DNA of 62,291 nt, the filler included, from Squatina squatina (taxonomy: Eukaryota): assembly GCA_031763465.1 (NCBI GenBank). It is 4 parts of 4 records of this genome, joined end to end, with 100 filler letters (N's around TTAATTAATTAA, not from the genome) between each part and the next. Parts side by side here need not be neighbours in the genome. Positions count along the whole stretch, not along the records: positions 34,768 to 49,962 come from JARFOE010000168.1; 3 more parts are not named here. The stretch is one strand, 5' to 3'. Position numbers and translations under genes: made by a program. The first letter of the stretch is position 1. Each line of letters opens with the position of its first letter. Positions 1 to 62,291 of this stretch are shown here, piece by piece. The notes beneath the pieces were generated by a model. It saw only the letters and a program-made list of their open reading frames with translations, had not been told where the DNA came from and did not search any database.

Positions 1-196
1 AAGAAAGGAGAGAAAGAAGAAGGAATGAAAGAGAGAAAGTAGGGGAGAAAGAAGAAGAGAAAGAAAGAGAAAGAAAGAATGAGAAAAAGAGGGAAAGAAA
101 GAGGGAGAGAAAGAAAGAGAGAAAGAAGGAGAGAAAGATTGAAAGAAGGAAAGAGGGAGAGAAAGGAGAAAAAGGAGAGAAAGAAGGAGAGAAAGA
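1..196. repeat. Purine-rich (GA/GAAA) low-complexity repeat
   Basis: Almost only A and G; ends at a gap. Confidence 0.95.
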
Positions 197-332
197 NNNN
201 NNNNNNNNNNNNNNNNNNNNNNNNNNNNNNNNNNNNNNNNNNNNNNNNNNNNNNNNNNNNNNNNNNNNNNNNNNNNNNNNNNNNNNNNNNNNNNNNNNNN
301 NNNNNNNNNNNNNNNNNNNNNNNNNNNNNNNN

Positions 333-611
333 TTTTCTATAGCGCTTTTATGACCTCAAGACACCCCAAAACATCTTACAGCCAATTAAGTACTTTTTGA
401 AGTGTAATCGTCTTGTAATGTCAGAAGTCAATTTGTGCACAGCAAGCTCCCAGAAACAGCAGCGTGGCAATAACCAGATAATCTCACGTTTAGTGATGCT
501 GGCTGAGGGATACATATTGTCCAGGACACGGGGGAGAACTCCCCCTGCTCTCCTTCGAAAGAGTTCCACGGGATCTTTTACGTCCACCTGAGAGGGCAGA
601 CGGGGCCTCGG
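333..611 (-). mobile_element. SacSINE1-like Deu-SINE, 3' two-thirds
   Basis: Collinear with the full copy at 34862-35326 (GGGATCTTTTACGTCCACCTGAGAGGGCAGACGGGGCCTCGG; CACAGCAAGCTCCCA). Confidence 0.85.
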
Positions 612-1169
612 ATGAACGCAAGTAAAAACCGCACACATTTGAGAACTTCCACCCACAAACTTTAGGATCTGCAATAAAATTGAAAGGACTTGTCGAAAGC
701 TTTGGAAGGCAACTTGAGGAATGCTTCACAGCATTTGGCCTTTCATCTCTCCTTGCCATTCTGCTTGTTTTCCTTCTCCTCTATCCTCTTTCTGTGTCAT
801 GCAGGCAGAACTTTGCATCACAGTCCTTGTAATATTCATAAATAAGTCATATATTTATAATGAAATACCATAAAGCATTTCCAAAGCCTCTGCCTTTTAG
901 ACTTCCTCAAGGGAGGAAGCAGGAATCAAAGTATTTTACTTCATTCCCCAAGGAAGGCCTAACGGATGAAGACTGGGTAAAATTGTCAGTTCTCTGTGTG
1001 CTTTACAGTGGTCCATTATGAAATATACAGTACCTTTTATTCCAAACACCAAAATCCTTNNNNNNNNNNNNNNNNNNNNNNNNNNNNNNNNNNNNNNNNN
1101 NNNNNNNNNNNNNNNNNNNNNNNNNNNNNNNNNNNNNNNNNNNNNNNNNNNNNNNNNNNTCTACAAACT

Positions 1170-1725
1170 TACCTGAGGGTCCGGGAGCCACGTAAACTTG
1201 CTGTCTTCTGCCTCCATAGTTGGGCATGCGCAGCGGGCCTCTCCTCTCTGGTTTCTAAGCGCTTTGGAGAGACTGGAGAAATCATGTGGGAGGCCTCAAC
1301 CAATCAGGTAGGAGTATCTCCCGCTCATGTTTTTGCAGATCTGTTCCATGTATGGCAGATTTGTAAAAGTATGAATGGGAGATACTAAACTGCACAAGCA
1401 CATCAAAAAACATTTAAAAAACTATTGTAACATTAACATTTTAAAACTCTTACTCTGGTAAAACCAAACCTGTACGCTTGGTTTACCGTGAGTAAAATAA
1501 TAAAGAGATTTCCACAGGCAAGAGTTGAGAAAATATCGCGACTCTCCGCCCTGGAAACCTCTTTTCCAGCAGAAGCGGATGATCTGTCAGGAGAAACCCT
1601 GACAGATCGCAAGTTCCGGATCTGGGGGTATGTGCAGTGCAGCCTGAGATTCGGAACTAGCGAGGTCCCCCCAGGTGCGTGCGAACAGGGGGTGGTGGGG
1701 GGACCCAGAGGGATCGCAGTTTCAA
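1170..1725. mobile_element. Probable non-autonomous DNA transposon (MITE-like) remnant with internal hairpins
   Basis: Perfect 11-bp stem GATCTGTCAGG/CCTGACAGATC (1581-1608) next to a 13/15-bp stem (1609-1661); GC-rich ends around an AT-rich core. Confidence 0.45.
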
Positions 1726-3622
1726 CACATATGTGATTCTATATGACTCTAGGTAATGAGATCTTACACAGGTGTGCAACCACCTTCCTCCAGTTAGTCA
1801 CACGTGCCTGTTTTGTGTTGGCCGGAGCTGCACACAGGCAAAAACACGCAAACCGACCAGCAGATTCCCTGCCACAGTAAACAATCACTCACTTTGTGTG
1901 CCATTTCAGTGTAATTGAATGTAATCCATGGGCAACATTCGAAAAGCAAATAGCGATAATTAATCTTTAGAGTGTTTTTTAAAGTAGCAGCTGATGTTAA
2001 AAACGTCCAGAGGTCTATTAGGGTGTTAATTTTCTCTGCTTAGACGAAGCCCATCAAAGCCCAAAGGCTTTTAACATGCCATTTGCACAGGCATTGGCTG
2101 AAGTACACAGCACTCAGCTGTGATTCCAGATAACAGGATGTGTTTGTGCCTGATTGCATGGAATAGAATTTTTTTTTTAGAAAGATAAAAAAAGTCATTA
2201 TGTTTTCCAACCCCCGCCCCTGTATATATCAGTCACATTTATTCACATTTCCCTCAATCCCTTCTCTCTCTCTCGGAATAGATCTGATNNNNNNNNNNNN
2301 NNNNNNNNNNNNNNNNNNNNNNNNNNNNNNNNNNNNNNNNNNNNNNNNNNNNNNNNNNNNNNNNNNNNNNNNNNNNNNNNNNNNNNNNCACCATAGTAGC
2401 GATTTTAACTTGAGGCACCTAGTAACTTAATTTATCCAGTTCCCTTTGAATCCTATCGATCACCTCAGTATTGGCCACGTGAGCATGTGTATCAGCAAAC
2501 TTTATAATGAAACTTCTACCAATATTATCCAGTTATGCAGACTAGAAATCCATGCTGCAGAGCTTTATAACTAGTATCCAAAGAACATGTTGAGTCACTG
2601 CAATTATTTTGTGATGAGTGTTGTAATCTGTTTGATTGTCATTTGATATTTTCTGAATGTTAAACCAGAGCAGTGCAGTAATATAGGGTAATGCCCATCA
2701 AATAACATCTCAGCCAGGATTGCCTGTTAAAGATTAGTGGAATAAGCTTGCCATGTACAGCTTGAGACAATTAGTGAAATCAATCCGAAACAAGCCAGAA
2801 CAGCAGAAACAATGGTGCTAGTGGCAGTAAAACAAATTAATCCGCGCAGGAAAAACAAATAACAGTGTATATATCATACCAAATAACGGATAGCTTAGTG
2901 TATTCTAGAGCTATAAATATATGTGGGGTGCCATTTGCCTTCAGCATATTGTAAAATAAAACTTAACATATTTTCAGTATAAATCATGCTGTACAATATC
3001 AGTTCAGTGTGACTTGCACGATACAATCGTAACACGCTTGTTATCTGTCTAAAATAGAATTACTGTCGCTGTACTGAGCGATAACGCATTAATTTCAGGG
3101 TTCAGCTGACAGAAATAAACACTTTGAACTCATTTGTGTCATTGATTGAACCCCATGATGTACTCCTTGAAAATATCTTTAGCTAACTCTTCTACTTGTA
3201 ACATGTAAAAGGAAGCAATAGTAGGTGAGCATTATACTGCCTGCTAAAGTGACGATGACCTGGATCACTCCAATCACTTTCTGCTTGGATTGAGAAAGCC
3301 ACACAAATTTAATCCATGAAAGACCTCTTATATTTTAGTTATCCATTTGTTCATAAAATTTAGGCACAAGAAGGTAAATTTTCACTGATATCATCAGTCT
3401 GATGCCCGAACCATTTTGATGGTTGAGCCTCATTTACATTTCATTGGCATACTGCCCACACATTTCCAGTGATGACATGCACCTGTCCAACTGGAGGGTG
3501 GGATTTCCACAGGCCTAGTGCTCATTTAAAGACTGCGTGCACTTCCTAAAGCGAGCTGTCAATTAACTCTGTAAATCTGTGCTGCTCCTGGGAGGTTTTT
3601 GGAGAGTAATATGTTACAGGCA

Positions 3623-3759
3623 AGAGCACCTCAATCCTCTGACACAGTGATGGAGGTGCTCATGGAGCAGGTGAGGGCACACAGGTGGGTGCTGGTCCCC
3701 ATAGATGGCAGGAGGGTGACCAAGCAGACCTAGAGTAGTCCTGGAGGGAGGTGGCAGAC
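3623..3759 (+). mobile_element. Degenerate Myb/SANT-like ORF fragment of a PIF/Harbinger transposon
   Basis: Translates RAPQSSDTVMEVLMEQVRAHRWVLVPIDGRR..(stop, frameshift)..WREVAD; resembles the N-terminus of Harbinger-associated Myb-like (NAIF1/MSANTD-type) proteins. Confidence 0.55.
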
Positions 3760-4807
3760 AATGCTTGTCACCTGCAACATCAACCCCCCCACCACCACAC
3801 CCCACCCTACACCCCCCGCCCCCATCTCGAAGAACTCACAGCTTTGTGTCTACACGAACAGTTTTTATTACATTTCATAGCAAGGTGTTATCTTCTACAT
3901 CTGTCTATGATTTCTGTGAAGTGTTCACAGTAGTTGTTCCATTTTAATTAAGTGAATTTGGAAAGGCTACATGCATTTTTGCCCTGTTTCATCATTCTCC
4001 TCATGGGATGTGTCTGGTGTCTGCCAATTTTTGCCACACAGACTCCCTTCTGCTCCACTGTGGATAGGTTGCATTAATGAGAGTGAGTCAGGAGAACTTG
4101 TTGCCCAGTGGCACAGTTGTAAGGGCCGAAAAACATAGCAGTCCATATCCACCATTCCTTCCTGTCAATTATTCTGCTTGCTATAAATTACACCGATCCT
4201 GTACTTTGCTGCTGGACTGAATAGGGTCGATTCTCCTCAAGTGGACCCTGGCTGCATGACCTAGCTGTGACGTACTGCAGGAGCACTGCGTCTATGATGA
4301 GAGGAGTCTGATCAATTTTCCTGGCCCAGACCAGTTGCATGGCCAGACACTCTCTGAACATTGACCCACCCCTTGACAGGGCTTTGCGCTGGTATCGGGG
4401 TTGGAAACGAGAGTGCAGCCAGAGGCCTGAAAGGCAGCAGTCAGAAGGCACTGAGACTCGAAAGCCATGCTGCGTGCATACCTTTAGCCATTACTGATCT
4501 CTAGGTTGCTCCCAATGCTGCCAAAGGCCCCCTGTTCTGTGGGGAGTCACGCAAAAGCCCCACCACCAGATTTTTTGGGGCACACATCCATTTGGGCGCT
4601 CAACAGGCACATTCAGAGGAAACGAGAGTCAAAGGCATTCTCTCCCACCTCAATTATAGGCTGATGCTGGGCTTGCTTTTAGTGCAGGCTGATATCGCAA
4701 TCCCGCCCATTTTGAGAACTCCAGAAGTCCTGGGGCAGTTTAGTAGGAGCAGAGATCTGGTGCAATGGGTCTCTACTCCATGTCTCCATCACTCTGCCTA
4801 GGAAGTT

Positions 4808-5583
4808 AGGGAGAAAAATTCACCTGCAATGCTTTGGGGCAGTAGCGGGGCGGGAGCCAGCATTTTTCGTGTCGGCCCCCGAACCGCCCCGCCCACCACA
4901 GAATTTGCCGTTCAAGGGTGAGAGCGAGGCACAGCAATGTGGAACTGGGGTGGCTGGCCGGCGACGTCACTGACGTGGCCTCAGCGCCACGCTGGCGATA
5001 TCAGCTGCGCCACGCCAGCCTCGCTGCCTGCTGACATCAGACACAGCGCGATGTCAGGAGCGTGGCCCGGCCTCCCTTAAAGGGGAGGGCCGCCGGCCAT
5101 TCTGACGGTGCCCCCCCGCGGCCGGACACTGGGCCACCAGCCTGACATGCCATTCGGCGTGCCAGGCGAGGGGATGGTGGCCTGATCGAGCCAGGAGCCG
5201 CCTTCAGTCGGCCAACATGAGATTCGGCCATCAAATACAATGGCGCCCGCCCATTTACGAGGGCCGTCGCAGCGACAGGTTTTTGTTGTCGCTGCAACTG
5301 CCCGGCGCTGCTGCCACCTCTCGTGGGTGAACTCCGCCTGCGGGAAGTAAACGGAGCGCAAAGGGCGTCACGGCTGTGCAGTGCAGGTCGGCGCGCTTTT
5401 TTATGATGTCACACGCCGACCCGACGTGGAATTCGCTGGGCCAGGCGCAAAGGCCTTTGCGGTCCAGCTGAATTCCCCAGGAGGCGAGATGGCCACCTCC
5501 CCGCACCATTTTGTCCAGCATTGCCCCCTTAGCGCCCCTTGGAGGCGCTAGCGGGGCACAACCAGAGCTGAATTTCACCCCCT
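4808..5583. mobile_element. CpG-rich Harbinger-like MITE
   Basis: Imperfect 15-bp TIR, AGGGAGAAAAATTCA vs reverse complement AGGGGGTGAAATTCA (12/15); internal CCTTAAAGGGRAGGGCCGC shared with 29476-30091; no credible ORF. Confidence 0.6.
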
Positions 5584-5675
5584 TTATGTTGCGGATGTGA
5601 CTTTCACTGTAAAATTCAAACCGGTCAATCCACGCCTTGACCCTGGGTATTCTCAGCTGATTTGGGTTAGATTGA

Positions 5676-5768
5676 ACGGGGCGGGAGGAGACTCGAGTGG
5701 AGCATAAATGCTCCAGTTGGGCCGAATGGCCTGTTTCTGTGCTGTGGACTTCATGTAAGTCCATGTAT
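5676..5768 (+). mobile_element. CR1-type LINE 3' tail
   Basis: GGGCCGAATGGCCTGTTTCTGTGCTG followed by a short-period terminal repeat (CATGTAAGTCCATGTA). Confidence 0.65.
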
Positions 5769-7133
5769 CCTCACATTTAAATGAAGGGACTCGGCATCGC
5801 CCGGCTTCAGAGGAGTGTAGTGCTATCACCACAGTGACTCAGCATGGATCCCACTTCATTGCTTCCCGCTAATCTCCACAATACTTCTCCCATCTTAGAT
5901 ATTTCCGTCGTGAGCTAGATTCACAAGTATATCAAAGACGCCACCTAAACATCTCCGGCTAAGAGTGTCTCTGTAGATTATCTGTGAAATATCATTCCAG
6001 CAGGTTATGTAAATACAGAGAGACATCTCGTTAGAATTTTAAATGCAACACAGTCCCAGAGCCAGAAATTCATTAGACTGTCTGTTGACAAAGATGATGT
6101 GATTTCTCCAAGTTCCCCGGATAGGATGCAAGAAGTCAGAACCTCAATTCAACGTTCCATTTATAAAATGATAGAGGTGATGAACGAAATGGATTTCTCA
6201 TCTCATTTTTTTGATCGTTAATGTGTGGCTCNNNNNNNNNNNNNNNNNNNNNNNNNNNNNNNNNNNNNNNNNNNNNNNNNNNNNNNNNNNNNNNNNNNNN
6301 NNNNNNNNNNNNNNNNNNNNNNNNNNNNNNNACTTCATTGGCTGTAAAGGCAAGTCTTTATATGATGAAGAATTCTTTCTCCCTCGATGTTCCTCTCTTT
6401 CTTCCCATTGCTTTTCACACGTTACAGTGTTCTGCTTGACTTTCCGACGGTGACTCCAAAAGCGAATTGAAAATGTGTATTCTGAGTCCACATTCACAGA
6501 AGGAAGATGTGAAAGGCAGTCTCGAGTGTCTCAGAGAACAATGCTATCAGCCATCAGATGTGTCAGCTGGATGGCATTCTGTCAGTCGAATCAAAGTCAT
6601 TTCTACCTGGAAGCATACTTATTACATTTATGACATATATGAATATGTTGCTGTTTCGTTATTTTGTATTTATTTGACGAAGCAATATTCCTACGGCTTT
6701 CAAAGCCTGTTGCCTTCTGAAGTGGTATTCTCCTTTATGTTTCATAGTCCTGTCATAAAATTCAACCTATTTGAAATAAATTTTGTCAAATAAAATGACA
6801 GTGGTAATAAAGGAGTTGGCTACACTCTTTAATTTATCTTATGAAAAAAAAAATTCATTCTGTTGGCTTCAGATCGAGAACATTAACAGCAGTAGCGACT
6901 TTAGTGCGATTTAAGACGAGATGTGCAGGCGGACTGATAAAAATTAACAAGCCGGCTGTCAGTCGAGGGGGTTTGAAAGAATTGACTATTTTCGCAACAC
7001 TGCCGTGGCCAGATTTCACAGTGCAGCACCGAGNNNNNNNNNNNNNNNNNNNNNNNNNNNNNNNNNNNNNNNNNNNNNNNNNNNNNNNNNNNNNNNNNNN
7101 NNNNNNNNNNNNNNNNNNNNNNNNNNNNNNNNN

Positions 7134-7415
7134 TTTCTAAATGGTGAGAATCTAGGAACTGTGGAAGCGCAGAGAGATATCGAGGGTCCAAATACAGAAA
7201 CCATTAAAAGCTAGTGGACAGTTACAAATAATTAATCGGGCTACTGGCCTTTTTCTCGAGGGGGTTGGAGTACAAAAGGGTGGAATTAATGTTGGTTATT
7301 TAAATCTCTGGTTAGGCCCCAGTTAGAGTGCTGAGTTCAGTTCTGGGCATCACACAACTCGAAGGATATATTGGCCTTCAAGGCCGTGCAATGCAGATTC
7401 ACCAGAATGATGCCT
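7134..7415 (+). mobile_element. CR1 LINE ORF2 fragment (region downstream of RT)
   Basis: Degenerate FLNGENLGTVEAQRD..YKSLVRPQLE..QFWA-type reading with stops and indels. Confidence 0.7.
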
Positions 7416-8782
7416 CGATTATTAATGATCCTGCTCCCTCCTGCGCTTTGGCCGAGGAGTTAAACTGAGGTCCCAGCTGCCTGTTCTAGTCAGTCAGCTG
7501 AATGTTTAAAAATCCTGTGCCAATATTGGAACAAAAGCAAGGATCTCTGTCAGTGCCCTGGCCAGCCTTCTTCCCTCCCATCCCAAACCGCACCAAAACA
7601 TTCATTGGCATTGCTGTTGGCCATTTGGCACACAGCAAGATCCCACTGTCACATTTGCTTACACGAGAGTAGTGAGTGCGCTGCAAGTAATTAATTGCGC
7701 GTGGAGACATTTCCCCAGGAGAAGTTCTCGAATTTGGCAATGTTATCTACCACCCCGGGGACTTCCTTCTGTACATTCACCGCTTTGTGGAAGATATAAA
7801 ACTCTCTCTTCACCTCCCTCTTTTGAGCTCGAGCCCATTGTAGTGTTTGTGACTCTAGCAAACCAATTGTTAGGGTTCAATGGACTGAGGTTTGATGAAT
7901 AACAATAGAGCTATTAGTACAGATCTGAAGCCTATAAAATGTAACCAGGAGTTCAACAAGAATGCATTATAAGGGGACGCAACTGATAAATATGTGACTT
8001 TAAGGCAATAGATTGTATCAGACATGGAATGGAATAGATAGCAATCTATTGCAAGCTTTCACAAATCATTTTACAAACCCATATGATACGTACTGTAATG
8101 GGCAACAATACATTCAAGGTCTTAATCATAAAGAAAAATTACTAAGAGCAAATCGGAAATAAAATTATAGCTGGAAAAAAAATGGTAAAACCAATTGAAA
8201 GAAAAAATGCTGCATTGTTGCGGTATAGCTACAACAGTCCAATAAACCCCTTATTGATGCACTTAAATGAGATATATGCTTAAAAAAAACACTGAAAGCT
8301 TAAATATTTGTTCAGACAATCTTTTCTTGAATCTTCCCAAATATTGCCAGTTGAACTCCNNNNNNNNNNNNNNNNNNNNNNNNNNNNNNNNNNNNNNNNN
8401 NNNNNNNNNNNNNNNNNNNNNNNNNNNNNNNNNNNNNNNNNNNNNNNNNNNNNNNNNNNGACGCCTTTGAAACAGGAAGAATTAAATAGAAATTCCATCG
8501 AAACGCAACATTTCTAGTAAGAATGTATTATCATTTGCAACATGTCCGGAAATGATGTTCTTGACTGGCTGCAAAAATAAACATTTAGATTTGTTACCAT
8601 GTATAACACGCACCTTAACTTTGAGATAATTTTTTTAACGAAAAAATGCGTATTATATTCAGAAAATTAGGGTAGATCCATCTTGGTTGCAAAGCCAGCC
8701 ATTTGACGGAGAGAGGCACCAGAGCGATAAACGGGAGGAGAAAATCCTGCACCTGGTTAAAATCTGTTGCATCTTCAACTTT

Positions 8783-8935
8783 TCCAGTTCTGACGAAGGG
8801 TCATCGAAACATTAACACTCTCTCTCTCTCTCCATCTCTTTCTCCCTCTCAACGGCTGCTGCCTGGCCTGTTGAGTGCTGCCAGCATTCTCTGTTTTTGT
8901 TTCAGATCCCAGCATCCGCAGTATTTTGCTGTTGG
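8783..8935 (+). mobile_element. Penelope-like element terminus with a degenerate hammerhead core
   Basis: GTT-CTGACGA-AGGGTCATC-GAAAC-ATT-AAC, then ..GCTGCCTGGCCTGTTGAGTGCTGCCAGCATTCTCTGTTTTTGTTTCAGAT..; a related tail is at 24436-24490. Confidence 0.6.
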
Positions 8936-9420
8936 AGAAAAATCCTGACTTCCTTTAGAATCTGGAAAACAAACGGCATGGAAATTTCAATAATAAGTCA
9001 ACACCATGCCATAGCAACCAGATTAATCTCCAAACATTTTTTGCACACTGATCCCTCCATCGCCTCTCCTGGTCTCTGTTCCCTGCCAGTTACTCGGAGC
9101 TGAGTGAAAGTGGTTGCCTGGCAATATAGATGCCAGAATGTTGAGGTGCATCCATTTGTCTCCTGGAGATGCATTATGTCCCAACTCTCAATTTCGACAA
9201 ATCGGCACACCGTTTATCTTGACATGAATGATTAATGTTCTTACCGGTCGTGTTCTTTTTAATAAGATATCGCAGAAATAATTCAAACAGCTATTAAGGC
9301 TGGAACTCCAAGCTCGTCAATGCTTACTACTTAGGCTTGCTTCAACGGAAAGACGTTCCTTCATGTATATTTACGTTGTGTTCGCCCTTGTGTGTGCATC
9401 AGAATCACATCGCCAATTAA

Positions 9421-9518
9421 AAGAAAGACTTGCATTTCTATAGTGCCTTTCACAACCACCGGACGTCCCAAAGCGCTTTACAGCCAATGAAGTACTTTTG
9501 GAGTGTAGTCACTGTTGC
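9421..9518 (-). mobile_element. SacSINE1-like 3' tail
   Basis: AAGAAAGACTTGCATTTCTATAG..CAGCCAATGAAGTACTTTT; matches the tail of 34862-35326. Confidence 0.8.
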
Positions 9519-10564
9519 NNNNNNNNNNNNNNNNNNNNNNNNNNNNNNNNNNNNNNNNNNNNNNNNNNNNNNNNNNNNNNNNNNNNNNNNNNNNNNNNNN
9601 NNNNNNNNNNNNNNNNNNACCAGGGAGGCAACATACCATCCTGGAGTCTCGTTTGCGGCCGCAGAAACGCCTATCTATTCCCCTTACAATCGAATGGAAA
9701 TGAAACAGGTAGCAGTGTAATAGGTTGCCCGATCTGGGAAAGCAAAGATCCATGGATGTCGTATACACAGTTAATCAATTAGCAGAACTCCAAGCACCAG
9801 TGTCTAGCAGGCAGTGAAATTTTTTTATATTAAGTATCGACAAGATAGTCTCTTCAAAAAGTAGAAATGGTAAAATTGGCCAGTTCCTGATGTGGAGTCT
9901 TGAGGCCCATGCACCACACAAAATACTAAACCGATGCTGGCTTGGCTGCAGTTATACTGCCGTGGGCGTGAAGCCAAGGTGATGCGAGACTACCTCCGAG
10001 AGATGGTCTCGCATCATCTGGCTACATTTTGGTGCGTGCTTTCTTTGGAGGGGGAAAGATGGGGAGAGAGAGAGAGAAAGCATAGAGTCGGAGAGAAGGA
10101 GCGCTCATTGATTTCTCTACTGGAGTAGCTTCAAACTTTTAGTATTGATTCATTGGAAACTGTACTTTGCCAGACAGACTTCAATTTCAGTGAGATCATT
10201 TGTAAAGATGGCTAAAAATAGCAGGTGCTGCTATGTTGCTGTGACTCCAACAAATTTGTCAGTGTTAAAATGAAAGCAAAAATTTCGAGGAGTCGATAAA
10301 TACCTTTTGATTGTTTGCACTTTACTGATGTGTGTAAGAATAATTGTGACAATCTACTTTTGTATAGAAAGAAGATGCAGTATTGTAACAGATAGGATGT
10401 AGCAAATACCATACTTACTTGCATACAGGCTACAGCTACATATATATATCACACCCTGAAATTTCCCGTTGTCTTTCCCTGAGGGAAAATATACATATTA
10501 ATAACTCGTTTGTAGGCCACATGGCCCACTTAATCAATGAAGCTTGAACAGAATAGTCACAATA

Positions 10565-10870
10565 GTCGAGAACCAGGGGTCACAGACTTAGGCATTTAGG
10601 ACTGAGATGAGGAAACATTTCTTCACCCAGGGCATGGTGAATCTTTGAGTCTCCACAGCCCTCTGGGGTAGAGAATTCCAGTCATTGTGTCGGTTCAAGA
10701 TAGAGATTGATAGATTTTTGGATAATTATGGGAATCAAGGGATATGGGGATACTGCAGGAAAATGGAGTTGAGTTCGAAGATCAGCCATGGTCTTGTCGA
10801 ATGGCAGAGCAGGCTGAAAGGGCCAAACGGCCTACTCCTGCTCCTATTTCTTATGTTCGTATGTTCTTAA
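10565..10870 (+). mobile_element. CR1 LINE 3' end containing a 33-bp inversion
   Basis: GAGATGAGGAAACATTTCTTCACCCAG..GGCCAAACGGCCTACTCCTGCTCCTATTTCTTATGTTCGTATG; same family as 25580, 31940, 32857 and 36765. Confidence 0.85.
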
Positions 10871-12224
10871 TGATTTATTGAAGTAAATATAACAGCCTTA
10901 TACAAAACTTCCTATATTAGATCTATTTTATATTAACATCAAGGTGCAGCATTATGTTTCACTTCAAACTGTAGTGTGCCAGCGCACCGATAAGCTAACA
11001 TTTTAAAAGATTCACAGACATATTAAAAATAATCACTTACATTTTTCAGTAATAATCTAATCTTGGCTGAAAAATGAAACTGCTCTTTATGGTTTACATT
11101 TCCTGAACCCCCTCAGTTGGAGTACTGCCTCATTATTGACTGTGATTCTTCATTTTCTGTTTATTCCCTCGATATGCAGCTATCATGTACAATGCATCGG
11201 CAATTTGAGACTTGCTATTCCTCACACTGATTCGCTACAGAGATCAATCACAACTTGCTNNNNNNNNNNNNNNNNNNNNNNNNNNNNNNNNNNNNNNNNN
11301 NNNNNNNNNNNNNNNNNNNNNNNNNNNNNNNNNNNNNNNNNNNNNNNNNNNNNNNNNNNTCAAACATTTATGATGTTAGTAGGAGGTGACCAGTTTCCTT
11401 TTGAACCAAGCTGCATGAAGTAATTCACTAATTCCATGAGGGGAGAAAAAAATCTCTAAAGAAAACGCCCAAATGCATATTGCCAAATTATGAACTTTTA
11501 ATAAATCATTATAGAATAAGTAATAAATAATACATTAAAAATTTAAATGGAATTCATATATATGCTTGAAAGAACTCCCACCTTCTATGATTAAATTATT
11601 TTCTACTCCGTGAATGAACTGTTACAAGGGACTGCGAATTGCACTTGCTTTCAGTATTATTTTATGCTTATTGTTACATTTATGAAGTCCAATTCTCTTG
11701 GCTTTATGCCACTTTATTAATATTTATTTTGCCATGTTTTAAAGCTATTTTTCCACTTTTAGGTTCCTTTTTTCCCACCCTCCCCAACCCCCCACCATGC
11801 TATTCCTGAGCGTCCCATTTAAATGTCCTCGGGCTCACAGTAATCTACTATTGTGCAGTTGTGGGATTGCTGCATCCTGCCCAGCTGAAATATCTACATT
11901 CAACGTGCCTTGATTAGCAAGTGAGAATGAATTCAAAGCAGTCGTACATTGATTGCAGGAAAGTGGAGAGTAACTTTTGCAATTTGGAGCTTCCACGATA
12001 TATTACTGTCTCTAAATAAAATACACACACACATTAGTGACGTGCCATCCAATTTATCTTGAGAAATGAAGTGTTATCCACTTGACACTTGCCCTAGGCG
12101 CAGCCAAGATCATGAACTTAATACGTAAGGAAATTACAACAAAGGCAAAGTGACGTTCCGTCACTCTACTGCCGAACATTTAACCATCAACATACTCGGC
12201 CATCGTAAGCTCAAGGAACAGCAC

Positions 12225-12832
12225 TTCAGGTGCCCAATTGGTCCATTGACGCGAGCGCTAAGAGAGCGCTAAATGGGCGCTAAGGGTCCAGCGCCCGTTT
12301 CAGCATCTAAGTGGCCTCGCCATGCACTTGGAGTGCTGTCGGTGCAGCACACAAAATGGCCGCCCATCAATCAATTCTCCTGCGTTTGTAAGACTAAAAA
12401 GTAGCGGTGACACTGCCCGGTTTTTTGGGTGGAGGCACACTGCCTCCATTGATTTTTTTTGCGATATTTAAAGAGGTAGGAGGGCGCTCCATGTTTTCAG
12501 AATTTGCACTTTTTCTGCTGGAATCACATTGGAGGCATTGTCTGCGACTGCATTAGTCACATTTAAGTTTGCCTTTGGGTCAGCAGTTTACAGTGCAAAA
12601 CCTGGGAAAAGTCAGCCATGGGTGCTGCTCTAGCGGTGGACTGGGAACTCCACCGACGTCACATGAGATACCTCAGGCACAGGCATTGGCTCCTCTTGGA
12701 GCAGAGATATGGGCACAGCAAAATGAGGCTAGGGAGGAGGCAGCACCAGCTCCTCATCATGACCTCGCCCAACAATGCCTTGACTTGCCAGAGCCAGCTC
12801 AACCACTGGTGGCACAGGCCAGACCACTGCAG
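12225..12832 (+). mobile_element. Probable Harbinger-derived remnant
   Basis: Clustered GCGCT subterminal-type motifs (12254-12296), CpG-rich, followed by a degenerate reading frame starting MGAALAV. Confidence 0.35.
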
Positions 12833-15590
12833 NNNNNNNNNNNNNNNNNNNNNNNNNNNNNNNNNNNNNNNNNNNNNNNNNNNNNNNNNNNNNNNNNNNN
12901 NNNNNNNNNNNNNNNNNNNNNNNNNNNNNNNNATATGGTCCATTAATATAATAATTTGCATGCATTGGCTGACCTTAAATTGCCAGTGGGATGTAGATCT
13001 TAATGGAAATACGTTCGCTTCAGTTGACTTTTTTGGGGGCTTCAGCTAACTGGGGCTGTCAATAACTTAGAAACTGTGGAGGTAAATGTGTACCCATTTA
13101 TCGTCAAATCTTATGAACGCCGACCCTGATGAGGCCACATACCTGAGTGGCGAGCAATATTGCTTTGTTTCCCAGTCTATATCTGGAGAGAAGGGACGCT
13201 GGGTCTTCGAACCCCCACGAAAAGCAGCCTAACTATTGACATCTGTTGCAATACATGTTAATAAGGTGTGATCGTACAAATAGTTTTAGCTTTGAGTTTG
13301 TGAGTCCTCTTAAGAATTTACAGCATGGAGTGTCTGGATTTTTTTTTTAAAAACCAGGCTGTTGACAAGAAGTGCGCAGTAGCTTGGCGATCTGTCTCGC
13401 TGTGTCCCTCTTTTTTTTTTGCAGGGAAATAATCTTGACTTAAAAGCTATTTTTTGGCATAAAAAGCTATTTTTTTGGCATCAATTGTAACTTGAATAAT
13501 GTTGGCTGTGAACCGAGAATGCTGCAGTCGGTACTGAGGCGACATTTAAGGAATTCGTGCTAAGTTAGCGCAATGGGAATAGAATCACAAATCCGATCTG
13601 TGCTCCAGCAGATCCTCTTGTAGGTGATTTGAAACAGTTNNNNNNNNNNNNNNNNNNNNNNNNNNNNNNNNNNNNNNNNNNNNNNNNNNNNNNNNNNNNN
13701 NNNNNNNNNNNNNNNNNNNNNNNNNNNNNNNNNNNNNNNTGGCAACATTATGAAACACACTGCATCTAGATAGGGTGTAAACGGGGGAAAAAACAACAAC
13801 AGCCATGAGAGGGAAACGAAAACCGAAGCTAATGTAAAAAGAGGTGTAGACATAAAATGGACATGTGCATGGGTGGCCATTGTCATTAGTCACTGGACCA
13901 GTCAACTTCACATGAAACAATTGAGGTAGCTTCTGCAACCAACTCCTGCTGGCTGCACAGAAACCCAAACCATTTTTTTTTTGAGCAGTCTCTCTTAACT
14001 TGACATTTGGGCAGGTGGACCGAGTTAAGTGATTTGACTTAAAAGTCACAAAATAAAAGCTGCCTGCACCAGAACTGTTGTGCAAGCAGAGCTATTTCCT
14101 TTTACTTTTTGGCGCCCCTGAGCCTGGCTTTAATTTGAACGGCGGGGGTGGGGGGAACTGTTGGTGGGGTGGGGAGATCAAATTGGCTGCCCGGGGTAAG
14201 GTGCAGTGAGTGCGAGCAACCGAGGCAACATTTTCACCGTCTTATCCGCGGCGGCACTTGATGAACTGACTGCCCCAGCATTTAGGAGCTTGGAGTAACT
14301 TGCTCGCTTTCTAACCCAGGTTGTGCCTTCCTCACGTACTGTGCCAGAGACTCGGCTCTGAAAGCTCAGAGTGCGTTGCATGAGCAGAAGACATTACCAG
14401 GGGTAAGTAGCTACATTTTTTTTCTTCTTCCTACAGTGTGACCCTATTTTCTCTCCCCACCTCGACACACGTTGCGAGGCGCAGTGCCTTGGTGATTTCT
14501 TTGTGTGATCTCCGTGTTATCAGTGGCGCACATGTACGAGTGTACCAGTTGCTTCAGCGACAGAGCCGAAGAGGAGGGCTTTGTTTTCCATGTTGTTCTT
14601 TCTCAACCCACCCCCGGTAAAGTAAGCTGTCAATCTGTCTTGTCAGCTGCAAAGCTTGAAATTGCAGCTGACAAGATCGTTGCAAGATTCCACGTCGTCC
14701 CTAACGCTAGTTAAACGCATTGATAGAAATCCGTTGAGAAACTGTGTGAGCATTACTACTCTCGACTTTTAAAATGAGGGTTGCCTGTCCCACGGAGTAG
14801 ACTGTGAGGTTGACACGACGCGTTGAGTTTAATTCCCACTACTTTAAATTCTCGTTTTTAAATTGTTTTCTATCTCGGCACTTATGATTTTTACGTGTGT
14901 GTGTGTGTTTGAGCTGAATGCAGTTATGCCTGTCTTCTCTTGCACTTTTTGGTGACCGTGGTAGGGTTTTTTTTGGGAGGAAGGGGAGAGTCTCGTTGAT
15001 TTGCACTTTGAGCTCCACTGGGTTGAATTAAATCTTTAGGCACATCGTGCTGCAGTATCTGCATTGTTTTAGTCACAAATGTAAGCAGCTGAGGTGAATG
15101 TAACAGGCTCTCGGAGAGAAGATTCACACCTTACAAAGAGGGGACGAGAAAAAAGAAGCTGGAAATTAAACACTGCAACATCCACTTGACGCTTGCCATT
15201 TTTACCAAGGGAATACAGTTGCATCCACATTTAGCATTATCTGTGCTCCTGCGTCTCAATACATAGAACAGGCAGTGAAAAAAAAATGTTGTTGCCATAC
15301 CTGCTGTATTCTTGAAATGGACCCCCCACCCCGCCAAAAAAAAAATGGAAGTACATCTGTTTAAGCGTAAATATTACAAATGCCATTTGCATTCTCTTTT
15401 TATTGGCAACCGTGACTTAAAGACTTCCTAATCTGGAGATGTTACTGAAGTTAGTGGCAGATGTGAAACGGTTGCAACAATGATATTTAANNNNNNNNNN
15501 NNNNNNNNNNNNNNNNNNNNNNNNNNNNNNNNNNNNNNNNNNNNNNNNNNNNNNNNNNNNNNNNNNNNNNNNNNNNNNNNNNNNNNNNNN

Positions 15591-15735
15591 CCTTGATACC
15601 CATATCTTTGTCCAAGGTTTTGGTCACCCTTCCTAATATCTCCGTCTTTGGCTCGGTGTCTGTTCTTGTCTGAGTACACCTCTGTGAAGCAAAAGTTTTC
15701 TTCATTAAAGGAGCTAAACAAATTCAAGTTGTTGT
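15591..15735 (+). mobile_element. L2-type LINE 3' tail
   Basis: TTTTGGTCACCCTTCCTAATATCTCC..GGCTCGGTGTC..CAAGTTGTTGTT; second copy at 16090-16275. Confidence 0.6.
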
Positions 15736-16089
15736 TTTATAAGCACTTCAGAAAGGAGAAAATTCAAGGATGTGTGGCAGATGTAATGTAATAAATTGAA
15801 GTGTTTTCTTACCATTGTCTGAACCCTGACAAATGTTAGTGATGCTCTCCTTTCTAATCTTCATGCTGTGAAGCCATGGGGTCCACTGGCTGAGACCTTG
15901 GATGAGCCTAATCCTAATAAGTATGTTGGCTTCCTCATCACTGTAGATAATTGGTCAATCTCCAGCCAAGGTACTGCATCAGAGGCAGGTGGAGTGAGTA
16001 CATGCACATGCTTCAGATTACTGCCGACACACCTTTTTAGAGACTTCTCTCATCCAATGCTTGGATTTGTGATGCATCAGTTGTTGTGG

Positions 16090-16275
16090 CTCTAAGCTCT
16101 GGAATTACCTCTCTACCCCCCTCTCTCTCTCCCTTTTAAGATGCTTCTTAATAACCTTCCACTTTGACTAAGCTTTTGGTCATCTGTCCTAATATCTCCT
16201 CCTGTTGCTCAGCATCAAATTTTGTTTGATGCCTTGGGACTTTTTACTGTTAAGGCTTATAAATGCAAGTTGTTG
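16090..16275 (+). mobile_element. L2-type LINE 3' tail
   Basis: GCTCTGGAATT..GCTTTTGGTCATCTGTCCTAATATCTCC..TATAAATGCAAGTTGTTG. Confidence 0.6.
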
Positions 16276-17987
16276 AAACTAGCCTCGTGTTTACAGCCCT
16301 GTTGTGAGGGGGACGGACAAAATCAGAATAAGCGAGCCAAGGTAAATAAGTCCAACAACTTCCTGCCTGAATCCCTCAATGTCAACCAGGAAAGCCCTCG
16401 TCAATGTCCACGGGACACCTAGCCACTGCCCATCCCATGCCACCAAGACTGAACCAACCCCCCTCAACCCACATACATGCACTGCTCCTACCATCTGCAT
16501 AACCTGATGCAACGTTGCTCTGTGTCTACTGGCCAATCCAGACTGAGCTGGGGGCTTTGTATCATTTATCTGAGTTAAACCTTTGAAGTCCCCATCCAGT
16601 TTTTATTTAAATGTTACAGGTGAGATCACTTCTCGTCATCAGGGACATCATTTAATTCCATATTTCAACAGTAAGATTCCATTTATTTTTGTGCCTACTT
16701 CTTCAAATTTAAGATCAAAAAAGTGGAGGGCTTTTGATGTGATCACTGTGAGGGATCGGAGATGAACACGGGGAAATTAATATTTCCATGTCACCATCCA
16801 AGATGCAATGGAAAGTTCATATTTAGGTTACGGCTATAATTAGGGCCACTGTTTTGCAGTGATTTGAATAAGTCAAACTCTCTCCTTTATTATATGGATT
16901 TCTGAGGCCTATAATTGGTGTTTGAAGGATCACGTTCCTAAATTCCGTCCATTTTCTGTGCATGCAGACCGCGAGCCAGTGACCTCCGTCATAATGAGCT
17001 GTGCATATTATTTCAGTTCCCTGGCGTTGATGGGCTTAGTGTCACCAGTCCCTCTTTTTAATAAACGGAATTATCATTAACTTGCAATGCACAGCGCATA
17101 TTAATTCAGCCTCCTTGCATCCGTCCTCAGTAACTCCTCCAAACCAGTTCTCGCAACAGTGCCATTATAATTAACCTTGACCTGTATTCTCTTCCCCGCC
17201 GTCCCCCTCACACACACCCACATTTCTGTTGATTTATACATGGTTTATTCATTTTTCACTTATGAATAATTTATNNNNNNNNNNNNNNNNNNNNNNNNNN
17301 NNNNNNNNNNNNNNNNNNNNNNNNNNNNNNNNNNNNNNNNNNNNNNNNNNNNNNNNNNNNNNNNNNNNNNNNNNTTAGGGACGGAATTCCAGAGCCCAGA
17401 GCATTGGCCACTGAAGGCATGGCCGCCAAGGGTGGAGCGATTTAAAATCAGGGATGTTCAAGAGGCCAGGGTGAAGCTGACCATTTTTCAAAACTCATTT
17501 ATACGGTAGCCCAGCAGGATCAGTGCCAAGCTCTGCAAAACACGTGGGCAACTAACTGAATTCTGCCATTTCCCCCATGGAGCATAATTAGGGAACAGAT
17601 GGGTGTTAAATAGGGCTGGAAGTGAATGATAAACATTTCTATCTGTTAGGCCGTGCCTGGTGGGAATAGAGCAACTACGCTTCCGGTGATATATTTTGGG
17701 AACAAACACAAGGTGTCTGCGAGAGAAGGCTTGGTTCAAAGTGCTGCCTTCTGTATACAGCGCAATAATCTGTTATCGGAGTGTGAAGGTTAACGCACCT
17801 CAAACAATGGAAACAGCTGCTGCGAGCCATAAACAGGCAAGTGGCGAGACCTGTGCTTTCTGCTCATTCATCAAGATTATTTAAACAAGGAGAAATCAGG
17901 CCCACATGTAAATGTTTGCTCACAGCAGGCAATCTGGAAGCAATGCAACGGTGACCTGTTTACATTCAGCTTGATTTGGGTACCTCT

Positions 17988-18043
17988 ATCAGCTGTGGCT
18001 CAGTGGGTAGCACACTCACCTCTGATTCAGAAGGTTGTGGGTT
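17988..18043 (+). mobile_element. tRNA-derived 5' head of the SacSINE1-like SINE
   Basis: TCAGCTGTGGCTCAGTGGGTAGCAC (A box); closely matches the reverse complement of the head of 34862-35326; cut off at the linker. Confidence 0.8.
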
Positions 18044-18143
18044 NNNNNNNNNNNNNNNNNNNNNNNNNNNNNNNNNNNNNNNNNNNNTTAATTAATTAAN
18101 NNNNNNNNNNNNNNNNNNNNNNNNNNNNNNNNNNNNNNNNNNN
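18044..18143. other. Artificial scaffold linker 44N-TTAATTAATTAA-44N
   Basis: Exactly 100 bp; palindromic 12-mer (18088-18099) with stop codons in all six frames. Confidence 0.95.
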
Positions 18144-19820
18144 CCGTTCAGTTAGATCATGGCTGATCTGTACTTCAGTGAGTTAATCATGCTTGCAAAA
18201 ACGTTTGAAGAGCATTTGTCACCGCGTTTGTCTTTCCAGTGTCATTTCACATGCTGGACGGAGATGATCTTTTCTATAGTACTTTATACCTCTTTCAAAA
18301 TCTATTAATTCAGGTGCTTTGCGTAGGCAGTGTCGGTATCTCCTCCCAGCCAGATCCTCTGATGCTGTCATTATAGCCAATCGGGCTTTAAATAAACTTA
18401 TGTTTAAAAACAAGTGACNNNNNNNNNNATTGAAGGAAGCAGTACTGATCAGTAATTTTGGCAAGCCTTCTGTTTGCAGACTAAAAATTGCTTCATAGGA
18501 ATATGATGTACACATTTCACCCACAGTAGACAGCTGTATGAGTCAGTCTGGATCGAAATAACATGCTCAAAACGGTCTCATAAGGTGTGAGCATCTTGTA
18601 GTCACTCCACCACCAACAGGAGGCATGGGTAGTGATTGCCACATCATTCTATGACTATCTTAAGTGTGGCATTTTGGTTGAGACAGATTTATTGACNNNN
18701 NNNNNNNNNNNNNNNNNNNNNNNNNNNNNNNNNNNNNNNNNNNNNNNNNNNNNNNNNNNNNNNNNNNNNNNNNNNNNNNNNNNNNNNNNNNNNNNNTTCT
18801 GGTCAGCGAGGTATTAAATTAATAATTAACTAATCTAATTAAGGTCCCTGCAACAAGAACTAGAGGTTAGGAGAATAGTTTTGGAAGAGGAATCTAACAG
18901 CTTTTAATCAGGAAGTGCATATTTGAAAATCAAAATTTAAAGAATGGGGATAGGGACTAAGCGGTTTGCTACTTAAGTGAGTGGGTACGGGTGTGATAGA
19001 ATCTTACAAAAATAGAAGGAGGCTAAGTAAACATTTCCTAATTCAGGGAACAATCTAAATGAACAGCATGTTTTGTGAATCCCGCATTTTCCTAATTGTA
19101 GTTTATGCTAGCCAGGCGAGTTTACAGTAAATAATTTTTTTTAATGTCATGTCAGAGAAAATATATGGATATCTTGAAAGCTTTAAGCTTAGGAAAATGC
19201 GGACTGTAAAGTTGATAGCTTTGTATAATCATTCCTCCAACATTCAGTTCCATTATGCCGTGAATCCAACGTTTTAAATTAATATCACCAGACAATACTG
19301 ATCTTTAAAGAAGATGAATTGATCTAACCATTTGGCCTGGATGGGTAAGCTGTGTGTGCCAGTATTTCCTTGTTTATATTTATTCAAAACATCAGCTTTG
19401 ATATAATTCCGTTCCATCTCACGGAGAAGATGACTGCAGGCACATTAAGGATATCAGATGGATTGCTTAATTTGAATGTACAATTCCCTTCTTACCGGCA
19501 TGTAATTGAAAACCGCTCTTTTATCTAGCCTGCCCACAGATCAATTCTGTGTGTTCTATTAAGCTCTTGAGAATGGCAGTTCTTTTATAGTATCACCATG
19601 CAAACGGGGAAAAGGAACCCTGAAAATTCACGTTGGATTTGTGCCTGTAGGCATAATGCTTTCAGAGATTAAAAACAACAGATGTTGCTGGAGGAAGATA
19701 TTGGGTGAAACCTGCCATAAAAAATCTGTAGAGATATCAGCGTTATTAAAGACAGGTAACTTTAAAATGCTGATGTGTGATGTTTCACTGCAGGTCTTTA
19801 CTATGAACTGATTGAATTTC

Positions 19821-19892
19821 CTGAATGGTCAAATTGTCCATGACCTGCTGCAGCAAATCATGCGTGTCAATACCAAGTTTCCAGGAAATTCC
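19821..19892 (+). mobile_element. PIF/Harbinger (HARBI1-like) transposase fragment
   Basis: LNGQIVHDLLQQIMRVNTKFPGNS resembles the conserved SLNVQxVCD..I..V.AxxPGSxHD block. Confidence 0.5.
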
Positions 19893-21685
19893 CGGCCGTT
19901 ATGCAGGCTAAGTAGTCTGCAAGTGTGATCAATACGACCTACAGGCAGCAGGTGATCCTGTCACATGAGCGGGCAGCTTTTTACAAAAAGGAGAAAAAAA
20001 CAATCAAAAATAGTCTTATTCACATCACTCAATGTTGTTTTCTGCTGTGAGGCTGTTTTGCAGCATTACTCGCAAAACAAGGTGATTCGCGGGAACATTT
20101 ATTTTAACAACAGCCTTGTTCCTTTTTCCAAGGACACGGATTGTACAGCCTCAGGTCCCTTTGTGTTTTTGGAACCCCTGGGTGTTAAGGTCAGGAAATA
20201 ACTGAAATATCAAGGAAAACATGTTATTCTTCACAACAGCAATTTGCACCGACACTTCTGAACAAGCCACGATGCTCAGCTACATTGGAAAAATTCAAGT
20301 TGCAAGGGGGTGAATTTCCTCACTGCTTCCAGCGCACTTACTGTGCTGGGACGGCGTAGGAAACTTCTCGTGCCCGGAAAGTCATGCAGAAGCCCGGCTT
20401 CTACCCAGGGTCCTTGCGCTTCCGCAGCTTGCTCGCCACCCATCCGTTAGAAAGTGAAAGCCAATGGTGAAGGACCTCCGAGTTTCCTGAAGTGGGACTG
20501 CTGCAGCCCGGGAAAGTGGTGGGGTTGGAAGGTAACTTAGACACAGGCGAACATCAGGGGCTCCTGNNNNNNNNNNNNNNNNNNNNNNNNNNNNNNNNNN
20601 NNNNNNNNNNNNNNNNNNNNNNNNNNNNNNNNNNNNNNNNNNNNNNNNNNNNNNNNNNNNNNNNNNAGTTCTCTGTTGACAAAACCGAGGGAGAGATTAG
20701 GAGAGAAGTACAGAATAGCCATGATCTAATTGAATGGTGGAGCAGGCTCAAGGGGCTGAATGGCTTACTCCTATTCCTATCTGTCTTTGCGCCAGAAAAA
20801 GCTGGTATGAAGGCATCCAGTTTGCAGGCATGTTCCACAGTCTCTGTTTTAAGTGGCAGCACTTTGTTTTTTTAAGGTTAAAATCGAAAATGTCACCGCT
20901 TTTCAAATTCCACTCACATAATACTGCAACTAGGTCAGCAAGTATGATTTCAAGAAAGTTGCTTCCTTGAGAAAGAGGCAGCAGCTTGTTCCGAGGTAGA
21001 TTTACTTACCCTGCGCTATGACGGGAGATGCTTGCAGATTTGTTGAAGGCTTTAAGCACACAGTCTGGAATTCGCTATTAGCTTATTGCCTCTATTGCTT
21101 TGCTTGAACTCTGCCCCCACCACCCAGTCAGGAATAATTGCAGTACAGGAAGTTATATATACGGGTGGAATAGTTGCGTAGTTTAACATACTGAAGGCAT
21201 TCTTGTCAAAAGAATATTTCAAAGATCTTGAAGCCAGGCTGAAATTAAAGTAACAACAATACAAATCAATTGTGTTTTACTTTACACCCCAATATAGTCA
21301 CTTGTATATAAATGAATACCATATGCTGGCAATCTCTCTGCAGGAAAGACATTCAGTATGCAATAAATTATTTCTAACTTTTTAAAAATAGATAATGCTT
21401 CCCCTTAGCCATCACTGAACATATACTGCAGAACAAAATGGTAGCTATGAAAATGTTATCACATTTTCTATCACATTCTGTATTATATTGCATTATAATA
21501 TGCAAAGCACAAAAATGAAGAGCGAGAAAAGCTATCGTATTAGTAATAGTATTTTCTGAATAAATGGGAAATTTGCAGCACCTTCTCATCTGCTAAGCTG
21601 GAAATATGTTTTCAAATGGATAACTGGCCGAGTGCCAGCTGATACTTACAGGCACGATTGATAGCTTTGCCCTCTTTCACCATGA

Positions 21686-22096
21686 AGAAAGAAGGAACTT
21701 GCATTTATATAGCACCTGTCATGACCTCAGGACATTGCAAAGCACATTACAGCCAATGATGTACTTCTGGAGTGTAGGCATTATTGTAATGTAGGAAACA
21801 CGGCAGCCAATTTTGTGCACAGCAAGCTCCCGCAAACAGCAGTGTGATACTGACCAGATATTTAGGTGTTGNNNNNNNNNNCAAATCACTCCCCTGCATT
21901 TCTTCAAACTTGTGCTACAGGATCTTTTACGTCCATCTGAGAGGGCAGACAGGGCCTTGGATTAATATCTCATCTGAAAGACGGCACCTCTGACAGTGCA
22001 GCACTCCCTCAGTTTTTGGGCTCAAGTCTCTGGGACTTGAACCCAAAACCTTCTGACTCAGAGGTGAGAGTGCTACCACTAAGCCACAACCGACAC
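21686..22096 (-). mobile_element. SacSINE1-like Deu-SINE, near full length (10-N gap inside)
   Basis: Collinear with 34862-35326 from the tail to the tRNA-like head (GGGACTTGAACCC, B box on the minus strand). Confidence 0.85.
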
Positions 22097-23529
22097 ATGT
22101 TGATTCAATGTTAGTAGTTACACCTTTATAGGTAGTTTTGCTACAGCCTAATAGTTTTCACNNNNNNNNNNNNNNNNNNNNNNNNNNNNNNNNNNNNNNN
22201 NNNNNNNNNNNNNNNNNNNNNNNNNNNNNNNNNNNNNNNNNNNNNNNNNNNNNNNNNNNNNACCCACCTGTTTCCTCCATGGGCAACACAAGGACGTCCA
22301 TTTTGAAGGGCACCTGCAGAAGCTGGTGTTAAGTCTTGCATCTGTGCTACCTGAGAGGGGAAGGATTCAGCAAGGCAAGGTCTGAGAAGGTAAGTGGACC
22401 CTTCCTTCTCGCCCTCCCCTATGGTCTTCAGCTATTCACGCGGGTGGGGGGTGAGGGTGTCTGCAGCCAGGTCATGCAAATGCCCCAGCCCACTAAAGTT
22501 GGCCGCGCTGATGGGCACAGCACGCTTTGGGCATTGCTGCAACAAAAAGCATGCGGGCAACGAGCGAGTGGAATATCAGCGCCTTACCTCTAGAATCACA
22601 CCTGTGCAATGGTCGCCTGGATGAGGGTCGAGAGAGCGCGGCTTGAGCAGACACGTGCGCACAAAATTGGAGAGGCCAGGTGCTCCATCACCAATATCTT
22701 ACAACTGAATCAAAGTAATGCACGCAGCACTAAGGCATTTGTATGCTACTGGTACAGCAAAACTTATTAAATACATAAGAGCTGTGCAAAGCAATTTTAC
22801 ACTTTCCAGGCATCAGAGCCAATGTATTGGATCATTTCCCATACATAATTTTTATGCAATAAAGCATGATCTTTGTCGAAATGTCANNNNNNNNNNNNNN
22901 NNNNNNNNNNNNNNNNNNNNNNNNNNNNNNNNNNNNNNNNNNNNNNNNNNNNNNNNNNNNNNNNNNNNNNNNNNNNNNNNNNNNNNGTGCCTCCAGGGCT
23001 CCCTCAGTGAAGCGAGGTGCCCTGACTCTTGCTTCATCTCTCTGAACCATCTCCTGAACTGTTATGCACTCTAGAATTGCAGACTTTTCTCACCTCCTCC
23101 TCCAATACTGACCTAAGCAGTGGCTGTGTGTGGGAAAGGCCCCCCTTTAAATATTGATGTGGGCTCATAGGTAAGTGGAAGCAGTTAGGCCAATTGAGGA
23201 ATTCTACAGCTGAAATAAACTAAGAAAATCAGCGCTAGGCATGGGTCCACTAGCACTGAAATTAGCACGTTTTTTTAAAGCTGTCTGTGAGTTTTTTTCT
23301 AAGTGTCAAATTGCTGGACTTTAAAAAAATTTCAAAGACCTGAACTTTGCGCTCTCCAATTCATGCCTTAGCACCAGAAACTCAGGGCAGTCGAATTGGG
23401 TTCCCTATTTGTTTTAACATCCCATTTTTGCAAGTGTGGGGCTTTTTTGTGCAATATGAACCTTCTGCCCTATTTCCGCTCACTTGCAATATCAAACTTG
23501 GCAACTCTGCCGAGTCAATTCTCCCGATG

Positions 23530-24065
23530 TCATAAGTCAAGACGAGTTATGTTAACCTTGTACAGATCATTGGTGAGGCCAGACTTGCGACACTGTGTTT
23601 GGCTCCCTTCCCATCAAAAGGACATTGATGCATTGGAAAAGGCTCAGAGTTGAGCTTAGGGCTCCTAGTAATGAAAAAAGACTCGTAGAACTGAGCTATG
23701 TTTTCATTGGAGAAAAGAAGATTGATAAAAGGACACGGTCCAGGTCATTGAAATGCTGTAGCAAATGAATAATATTGATACAAGCTGATTATTAAATGTG
23801 GAATGTGAGCATTGAATGCATGAGCACAAAATTAAGAGTTTGAGATTAGAAAATTCAGACCGCCAGATAAAGTAATTAATGCTGTGGAAAATTGGATATT
23901 GCAGCAATTGAAAGGATGCAGAAGAGAGCAACCAAAATGATTGAGGGGGTGAATGGATTGGATTATGAGGAACAGTTATGAAAATTGGTCATGTTTCCAC
24001 TGGAAAAGGGAAGGTTTAGAGGAGATATGATTGCTGTTTTTAGGATTCTAAAGGAATTAGAAAAT
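23530..24065 (+). mobile_element. Old CR1 ORF2 C-terminal fragments
   Basis: VMLTLYRSLVRPDLRHCVWLPSHQKDIDALEK and FPLEKGRFRGDMIAVFRILK. Confidence 0.7.
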
Positions 24066-25455
24066 GTACATACAATTACAGCACAGAAACAGGACCCACA
24101 GACTTTCCGACCCTTAACCTACCTCTCCAGGCCCTCTGATGTCTCAGCACCCCACGGCCCTCAATCTCACTGGGGCACCACACCAATGCCACCTACCCAC
24201 CCCCCCGCCCCTCCCCCCCCCCACCCCGACCCATGATCTCTCCCTCCGTCCCTTCCTCCCCTACACTCCCCAGCTGCACCCTGGTGCTACAGGCCCGCCC
24301 ACTCCAACGGCCAGCCAGCCTCTCAATCGGCGGGCNNNNNNNNNNNNNNNNNNNNNNNNNNNNNNNNNNNNNNNNNNNNNNNNNNNNNNNNNNNNNNNNN
24401 NNNNNNNNNNNNNNNNNNNNNNNNNNNNNNNNNNNATGCTGCCCATCTAATCTGATGAGTTTTACCAGCTTTTTCTGTTTTTATTATAGGTGGAGAAGTG
24501 AATTGTTCCTAGCACAGATATACTTCTCCAATACCCAAAAATTACAAAGGAATCAGTCGACTAAAGCTTAAAAAAACCCACTCCTTTCATTCTGTGCATT
24601 ATTGTTCAAAAAATAAACAAGTTAAATCTCAGCTTACTGTAAAGTTAAAAAAGAAATATTAACGCTACATGAGAATTATTTTGTTATTGAAGCATGACCT
24701 GTTTCCTGGGATCTCTGTTATTCATGCAGATGAGTAAGTGGAGATATTGTAAGCACAGTCGCTATGGCTACAGGTGAGGTCAAGTTGTGTGGAGCAACAC
24801 AAGGTTTTGAAAAAGGGATATGCTTCAAAGCAAGACTTGCAACGATCTAAATGGATGGCAGGTAATGTTTGATATTGATAAACCGAGATTGAAGCTTATT
24901 AATTGGGAGCAGTACTTGGCCAGACACTGATAGCATCAACACGTTGCTTAGGTTAATTGAATGTTTGGGCATCCAAGTCGACCCACAGAATATAAATACA
25001 AGTAAGTGTTTTTTATGCTCAAAGATAGAGGCAGTGGAAAGGATTTGAAAAAGAGCACAGTGGGGATGATTCTAGATTAGATATCATTGAACTGTGAAGA
25101 AAAGGACCAGTCATTTTTCACTGGAATACAAAAGCCACAGTTTAAGTTTTTGAACACATGAAGGGAATTAAATGGGGGTAAATACTGAATGAGCACTAAA
25201 CCGTGATGAGGGAATGAAGCAACATGATTATAAACTCTGGGTGCCTCAACCGAAGTAGCTTTTTCACACTTGCCATTGACAGAGTTTAGAATTGACTCTT
25301 GAGAGTGCTGGAGAGGCGGAAGGAGTAATTCTGCTCCTCCACTTTGGGCTGACTGNNNNNNNNNNNNNNNNNNNNNNNNNNNNNNNNNNNNNNNNNNNNN
25401 NNNNNNNNNNNNNNNNNNNNNNNNNNNNNNNNNNNNNNNNNNNNNNNNNNNNNNN

Positions 25456-25800
25456 TCACAGGATTGTCATCAGATACACAAGTTGACACCGAGCCAAAGG
25501 AGGAGACATCAGGACAGGTAACCGATAGCTTGGTCAGAGTTAGGTTTTAAGGCATGTCTTAAAAAAGGGGGAGAGGTGGAGAGTTGAGTATATTCAAGGC
25601 CGAAATGAAGAGTTTCTTGGATTCTCAGGGAATCAAGGGATATGGAGATCGGGCAGGAAAGTAGAGTTGAGATCAAAGATCAGCCATGACATTGAATTGC
25701 AGAGCAGGTTTGAGGGGCCGAATGGCCTACTCCTGCTCCTAATTCTTATGTTTTAGGAGAGGGAATTCCAGAGATTAGGGCCTAGGCAGCTGCCAGCACA
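25456..25800. mobile_element. L2-type 3' tail (minus) interrupted by a CR1 3' end (plus, about 25580-25752)
   Basis: L2-like GACACCGAGCCAAAGGAGGAGAC..GGAGAGGTGGAGA breaks off; the CR1 tail ends CCTAATTCTTATG; L2-like sequence resumes with GGGAATTCCAGAG..GGCCTAGGCAGCTG. Confidence 0.6.
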
Positions 25801-28734
25801 GTGTGCTCAATGCTGGAGTCAAGGTAAGAAGTTGTATGAAGTAAACAGACCAACAATATATGCACAGCACAAACATGCAATATTTAACATTCATTTACTT
25901 TTACTGCATCTGAGTTCTGTGCAGAGGAGTGGGGAGGGCAGAGAAAAGAAAGCAAATGAACAAAGTGGTGGACTCTGCTGCGGGGAGAAGCTCAATAGTC
26001 AAAGATCGTGGGGATCGTTATCTCGATGGCCCTTGCAGTTTCTTGTGAACCAGTTGCCACATTGCAGCCACACCATGCCCAGGTAGCAGAATCTTTGGTG
26101 CCTCTAGTGCCCTGTGGTCTCGGGCAGAAACTTTTGCATTTCCCGGTTTAACTGCACAGGTGCCCTCGGTTGAAGCTGCAGCAGCATTTCCGCATAAATT
26201 GTAACAAGTGCTATTAGCCTCAGCATTGCTCTGGGAGCAAATTATGAGCAATTGTAAAAACGCAAGGAAGGAAAGAAGGCATATTTTTTTAGGAGCCAGA
26301 TCCATTGACAGTTTATTATATCAATTTTTGTATGTAATTGTTTCAGCCGAGTACATAATTTGCTTCCCTGTTTCATCTAGAACAATAATTGATAGCACGA
26401 AACACGGATACCATTTTTTTTCTCATGGCTTTAATTAACTGTTAATAATGTCTTTAATTTTAAATCCATTCTCACACAAACCATGGCTCTTTGATGACAC
26501 AGTAGTGATGGTAAACCTTAAACCTTTTGGGACGGTTGATTTACACTCATTCTGCTATTTAAGTTTTTTAATTAAGTTTCACTTCATTGTGTTTTCTTTC
26601 TCTCTCATTGCAAATTGACATTTGCATTTGAATCTTATTCCAGACTTGACTCATTAGAAACTGATGATGGACCCCGTAGGCCGACAGTTGCAAATGTTTA
26701 GTAGTCACTCACAAGCTGCAGCAATTAGGAAAAATAATTAAAACAAATGATCTGTGTGGGTCTTCAACAAATATTATTAATCAAAAGCCTACAACTGACT
26801 GGCAGACAAGAGTGCATGCATAACATCTGACTGACTGTTGGCTGAGCAATGTGATGGCTCTGCCCCTTTGGAAATAAACTGACTGTAATTTTATGAAAGA
26901 AGGCCTCAGGCTATTATCTAACTAAATGATTCAGAAGCGATGAGTTTCTCTCCAATGCATTTCTTTCGAGTTTTGAGCTATCCACACTAGTGCATCTGGG
27001 TTCGAATTTAATGACTGGTGGAAAACTGTGCAGTCGGAGCATTGCTCATTATCAAGGTTGCCTTAAGAGAAAAACCATAATGGTCATTCGTGCAGCTGGA
27101 CATGTTGCTGGTGGCAAATATGCCGTAGTTACATCTGGATTTTCAAACCTTGCTTTCTATCGTAATGTCCCAATTTCCCGTTCTTGGGTTCAAAGGCATT
27201 CTAGAAAATTCCCGCTCATTTGTAGACTGCTTAAATTTCCCCAAACTGCGCAGTGGATCGCTGATTGGACTCTTGCTCAGATTTCACAGCAGCCTGGCTG
27301 TTATAACCAGTCACTTGTTCAAGTGCTCACAAGATGGCTGACAATCCAAATGGACACTGTGGGAAAGAATGAATGGGCGTTCAAGTTGTAAGGCCTGTCA
27401 AAAATTATGAAAGGAATTATTAAATTGATTCAGNNNNNNNNNNNNNNNNNNNNNNNNNNNNNNNNNNNNNNNNNNNNNNNNNNNNNNNNNNNNNNNNNNN
27501 NNNNNNNNNNNNNNNNNNNNNNNNNNNNNNNNNCTACTTCAAGACAGAGTTGCGTACATTCAGCCAACCCTCCCACGTGCCAGTGCTGCTTTCTCCTTTG
27601 GGGGTGGGGGGGGGGAGTGAAGCATTGAATGGAGGCTGTGTTTGTCAGTTCAGCCAGGTGTTTAAGATGTATTTGGGCTGTTTGAAATAGAGCCTGGAGT
27701 TCTTCTGGCGCCCTGACCAAAATTAGTCCCTCAATCAATTGCATTTTGTGGTGTGCTAATTGGCTGCCACATTCCATATTTGCCTACGTAACAACAGCCT
27801 CATCTCTTCTCGGTAATTCATTGTCCGTTGAAAATTTTGGGATCTTTGAGAGATACGGTGTTGCACTATTTGTAAAATGCATCTTTAAATGCAAATCTTC
27901 CTTCTGGATAGATGGATCTCATGGTTATGGGATCAATGCAATGTTTATTGACACTCCTGAATGTGCTTGCAAAATTCAGTCAACCTCAGCTCTTGCAAGT
28001 TATAAGGGCAGCCTTTCTAGTATAATGAGCACTCTATCAGCCCTGTTGCCATTAATTGACCTGGATTTAACAGCCACCCATTTTTCATGACATGGCTTTA
28101 ATTGTAAGCTTGTCGGATTGGATGTCATTTGAGAAATACCATGATTTGTTACTAATATGTTTAAAGTTGCATTCCTGACCACAATCTTGCAGTCTATTCA
28201 AACCATTTGATTAGCATATAAATGGACATTACCCAACCTTGCTCTCTATCCCACCCTTATATATTTTTTGAATTTGCATTTAGAGACTTGTATTACCATG
28301 GATTTGAATTTCATTAAAATGAATGGGACAAAGTAAGAATTTAAATAATAAACGTTTATATGGAATTTTTTTGGTCTGGAAGTACTATATTAATTGACTG
28401 CCTCCTGTTTATCAATGACACCTGCACATAACAGCAGATGACTTATGTACATTTGACATTATCTGACTGCGAATGGATTTCTGTTCAGTAATATCCCTGA
28501 ACGCATCCCGGTGTTAGAGTAGGGCCACTGGAGCTTTTGTTTTAACCTGTGGGCATGGATTCAAAGCATTGGTGCCAATGTGCGGGGGAAATGCACTGGG
28601 CATGTGACTCTGATCTATACATGTGTGATTCAAAGAGAAAATGACATTCCCATTTTTGACCACCCCAAGAAAATCAATAGTGCTGGTCTGTGTTGGCTGG
28701 CAGTGAATTCGACGTGCCTACATCCAGAATAAAA

Positions 28735-28768
28735 TGTCTTTCTTTCTTTCTTTCTGTCTCTCTGTCTC

Positions 28769-28799
<31 letters not shown>

Positions 28800-28809
28800 G
28801 TCTCTCTTT
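28735..28809. repeat. (CTTT)n/(CT)n microsatellite
   Basis: Read directly; runs into a gap. Confidence 0.9.
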
Positions 28810-29475
28810 NNNNNNNNNNNNNNNNNNNNNNNNNNNNNNNNNNNNNNNNNNNNNNNNNNNNNNNNNNNNNNNNNNNNNNNNNNNNNNNNNNNNNNNNNNN
28901 NNNNNNNNNGAATTATTAGACCAACTTTGCTTTTTCTCTCTCTGAAAGCCCAGATGGCTGACTCTTGCAGAATGAACTCCAAAACAAAGGCAGTTTTTTT
29001 TTTTGAGAAGTGCTCGCTTACCCATTGCAACATAAATGGACCGGAATGCTAATGGAAGGAAAGTTGTGGTCAGCTTGACTGGCTTCATTAGAAGTAAATC
29101 TCCAATTTAAATTAATAATGGAAAACCTTTAAAATTCTGACAAGTAACGGATGGATTCCAGATACCTTATTAAAATGTTCGCCAGTTCCATTCCTGAATA
29201 TATACTTTTAATTTCATTGTCAAATTTATCTGACTCCTTGTGTTCATAATTGACTGTTCTATCAAAGGTTCCATGAGCTGAATTCCGACAAGCTCCTTTG
29301 TATCTTCAGCATCCCCATACTCAACTATCCCATTATCTTGCAGAAAAAAATGACCAACGTTAACTAGAGAAAGGGACATGAGGAAAGCTGGTAACCAATG
29401 AGAGAAAGAGAGAGCGAGGTGTTTCCTGGTGTCAGTTTGTGACCCCTTAAGTGTAGAGATTTTTAAAAAAATCAT

Positions 29476-30091
29476 GGGGGCTCAATGGGTCTGTGCCGAA
29501 AGCAGCTAAACAAGTGTTGCCACGGCGCTGACCCGGCAAATGCCGCGTCACTGCCAGGTTGCGCCAGCAGCATGGCAACTGCACATGCACCAGCCATGGC
29601 CCCGCCCCTTGCCTTAAAGGGAAGGGCCGCAGACTTGCATTGGGCGCAGGGATTCAGGGCCGCTGGACCAACAGGTATGCGGGTCCTGGCAGGAAAACAT
29701 GCCGGCACACCAGAGAGGGGGCCAGCAAACAATAAGGGCCATCGGTTGACAATGAAGTTGGCCGATGTTAAAAGATGGTGGCCATCAGCGCAGGACCCGC
29801 ACCTTTAACGCGCCTTGGCAACGACAGGTAAAACCAGCCGTTGCCAATGCCTGGGGCGTCGCCGGTGAGCTGCCCTTCAATTCCGCTGGCGTAGAGAGGT
29901 CGCCGCGTGACTTGATGACGTCTCGCGTCCGACTCTGGTGCCAACGGCGTCCCTGACGACGAGGCCTTAGTGCCGCCGGGGCACCAGACCCAATACCTAA
30001 ATCGTAAATTATTGTTTCACGTTTCTTTCACACCAGGGTAGCGCCGCTGATCGGCATTACCTGAGCACAACGGCACACCAATTGGGCCCCC
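29476..30091. mobile_element. CpG-rich Harbinger-like MITE
   Basis: Ends GGGGGCTCAATGGGTCTGTGCCG and (reverse complement) GGGGGCCCAATTGGTGTGCCG; shares CCTTAAAGGGRAGGGCCGC with 4808-5583. Confidence 0.6.
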
Positions 30092-31939
30092 TGTGTCTTT
30101 TTTCCTATATTACAACAGTGATTTCAAAAATACTTAATTGCTTGTAAAGTGCTTTGTGACATCCTGAGATCATGAAAGAAGCTATATAAATTCAAGTTAT
30201 TTCTTTTTTCTGTTATACTATTGCTCTGCCCTGAGAGCTAAAGAGCCATACACGCAAATTTGTTGGAATTACACTGATTCAATGTGAGTGTAAAATTAAG
30301 CCTAGAGCTTTAGGTGCAGCAGGAAACAATTTTTCTTCTGTTTTAGTGTAATTTTTTGGGCAATTTTTTTAAAGCTTATCTTCACTGAAAGCTGCCAGAT
30401 ATTTTCTGTTTCTATGAATGCATTTTTTGGATGTTTGGGGTAATTTCGAGTGTAACCTCATGATTACGCTCCCCACAGGTAAATTCCACCCTTACATGTT
30501 TTGCTTCCTTTTATTGTTACACTGTTAATTCAACACAGATGTATCCTTGTAATTTGCAATTTATTTTTACCAGCAATTAATTTTTTGTTGAACTAAACAA
30601 AACAGTAAGTGAAGTTAACTGTATCTAGTCCATGTAGTAATTGACCTTCCAATTGAATTCACTATAAGTACTCAACTTTCCTCCCCCTTTCTCATCTCCT
30701 TCATATTTTATCGAAATTCAATTTTAGCTAAGTGAAATACACCAAAAAGCTGTCAGAATCAAGGAAATGATATGGCGATTGCAAACCCACTTAAAGGTAT
30801 GAATTTACTGAAGGGTTTCACTGNNNNNNNNNNNNNNNNNNNNNNNNNNNNNNNNNNNNNNNNNNNNNNNNNNNNNNNNNNNNNNNNNNNNNNNNNNNNN
30901 NNNNNNNNNNNNNNNNNNNNNNNTTTGTATTCTAGATTCCAGCTACCGCAGCATAGTGAATGACCCTCCTTTATCACTCCCATCCAATGTCCTCCTTGCA
31001 CACTGGGCCCTACAGATATCGAGCCTCTGCTTCTCTACCTTCAGTGGGGACACACCTTTCAGAACGTACGGTCCCCTGGAGAGAGAGGAGGACATTCAGC
31101 CAGGACATCCTCTCCCGCTTGGCTGTCTAGTGGCCTTTGGTGGAAAATGCACTTGTGCAGATGTTGGTGGGTGAATTCAGGATCGGCTGGCTCAGCTGTT
31201 CTTTCAGCGGGGCTGAATTTCTGACGAAGCACAGAAGTGACGAATAGTGATTTGGTGAGGTACCAGATGGCTGGCTGTGCCTGTGGAACCATACTCCACT
31301 GTATCAGAGAGACGGGAAGAAAATGGGGCAGGCGAGAAACAGCTGCACCAGCAGCAGGAACATGCCATTAGAGGCAATCACAGTGTTGCGATTATTTCAT
31401 CAATGATCCAGCAAGTCCTTTTTTAACGATAATTCTAAAGTCAAATTATAAGGCAATTAAGAGCGCGGTATCTGCTATAATACAATATTTATCTTGCTTT
31501 ATGGTCTTTAAAATGCAATATTTCCTGTTGATTGCGGGCACAATTCCACACATCAACCTATGATAACTATAGATTATTGATGCTTCTGCAGGGCTTATCA
31601 CTTGAGTTGTATTGACCGGGGAGATAACCATTTCAGAGTTTAACTTTTGATGATACCTGAATTATCTGAAATTTGATCTGCGCTCTTTTATTTCTCCTAT
31701 TAATCTGTCATCTCACCAAATTTAATCGACATACGTGAGCTGTTCTGACTTGCTATCGACCAATGTGCTGAAACTTTAAATGGGTGGAATGGAGCTCCTT
31801 CAAGTTCTCTCAGTCTCCACTCCAAACAGAAAGGTGGGGCCAGAATTTACTTGGTCTTCAATGGCGTATGCTCAGCGAAAGCCTTCTGAAAGGCCCCGCC
31901 AGTTCGGGGTCTCCGCATGCGCAAAGTTTCCTCTCGTAG

Positions 31940-32155
31940 GGGGAATCTAGAACTAGGAGGCATAGTCTCAGAATAAGGGGTCGCCCAATTAAGATGGAGG
32001 AATTTCTTCTCCGAGGGTTGTGAATCTTTGGAATTCTTTATCCCAGAGAGTGGTGAAGGCTGAGTCATTGAATATATTCAAGGCTGAGATAGACAGATAG
32101 ATTTTTGATCAGCGAGGGTTATGGGGAAAAGGCAGGAAAGTGGAGTTGAGGTGAA
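31940..32155 (+). mobile_element. CR1 LINE 3' end
   Basis: GGGGAATCTAGAACTAGG..GAATTTCTTCTCCGAGGGTTGTGAATCTTTGGAATTC. Confidence 0.8.
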
Positions 32156-32344
32156 TATCAGACTGGCGGACTAGTTTTGATCAGCTTACAGGGTTTGGAG
32201 GGGAATTTCCCTGTTTTTTTTTTCCCCCCTGATCGGCCTTGGTTTTTTTTGTGTCTGATGGTGGGCAGGAGGGTATTAGGAGGGTGCCTAATCGTGATGC
32301 TCCGGGTGTCGAGGTTGTACGGGGCAGACTCAATAGATCAGCTG

Positions 32345-32640
32345 ATCTAATCAACAGAAATGAGATAAGTGGCCAGTTTTGGTGGTTTAGGTTGAAGTAT
32401 AAATGTTGGTCAGGGCACTGGGAGACCTCCTCGGCTCTTCCAAGAATAATGCCGTGGAATCTTACACACCCACCTGAACAGGCACACTGGGGCCTCAACG
32501 TAATGCCTCGTCTCAAAGACAGCAACTCTGATAATGCAGCACTCCCTCCGTCCTGTGCTGAAGTGTCAGCCTCGATTTTACGCTCAGCTCCTAGAATGGA
32601 GTGCTGCCCTTGGTCACTGGGCAAGATACTAGAACATGAC
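32345..32640 (-). mobile_element. Diverged SacSINE1-like copy
   Basis: Degenerate Deu-domain segment and ATGCAGCACTCCCTC..GTGTCAGCCT. Confidence 0.6.
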
Positions 32641-32856
32641 CAGCACTTGTAGAACCAGAGCCCAGTGATTTAGCTGAATGCCTTCAGCAGTGGAAGGAAG
32701 AAAACTGAAGAGAGTTTATTTAAGACGGGGAATCCATCAGTTTGGTGCAGTCTTCTNNNNNNNNNNNNNNNNNNNNNNNNNNNNNNNNNNNNNNNNNNNN
32801 NNNNNNNNNNNNNNNNNNNNNNNNNNNNNNNNNNNNNNNNNNNNNNNNNNNNNNNN

Positions 32857-33045
32857 CCACAGCCCTCTGGGATAAAGAATTCCAAAGATTCACCACTCTC
32901 TGAGTGAAGAAATTTCTCCTCAACTCAGTCCTAAATGGCCTAACCCTTATTCTGAGACTGTGACCCCTGGTTCTAGACTCCCCAGGGGAAACATCCTCCC
33001 TGTATCTACCCTGTCGATATCTGTAAGAATTTTATATGTTTCGAA
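32857..33045 (-). mobile_element. CR1 LINE 3' region
   Basis: Minus strand reads MRRNFFTQRVVNLWNSLSQRAV. Confidence 0.85.
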
Positions 33046-34667
33046 TCTGACAGAGGCCAGCTCGGGCATATAGAAGGGCGGGTGGAACGGAATGTTGGGG
33101 CTTTCACTGCTTCTAACTCCACACATAGGTCAAAGGGGAAGAGCCATCAGTACCACATTTGCTCACTGTGATACTGGATAGGTAAGAATCAGTCAGTTTC
33201 CTTTGGCACTGTCCTCACAATGCACAAAAAGTGCCAATCATCGCTGACGCAGGAACATCCTGAATTATGCACTATTTTGTGCTTAGATGTTTGACCTTCC
33301 CTTATAACTTTCTATTTTCTGTTCACAATTTTAAAAAATTGTTAAAAGTGCAGCCATTTCACTGCAGAAATTGTCATGCCATCAGCCTTCGAAGGATACT
33401 GGGTAATATTCCTAAAATCTGTCCCATAGCTTCCATTATTTTTAATATATAGTGATAGACTCCAGCACTATTATAATGGAAGGTATGATGATTTATGAGT
33501 GGTAGTTTATCAGATACTTTGATAAAATGATTTGACTTTCCCTTGAACAAGCTCTAGCTAATGGCAAAGTCATTGAGAATTTTTGCCCTTGAACATGCCT
33601 GCCATTTGATTGAAGGTGTCAAGTCAATTAGAAAACACCTCTGCCCAAAATGGACAGATTCTTTGAAAATAAAAGTTAGTTTCGGGGCAAGTCACCTCTA
33701 ACTTGTCAATTTTCTTTCATGTCATTTTGTCAACATGAAAAAGTATTCCGGCTTTGATGTATCTCATTTACACAGACGAAAGGAGGTCATATTCATACTC
33801 AGATCTGTTCTCCTTTTATTCCGTTATAACAAGCTGAAGTCTACTTAAGAATCATCTATAAGAAATAGAACTTGCAGGTATGGGCGGGCAATTCAGCCTG
33901 AGTGCTACNNNNNNNNNNNNNNNNNNNNNNNNNNNNNNNNNNNNNNNNNNNNNNNNNNNNNNNNNNNNNNNNNNNNNNNNNNNNNNNNNNNNNNNNNNNN
34001 NNNNNNNNATATTAGGGCCTCATTTTAATCTCTCATCAAAATGACAGTTGCTCTGACAATGCAGCACTCCCTCAGTACCACACTGGAATATCAGCCTAGG
34101 TTATATATTTCAAGTGCAGGAGCTTATACCCACAGCCTTCTGATCCAGAAATTAGCAAGCCACTGACTGAATCAAATTTGCAACAAGCAAAATAAGGCAA
34201 ACTATTGTTGTATAATTGAAAAATTACTGAGAATTCAAACCTCTCTTCATGTTACCACATTCATTGGTCTACCTCCAATGGTAGAATTATTCCAGATAGG
34301 ACAATTAATTGATAGTACAGCTGAAAGCCCTGCAATTAGTAAGCCCATTGAAGAGTACAAACGTTAAATACGATTCAGATGTTTTGCACGAGAGCTTGAC
34401 CTCTTGCAGCATAAGAGGTCAATAATTGTGACGGTCCAGCCACTTCTATTCCTAATTGAAGCAAACCAGGAATTGCATCAGAGGTCGTGCACATCCAGAA
34501 CAAGGGGATGCGAAGCCCAGAGCCAGGCAATTATCTGGCAAACTATATCTCCAAACGTTCCAACTGTTTTACAGCCTGAGGAAACTGGTTCCCTGCTGAC
34601 CCACCAGGAGCAGAAGCAATTTAATCAGCTTTAAAATCCAAGGTGGAACTGCAAGAGAAATTACTGA

Positions 34668-34767
34668 NNNNNNNNNNNNNNNNNNNNNNNNNNNNNNNNN
34701 NNNNNNNNNNNTTAATTAATTAANNNNNNNNNNNNNNNNNNNNNNNNNNNNNNNNNNNNNNNNNNNN
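34668..34767. other. Artificial scaffold linker 44N-TTAATTAATTAA-44N
   Basis: Same layout as 18044-18143; 12-mer at 34712-34723. Confidence 0.95.
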
Positions 34768-34861
34768 AGGTCAAGCTCTATCCATTAGAGAGGAAGCACC
34801 GTGCCACTACTCTCAACTCTCAGTGCAGCCGGCAACCTCAGCACGTTGGTGCAGAGAGAGA

Positions 34862-35326
34862 GATAGAAAGAGCTGCATTTATACAGCGACCACCAGATGT
34901 CTCAATGCATTGCACAGCCAATGAAGTACTTTTTGAAGTGTAGTCACTGTTTTAATGTAGGAAACACAGCAGCCAATTTACGCACAGCAAACTCCCACAA
35001 ACAGCAATATGATAATGACCAGATAATCTATTTTTGTTACGTTGATTGAGGGATAAATATTGGCCAGGACACCAGGGAGAACTCTCCTGCTCTTCTTTGA
35101 AATAGTGGCCGTGGGATCTTTTACATCCACCTGAGAGGGCAGACGGGGCCTCGGTTTAACGTCTCATCAGAAAGACGGCAGCTCCGACAGTGCAGCACTC
35201 CCACAGCACTGGGAGTGTCAGCCTAGATTTTTGTGCTCAAGTCCCTGGAAAGGGACTTGAACCCACAAACCTTCTGGCTCAGAGGCGAGAGGGAGAGAGT
35301 GCTACCCACTGAGCCACAGCTGACAC
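34862..35326 (-). mobile_element. Full-length tRNA-derived Deu-SINE (SacSINE1-like)
   Basis: Minus strand: GTGTCAGCTGTGGCTCAGTGGGTAG (A box), GGTTCAAGTCCC (B box), central GTAAAAGATCCCACGGCCACTATTTCAAAGAAGAGCAGGAGAGTTCTCCCTGGTGTCCTGGCCAA (Deu-domain-like, cf. AmnSINE1), and a LINE-like tail. Confidence 0.85.
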
Positions 35327-36062
35327 GAGAGGGGGAGTAACTGACTGAGAAAAGGAGCTCGCATTAGTTTCTCGAAAGAAACAGGAAGAAAAGGTTATTT
35401 TTTGTCCCAGGATCCTAGTCTCCCCTCCAGGTTAGCAAAGAAATCCTAGGTTTGAAATGTCGTTAGTGAAATGAGCAGCATTGGATATTCTTTAAATGGA
35501 TGCTCTTTACTACACATGAATATCAACAATTAATAATTATGCATTAATAATGAATGTGAGGATGGAACCACGGCAGAGTAACGCACCAAAAATGCCCCGA
35601 TTGGATGAACAAACTGTTTATCGAGACACACTGTAAAGAATGAGCACATGGGTGAGGTATCAGAGTCTCCTGGAGAGGGGGAGAGAAAATAAAAATGCAC
35701 AAAGTGGGAGCAAGGGCAATATCAGTTTTATTTGATGTTCTCGTTGATAATCACTGTGTATCTTCCATAACTCGTGTTTCCTTGTGTTCTGACGGTTTTA
35801 GACAGTAATTGCAAAATCTGTTCTGGTTTGTTTAGGAGCATCTGCAGCCAATGTCTGGTGAGCCAGTGAAGACCAGCACAAGTCTACAGACTCTGGCCCT
35901 GTTTCTGCCTCATCACAGTTGCTGAATGTGTGACCACGCTTACCCAAGCACCAGTCCCTTCAACGGTTGGAGAATTTCTTTAAATTTTAAACTCTGAAAT
36001 GTGTTGCTCTCAACTCGCAAGAGGACTGTTTTCTGGCTGAATTTGCAGCTGCAAGGTAACGG

Positions 36063-36518
36063 ATGCCCTCCCTCTGGACTGAGATTATGGCCGTTTTGCC
36101 GCCCAGGTTAGAGGACTTAAGCTTGGAGTTCCACAGAATGGTGGAGGAGAGCCTCGTTTCCTTATTACGGCAGGCAGTGGAGTTGCTGTATGAAGGCCAG
36201 GACATAGCCCAGTGTCTGCAGCTCGGTCAGACCATCATTGACTTCTCCTGGGAGAAGCTGAACATTGGAACTTGGAGGGAGGTAGACAAGGAGTGGAGGA
36301 GAGTCTACTCACATGGCTGCCTCATCAAGGCTGTGTGCCTGTGCAAGGAGGAGACAGCGGTTAGAGAGGCGATAAAAGCTTGTGACATGGGATTGTTGAT
36401 GGGGGCAGCAATATTGGACAACATTCTCATCAAACTGATTAAAGTCCTTCAGAGACATGATACCACTGGGAAGAGGCCTTTGGAAGATACTGCATCCCAT
36501 CAGGAATCGAGCAGAAAG
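36063..36518 (+). CDS. KDM8: KDM8/JMJD5 first coding exon (152 codons, N-terminal domain)
   Basis: [49 protein letters not shown] matches vertebrate KDM8 (human [41 protein letters not shown]). Phase-0 donor AAG|GTACAG at 36519; candidate acceptor TTTGCAG ending at 36048. Confidence 0.95.
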
Positions 36519-36764
36519 GTACAGTTTCCATGATTGATGAACCAGCTCTCCGACTGCTTCATCGCTACTTCTACAAATGGAACGGATAAACAAAGCCAAA
36601 GTCCCCCAGGGATAGGGCCTGGAATGGGAGACACCGCTGGGCGAGGAGCAGACTGATGGGAGATATGCCAGCTGTGTATAAGGAACGGAAAGGGAATGAG
36701 CTCGGAGTAGTTTCAAACTAGTTCCTCATGACACGAATCCAAGACACAACTGCCCAGAATTCAG

Positions 36765-36828
36765 GGCTGAGATGAGGAGGAATTTCTTCACTCAGAGGGT
36801 TGTGAATCTTTGGAATTCTCTATCCCAG
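36765..36828 (+). mobile_element. CR1 3' fragment
   Basis: MRRNFFTQRVVNLWNSLSQ. Confidence 0.8.
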
Positions 36829-38423
36829 NNNNNNNNNNNNNNNNNNNNNNNNNNNNNNNNNNNNNNNNNNNNNNNNNNNNNNNNNNNNNNNNNNNNNNNN
36901 NNNNNNNNNNNNNNNNNNNNNNNNNNNNTTTTTCACATTTACAGCAGAATTATTGCCCGTGTGCAGAATTCCAATAACTTGCATTATTGGAGCATTTTGT
37001 GTCCCAAGTGGGAGGGTCTGGGAGGATCAAGTGTCGTGAGCAGGAAGGTGGTTAAAGAGGTCACCCTGGTTCCTGGTCGCAACCCGTGTACAGAACCTGC
37101 TGAGGTAAACTCTGAGGTGGCTCTGGGCTCCACAACAACCTCACTTCTCCATCTCACCAAGACATTGCACAACAGAAAATTCACAGATGTGGGTATAAAG
37201 TTGAAAGCTCAGACTAGTGCTAAGTTTGAGATATGAGGCACTGAGCTGTACTCACAGTTTTCTTGAACAATTCCAGTTCAGTTTCTGTGTAATCGAATGC
37301 CATCCTGGTGATCTCAGTCTCCGCAAGGTTAATCTGGACACAGTGCAAGAGGGAGATTAAGGGCATGTTACAAGGATCCGCACTCTGGGACTGCTCTTCC
37401 TAAAGTTATTCAGTTGTGGGGACACAAGAAGGGCAACTATCCAAGAGAGCGAATGTCTTGCATGCAATGATCAGGTCAAGGTTCAGCTGGCAGGCCAGGG
37501 TGCAAAGTATCAGAGGTCAGGGATGTTCAGGAGCATTACAGGCCCAATACACGGGTTGTGTGTTTTAATATACACCATTTTCAAGTCTACTGGATTCTCC
37601 ACACACTTCTGTGTAAAGTCCCTACTGCCCCTTTCTCTTCCTTCCCCACCCCTGCCCAATCAGGAAAACTCTTGACTAGTGATTTCTCCACTGCTGCTGT
37701 CAATGCTGTTCTTCTAACTGGTTTGCAGAAGCTGAGCCCACTGGCATTACAATAACCCCTTCCCCCAAACTAGCAGCCCAGCCATGAACGAGCACAGTTT
37801 ATTCAAACAACAGCATGCGCAGGGCCCCACTGTAACATATGGCAGGCACACTTGTGAGCCCTGAGCAGAGGTTGAAGGTGCAGAAATATCACTGGGCGCC
37901 TGTGACAGATTGCTGCACCTGTCAGAGTGTTTAAACCCACCTACCAATGGAAAGAAGGGGCAAGCCTGGACAGTGAATACCATCCGCTGTCTCGATGTTC
38001 TTGCAAGAGGGTAGGATTCAAACTTACAAACTCTGGGTCAGGGATCAAACCCCCAGTACAGCAACAAAACAAGAAACGTGTAAATCAGAGGGAGACCGCA
38101 GCTTGTAGCTGGCACGGAACTCAACCGACAGTGTAAAAAGGGGAAGACTTCGACAGCACCTGTGGCTGGGTTCAGGAACTCCTCGAGACAGCACTGGAAA
38201 ACAGAGAGGGTAAGTGATGTAAGTGTGGCTGTGTGAGCGTCCTTGCGACTCAGTCCTTTTCCTTCATGTGCAGAGGTGACAGAAATAGTTGAAGGGGTTG
38301 GTGCAATTCCAGATGTCTATTAGNNNNNNNNNNNNNNNNNNNNNNNNNNNNNNNNNNNNNNNNNNNNNNNNNNNNNNNNNNNNNNNNNNNNNNNNNNNNN
38401 NNNNNNNNNNNNNNNNNNNNNNN

Positions 38424-38667
38424 ACAACAGGGCGGGAGCAGCAGAGTCCACAACAGGGCGGGAGCAGCAGAGTCCACAACAGGGCGGGAGCAGCAGAGTC
38501 AACAACAGGTCGGGAGCAGCAGAGCCCACAACAGGTCGGGAGCAGCAGAGCCCACAACAGGGCGGGAGCAGCAGAGACCACAACAGGGCGGGAGCAGCAG
38601 AGACCACAACAGGGCGGGAGCAGCAGAGCCCATAACAGGGCGGGAGCAGCAGAGACCACAACAGGGC
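38424..38667. repeat. 26-bp GC-rich minisatellite, at least 9 copies
   Basis: Unit ACAACAGGGCGGGAGCAGCAGAG(T/C/A)CC, head to tail with no spacers; starts at a gap. Confidence 0.95.
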
Positions 38668-39084
38668 AGGAGAAGAAGAGATCCGAGAAAGAGCAGATAT
38701 GGGGCCCACCCCTGGACCAAATGGAGCTCTGGTTCTTTCCAAGATGGCGGCATCCACGCTGGTTTAATGAAGCGGGAGCACAGGGAATGGGAGGCCGGGT
38801 GAGCTGAAGGTCGGGGCCCAAGGAGCGGGGGAGGGGTAGATGTGAGGCCGAGGGAACCAGGAGCCGAGGACTGTGAAGCAGCGGAGTAAAAAACGAGAGG
38901 CCCGAGGAGACGGCGACCGGCAGCTGAGGAGCAGGGGAGTGAGGCAAATTAGGCTCAGGAAGCCAGAGCCCAGGGGCGTGAGGAGCCAGAGGCCGGGAGA
39001 TCTGGGATCCAGCAGCCCAGGGAGCCAGAGACTGGAGTAGCGGTGGAGGGGGAAAAGGAGTCTATGTGTATGTCTGTGTATTAG

Positions 39085-41235
39085 TCCGTGCAACAGAGCC
39101 TGGTCTCCAATCGTCTAGGTCCTCCTTGCCATTGGATCAAGACTTTGCTTGGCTGAAACCGTGTGGTAGCCGGTGTGCAACGGAATGTCAGGACCTTATG
39201 GACAACCCCCACAGCGACAGACCCGAACGGCGCACCGCCATCATCACTCGGGAACTCAGGCGATATGACATCAAAATCGCTGCCCTGAGTGAGACATGAT
39301 GAGCAGAAGAAGGCCTGCTCAAGGAGCTAGGCGGCAGCTACACCTTGTTCTGGAAAGGCAAACGAGAGAAAGAACGCCGTCTCCACAGGGTCGGCTTCGC
39401 CATAAAAAATCATCTAGTTTTGTGCCTCAGCGACTCCCCCTGCAGGATAAACGAGAGCCTCATGAAGCTCCGACTCTCCATAACCCAGATCCAGCACACC
39501 ATGGTCATCAGTGCATACGCCACAACTCTAAAAGCAACAGAGGAGACCAAAGAGGACTCCTACTCCACCCTCGAGCAATCCCTATCCCATGTCCCAAAGA
39601 GAGACAAGCTGATCCTCCTGGGCGATTTCAATGCCAGAGTTGGGAAGGATGTAAACCTCTGGACGGGCACGATCAGCAGGGAAGGAGTGGGAAAGCAAAC
39701 TCCAATGGAGTCCTCCTCCTAACAAAGTGTCTGGAACATGGCCTTGTTATAACCAACAGCCTATTCCGCTGGAAAGACAAGGACAAGACCTCATGGCAAC
39801 AACCTCGCCCCAGGCACTGACACCTAGTGGACTGCGTCATCGTTCGAGCAAGGGACCGCAAGGATGTCCGCATCACACGCGCCATGACAGGGGCCGACGA
39901 CTGCTGGACTGACCAGTTAATCGGCTCTATCATTTCCGTCAAACCAGCCCAAAAATGACAGCGGAAGCAGAAAAAATGCCGCAGGAAGATCAGCATTGAA
40001 GAGCTCAAAGATCCTGCGAAGAAGCCCTACTCAGCCAACGCCTCACAACAAAGCTGGCCACGCTCAATCAATCAGAACCACAGAGTGTCCAGACTGTGTG
40101 GTCCACCCTCAAGTCCAGAATCACCAGCACCTGCGAGGAGAATCTTGCTCTCTCTACCAGGAAACATCAAGACTGGTTTGATGAGAAAGACCAGGAAATT
40201 CATAAGCTGCTAAACCGCAAACGTAAGGCATTCCTGAACTGGAGTCAGCACCAAAGTTCGAGGGAAAGTAAACAGGTCCACAGACAAACGAAGGCCGAGG
40301 TCCAACATAAAACTCAGGACCGAAAGAATAGATGGTAGGTTGAAAGAGCGCAGGAGATCTAACAAATCGCCGACAACAATGACATGAATGGATTCTTCAG
40401 CGCAGTCAAGATCATCTGTGGCCCAAACACCCAAGGACCTACCCCGCTGAGAGCTAAAAATTAAGACGTGCTCATTAAGGACAGAGGGTCAGTCAGCGCC
40501 TGCTGGAAGGAGCACTTCAAAGAATTCCTCAACCAAGATTCGGTCCTCGACGCCCAAGCCTGGATTCCATCCCATAACATCCTACCCGCCACCACCTCAG
40601 CACAACCCCTGCCCTACACGAGGTTGTAAAGGCCATCAGCTAAATAACAACAAGGCCTCTGGCATAGATGGAATCCCTGCCGAAATACTAAAATATGGTG
40701 GTGAGCTACTCATGGCACGAATCCATGGCCACATCTCCCTCATTTGGCAGGAGATCTCAGAGATCTCATAATCATGGACATTCTCAAGAAAGGAGACAAG
40801 TCTGATTGTGGAAACTACAGAGGGGTCTCCCTGCTGTCCGTCACAGGGAAGGTCATCGGGATGGCCTCCTCAATTGTCTCCTGCCAGTGGCTGAAGAGCT
40901 GCTCCCCGAGTCACAATGTGGTTTCTGTCCATCTAGGGGTACAACGGACATGATTTTCAGCACACGCCAAATCCAAGAAAAGTGCAGGGAGCAGCATTGA
41001 CCTCTGTACATGGCCTTCTTTGACCTTACGAAGATGGCCAAGCGCAGGCAGTGGAAGGAATGCACAGAAACACGAGCTTCCCATCCACTCACCCCATCAA
41101 ATACCACCTGCCCCACCTGCGGTCATGTTTGCGAATCCCGCATCGGACTTTTCAGCCACCTCAGAACCCACAACCCTGGAATGGAAGCAATTCATCTCGA
41201 ACTCAAGGGACTGCCTAAGAAGAGAAGAAGAGTTA
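39085..41235 (+). mobile_element. RTE-clade (BovB/RTE-1-like) non-LTR retrotransposon, pseudogenised and internally deleted
   Basis: APE motifs RPERRTA..IAALSET, FWKG..VGFAIK, ISAYA, LILLGDFNARVG; RT start NYRGVSLLS, LPESQCGF, MAFFDLTK; jumps at about 41030 to the C-terminal C2H2 finger CPTCGHVC..LFSHLRTH; GAA-type tail; many stops and frameshifts. GC-rich 38680-39085 may be its 5' UTR. Confidence 0.9.
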
Positions 41236-41244
41236 CGTTAGTAT

Positions 41245-41582
41245 TCTCCTTCCCTTAAGCCAGAGACTGATGCTTAGATCCAGTTCCACAGCTGCCAGAG
41301 TGCACGGTGCACAGTCCAGGTAGACTTTCTGCATCTGTCCATGTACAAATGGGATGTTTAACCATGGAGCGCAGCACCCCTGAACCCAATTCTGTCCTCA
41401 ATCAAACCTTAAAAGAGGGAGTCACCGGGTACAGATTCAGAGCGAGAGCATTACTTATTTTCCCACTCCTTGAGCCAAGCACCTGTTGGAGATTTTTTAA
41501 TCGAACTCAGACCAGAACCAGGATCTAGGACTTCAGCCTTTCTGTGTCACACCACATTGTTCCAACCAAGCACTGAGCCATT
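41245..41582 (-). mobile_element. Second, older SINE-like family
   Basis: Degenerate similarity to 49275-49612, 61410-61795 and about 31100-31330; A-box-like TGGCTCAGTG head on the minus strand. Confidence 0.45.
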
Positions 41583-41744
41583 ACGGTAGTTGCTATTTGT
41601 ACGTTCAAAGATTGAAAGACCAATATAGTCGGAGGGAATGATCGACATTCCATCGTTCAGATTCTGATCTGCAGCGAAGACTAACTGAGCAATTTCAGCC
41701 TCGGGAGCAACTGGGTTAATAGGGGTGGCAACAGCAACTCTTGC

Positions 41745-42115
41745 GGGTGTTTTTGTGTGCACGGGCGACTGTGGAGTATGAGCGTGTACATAACTCTTGA
41801 GTGTGAGTCTGCAAGTGTGAGTGTGTATACAAGTGTGTACATGAGTGTCCATTTTTGAGTGCATATGTTCACAGGTATGAGTTTGTGCGTGAGAGAGAGC
41901 GGGTGGTTGGGTGTGTGTGTCTGTGTGTGTGTGTGTGGCTGTGCGTGTGTGGCCATGCCTCTGTGTCTCTATGTGTGGCTTTGTGTCTGTAAATTTGTCA
42001 CTTTGTACGCGAGTGTGTGTGTGTTTTTGTCTGTCTCTGAGCGTTTCTGTGATTCTCCACATGTCTCTGAGTTTGAGGCTATCTCTGTGTGTCTCTGTGT
42101 GAGTGTGTGTGTAGA
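41745..42115. repeat. (TG)n-rich degenerate microsatellite
   Basis: Read directly. Confidence 0.85.
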
Positions 42116-42267
42116 TGTGTAACTGCTGGTGACTCCTCAGTCACACAGAACGGTCGCTTACTGTTGGTAACATAGTTACTGTGAAAGTCACTTTGTAAAA
42201 TCCACAGTCTCCCGTCGCTATTAATTTGTTTATTTTTGGAGAGGTGTGAAAGTATCTGTACACTCAC

Positions 42268-42548
42268 GTTCCACAGTGATGGTTATGGTTCTCTTCACCG
42301 CTCCATGTTCATTCTCCGCCACACACTGATAGGCTCCAGCGATCCTGGATCAAACATGAGGAAACTCCAACCACAGCTCATTGTTGGAACTTGTTCTGTT
42401 CATTTTGACACCAAGATGCCGCCACATTATGTTGGTTGCTGGGAAGCTCTCAACAGAGCAGAATATCACTGTAGAAATTCCTTCTGTTATAACGATCGAT
42501 GAATCTTTAATTGTAGTCAGAAAGTAATGCAGAGATTCCGTGGTGCGT
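42268..42548 (-). pseudogene. Pseudogenised Ig C2-type exon of a Siglec/CD22/sialoadhesin-like gene
   Basis: Acceptor TTTTTTTTGGTTTTAG and donor GTGAGT, phase 1-1, 281 bp. Reads xAPRNLCIT/(1-nt shift)/LTTIKDSSIVITEGISTVIFCSVESFPATNIMWRHLGVKMNRTSSNNELWLEFPHV*SRIAGAYQCVAENEHGAVKRTITITVE, with the canonical C..W..GxYxC pattern; in-frame TGA at 42350-42352. Confidence 0.85.
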
Positions 42549-42754
42549 CTAAAACCAAAAAAAAGATCAGTTAACATACATTGGATGTGAAGCACTTTGG
42601 GAGATCATGAGAAGAGGACAGGTGAGATATCAATGCAAGTTCCTTCATCACAAAGCATGTAAACCAGGCTATCGCTTTAGTGGAGTACAGAGGGAGCGCT
42701 GCATTGTCAGAGGGGCAGAACTGAGTGAGTGCTGCTCTGTCGGACGGCAGTGTC

Positions 42755-42904
42755 CCAGGCCAAAGCATCTCCAGCAGCTTCATCGATGACCTTCCCTCCA
42801 TCATAAGGTCAGAAGTGGGTATGTTCTCTGATGACTGCACAGTGTTCAGTGCCATTGGCAACTCCTCAGATAATGAAGCAGTCCATGCCCGCATGCAGCA
42901 AGAC
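42755..42904 (+). mobile_element. CR1/L2-type RT fragment
   Basis: FIDDLPSIIRSEVGMFSDDCTVF (YADD-box region). Confidence 0.75.
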
Positions 42905-44541
42905 NNNNNNNNNNNNNNNNNNNNNNNNNNNNNNNNNNNNNNNNNNNNNNNNNNNNNNNNNNNNNNNNNNNNNNNNNNNNNNNNNNNNNNNNNNNNNNNN
43001 NNNNAATTCAGAAACCTTCCACCCCTTTAATGTTGACTTCTCCTTCTGGATGTCCCATGCAGCATTGGCTGTATTTCTCCCATTGGCTATGGAGGGCTCC
43101 CTCTTTGTGACCGGGATCCCATCAGGATCCCATCCTGAATAACTAATGAACCCTGATCCAGGGAAATGGATCGGGGTCATGGTAAGGATTAGTGGGGTAT
43201 TCCACGCCAACTCCCCTCTCGGGTGTGAGCCCACACTAGAGGAAAATCCTACTCTTCATCANNNNNNNNNNACTGGGTAAAAGGTACCTGAGTACTCTCC
43301 CAACTAAAGGAAGCCCAGTGAGGCTCGATGGGGAAAATATACAACCGTTCAATACCTCCTTCTTTCAGGTTCACACAATAAATGTGAAGATATATTACTT
43401 GAGTTATCCCATTATTTCATGTGCACATCCCAGCCTTTAGTGTGATCTTGTTGGTTGAGTCTTCTTATTGGTGTGGGTGATAATTTTCTCACAGTTCTCA
43501 GCTAGCTGATTGCTCTCTGTACTGATAATATTTGCAGTGCTGATGCGAGAATCCTATTGGGTGGATGTTGCCTGATGATTTATAACTACATTCAGCAATT
43601 TATTACCATTTCAATTCTGATCTTTTTTCCCATCACCCATGACGGCCCTCAACCACTTCTTTAAACCAAGGCGATGGGGTAGCTTGTCAGTGCCATTCCA
43701 AGTGACTCCTGTGGTGCCAAAGCAGAATGCATACCATGGTGTACCATCCAGTAGCACATTGTCTTGTTACTGAGATCTGATAGGGCATTCCTGCAGAGTG
43801 GACACTCTGGGTGCAGCTACTGATGCAGGCGTTCACCCCTATTATGTTAATACCCCAACGGATATAGTACAGGTTCATGCCAGGGTTGGAAGTTTCATCC
43901 CACTGCACTTATAGCTGTGCCATTTCACCAGGGGAATTTCTATCTTTCTGTCCTTAAGTGTGGAGAAGCACTTTTGGTTAAAAGCATTCCACGTCATCTC
44001 AAATTTCACATATAATGATAAAGTAGAAAATAGTGTCACCAAATAAAACAGCCTCCCCAAATTTGACCTCTGATAAACAAACTCTTGAGATTCAAATTTA
44101 GCGGAGACACAAAGCGGGCAGCAACTGATGGGTCCCCATTATATGCCCTGCCTGATTTTCCTCTTCACTGACTGCAAGGAAAACCAGGAAGGAGCAGTCC
44201 ATCCGTTCCCACCTGTTTTACTCCCCGACTTGTGTTGAGTTTTACCTCCTTTATTTCCAAATTGTTGTTGGGTCAACATCTCTCAATAGCATCTGCTGAG
44301 GTGGCCAACAGAACCTCAGGATAATATTTCATGTCGGATATTAATGGGAAGCCACCAGCAAAAGTTGACAATCTACATCCCCAACCCTCCTAATGCTGGA
44401 TTCCCTTCAAGTCCCCTTTGGAATCTCCCTTCCTACTTCTCATTGCCCCAGTTGGCCAGAATAAAATATAAAACTATTGAAACATGTCTACGAATTGTCA
44501 TCATTAGCTGCTTTTAACCAAGGCTCTCTTTCCCTTTTCAG

Positions 44542-45354
44542 AGTTGGGTTAATGCTCAGCACCCAGATGCATTGTATAAAGTCAATGAGAAAAGTGCGAT
44601 GGTCCTGGAGAAGGGGGACGTTGTGCAGGTATACGACGGACCTGTTGCTCTTGAGAAAGCATTGATGACTGGATTGAAACCATGGGACAAACAGTCTGAG
44701 ATTCATTCCTCGTGGCAGGCTCTGTGTGGCCCAAGTTCCTGCCTTTCATCACACTCTCGGGGCCAATTTGGTAACAACACCCAGCAGTGGAAGGATAAAT
44801 CCTATGGGCGGGTGTCTATCGACACGGTGACAGTAACCGACGAGGCTGCATCTTGTTGCTCCCAATGCAGTTGCAAATGCAAACCAACCAGACCACCCTA
44901 CTTGACCCAATGTAATAGTCATTCTGACAGAGACAATCCCAATGGGCAGGATTATCCCAGCAGAAAGCAACTGTTCAGTCATTTGCACCCAGTTACATCA
45001 GGAACCCCTCAGCATTGCCACAGCACCACACCACTGAACACCATGCTCTCCCTGTTACAATCCTCTGATGGCCAAGAGGGGACAAGTGGGACTGTGTTAG
45101 ACCTTCAGTGTCTCAACGTGGCTGACTGGGGACCAGAAAATGAATCTTTTCCTTTGAATGATGGTGAAGATGCCTCCTGGGATGACAGACATGTGGGTGA
45201 AAGTGGTTCTTGGAGTGATGGAAGTCTCGATACCATCTCCTCGTGCAGTAGGCTGGAAGCAGACCCTGGTTACCCAAAGATATCACTAGATTTGGATACT
45301 GTTGACAGTGGATTCACTGAGACTGACACCGATTCTATGACAGGCACTGACTGA
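44542..45354 (+). CDS. IL21R: Terminal (cytoplasmic) exon of an interleukin-21 receptor-like class I cytokine receptor, 270 aa plus stop
   Basis: Acceptor CTCTCTTTCCCTTTTCAG|AGT TGG GTT (SWV; human last exon starts KWV, phase 0); box2-like VVQVY; KSYGRVSIDTVTVTD (human RPYGLVSIDTVTVLD); LDLDTVDSGF (human LDMDTFDSGF); linked to KDM8 as at human 16p12.1. Confidence 0.85.
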   Translation, partial: SWVNAQHPDALYKVNEKSAMVLEKGDVVQVYDGPVALEKALMTGLKPWDKQSEIHSSWQALCGPSSCLSSHSRGQFGNNTQQWKDKSYGRVSIDTVTVTDEAASCCSQCSCKCKPTRPPYLTQCNSHSDRDNPNGQDYPSRKQLFSHLHPVTSGTPQHCHSTTPLNTMLSLLQSSDGQEGTSGTVLDLQCLNVADWGPENESFPLNDGEDASWDDRHVGESGSWSDGSLDTISSCSRLEADPGYPKISLDLDTVDSGFTETDTDSMTGTD

Positions 45355-48203
45355 GACTGACAGAAACTGTCTGACACCGACACACTGACAGAAACTGTCA
45401 GACACCGACACACTGACAGACACTGACTGACACTGACGCACTGACAGAAACTGACTGACATTGATGCACTGACAGAAACTGACTGACAATGACGCACTGA
45501 CAGAAACTGATTGACACCGACACACTGACAGAAACTAACTGACACCAAAAGACTGACAGACATTGACTGACACTGACGCACTGACAGAAACTGACTGACA
45601 CCAACACACTGAGAGAAACTGTCAGACACCGACACACTGACAGACACTGACTGACACCGACGTACTGACAGAAACTGACTGACACAGACACACTGACAGA
45701 AACTGACTGACACCGACACACTGACTGACGCTTCCTGACACTGACAGCGACTCACAGACCCTGACTGACACTGACTGACATGGCAGACACTGACTGACAC
45801 CCACACACTGACAGACAGTGACTGACACCGACACACTGACAGACACTGAGTCACACTGACACACTGACAGACACTGACTGATACCGACACACTGGCAGAC
45901 ACTGACACACTGACAGAAACCGACTGACACCCACACACTGACTGACACTGACACACTGACAGAATCAGACTGACACTGACAGACAGTGACTGACACCGAC
46001 ACACTGACAGACACTGAGTAACACCGATACACTGACAGACACTGACTGTCACCGATACACTCACAGAAACTGACTGACACCGACACACTGACTGAATCTG
46101 ACTGACACCGACACACTGACAGACGCTGACTGACACTGACACACTGACAGACACGCACTGACACCGACACACTGACAGACACTGAGTAACACTGACACAC
46201 TGACAGAATCTGACTGACACCGACACACTGGCAGTAACCGACTGACACCTACACACTGACTGACACCAACACACTGAGAGAAACTGTCAGACACCGACAC
46301 ACTGACAGACACTGACTGACACCGATGTACTGACAGAAACTGACTGACACAGACACACTGACAGAAACTGACTGACACCGACACACTGACTGACACTGCC
46401 TGACACTGACAGCCACTCACAGACCCTGACTGACACTGACTGACATGGCAGACACTGACTGACACCGACACACTGGCAGAAACTGACTGACACCGACACA
46501 CTGACTGAATCTGACTGAAACCGACACACTGACAGACGCTGACTGACACTGACACACTGACAGACACGCACTGATACCGACACACTGACTGACACTGACA
46601 CACTGACAGAGTCTGACTGACACCGACACACTGGCAGTAACCGACTGACACCCACACACTGACTGACACCGACACACTGACAGAAACTGACTGATACCAA
46701 CACATTGACTGACACCGGCACACTGACAGAAACTGACTGACACTGACTGACTCCGACACACTGACAGAAACTGTCTGACACCGATACACTGACAGACACT
46801 GACTGACACTGACACACTGACAGAAACTGAAAGACGCTGACGCACTGACAGACACTGACTGACACTGACACACTGACAGACACTGACTGACACTGACGCA
46901 CTGACAGAAACTGACTGACACGGACACACTGACAGAAACTGACTGACACTGACACACTGACAGAAACTGACTGACACGGACACACTGACAGAGACTGACT
47001 GACATCGACACACTGACAGAAACTGACTGACACCGACACACTGATAGAAACTGACTGACACCGACACACTGACTGAAACTGACTGACACCCACACACTGA
47101 CAGACACTGCCTGACACTGACAGCCACTCACAAGCACTGACTGACATGGCAGACACTTACTGACACCAAAACACTGACAGACACTGACTGACACCGACAC
47201 ACTGACAGACACTGAATGTCACCGATATACTCACAGAAACTGACTGACACCGACACACTGACAGAAACTGACTGACACCGACACACTGGCAGAAACTGAC
47301 TGACACCAACACACTGATAGAAGCTGACTGACACCGCCACACTGACAGACACTGACTGACACTGTCACACTGACAGACACTGACTGATACCGACACACTG
47401 TCAGACACTGACACACTGACGGAATCTGACTGACACCGACACACTGGCAGAAACCGACTGACACCCACACACTGACTGACACCGACACACTGACAGAAAT
47501 TGACTGATACCAACACATTGACTGACACCGACACACTGACAGAATCAGACTGACACTGACGCACTGACAGAAACTGACTGACACAGACACAGTGACAGAA
47601 ACTGACCGACACTAACACACTGACAGGCACTGACTGACACCGGCCCACTGACAGAAACTGACTGACACGGACAAACTGACAGAATCTGACTGACACCGAC
47701 ACACTGACAGAAAATGACTGAGCCCAACACACTGGCAGAAAGTGACTGACATCGACACACTGACAGACAATGACTGACACCGACACACTGACAGACACTG
47801 ACCAACACCATCACACTGGCAGAAACTGACTGACACCGACACACTGACTGAATCTGACTGGCACCGACACACTGACAGAAACTGACTGACACCGGCACAC
47901 TGACAGAAACTGACTGACACTGATTGACACCGACACACTGACAGAAACTGTCTGACACCGATACACTGACAGACACTGACTGACACCGACACACTGACAG
48001 AAACTGACAGACGCTGACACACTGACAGACACTGACTGACACTGACACACTGACAGAAACTGACTGACACTGATGCACTGACAGAAACTGACTGACACTG
48101 ACACACTGAGAGACACTGACTGACACTGACGCACTGACAGAAACTGATTGACACCGACACACTGACAGAAACTAACTGACACCAAAAGACTGACAGACAT
48201 TGA
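45345..48203. repeat. 28-bp (ACTG-based) minisatellite, about 100 degenerate units with higher-order structure
   Basis: Unit CACTGACAGAAACTGACTGACACCGACA; rare variants recur at offsets of 665 bp (45601/46266, 45781/46446) and 2637 bp (45490-45566 = 48127-48203). Confidence 0.95.
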
Positions 48204-49274
48204 NNNNNNNNNNNNNNNNNNNNNNNNNNNNNNNNNNNNNNNNNNNNNNNNNNNNNNNNNNNNNNNNNNNNNNNNNNNNNNNNNNNNNNNNNNNNNNNNN
48301 NNNAGGGCTACCAGGTTACCTGCCCTAAAGGATATTCGTGAACTAGTTGGGTTTTTGCTCGTCAATACCCGTTCACAAAGATGGCAGCCATTGCTGAGTA
48401 CTCACACTCTTGCCCAAGTCAGAAAGTTATGGGTTCAATCCCACTCGAGGTCATGAGCACACAATCCAGGCTGTTACTGCAGTGAAGAGAGTGCTGCAAT
48501 GCCAGAGGTGCAATAATGGTGAATGGCACTCGGAGAGTTTACAAACAGGAGAGAAGTGAAGCCTTTAATGTTGAGCGCAGGAGTCTTGCCCTCAACAGTG
48601 AAAGATGCAAATGAGCACTTGAGGTAGCATTTCCGAAAGGATTTCTGTTCTGCAGTGTGGCTGACAGCTCTGTTTTTCTACGCAGGTTGTGTTGGCCCGC
48701 GAGCAAACAACTGGTAAAGAATATGCGAGTAAGTAACAACTAATCTTCTAGTTTGGGTGGTAGTTTTGGGCTCTCCTCCATCATGGCTGACCCTTCACCT
48801 CTGGTCATCCTGGGCAAACTGCTTTGCCGTTTACCTTGGCTGTCTAGGTTTTTAAAACTCGCACTGAGACGTTATGGGATCAGTTGGCATCGAGGCACAG
48901 GATGTTGGGACGTGGCTTTGTCCACATTGCTGAGTTCTGGCTCTTGGCCACAGCAGAGGCCTGACTCTTTCCTTCCTCTGTGCTGCACCCTCCAACCTGA
49001 GAGAATGAGGGAAGGGCAGTCCTGCGCCACGCGCCCAAACTCTGACAAAAGGTTCAGAGCATTTACTGGAGCCAGCGCGCAAGTGTTGATGAATGGCCCT
49101 GGGTCACCATAGCAATGAGACAAATAGTGGGAGCATCAACCTCAAACTTATTATTTATTTCATTTTGCTGATGGGTACAGCTCGAGCCAAGGATTGCCCT
49201 GTCAGGAAAAGGTGCGAATGTTTCTGGTTCCCTGCTGTTTGTGCTGCCAAATTGAATGGAAAGTTGCCTCCCCT

Positions 49275-49612
49275 TGTGCTACTGAGCCAAACAGACCTCC
49301 TGGAGTTAGCAGGTCTCGGCTGGGCCAGGAGCCAGCCCGTTATCGAGGGCCTGGGGCTTTCCTGGTCTAGGGAGTGGAAATTCAGTTGTGTTCCCATTCC
49401 TTATCTCTGTCCCGCCCCTGTGAGTAATGTGTGTGGGATGTCGGGAGAAGATCAGATTGGGCTCAGCTTTGAGCTCCCCACGGTCGAGTAGGCAGCCAGC
49501 ACTCACTTTCTAGAATATCTCAAGGCAGTATTGGTGAGCTGGCACAAGGTTGGTGTTGCTGATGGAGCAGTGTACCGGTGAGAGTCGGCGCCTTTAGCAG
49601 AAAATTGGGGGA
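49275..49612 (+). mobile_element. Second, older SINE-like family
   Basis: GATGTCGGGAGAAGATCAGATTGGGCTCAGCT..GAGTCGGCGCCTT..AGAAAATTGG; parallels 61410-61795. Confidence 0.5.
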
Positions 49613-49651
49613 ATTTGTTTCTAAATATTGTAACNNNNNNNNNNCTTTCAG

Positions 49652-49789
49652 TTAAAATTCTGGAGAAGCGTCATATCATTAAGGAGAACAAGGTACCGTA
49701 CGTGACCCGAGAGAGGGATATCAGGTCTCGCCTGGATCACCCCTTCTTTGTAAAACTCTACTTCACTTTTCAGGATGATGAGAAGCTGT
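49652..49789 (+). CDS. PDPK1: PDPK1 (PDK1) kinase N-lobe exon, 138 bp, phase 1-1
   Basis: (I)KILEKRHIIKENKVPYVTRERDIRSRLDHPFFVKLYFTFQDDEKL(Y) is nearly identical to human PDK1 residues ~110-155; acceptor CTTTCAG ends at 49651. Confidence 0.95.
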
Positions 49790-49797
49790 GTATCCTT
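49790..49797 (+). promoter_or_regulatory. U12-type (minor spliceosome) 5' splice site GTATCCTT
   Basis: Exact RTATCCTT consensus at the point where PDK1 similarity ends (KL-T|GTATCCTTG). Confidence 0.85.
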
Positions 49798-49962
49798 GAT
49801 TTTTAATGAGTGCTCCAGTCTACTACCTTTCACTGCTTAAAAGAAAATGCAAGGGAGCCCTGCACTTGTTGCTTGTCCTGAAGACGATTGGCAGCTGTCA
49901 GCAGCACAGCCTTGCATACAAATCGAGGGTTTTTTCATCTTTACAGCCTGTGCATGTTACAG

Positions 49963-50062
49963 NNNNNNNNNNNNNNNNNNNNNNNNNNNNNNNNNNNNNN
50001 NNNNNNTTAATTAATTAANNNNNNNNNNNNNNNNNNNNNNNNNNNNNNNNNNNNNNNNNNNN
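49963..50062. other. Artificial scaffold linker 44N-TTAATTAATTAA-44N
   Basis: Third identical construct; 12-mer at 50007-50018. Confidence 0.95.
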
Positions 50063-53000
50063 CGTACTTTACTGGCTGTGGGAGTTGTATTTTTTTGACA
50101 AAGAACCATACACTTTCTGGTGAACCCTGGTCACTTGTCCAGAATTGTTCACTTATTATTGATTGGTTTAATTATAGGGCAATGAGTTCTTTCCCATCTG
50201 AAGACAAATCAGTGAATCTTGGTGAGACAAAAACTTCACTCCCATGATTTAGTAAAAAATAAATTGTCTGCTGAGCATCAGCATTTGCTGGTGAGACATT
50301 GCTTGTTGAAACTCACACTGCATTAAATGAAAAGGCAACCATTTTCACACCATGGCACACAAGACAACAACTTGCCAAGAAACGCAGCATATAAATAGAC
50401 TTCTCGGGAAGCAACTTAAACAGCTGCTGGAGTTGCATACTATATCATGTTGTGGGATCTTAATTATTTACAGCAATGTAATATGCAACATCAAATAAAC
50501 ATAAGAGCTGCTCAACAGGACACTAGGTGGTGTATTGGATCAGAAATTAATCCTTTCACCTTTGTGACCAGATTCCAAAACAGATAGGGTAAATGTTGAC
50601 AGCTGTTAAAACCAGAGTGTTGAAAGACATTTGTTCCTTGTTAAAGGACTACCATCTGTATTTAAAAAACGCAAGTGTTTGCAAGCATTTATTTACTGAT
50701 TTATAGGCTCGTGGTATGCTTAAGTAAATTGTCAAATGCTTCTCTGTGACAAAATTACATAATTTCTCCTCCATATACAAAAGATTTGCAAAAGAATGTT
50801 TCATGACGATAGTGCCACGTTCTGTTGACAAGAATTTATTATGTCACATAACAGCTGATCCTGGAACTTTCAATGAATGGAATATTATCTGTTTTTCCTG
50901 ATAGAAGATAGCTATCTAGACCACCCTGCCCCTGTCTGATGTCTCAGCTAATGTTGATTTAAATTATCTCCAGTACTAGATCCCTGTCAGTCACAGTCAA
51001 CATCTGGAATTCATTTCATCCTACATCAATTCCCAGTCCCGTCTCCTCTGACCTCTCTATCTGCTGCTTGTTTAAACTGCCCTCCCTTTGGGAGTTTTAC
51101 CTATCCTGGTTGGCATGCGAGTTTTATGTGCAGACAGGCTAGAAAGGTTTTACCAGTGTTTATAGGAACTGTGAAACATTCATAGGCCAATGCCGAGATT
51201 GAAATCTCCAAAACATAAACACATACAATGCTAAGGAATCTGACAAAAAAAGTAATAAATTCATTTAAAATTAGAATCTTTTATAATTTGTGAAATTGAT
51301 AGATTTTTTAATTGTTACTATTAGTATTTTTTACATGAGGGTTTACTTCAAACTGTGATTTTTTCCTCAGCCTCATAATCATTAAATAGTTACTGGATTA
51401 ACAGAAAATGGTTAAAGTTGACTTTTGTTAATATTCTTGAATGGAGCTCACTCTTTAGAAAACAGCTACCAGATGTTCAACAGTATTGCAAGTTATTCAC
51501 TGATTTATTGTACTTGGGGCAGTTGCAGTGTTTCCAGCACTAAACCTGCTAATGTCATCAGCTAGAAAATCACACGGCAAGTTTTTGTTTTCAATTGGCA
51601 CAACAAAATATATCTGTTGTATTTCAGATCATTCTCTTCGTTTCAGGCCTCAATGAAGCTCAAAATCGTTTCAAACAACCAGAACTTTTACAATGAGATA
51701 ATATAGCCAAANNNNNNNNNNNNNNNNNNNNNNNNNNNNNNNNNNNNNNNNNNNNNNNNNNNNNNNNNNNNNNNNNNNNNNNNNNNNNNNNNNNNNNNNN
51801 NNNNNNNNNNNTTTTCCTGTTTCTATAAGACACACAATTCTACAAACTACCAACTAGATATTCTACCTTTATAGATAGTAACAGCAGATTTTATGACAGT
51901 TTGAATTATGGTTTAGTTTGACTTTGAAGTTCACTCACACAAAATCTGAATAATATACCTGAATTTAATGAAAAAATGATTTGATTATTGCCTTGAGTCT
52001 TCTCTTTATTCTAACCACTAAAATTATACAGTTCAGCTAATCAGTGATTCTTCCTTTTGAAAACTCTTCCTTTATTCAAGAGCAGAAATCATTAGCAAAA
52101 TGTGATGCACCTTATTTTGCTTTTCCCTTTTTTTCCATAATAACCCAAGTTGGGGTAACAATTAACACAACCCTTTAGAAAACTGCGCATTGCCTCCTGA
52201 AATGCAATTAACTACAAATACACTTTCATGAGAAGTATCAGCGTTGTGTAATAAGCCAGATGCAGATTTCATCATTTAAAAGCTGCTAAAAAAAATGAAA
52301 TAGTGGACAATCTAGTTGGAAACATGGTTTACTGTGTCAGAAAATACTAAATATTCCACTATCTGGCACGTGGTCCAACTGGAATATGATCATGGCTTAA
52401 AGTTAAACAATAGCACTGTGATGCTGTCTTCAGAGTGAGTAATTTGATCACTTTGTCAGTGTCATCAGTTTGATTTACAAGATAGTAATACTTCAACATC
52501 TTAGCCACTTAGGTACTGAGTAAGGGATAATAGCAAACTGGTTAATACTAACTCATGCCATGTAAAGCCCAACTTTATATGAATTGCTGTATTATTCAAG
52601 CTATATTAAGGGCAAACACAGATACCATCTTAAGGTTTTCAGACACCACATCAACCAACATGTGATAAAACACACAAGCTATTTGATACAAGCACAATTG
52701 TCATTTGGGAGGAAGCACAGGACGGCTGAACATCATAAATAACAGTGGAAACACCTAATGGTTTACAATCACATGGGATTACTGCAAGTGTCACTATAAA
52801 TAACCTCTCTCCTTCCCCATCTTTGGTAGACCCCTTACTTCTGGGCTTCATATAAATGGCCTGCAACAGAACTTGATTACGGTAAGTGTGCATTCAGTAA
52901 TAGCTTAATGTAATATAATTACTTTTCACAACAGTTTAAAGTATATGTTTTCAAGTAATGTGTTTTAATTATTATAATTTCTAAATATTGACTACTTACA

Positions 53001-56000
53001 ACAGCTTGCATTTATATAATGCCCTTCATATAAATAAATGTATCTGAGGTGTTTTTACAGGGACACTGGAGAGGGAGACACTGAGTAGCAAATGAAAGAA
53101 CTCTGGAGNNNNNNNNNNNNNNNNNNNNNNNNNNNNNNNNNNNNNNNNNNNNNNNNNNNNNNNNNNNNNNNNNNNNNNNNNNNNNNNNNNNNNNNNNNNN
53201 NNNNNNNNCATTATCACTAAATTTTCATCTTCAAACTGTAACTGGAGGAACTTGAGGTGAGGCAATATATAAGTAACTAGTGGGCTAAAGGTAACAATAA
53301 GATTCAAAAATGTTTAAATAGTCCAAAGCAAGGCGAATAAATAGCCCTGGTTCTTCACTCAAAAATGATAAGGACTTTAACTTTAGCATTAGTCTATAGG
53401 TCAGTCAAGGCAAACATGCATGAAGCACGTAACTTCTTTGATTTCAGGGGCTGTAGTGTATCCTACTGTGCTAAGAGCTAAGCACAGAATTCATTCTATT
53501 CAAGCTCACATATTAAGAACAAAATATGCATTATGTTATTAAAATGTTTCAGACACTGTATTAACCTTGATTTATGAAAGTCTTGGCACATTTTTTCACT
53601 TGTTTACAAACACCTATATGCCATGATCCCATAATCTAATCAATTGCACATGATTGCCTCAAGACAAAAATTCCTCTCCACTCCCTTCCCCTTTAGGAAT
53701 TGGTGTACAAAGCATTTTTTTCATGATGCCGCCCATAGTTTAATTCTCTTATTTTTTTTTTACTAATTATTATATTATTCTTAACATAGGAAGTCTTCTG
53801 TCAAATTCATAAACAAGAGATTTGGAAATCTTAACTATTTTAATTCTTATTATTTTGAAGACTTCAGAGGAAGGGAACCCTGTCATGTTATCTCTTTTAA
53901 ATAATTGAAAGCTGTAATTGTGGGTAAGACAAAGTGACCTCACCTCAAGCTTTACATTATCGAATCAGCCACAAGCCGTTATGCACCACTGACCTATCAG
54001 ATGTCGTTGACTTGAAAGGGCAAGTTGTTATGATGAAATATCTTAAAATTAAAATGACTTATGCCCGACCACTCATAAAGCAAAATTCAGAGTGATACTA
54101 CTAAAATTGGTTAAACTTTAGCTGGAAGATCTGGCTACTAAGTTAATGGTCCTGTCATACACCAATCATGTAAGAAATACACTGGAGCAAAGGTCAGGAT
54201 GGGCAAAGAAATGCCATATAAACAGAATTTCATAAACAGGACAGAGTGATAGCTGTCAAAGTAGAAGGCAATTTTCAAAGAAGAAATCACACTTGTTGGT
54301 TAGGTCTAGTCCACAATTACACAGAACATAAAATGTATCATGCTTAAGTCACACAATAATGCAAGTGGAAGAATATAGACCAAGATAGCAATTTTTTTAA
54401 TGGCAAATGTTTTATCACTACAGCTATTCAAATTGGAATTGTCTTTGAATAAGAACTTTAAAACCAAGTTTTTCATAGTGACTAGGGCTCTCGTTAATCC
54501 AAAATGACTTAAATTTGTAACATTGTAGTGTTAGCATGGGGTACACAAAGGATATCTAGGTTTCACAAACAGTTACTTGGACAAATCTCAGCAGAGACTT
54601 GAGATTTTTGTTAAAAATGGCGGCAACAGCTACCAAAATGTCGGACACTAAGGGATAAACGTGTGCCCCACAGAGCCCACCTGGGACACCCAGGACACAA
54701 AGGAAACATCTATGAATGAGAATTCAACTGTCTCACCCTGGCAACAGTTGAATGTGAGGGAAAGAAGGAAGTGAAATAATGTAGTGAGATACACGCAAGA
54801 AAAGCAGAAAGAAACATTGAAAAAAAATTAAACTGGAGAACAAAAGAGACATAAAAAGAAATGTTGCATTGTGCTTAATCAATATTTGCATACAAATACT
54901 GAAACTTTATGAAATATGAAAACGCCTGCTATTTTAACACATGTATAAAATAATATGTTAATATTTGAGTGACATAAATTTAAGGCCAAAAAAAGGGAAG
55001 AGGGAGAAACAAAGACAGTGTGATAAGCAAACAGAAACAGACTGAGAAAAATCAAGTAAAGCAAAAAAGCTGAAAGTGGGATAAGCAAAGAGACTGAAAA
55101 ATGAAGGAAGGAAAGCCGAGAGAGAAACAAATGGAAGTGTTGGAGCAACGAAGGCAAGAAACTCAGGAGAAGGGATTGGGGTTGGTGGGAGAAACAGAGA
55201 AATACACATGCAGAAAACAAAGAGAAACAGAGAGCCAAAAACAAAGACTAAGGAACAAAGAAAGAGGGAGAAACAGGAGTAAATATATGTATTCTTAAAT
55301 CAAAATCTATTTGTCCCTACTTCTACTAATGTGTTCATACTTGATTATTTCCACAGGAAAGCCTGGGAGAAAACTGCAAGAAATGTGCAGTTACTATAAA
55401 TGTTCGATCATTATTTGGGAGCACTAAGTGGTAGATTAGGTAAATGTTTGGAACGCGTCATATTTATACAAAAATAATGATATATTTTAAATTCGGAAAT
55501 ATCTGAACGAGCCTTTAAAAAGCATTGATGCTGAATCATTTCATTATTTCAATCCCTATAGCATTATTCTTCAATGAAACTGATGAAAGGAGGGAGAGCT
55601 TTCAAACTCCGTGGTTGTCAATTATAATAGGGATTCCAGGCATTTTTATTTAGAGGTTTTAAGCAATTATTTACATGAAAGTCCTCGGCATTCCCACTTC
55701 CAAATTTAATTGTATAATTTTACATCGTGTCATAAAGTAAAACGACTCATGGTGTTTGATAAGAAAACTTTGCATTAAACATTTATTTAGGAATCTCTAC
55801 ATATAAAGTGAAAATAAAATTCATCTAATTGCAAAATAGTTAAATAAAATATTAAAATTTACAGGCATAAGTCAAATTACAGGCATTAGAAGTGAATTGT
55901 TGAGTTGCCTGGAGTCAGTATGGTTTGACCTGTCGAAAAGGCTGAGCAGTCTTTTGTGAGCAGCAAATACCTGCCCAAGAACACCCAGCAGGTACGTGGC

Positions 56001-57014
56001 TAATGTTAGAGAAAACTTTTCCTATTTATTGATTGATTCTGTAAAATGTAAAGCGGCAAAACGTTAGGATGCAAAAATAATCCCCCAAAATATGGCAAGA
56101 CCGAAAAAACGATCCTTACATTATTAAATGCAAAGATAGTAGAGAATTATCAAAACCAACATCCGGATTGAAACGTGGCAAAGNNNNNNNNNNNNNNNNN
56201 NNNNNNNNNNNNNNNNNNNNNNNNNNNNNNNNNNNNNNNNNNNNNNNNNNNNNNNNNNNNNNNNNNNNNNNNNNNNNNNNNNNACCAGTTGAAAACCTAA
56301 CTATCTTTCTAACTGCCCCCAGTAAAATGCGAGTATCTGAGCTGTTGCATGGTAAACATGAGTCCTATGATGGTGTCCCCTCTGGAAGAAACCAGTTCCT
56401 CTAAGGATTCGTCATCCTTGAGGTCCTGCTACACATGTGGGATGCCCTGGCAGAGAGAAAAGATATGAATTCATACTGGCAAGGTAAGTTTGTTGCAACT
56501 TATCATTATGAAGATGATCACATTTCACTCACTGTTGCTGTACGACATGTGAATCTCTGATATTTAATTGTCACCAGGTAGCTGAGAGCTCCCCAACTCC
56601 AATGGCCAGTGATGCCGAAACGCCATTGATCTCCAGTACTTCCTCCCCTGCAGTTGTCAGCTGGGCAATCTGTGGTGGACCACATCCAGCTGGTGTTGCA
56701 TGCTCTCTTCTGCAGCCAAGGAAAGGACAGAACTATGAGTGATTGTAAGGGCATGTGTTCACTCGATGGATGCAGTGCATTTGTTAAGAATAACTTTCAG
56801 GGAGGGGCATGAAATTCCAAAAGGATGAGGGTGCATGGCAGTGGTGGATGGATAGATGGTGATGTGAGGAAAAGCATAGAAAGAGAAGGATCTGTAACAA
56901 TTGCAAGGTAAGTAGGTATGAGGAGTGATATGATGGAGTAGACTTGACAAGGCAAAGTGAGGGGGTGGGCTGATGTGCACAGCAGGATGTAGGTGAATGT
57001 GCAACTATACTCGC

Positions 57015-57240
57015 CTTTCCTAAGCTGGTGAGGTCATTAAAGCACTTCCTGCACTGAATCCAGGAGCATGGCATAATGTTCCTGCTACTGATCTCCTCAG
57101 CCATCTCCAATCATGCCTTCTTTGTGGCAGCAGCTGGTTTCTTCTTCCCATTGCTGGATGAGAGTATCTTTCTCCAGCTCCTCACTGACCCAAGCAGCCC
57201 ATCAAGGGAGGTGTCATTGAAGCTGGTGCAGTGTCCTGAA
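57015..57240 (-). mobile_element. Degenerate Myb/SANT-like exon of a Harbinger transposon
   Basis: SFNDTSLDGLLGSVRSWRKIL..KKPAAATKKA*LEMAEEISSRNIMPCSWIQCRKCFNDLTSLGK, then a decayed donor GCGAGT; same family as 3623-3759. Confidence 0.7.
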
Positions 57241-57863
57241 TCCATTGTCACGCCTTATCTTTTCTTGCTTCCAAATCTAAATTCCATTTTTGGATTGACC
57301 CATTAAATACTGAAGTTGCGATCACATCACTCCCGCTACCACGCAACCGATTCAAATCCGGAAGTAAAATGTAATGAGCTCACTGCGTTAAAATGCTACT
57401 TAGAGATGCACTGAAGTTCTGGGTTTCCCACGCCCTACCCACTCCCAACGCACCTTCAAGTTAATATCTGAGTCATTTTGACCGATTTCTCCCCTGCTCT
57501 CCTAGGACTACTATCTATATATGGACGCAGTGAGATCGTTCATGCCATCATCGCTATTCCCACTAGTGATCATATAACTCAGACACATTATTAATAATAT
57601 GGAGCCACTTCCCAAGGTATGCCATGATGTTACTAATGCCATACAGTTCCCAAAATGCCAGATAAGCTTACTCTATAGGATCACCTTTATAGATTCTACT
57701 GTGACCATCATATTTTGACCTTTGTTTTCTCCACAGGAAGGATTTGGGGATTGAATTATGTTTNNNNNNNNNNNNNNNNNNNNNNNNNNNNNNNNNNNNN
57801 NNNNNNNNNNNNNNNNNNNNNNNNNNNNNNNNNNNNNNNNNNNNNNNNNNNNNNNNNNNNNNN

Positions 57864-58010
57864 CTGACTGTAAGGGACCTACATTTGTCTTCACTAATCT
57901 TTTTCTCTTTACATATTTGTAGAAGCTTTTACAGTCTGTTATTATGTTCCTAGCAAGTTTACGCTCATACTCCATTTTTCCCCTCTTAATCAATCTCTTT
58001 GTCCTCCATA
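57864..58010 (-). mobile_element. CR1 ORF2 fragment (between APE and RT)
   Basis: KRGKMEYERKLARNIITDCKSFYKYVKRKRLVKTNVGPLQS. Confidence 0.85.
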
Positions 58011-60078
58011 CTGGAAAATCCCAGAATCCTGTGTAATAAAAACATAATTTGACTTATTTGGTCACTGTAAATCAGTGACCCTGTCCTGTAAATTATTTCT
58101 GTATAGATGCTCAAGAAACTGGGCAGATCAGATGCCACAGACTGCACCACCTACAACTGATTACGCTTTAAAATTTGAAAAGAATACTAAACCAATTAAT
58201 CTCTGTTGGAACAGAATCAGGCCTTTGAACTAAACAGCCATCAGTGTGCTCACCATCATAAAAAAAGCTTTCTGGAACTCTGAAAATGTCCTATAACATT
58301 CTGCTCAATGTTTCAAAACAGAATAAAAACCCTTGTGGGATTTTAATTCCTCAAATATATATATATGGTGTGCTGCAGAAACTGTAAATAAACATTGTAC
58401 ATCATCTTATAAGATTTATTGGAATTTCAAAGGTAGTATTTTTGCAATGAGAATTTCTGCTATGTATCCAAATGTGAGTCAAAACCATGTTTTCAGGAGA
58501 CATTCTGATTAATAAAAAAAGAAAAAAAAATCAGACATACCATATATTAAATTTTATGTTGATGACATCCAAATGTTGACTAGACTAATCATCATAGGGG
58601 ACTACTATGAAAGACCTAGCTATTCTTTCTCCATCATTGGTGCTCTCTCATACAGCCTCAGAAAGCAACCATTTTCTACTTAAGACAGCTGCAAAGGTGA
58701 CCTTCACTGTGCAGAACAATAACATGCAACAGCAACTGTGAGATCAAGGCCAGTAGCCTTCTGCTTCTAGAATACTGAACGTTGAACAAAAAATAATCTT
58801 TGGTTCCTTGACGGCAGCCTTGTTTCATGAAATGTCTCATTTATTTTCATCATTTCACAGATCACAAGTAATGTAATTTTGTTACCTGTGTTTTTTTAAG
58901 CTTTACTTGAGGGAGTCTAACCTTAAATTTTCTCTCCATTAGTTAACCAATGCATCTCTCTTAGAAACATAGCAAAGAGCATGAGCAGGACAAACCATTG
59001 CTGTCCACCTGGCCAGTCTCACTATACAAAAAGGATGAATTCTCTTCAAACTTTGAAAACTATAAACTTATTTTTGATCCTGTTAGCGACTGATGAAATG
59101 CATACAGTTTTCTGGGAACAATGATCAGCACATCTTTGCAAAGAAGCATCTTTAGGTTCATTCATTCTGGCATTAACAGTGGCCTGACTTGTCATACTGG
59201 CTTTTGCACATCTTGGCCTTGAGAATATCAAATGCCAGTGTTGAAAGTTCACTTTCAGAGATGAAAATTTTCACCCAGCAGAATGGCACATTGAAACTCA
59301 AACAGACTTTGCCACCTTTTCCTATTGGTGCAGAGAATGTTTATAATTTTTTGTAAATGAAATAAAGTCTATATTGTGTCTATATATCTCAACATCAAAN
59401 NNNNNNNNNNNNNNNNNNNNNNNNNNNNNNNNNNNNNNNNNNNNNNNNNNNNNNNNNNNNNNNNNNNNNNNNNNNNNNNNNNNNNNNNNNNNNNNNNNNG
59501 TAACACAGTGCCTGCCTGTCACTTTCCCTCTATAGGAGACACAGACAGGAAGGAAGGGGTTGTACCTCACTCAAAAGTTATTTTTCCTGCAACAGATGCA
59601 CCAGTTTAAATGAAAACCAACACAAGTTTTTTCAGCTGTCTGAATGTACAAGCTAAGCTCCCTTTGTATTCATGCAGGGCTCCCAAATTTCAAAACATTA
59701 CAGGAGTGAAAGTTTTTCCTGCTGGCAACTTTAGTGAAAAATTTGTGCCGAGATCAAAACAGAAGATCCTTCGCAGGAAGAGTTTCATCTCTTATGTTAT
59801 AGGGTTCAACATTTTAAAGGAACGGGCATTAATTCACATGAGTGAGTCACAGGATACTGTAATACAACAGGGGCATTCTCAACAACTTGCATGAACGAAA
59901 GTGTTACTGGAAATAAATATGACACAGGAAGTGGATACGTATTAATTTTTTTATATACATACATACAGTGAAACCTGTAAATTAGCAACACCTTCGGGAC
60001 TGGCATCAACTATCCTTTTTTTTGAAGGTGTCCGCATTTTCAAAATCACCATTGTACGTACTGTAAAGAATTTCAGTA

Positions 60079-60217
60079 GAATGGAGAGTTCTTTACCCAG
60101 CATCCATAGTGCCAGAGAAACCGCTCTATCCTTGGGAGAGAGCCATGCAAACATTCAATCCCAGAGATAGAGCAGTTTCTCTGCTGCTGTGCATTCTGGG
60201 TACAGAGCTCCCCATTC
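60079..60217. repeat. Long inverted repeat: 59-bp arms, 21-bp spacer
   Basis: 60079-60137 aligns without gaps to the reverse complement of 60159-60217 at 47/59 positions. Confidence 0.9.
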
Positions 60218-61409
60218 CACAAAATCCGTTTCTTTCACAAAACCCGCTGCCGCCTCGCGCTGACCGGCATACACAAACATCTCAAACATTTGGGGGAAGG
60301 AAGGAAGCAAGCTGCAAGGGGAAGTGCTAGAGAGCCCGACTCAGCGAAAAGATCCTGATACAGCAGCTTTGCAACAGGCTGTGTCCGTTTTTTAAGTTGC
60401 AACAGGGTTTGGTGCATGGCTAACAGTAGTTCGTAATGTGAGAGTGTCCATGGTTTCAGAATGCCTCTTGTATATTTTACCATACAAGATATTTGGGTCT
60501 CAATAACTGTCTTTGGTTTTGCAGGTGTCAGTTTATACAGGTTTCACTGTAACTGCAAAATGGTACATGAACTCCTGGGTTCCTCAGTTAATTAACCAAA
60601 AGCAAGCATTGAGCAACTAAGTATTTGATGTTTAGAAAGCTTAGAAAACTTGTATGCCAAGTTAAAAGACAAACTAACACCTTAGACCAGTATGACTGCA
60701 GTGAATTCTTGAGGGCACATGGAGGACAGCATGAAAAGCAGAACATATAAAATCTGTAAAAAGGCACACATCGCCAAGGATGCACTACTGGACAAGGGGC
60801 GTCTTATGTGCACTGGCATGGTATACAGAACTGTACATCAAGGAGACAGACACGCTGTTCTTGCACACAAACCAAGCAGCACATTTCAGTTCATTTTACA
60901 CAAAGTGAAGTATTGCCACTCCGTATTACTAGATTTTACTTCTCTTGGAATAAGAGTACTGTCCCATAATCACTGCAAGAGTGTGTTTTGGTTCCAATGA
61001 ACAACCACAGAAATACACAGCAAGATCACCTCAATAGTATCTTGTATTGCCTCATAATTTGTTCTTTCTCCAACCTTTTGGGAGCAATTTGGTTCATGTA
61101 ATTAGAGTAGACTACAGATTCACCGAGTAGTTCAACAGGTGCTGTGCAAGCAAGACTTCATGGGACCATAAAATAAGTGGGACAAGGACAAATAATTCAG
61201 GATTTAGAAAAATGCTCAGTTAAATTCTCACACCTTTTTCAGGAACAATGAAATTAGCATCTACAAACCACTCTTCATAAGTGAATTATTACATTGTGGT
61301 TAAACAGCACTGGATTTGGCCAATGACTCCTTAATCAGCTTTAATTTAAAAACTAAAAGGACAGTGCTTCACCTGTGAACCTATTTACTATCAGTTATGG
61401 GAAACATTT

Positions 61410-61795
61410 ATTTTCTAGCCTAGCAAGTAAATTAGAGGATAAGTCCACATAGGACAGAAAGCCTCAGGTTTCACCACCTTTCGGTGAGGAGTCAGCTGAT
61501 CTCAACCAAGGTGGTGGTAGAGGTGCCGTTGGACTTGTTGGGGAGGGTTGGAGACATTAGCCTGGGTTCCCACTCTTGATTGCTACCCCACAGCAAAGTG
61601 CCTATGTCCCGATGTTGGATGAGAACAGGATCAGCCTCAGCTGCGATGCGTGTCGTGGCTCAATACCCTGTCAACGCAACTGAGGCTCACACAAAAAGAT
61701 CAGCTGTCTGGGTGAAGTACCAGGGGGGTAACTAGTGCCCTTGGAAGTGTGCACCAGCACAAGTCAGCACCTTGAGGATGGAGAAAAATGGCAAA
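61410..61795 (+). mobile_element. Second, older SINE-like family
   Basis: GAGTCAGCTGATCTCAACCA..GATGTTGGATGAGAACAGGATCAGCCTCAGCTG..AGTCAGCACCTT. Confidence 0.5.
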
Positions 61796-62009
61796 AAGAA
61801 GGAATTCCCAGATGCTGAGTGCCTGAGTCCAAGGAATCAGTCTGAGCTGGTGCACAGGCTATTTACAGAATACTGAGCAAGTAATTGTCTTTGGCCTTTC
61901 AGCAGAGGATGGAGTAAGGAAACCAAAAGAGAAGGTAACGAAACCTTATTGCTGAAGTGAGGAGATGGTTTTTAACCCTGTACACAGTGCAGAATAGCTC
62001 ACCTTGATT

Positions 62010-62291
62010 TACTATTCTACGTCATGTCTACTACCTGTGAGGACAAGGAGAAAGACTGCAGGGAGGACAGCCACAATGTAGACTGAGGCATCGTGGCTCA
62101 GAACGCTGTCCAAGGTGGGGAAGAGCAGAATAGAAATGTGGTAGTGATCGGGGACTCTATAATGAGGAGGATAGATAGTGCCCTCTGCAGCCAAGAACGA
62201 GAATCCCGAAGCGTGTGTTACCTACCCAGTGCCAGGGTAAGGGATATCTCGGGCGGCTTGAGAGGAACTGGGAAAGGGAAGGGGGAAAAAG
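62010..62291 (+). mobile_element. CR1 LINE ORF1 fragment (SGNH/GDSL esterase-like domain)
   Basis: NRNVVVIGDSIMRRIDSALCSQERESRSVCYLPSARVRDISG. Confidence 0.75.

Follow-up and report, generated by a model that had tools for sequence, protein, structure and literature searches.

In the draft assembly of the shark Squatina squatina (GCA_031763465.1), an exon resembling the last coding exon of the interleukin-21 receptor gene (IL21R) runs through the conserved motif DSGF, adds a few codons, and stops at the edge of a minisatellite, which raises the question of whether this lineage has lost the distal end of the receptor or whether exon and repeat came together in some other way. The stretch that we analyzed, called the window here, is 62,291 nucleotides long, filler included, and joins four parts of four records of this genome. 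The distal end of the cytoplasmic domain is where signaling is anchored in mammals: excerpts of two papers describe Y510 of mammalian IL-21R as the main STAT1 docking tyrosine (PMC13694099) and YXXQ as the STAT3 association motif of the receptor (PMC8638458).

The last coding exon of IL21R and its missing tail

The open frame spans 44518-45354 on the plus strand and ends in ...LDLDTVDSGF TETDTDSMTGTD followed by a TGA stop codon at 45352-45354 (Table 1). An RNA-type contig from a relative (X5) is spliced at the start of this exon, and its loose end at 44541 encodes LFVDHGGNFT of the preceding exon. The sequence-only reading that drew our attention to the locus had assigned the exon to IL21R and had described coding sequence up to LDTVDSGF, then a few codons and a stop, then the array without an N gap, and all of this was borne out. 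The exon matches 14 proteins, 13 of them named IL-21 receptor or IL-21 receptor-like and one without a name, at identities of 84% for Heptranchias (P0001, XP_067859163.1), 79% for Pristiophorus (P0006), and down to 37% for Callorhinchus. The alignment places the cytoplasmic motifs SIDTV and DT[VIF]DSGF in the exon, and the named bony-vertebrate matches of the profile are all IL21R except one labelled IL-4 receptor alpha, which itself carries IL21R motifs. A tree of 21 exon sequences, built without Callorhinchus, isoforms, and fragments, nests the exon among sharks as sister to Pristiophorus (support 100/97) with an end branch of 0.05, a placement that points to a squalomorph shark. Protein matches, motifs, and tree support the assignment of the exon to a putative IL21R orthologue. 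Searches of the window by tblastn with 14 tails, and then with all 203 proteins, returned no other IL21R exon and nothing significant outside this one; the exons for the extracellular WSXWS motif, the transmembrane helix, and Box1 thus lie outside the window.

We see no sign of decay in the exon. A decaying pseudogene was considered and rejected: the frame is open, the branch is short, and only one private change falls in 93 columns that are otherwise invariant, compared with 1 to 8 in each of 11 other elasmobranchs. Differences to organism A fall mostly at third codon positions, with 24 third, 10 first, and 4 second positions among the first 38 exonic differences listed; these come from a list of 40, from which one intronic difference and one beside an indel were dropped, and 68 more exist.

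Table 1. Features around the IL21R exon and the adjoining array, in window coordinates
Feature	Position	Strand	Basis
Pyrimidine tract and AG splice acceptor of the last IL21R exon	44519..44541	+	Sequence; X5 contig
Native part of the last coding IL21R exon (cytoplasmic domain)	44542..45341	+	Homology; relatives' contigs
PPYLTQ, internal YxxQ common to sharks and rays, candidate second STAT3 site	44893..44910	+	Alignment, motif counts
DTVDSGF, conserved IL21R motif	45295..45315	+	Invariant in alignment
Old codons from E-T-D-T-D-S-M-T, where the join was likely seeded	45321..45341	+	17/21 match to the array's commonest 21-mer
Junction stretch of array-like letters, G-T-D and stop TGA	45342..45354	+	Relatives diverge after 45341
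Compound minisatellite, 10- and 18-bp subunits, 28-bp period	45356..48203	.	TRF; self-comparison
End of the contig, repeating 45490-45566 exactly (77 bp) after a different base; inferred loop of a k=77 graph	48127..48203	+	Self-comparison
Scaffold gap, 100 N	48204..48303	.	Sequence
Next piece, not IL21R: repeat fragment, intron, two kinase exons	48304..49962	+	Depth, X5 splice

The tail past DSGF measures 61-69 residues in sharks, so about 57-60 residues are missing in the window. The earlier expectation of about 40 residues after DSGF, taken from mammals, was right in that a tail is missing and does not fit the length of the shark tail. The assembled exon ends after GTD and is without a distal YxxQ, and tblastn found no match to the IL21R tail elsewhere in the window, including the piece behind the gap; the reported loss of the distal motif thus stands for the assembled sequence, in the exon and in the window as a whole. 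The loss has no counterpart in the proteins that we compared. A distal YxxQ is found in each of the 58 proteins among P0001-P0061 that carry the DSGF motif, with tails of 50-89 aa. In a separate set of 142 unnamed representatives, 29 carry the motif, and 28 of these have a distal YxxQ, the lone exception having YVKH within a full tail; the shortest tail in this set is 39. Tail loss was therefore seen in none of these 58 and 29 proteins. No homologue of near-equal length appeared among 2240 candidates, and the exact shortened protein is absent from the protein collection searched. A GLPGYLP-stop reading behind the gap was weighed as a damaged YLPQ and rejected; it is unlike shark tails and sits in a high-copy repeat (depth, 46,000) that opens the post-gap piece, and for that reason we ascribe GYLP-stop to chance.

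An internal YxxQ motif in sharks and rays

The exon retains a single YxxQ, well upstream of DSGF. The sequence-only reading had placed PPYLTQ at 44899-44910 and called it the only such motif; it is indeed the only one in the exon, and those coordinates hold YLTQ alone, with PP at 44893-44898. It had also proposed that the tail of this lineage might be short by nature and its STAT3 site relocated, YLTQ taking the place of the distal motif. An alignment of chondrichthyan proteins, suggested in the same reading as a check, keeps the post-DSGF tail throughout and refutes relocation: PY[LMT]TQ is present in 34 of 34 elasmobranch proteins that cover the region (isoforms and close kin included), and all 34 keep a distal YVKQ. 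A relocated, lineage-specific site would need to occur only where the distal one is lost and was rejected on this ground; since both sites occur together in every one of these proteins, the internal one is better described as an old second site than as a substitute.

PY[LMT]TQ is found in none of 21 named bony-vertebrate proteins and none of the 29 representatives. All 21 aligned rows have the P, Y, T, and Q of the motif, and the +1 position can be L, M, or T; of the 100 columns around the motif, only 17 are invariant. Four fixed positions with a variable +1 fit a docking motif, putatively one for STAT3, and we predict that the internal YLTQ serves as a second STAT3 docking site that is used beside the distal one. 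We found no paper describing a second YxxQ motif in shark or ray IL-21R; supplementary alignments in shark immunology papers could show it. Transcripts of the receptor itself occur in centrocyte-like B cells and Tfh-like cells of the nurse shark, according to an excerpt of PMC10529500. Whatever the fate of the tail in S. squatina, the lasting result of the motif comparison is that IL-21R of sharks and rays has two conserved YxxQ motifs, against one in the bony vertebrates that we examined, and this predicts a different STAT3/STAT1 dosage in the IL-21 pathway.

The array, the junction, and the assembly around them

TRF counts 101.5 copies in the array with 76% matches, and self-comparison shows that it also holds 665-bp and other higher-order duplications. 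No N gap separates it from the exon, and at its other end it reaches a 100-N gap. Its unit had no match in metagenome contigs, and an atlas search with its translation gave a best value of 0.88, which is a lead only. Neither AATAAA nor ATTAAA occurs in 45300-48203, and no GT[AG]AG donor occurs there either.

Contigs assembled from relatives' reads show where native sequence ends. Eleven runs were listed, all with a share of 0.05, and contigs from 5 of the 11 were compared; none of the 11 is from the window's own species (best share, 0.05), and no RNA run of that species is listed. Beyond 45341 the contigs of X3 and X5 (one sample) and of X11 no longer follow the window and instead carry codons for A-V-D-S-G-Y-K-S-N-T and a normal tail, and the alignment of the X9 contig likewise ends at 45341. 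The X11 contig differs from 45289-45341 at 1 of 53 letters. Because relatives diverge after 45341, we treat 45342-45354 as the switch zone. Immediately upstream, Heptranchias, Heterodontus, and carpet sharks all have TETDTDSMT unchanged, and it is thus ancestral coding sequence. The earlier suggestion that the last codons look repeat-like through growth of the array out of the coding tail is accordingly wrong for the most part, and the array agrees: the seed's TTCTA occurs in 0 of 64 units and a CACAC state in 47 of 64, at most two of the five letters are common, and the first units of the array show no gradient toward the seed state.

The native codons and the array nevertheless resemble one another at the break. 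The array's most frequent 21-mer, present in 17 exact copies, agrees at 17 of 21 positions with the 21 native bases that end at the break, on the same strand and in the same phase. When the 110,106 21-mers of the window that lie outside the array are ranked by how many array positions they match at ≥16/21, 45321-45341 comes first; this test was designed after the site was seen, and the first rank holds at length 21 only, the ranks at lengths 18, 24, and 27 being 39, 42, and 46 of about 110,000 (top 0.04%). The position of the break is not random: it sits at the most array-like 21-mer. A 17-mer had been reported at both 45338-45354 and 47621-47637, and it is indeed exact at both places. Only its first four letters (at most six) are native, and the remainder is array consensus plus one rare variant, GC after TGACAG, which is found at 1 of 71 array places. 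Loss of 30 bases, bringing M-T up against the T-G-T-D that relatives have further on, is a less favored route that would need two events; the loose end extends for 30 letters.

The surrounding assembly is fragmented: the window is broken up by 42 N runs, and its 33 pieces have a median length of 1480 bp. Three gaps consist of TTAATTAATTAA flanked by 44 N on each side (all-frame-stop linkers), and a spacer with this core serves to merge contigs, as described in an excerpt of PMC3360785. The 77-bp copy at the contig end stands out within the array: repeats of at least 77 end at 2 of 2651 array positions, which are the 77-bp pair itself, and the next longest is 71. Such a terminal copy, a mark of short-read graph assembly, is what a k=77 graph would leave when a path closes a loop, and k values of 21, 33, 55, and 77, the last being the largest default, are given for SPAdes with 150-bp reads in an excerpt of PMC12222747. 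The same text states that SPAdes assemblies of tandem repeats left out units or created chimeric ones, and part of PMC12135590 states that graph contigs can, where data are missing, report strings absent from the genome. The 77-bp loop shows how the contig was made and not that the junction is false.

Behind the gap, 48304-48356 is a high-copy repeat fragment with a depth of 46,000 versus about 44-53 for single-copy parts. Two kinase exons follow at 48685-48726 and 49651-49787, and X5 shows the spliced joint 48726>49651; the Pkinase match is weak. We take these two exons to be part of PDPK1. A 10-N gap at 49635 conceals about 46 bases that are found in a relative. A KDM8 exon (Pfam E value, 1e-12), the IL21R exon, and the two kinase exons all lie within 14 kb, with the other IL21R exons missing; we found no paper on synteny. 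Of 80 piece ends, no more than 14 abut a repeat that can be seen within the window, against a background of 7.7%, which reveals little about coverage.

Origin of the junction and comparison with known systems

We favor, with a probability of about 0.6, a false join driven by homeology, produced by a chimeric library molecule or by an overlap join of contig ends, with the true tail fallen into a hole of the assembly. A molecule or contig end would have switched template at the look-alike codons, as a PCR chimera or an overlap join, and the true tail would have been lost in one of the assembly's many holes. We prefer this reading because relatives keep their tails, the exon is undecayed, and the break lies at the most array-like 21-mer, and because the scaffold is fragmented, the 10-N gap hides bases, and the contig ends in a 77-bp loop. 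A template switch between old codons and an independent repeat is the simplest reading, and in the living animal the gene probably retains the normal YVKQ tail. A chimeric contig was among the options raised by the sequence-only reading, and it survives as the most likely one, not by way of the 17-mer as a shared k-mer but through the 17/21 in-phase likeness. Several points weigh against it. Native and array sequence agree exactly over no more than 4-6 letters at the break, and over 12 further upstream, which is too short for a plain k-mer collision at k≥21, so that the explanation has to invoke a chimeric molecule or an overlap join. Self-search found no fold-back (near-identical inverted) repeats in the window, and the spare YxxQ of elasmobranchs would make a real loss of the distal site more tolerable. 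A break at look-alike sequence is also equally expected from microhomology-mediated repair or ectopic recombination in vivo.

This last point suits a junction that is real DNA and is not fixed: such repair or recombination would have fused the array to one allele, or to a partial duplicate comprising intron and exon, and an intact copy would sit elsewhere. A recent event of this kind would leave no decay, no N gap lies at the junction, and so short an exact overlap makes a simple k-mer collision less likely. With an intact, near-identical copy present, however, the graph should branch at 45341, a point at which graph assemblers tend to stop, yet the contig runs through, and we consider this explanation unlikely. 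We give still less credit to a truncation that is both real and fixed in the lineage, with a receptor that terminates at GTD, no longer carries the distal YVKQ, and would signal to STAT3 through the internal YLTQ. The exon is conserved right up to the break, the internal motif is invariant amid variable columns, Callorhinchus P0014 shows that the tail tolerates a large in-frame repeat, and, with the stop in the last coding exon, a transcript would likely escape decay. Against this stand the absence of shortened tails from the 58 and 29 proteins with the DSGF motif, the retained tail of Pristiophorus, the sister in the tree, and the lack of AATAAA or ATTAAA in 45300-48203, and the function of YLTQ is only predicted. 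The broader claim, that a squalomorph shark lost its distal STAT-docking tail by recombination between codons and a minisatellite and was rescued by a second YxxQ, amounting to a natural Y510 deletion, seems to us improbable to the same degree.

The two remaining explanations treat the array itself as the agent. Repeated duplication of 28 bases from 45321 might have given birth to the array on the spot, shifting the frame and displacing the tail: 45321-45348 agrees with the array consensus at 23 of 28 positions in register (counted by eye), and an invariant Asp codon lies 28 bases past the start of the seed. Units of such an array should recall their origin, and these neither keep seed states nor grade toward them, on which ground a minisatellite grown from a local coding seed was rejected; TTCTA is missing from all 64 units where 47 have CACAC, with no gradient at the edge. 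A relative's next seven letters match the unit at only two, and 45353-45395 is matched by short contigs of a relative whose depths, 183 and 67 against 37 for single copy, hint weakly at similar repeats elsewhere. Local birth is very improbable on this evidence. Lowest in our estimation, and close to negligible, is a real insertion that splicing would remove in the form of a new GC-AG intron (CAG|GC, 45343/45344), which would restore A-V-D and a tail behind the gap. The array unit does end in CAG, the GC that follows TGACAG at 1 of 71 places is present precisely at the junction, and the relatives' Ala codon would split as G|CT. The consensus for splice donors at +4 to +6 is AGT. The donor here departs from it by reading CTG, no GT[AG]AG donor lies in 45300-48203, and the tail is absent from the window.

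Should the truncation be real and fixed, it would offer a natural test of whether an internal YxxQ suffices. If the join is false, as we favor, no biological meaning should be read into tail losses beside satellites in this stitched draft, and breakage at an in-phase look-alike can serve as a warning sign.

Set beside known receptors, the exon is closest to the IL21R-like proteins of Heptranchias (P0001), Pristiophorus (P0006), and Heterodontus (P0002), which are 79-84% identical over it, share its splice point, and have SIDTV, PPYLTQ, DTVDSGF, and TETDTDSMT (or close variants) as in the window. Those proteins run about 57-60 residues further to YVKQW, where the window has GTD, a stop, and the array. 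IL-21R of bony vertebrates, mammals included, matches the exon in DT[IFV]DSGF and in the overall profile; it has one distal YxxQ (Y510) and, in the proteins compared, no PYxTQ, while the window as assembled is without the distal motif. Callorhinchus milii (P0014) lacks PYxTQ at that place and has other internal YxxQ. Its protein carries an in-frame 12-residue tandem repeat just before DTVDSGF, in the same exon that adjoins the array in the window, and differs in that the frame and a distal YMKQ are kept and the repeat unit is unrelated to the array. On the side of assembly, the locus resembles SPAdes-type de Bruijn misassembly at tandem repeats in its terminal 77-bp loop, its 10-N and 100-N gaps, and a repeat at the contig end. 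It differs from a SPAdes k-mer collision in that the overlap between exon and array is too short, and the assembler in the present case is itself deduced.

Stitching and ordering of the scaffold

The scaffold is stitched together with three artificial linkers, the core of which, TTAATTAATTAA, carries stops in all frames, so that adjacency across the gaps is no evidence of linkage. The KDM8 exon lies 8 kb ahead of the IL21R exon in the window and, given that the two genes are near neighbours in human, this suggests that the pieces were ordered against a reference. Several of the broken endonuclease and reverse-transcriptase fragments, which we take to be LINE-like, are located at piece ends, and the 26-bp minisatellite contains an internal 51-bp repeat at the contig edge. 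The two kinase exons downstream of IL21R presumably belong to PDPK1.

Features of the window and their coordinates
Feature	Position	Strand	Details
Artificial linkers	18044-18143; 34668-34767; 49963-50062		each 44 N + TTAATTAATTAA + 44 N
LINE-like fragments	32720-33031; 36700-36828; 38982-41100; 42725-42904		broken; from translations
KDM8 first coding exon	36060-36530	+	Pfam ARM_KDM8_N, E 9.7e-13
26-bp minisatellite	38424-38681		9.9 copies, 94% matches; begins another piece
Second array-like stretch, IL21R exon	44817-44842	+	codons for IDTVTVTD; up to 18/21 match to array
Kinase exons	48685-48726; 49651-49803	+	spliced together in RNA-type contig of a relative

YxxQ motifs of IL21R

Shark and ray IL21R homologues (P0001-P0039) share two conserved YxxQ motifs, an internal PY[LMT]TQ (44893-44910 in the window) and a distal YVKQ. 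Skate proteins carry up to four (YTTQ, YFNQ, YVKQ, and YPPQ), and the bony-vertebrate IL21R examined mostly have a single one. One IL21R-like representative, P0070, has a full tail with YVKH where others have YVKQ; either the motif has been lost naturally in this protein or the sequence is in error.

Tandem repeats at the IL21R locus

Because the IDTVTVTD codons are also array-like, the T/D-rich coding sequence of the IL21R exon resembles the adjoining 28-bp minisatellite array twice. In the Callorhinchus milii protein (P0014), a 12-residue unit of the NLSDPGYPRHPG type is tandemly repeated ∼18 times in frame, every copy containing a tyrosine; this tract spans approximately residues 485 to 710 and directly precedes DTVDSGF. 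The annotated N terminus of Pristiophorus IL21R (P0006, residues 1 to 385) resembles a translated tandem repeat and is probably a misannotation. Tandem repeats are recurrent at the IL21R locus of cartilaginous fishes.
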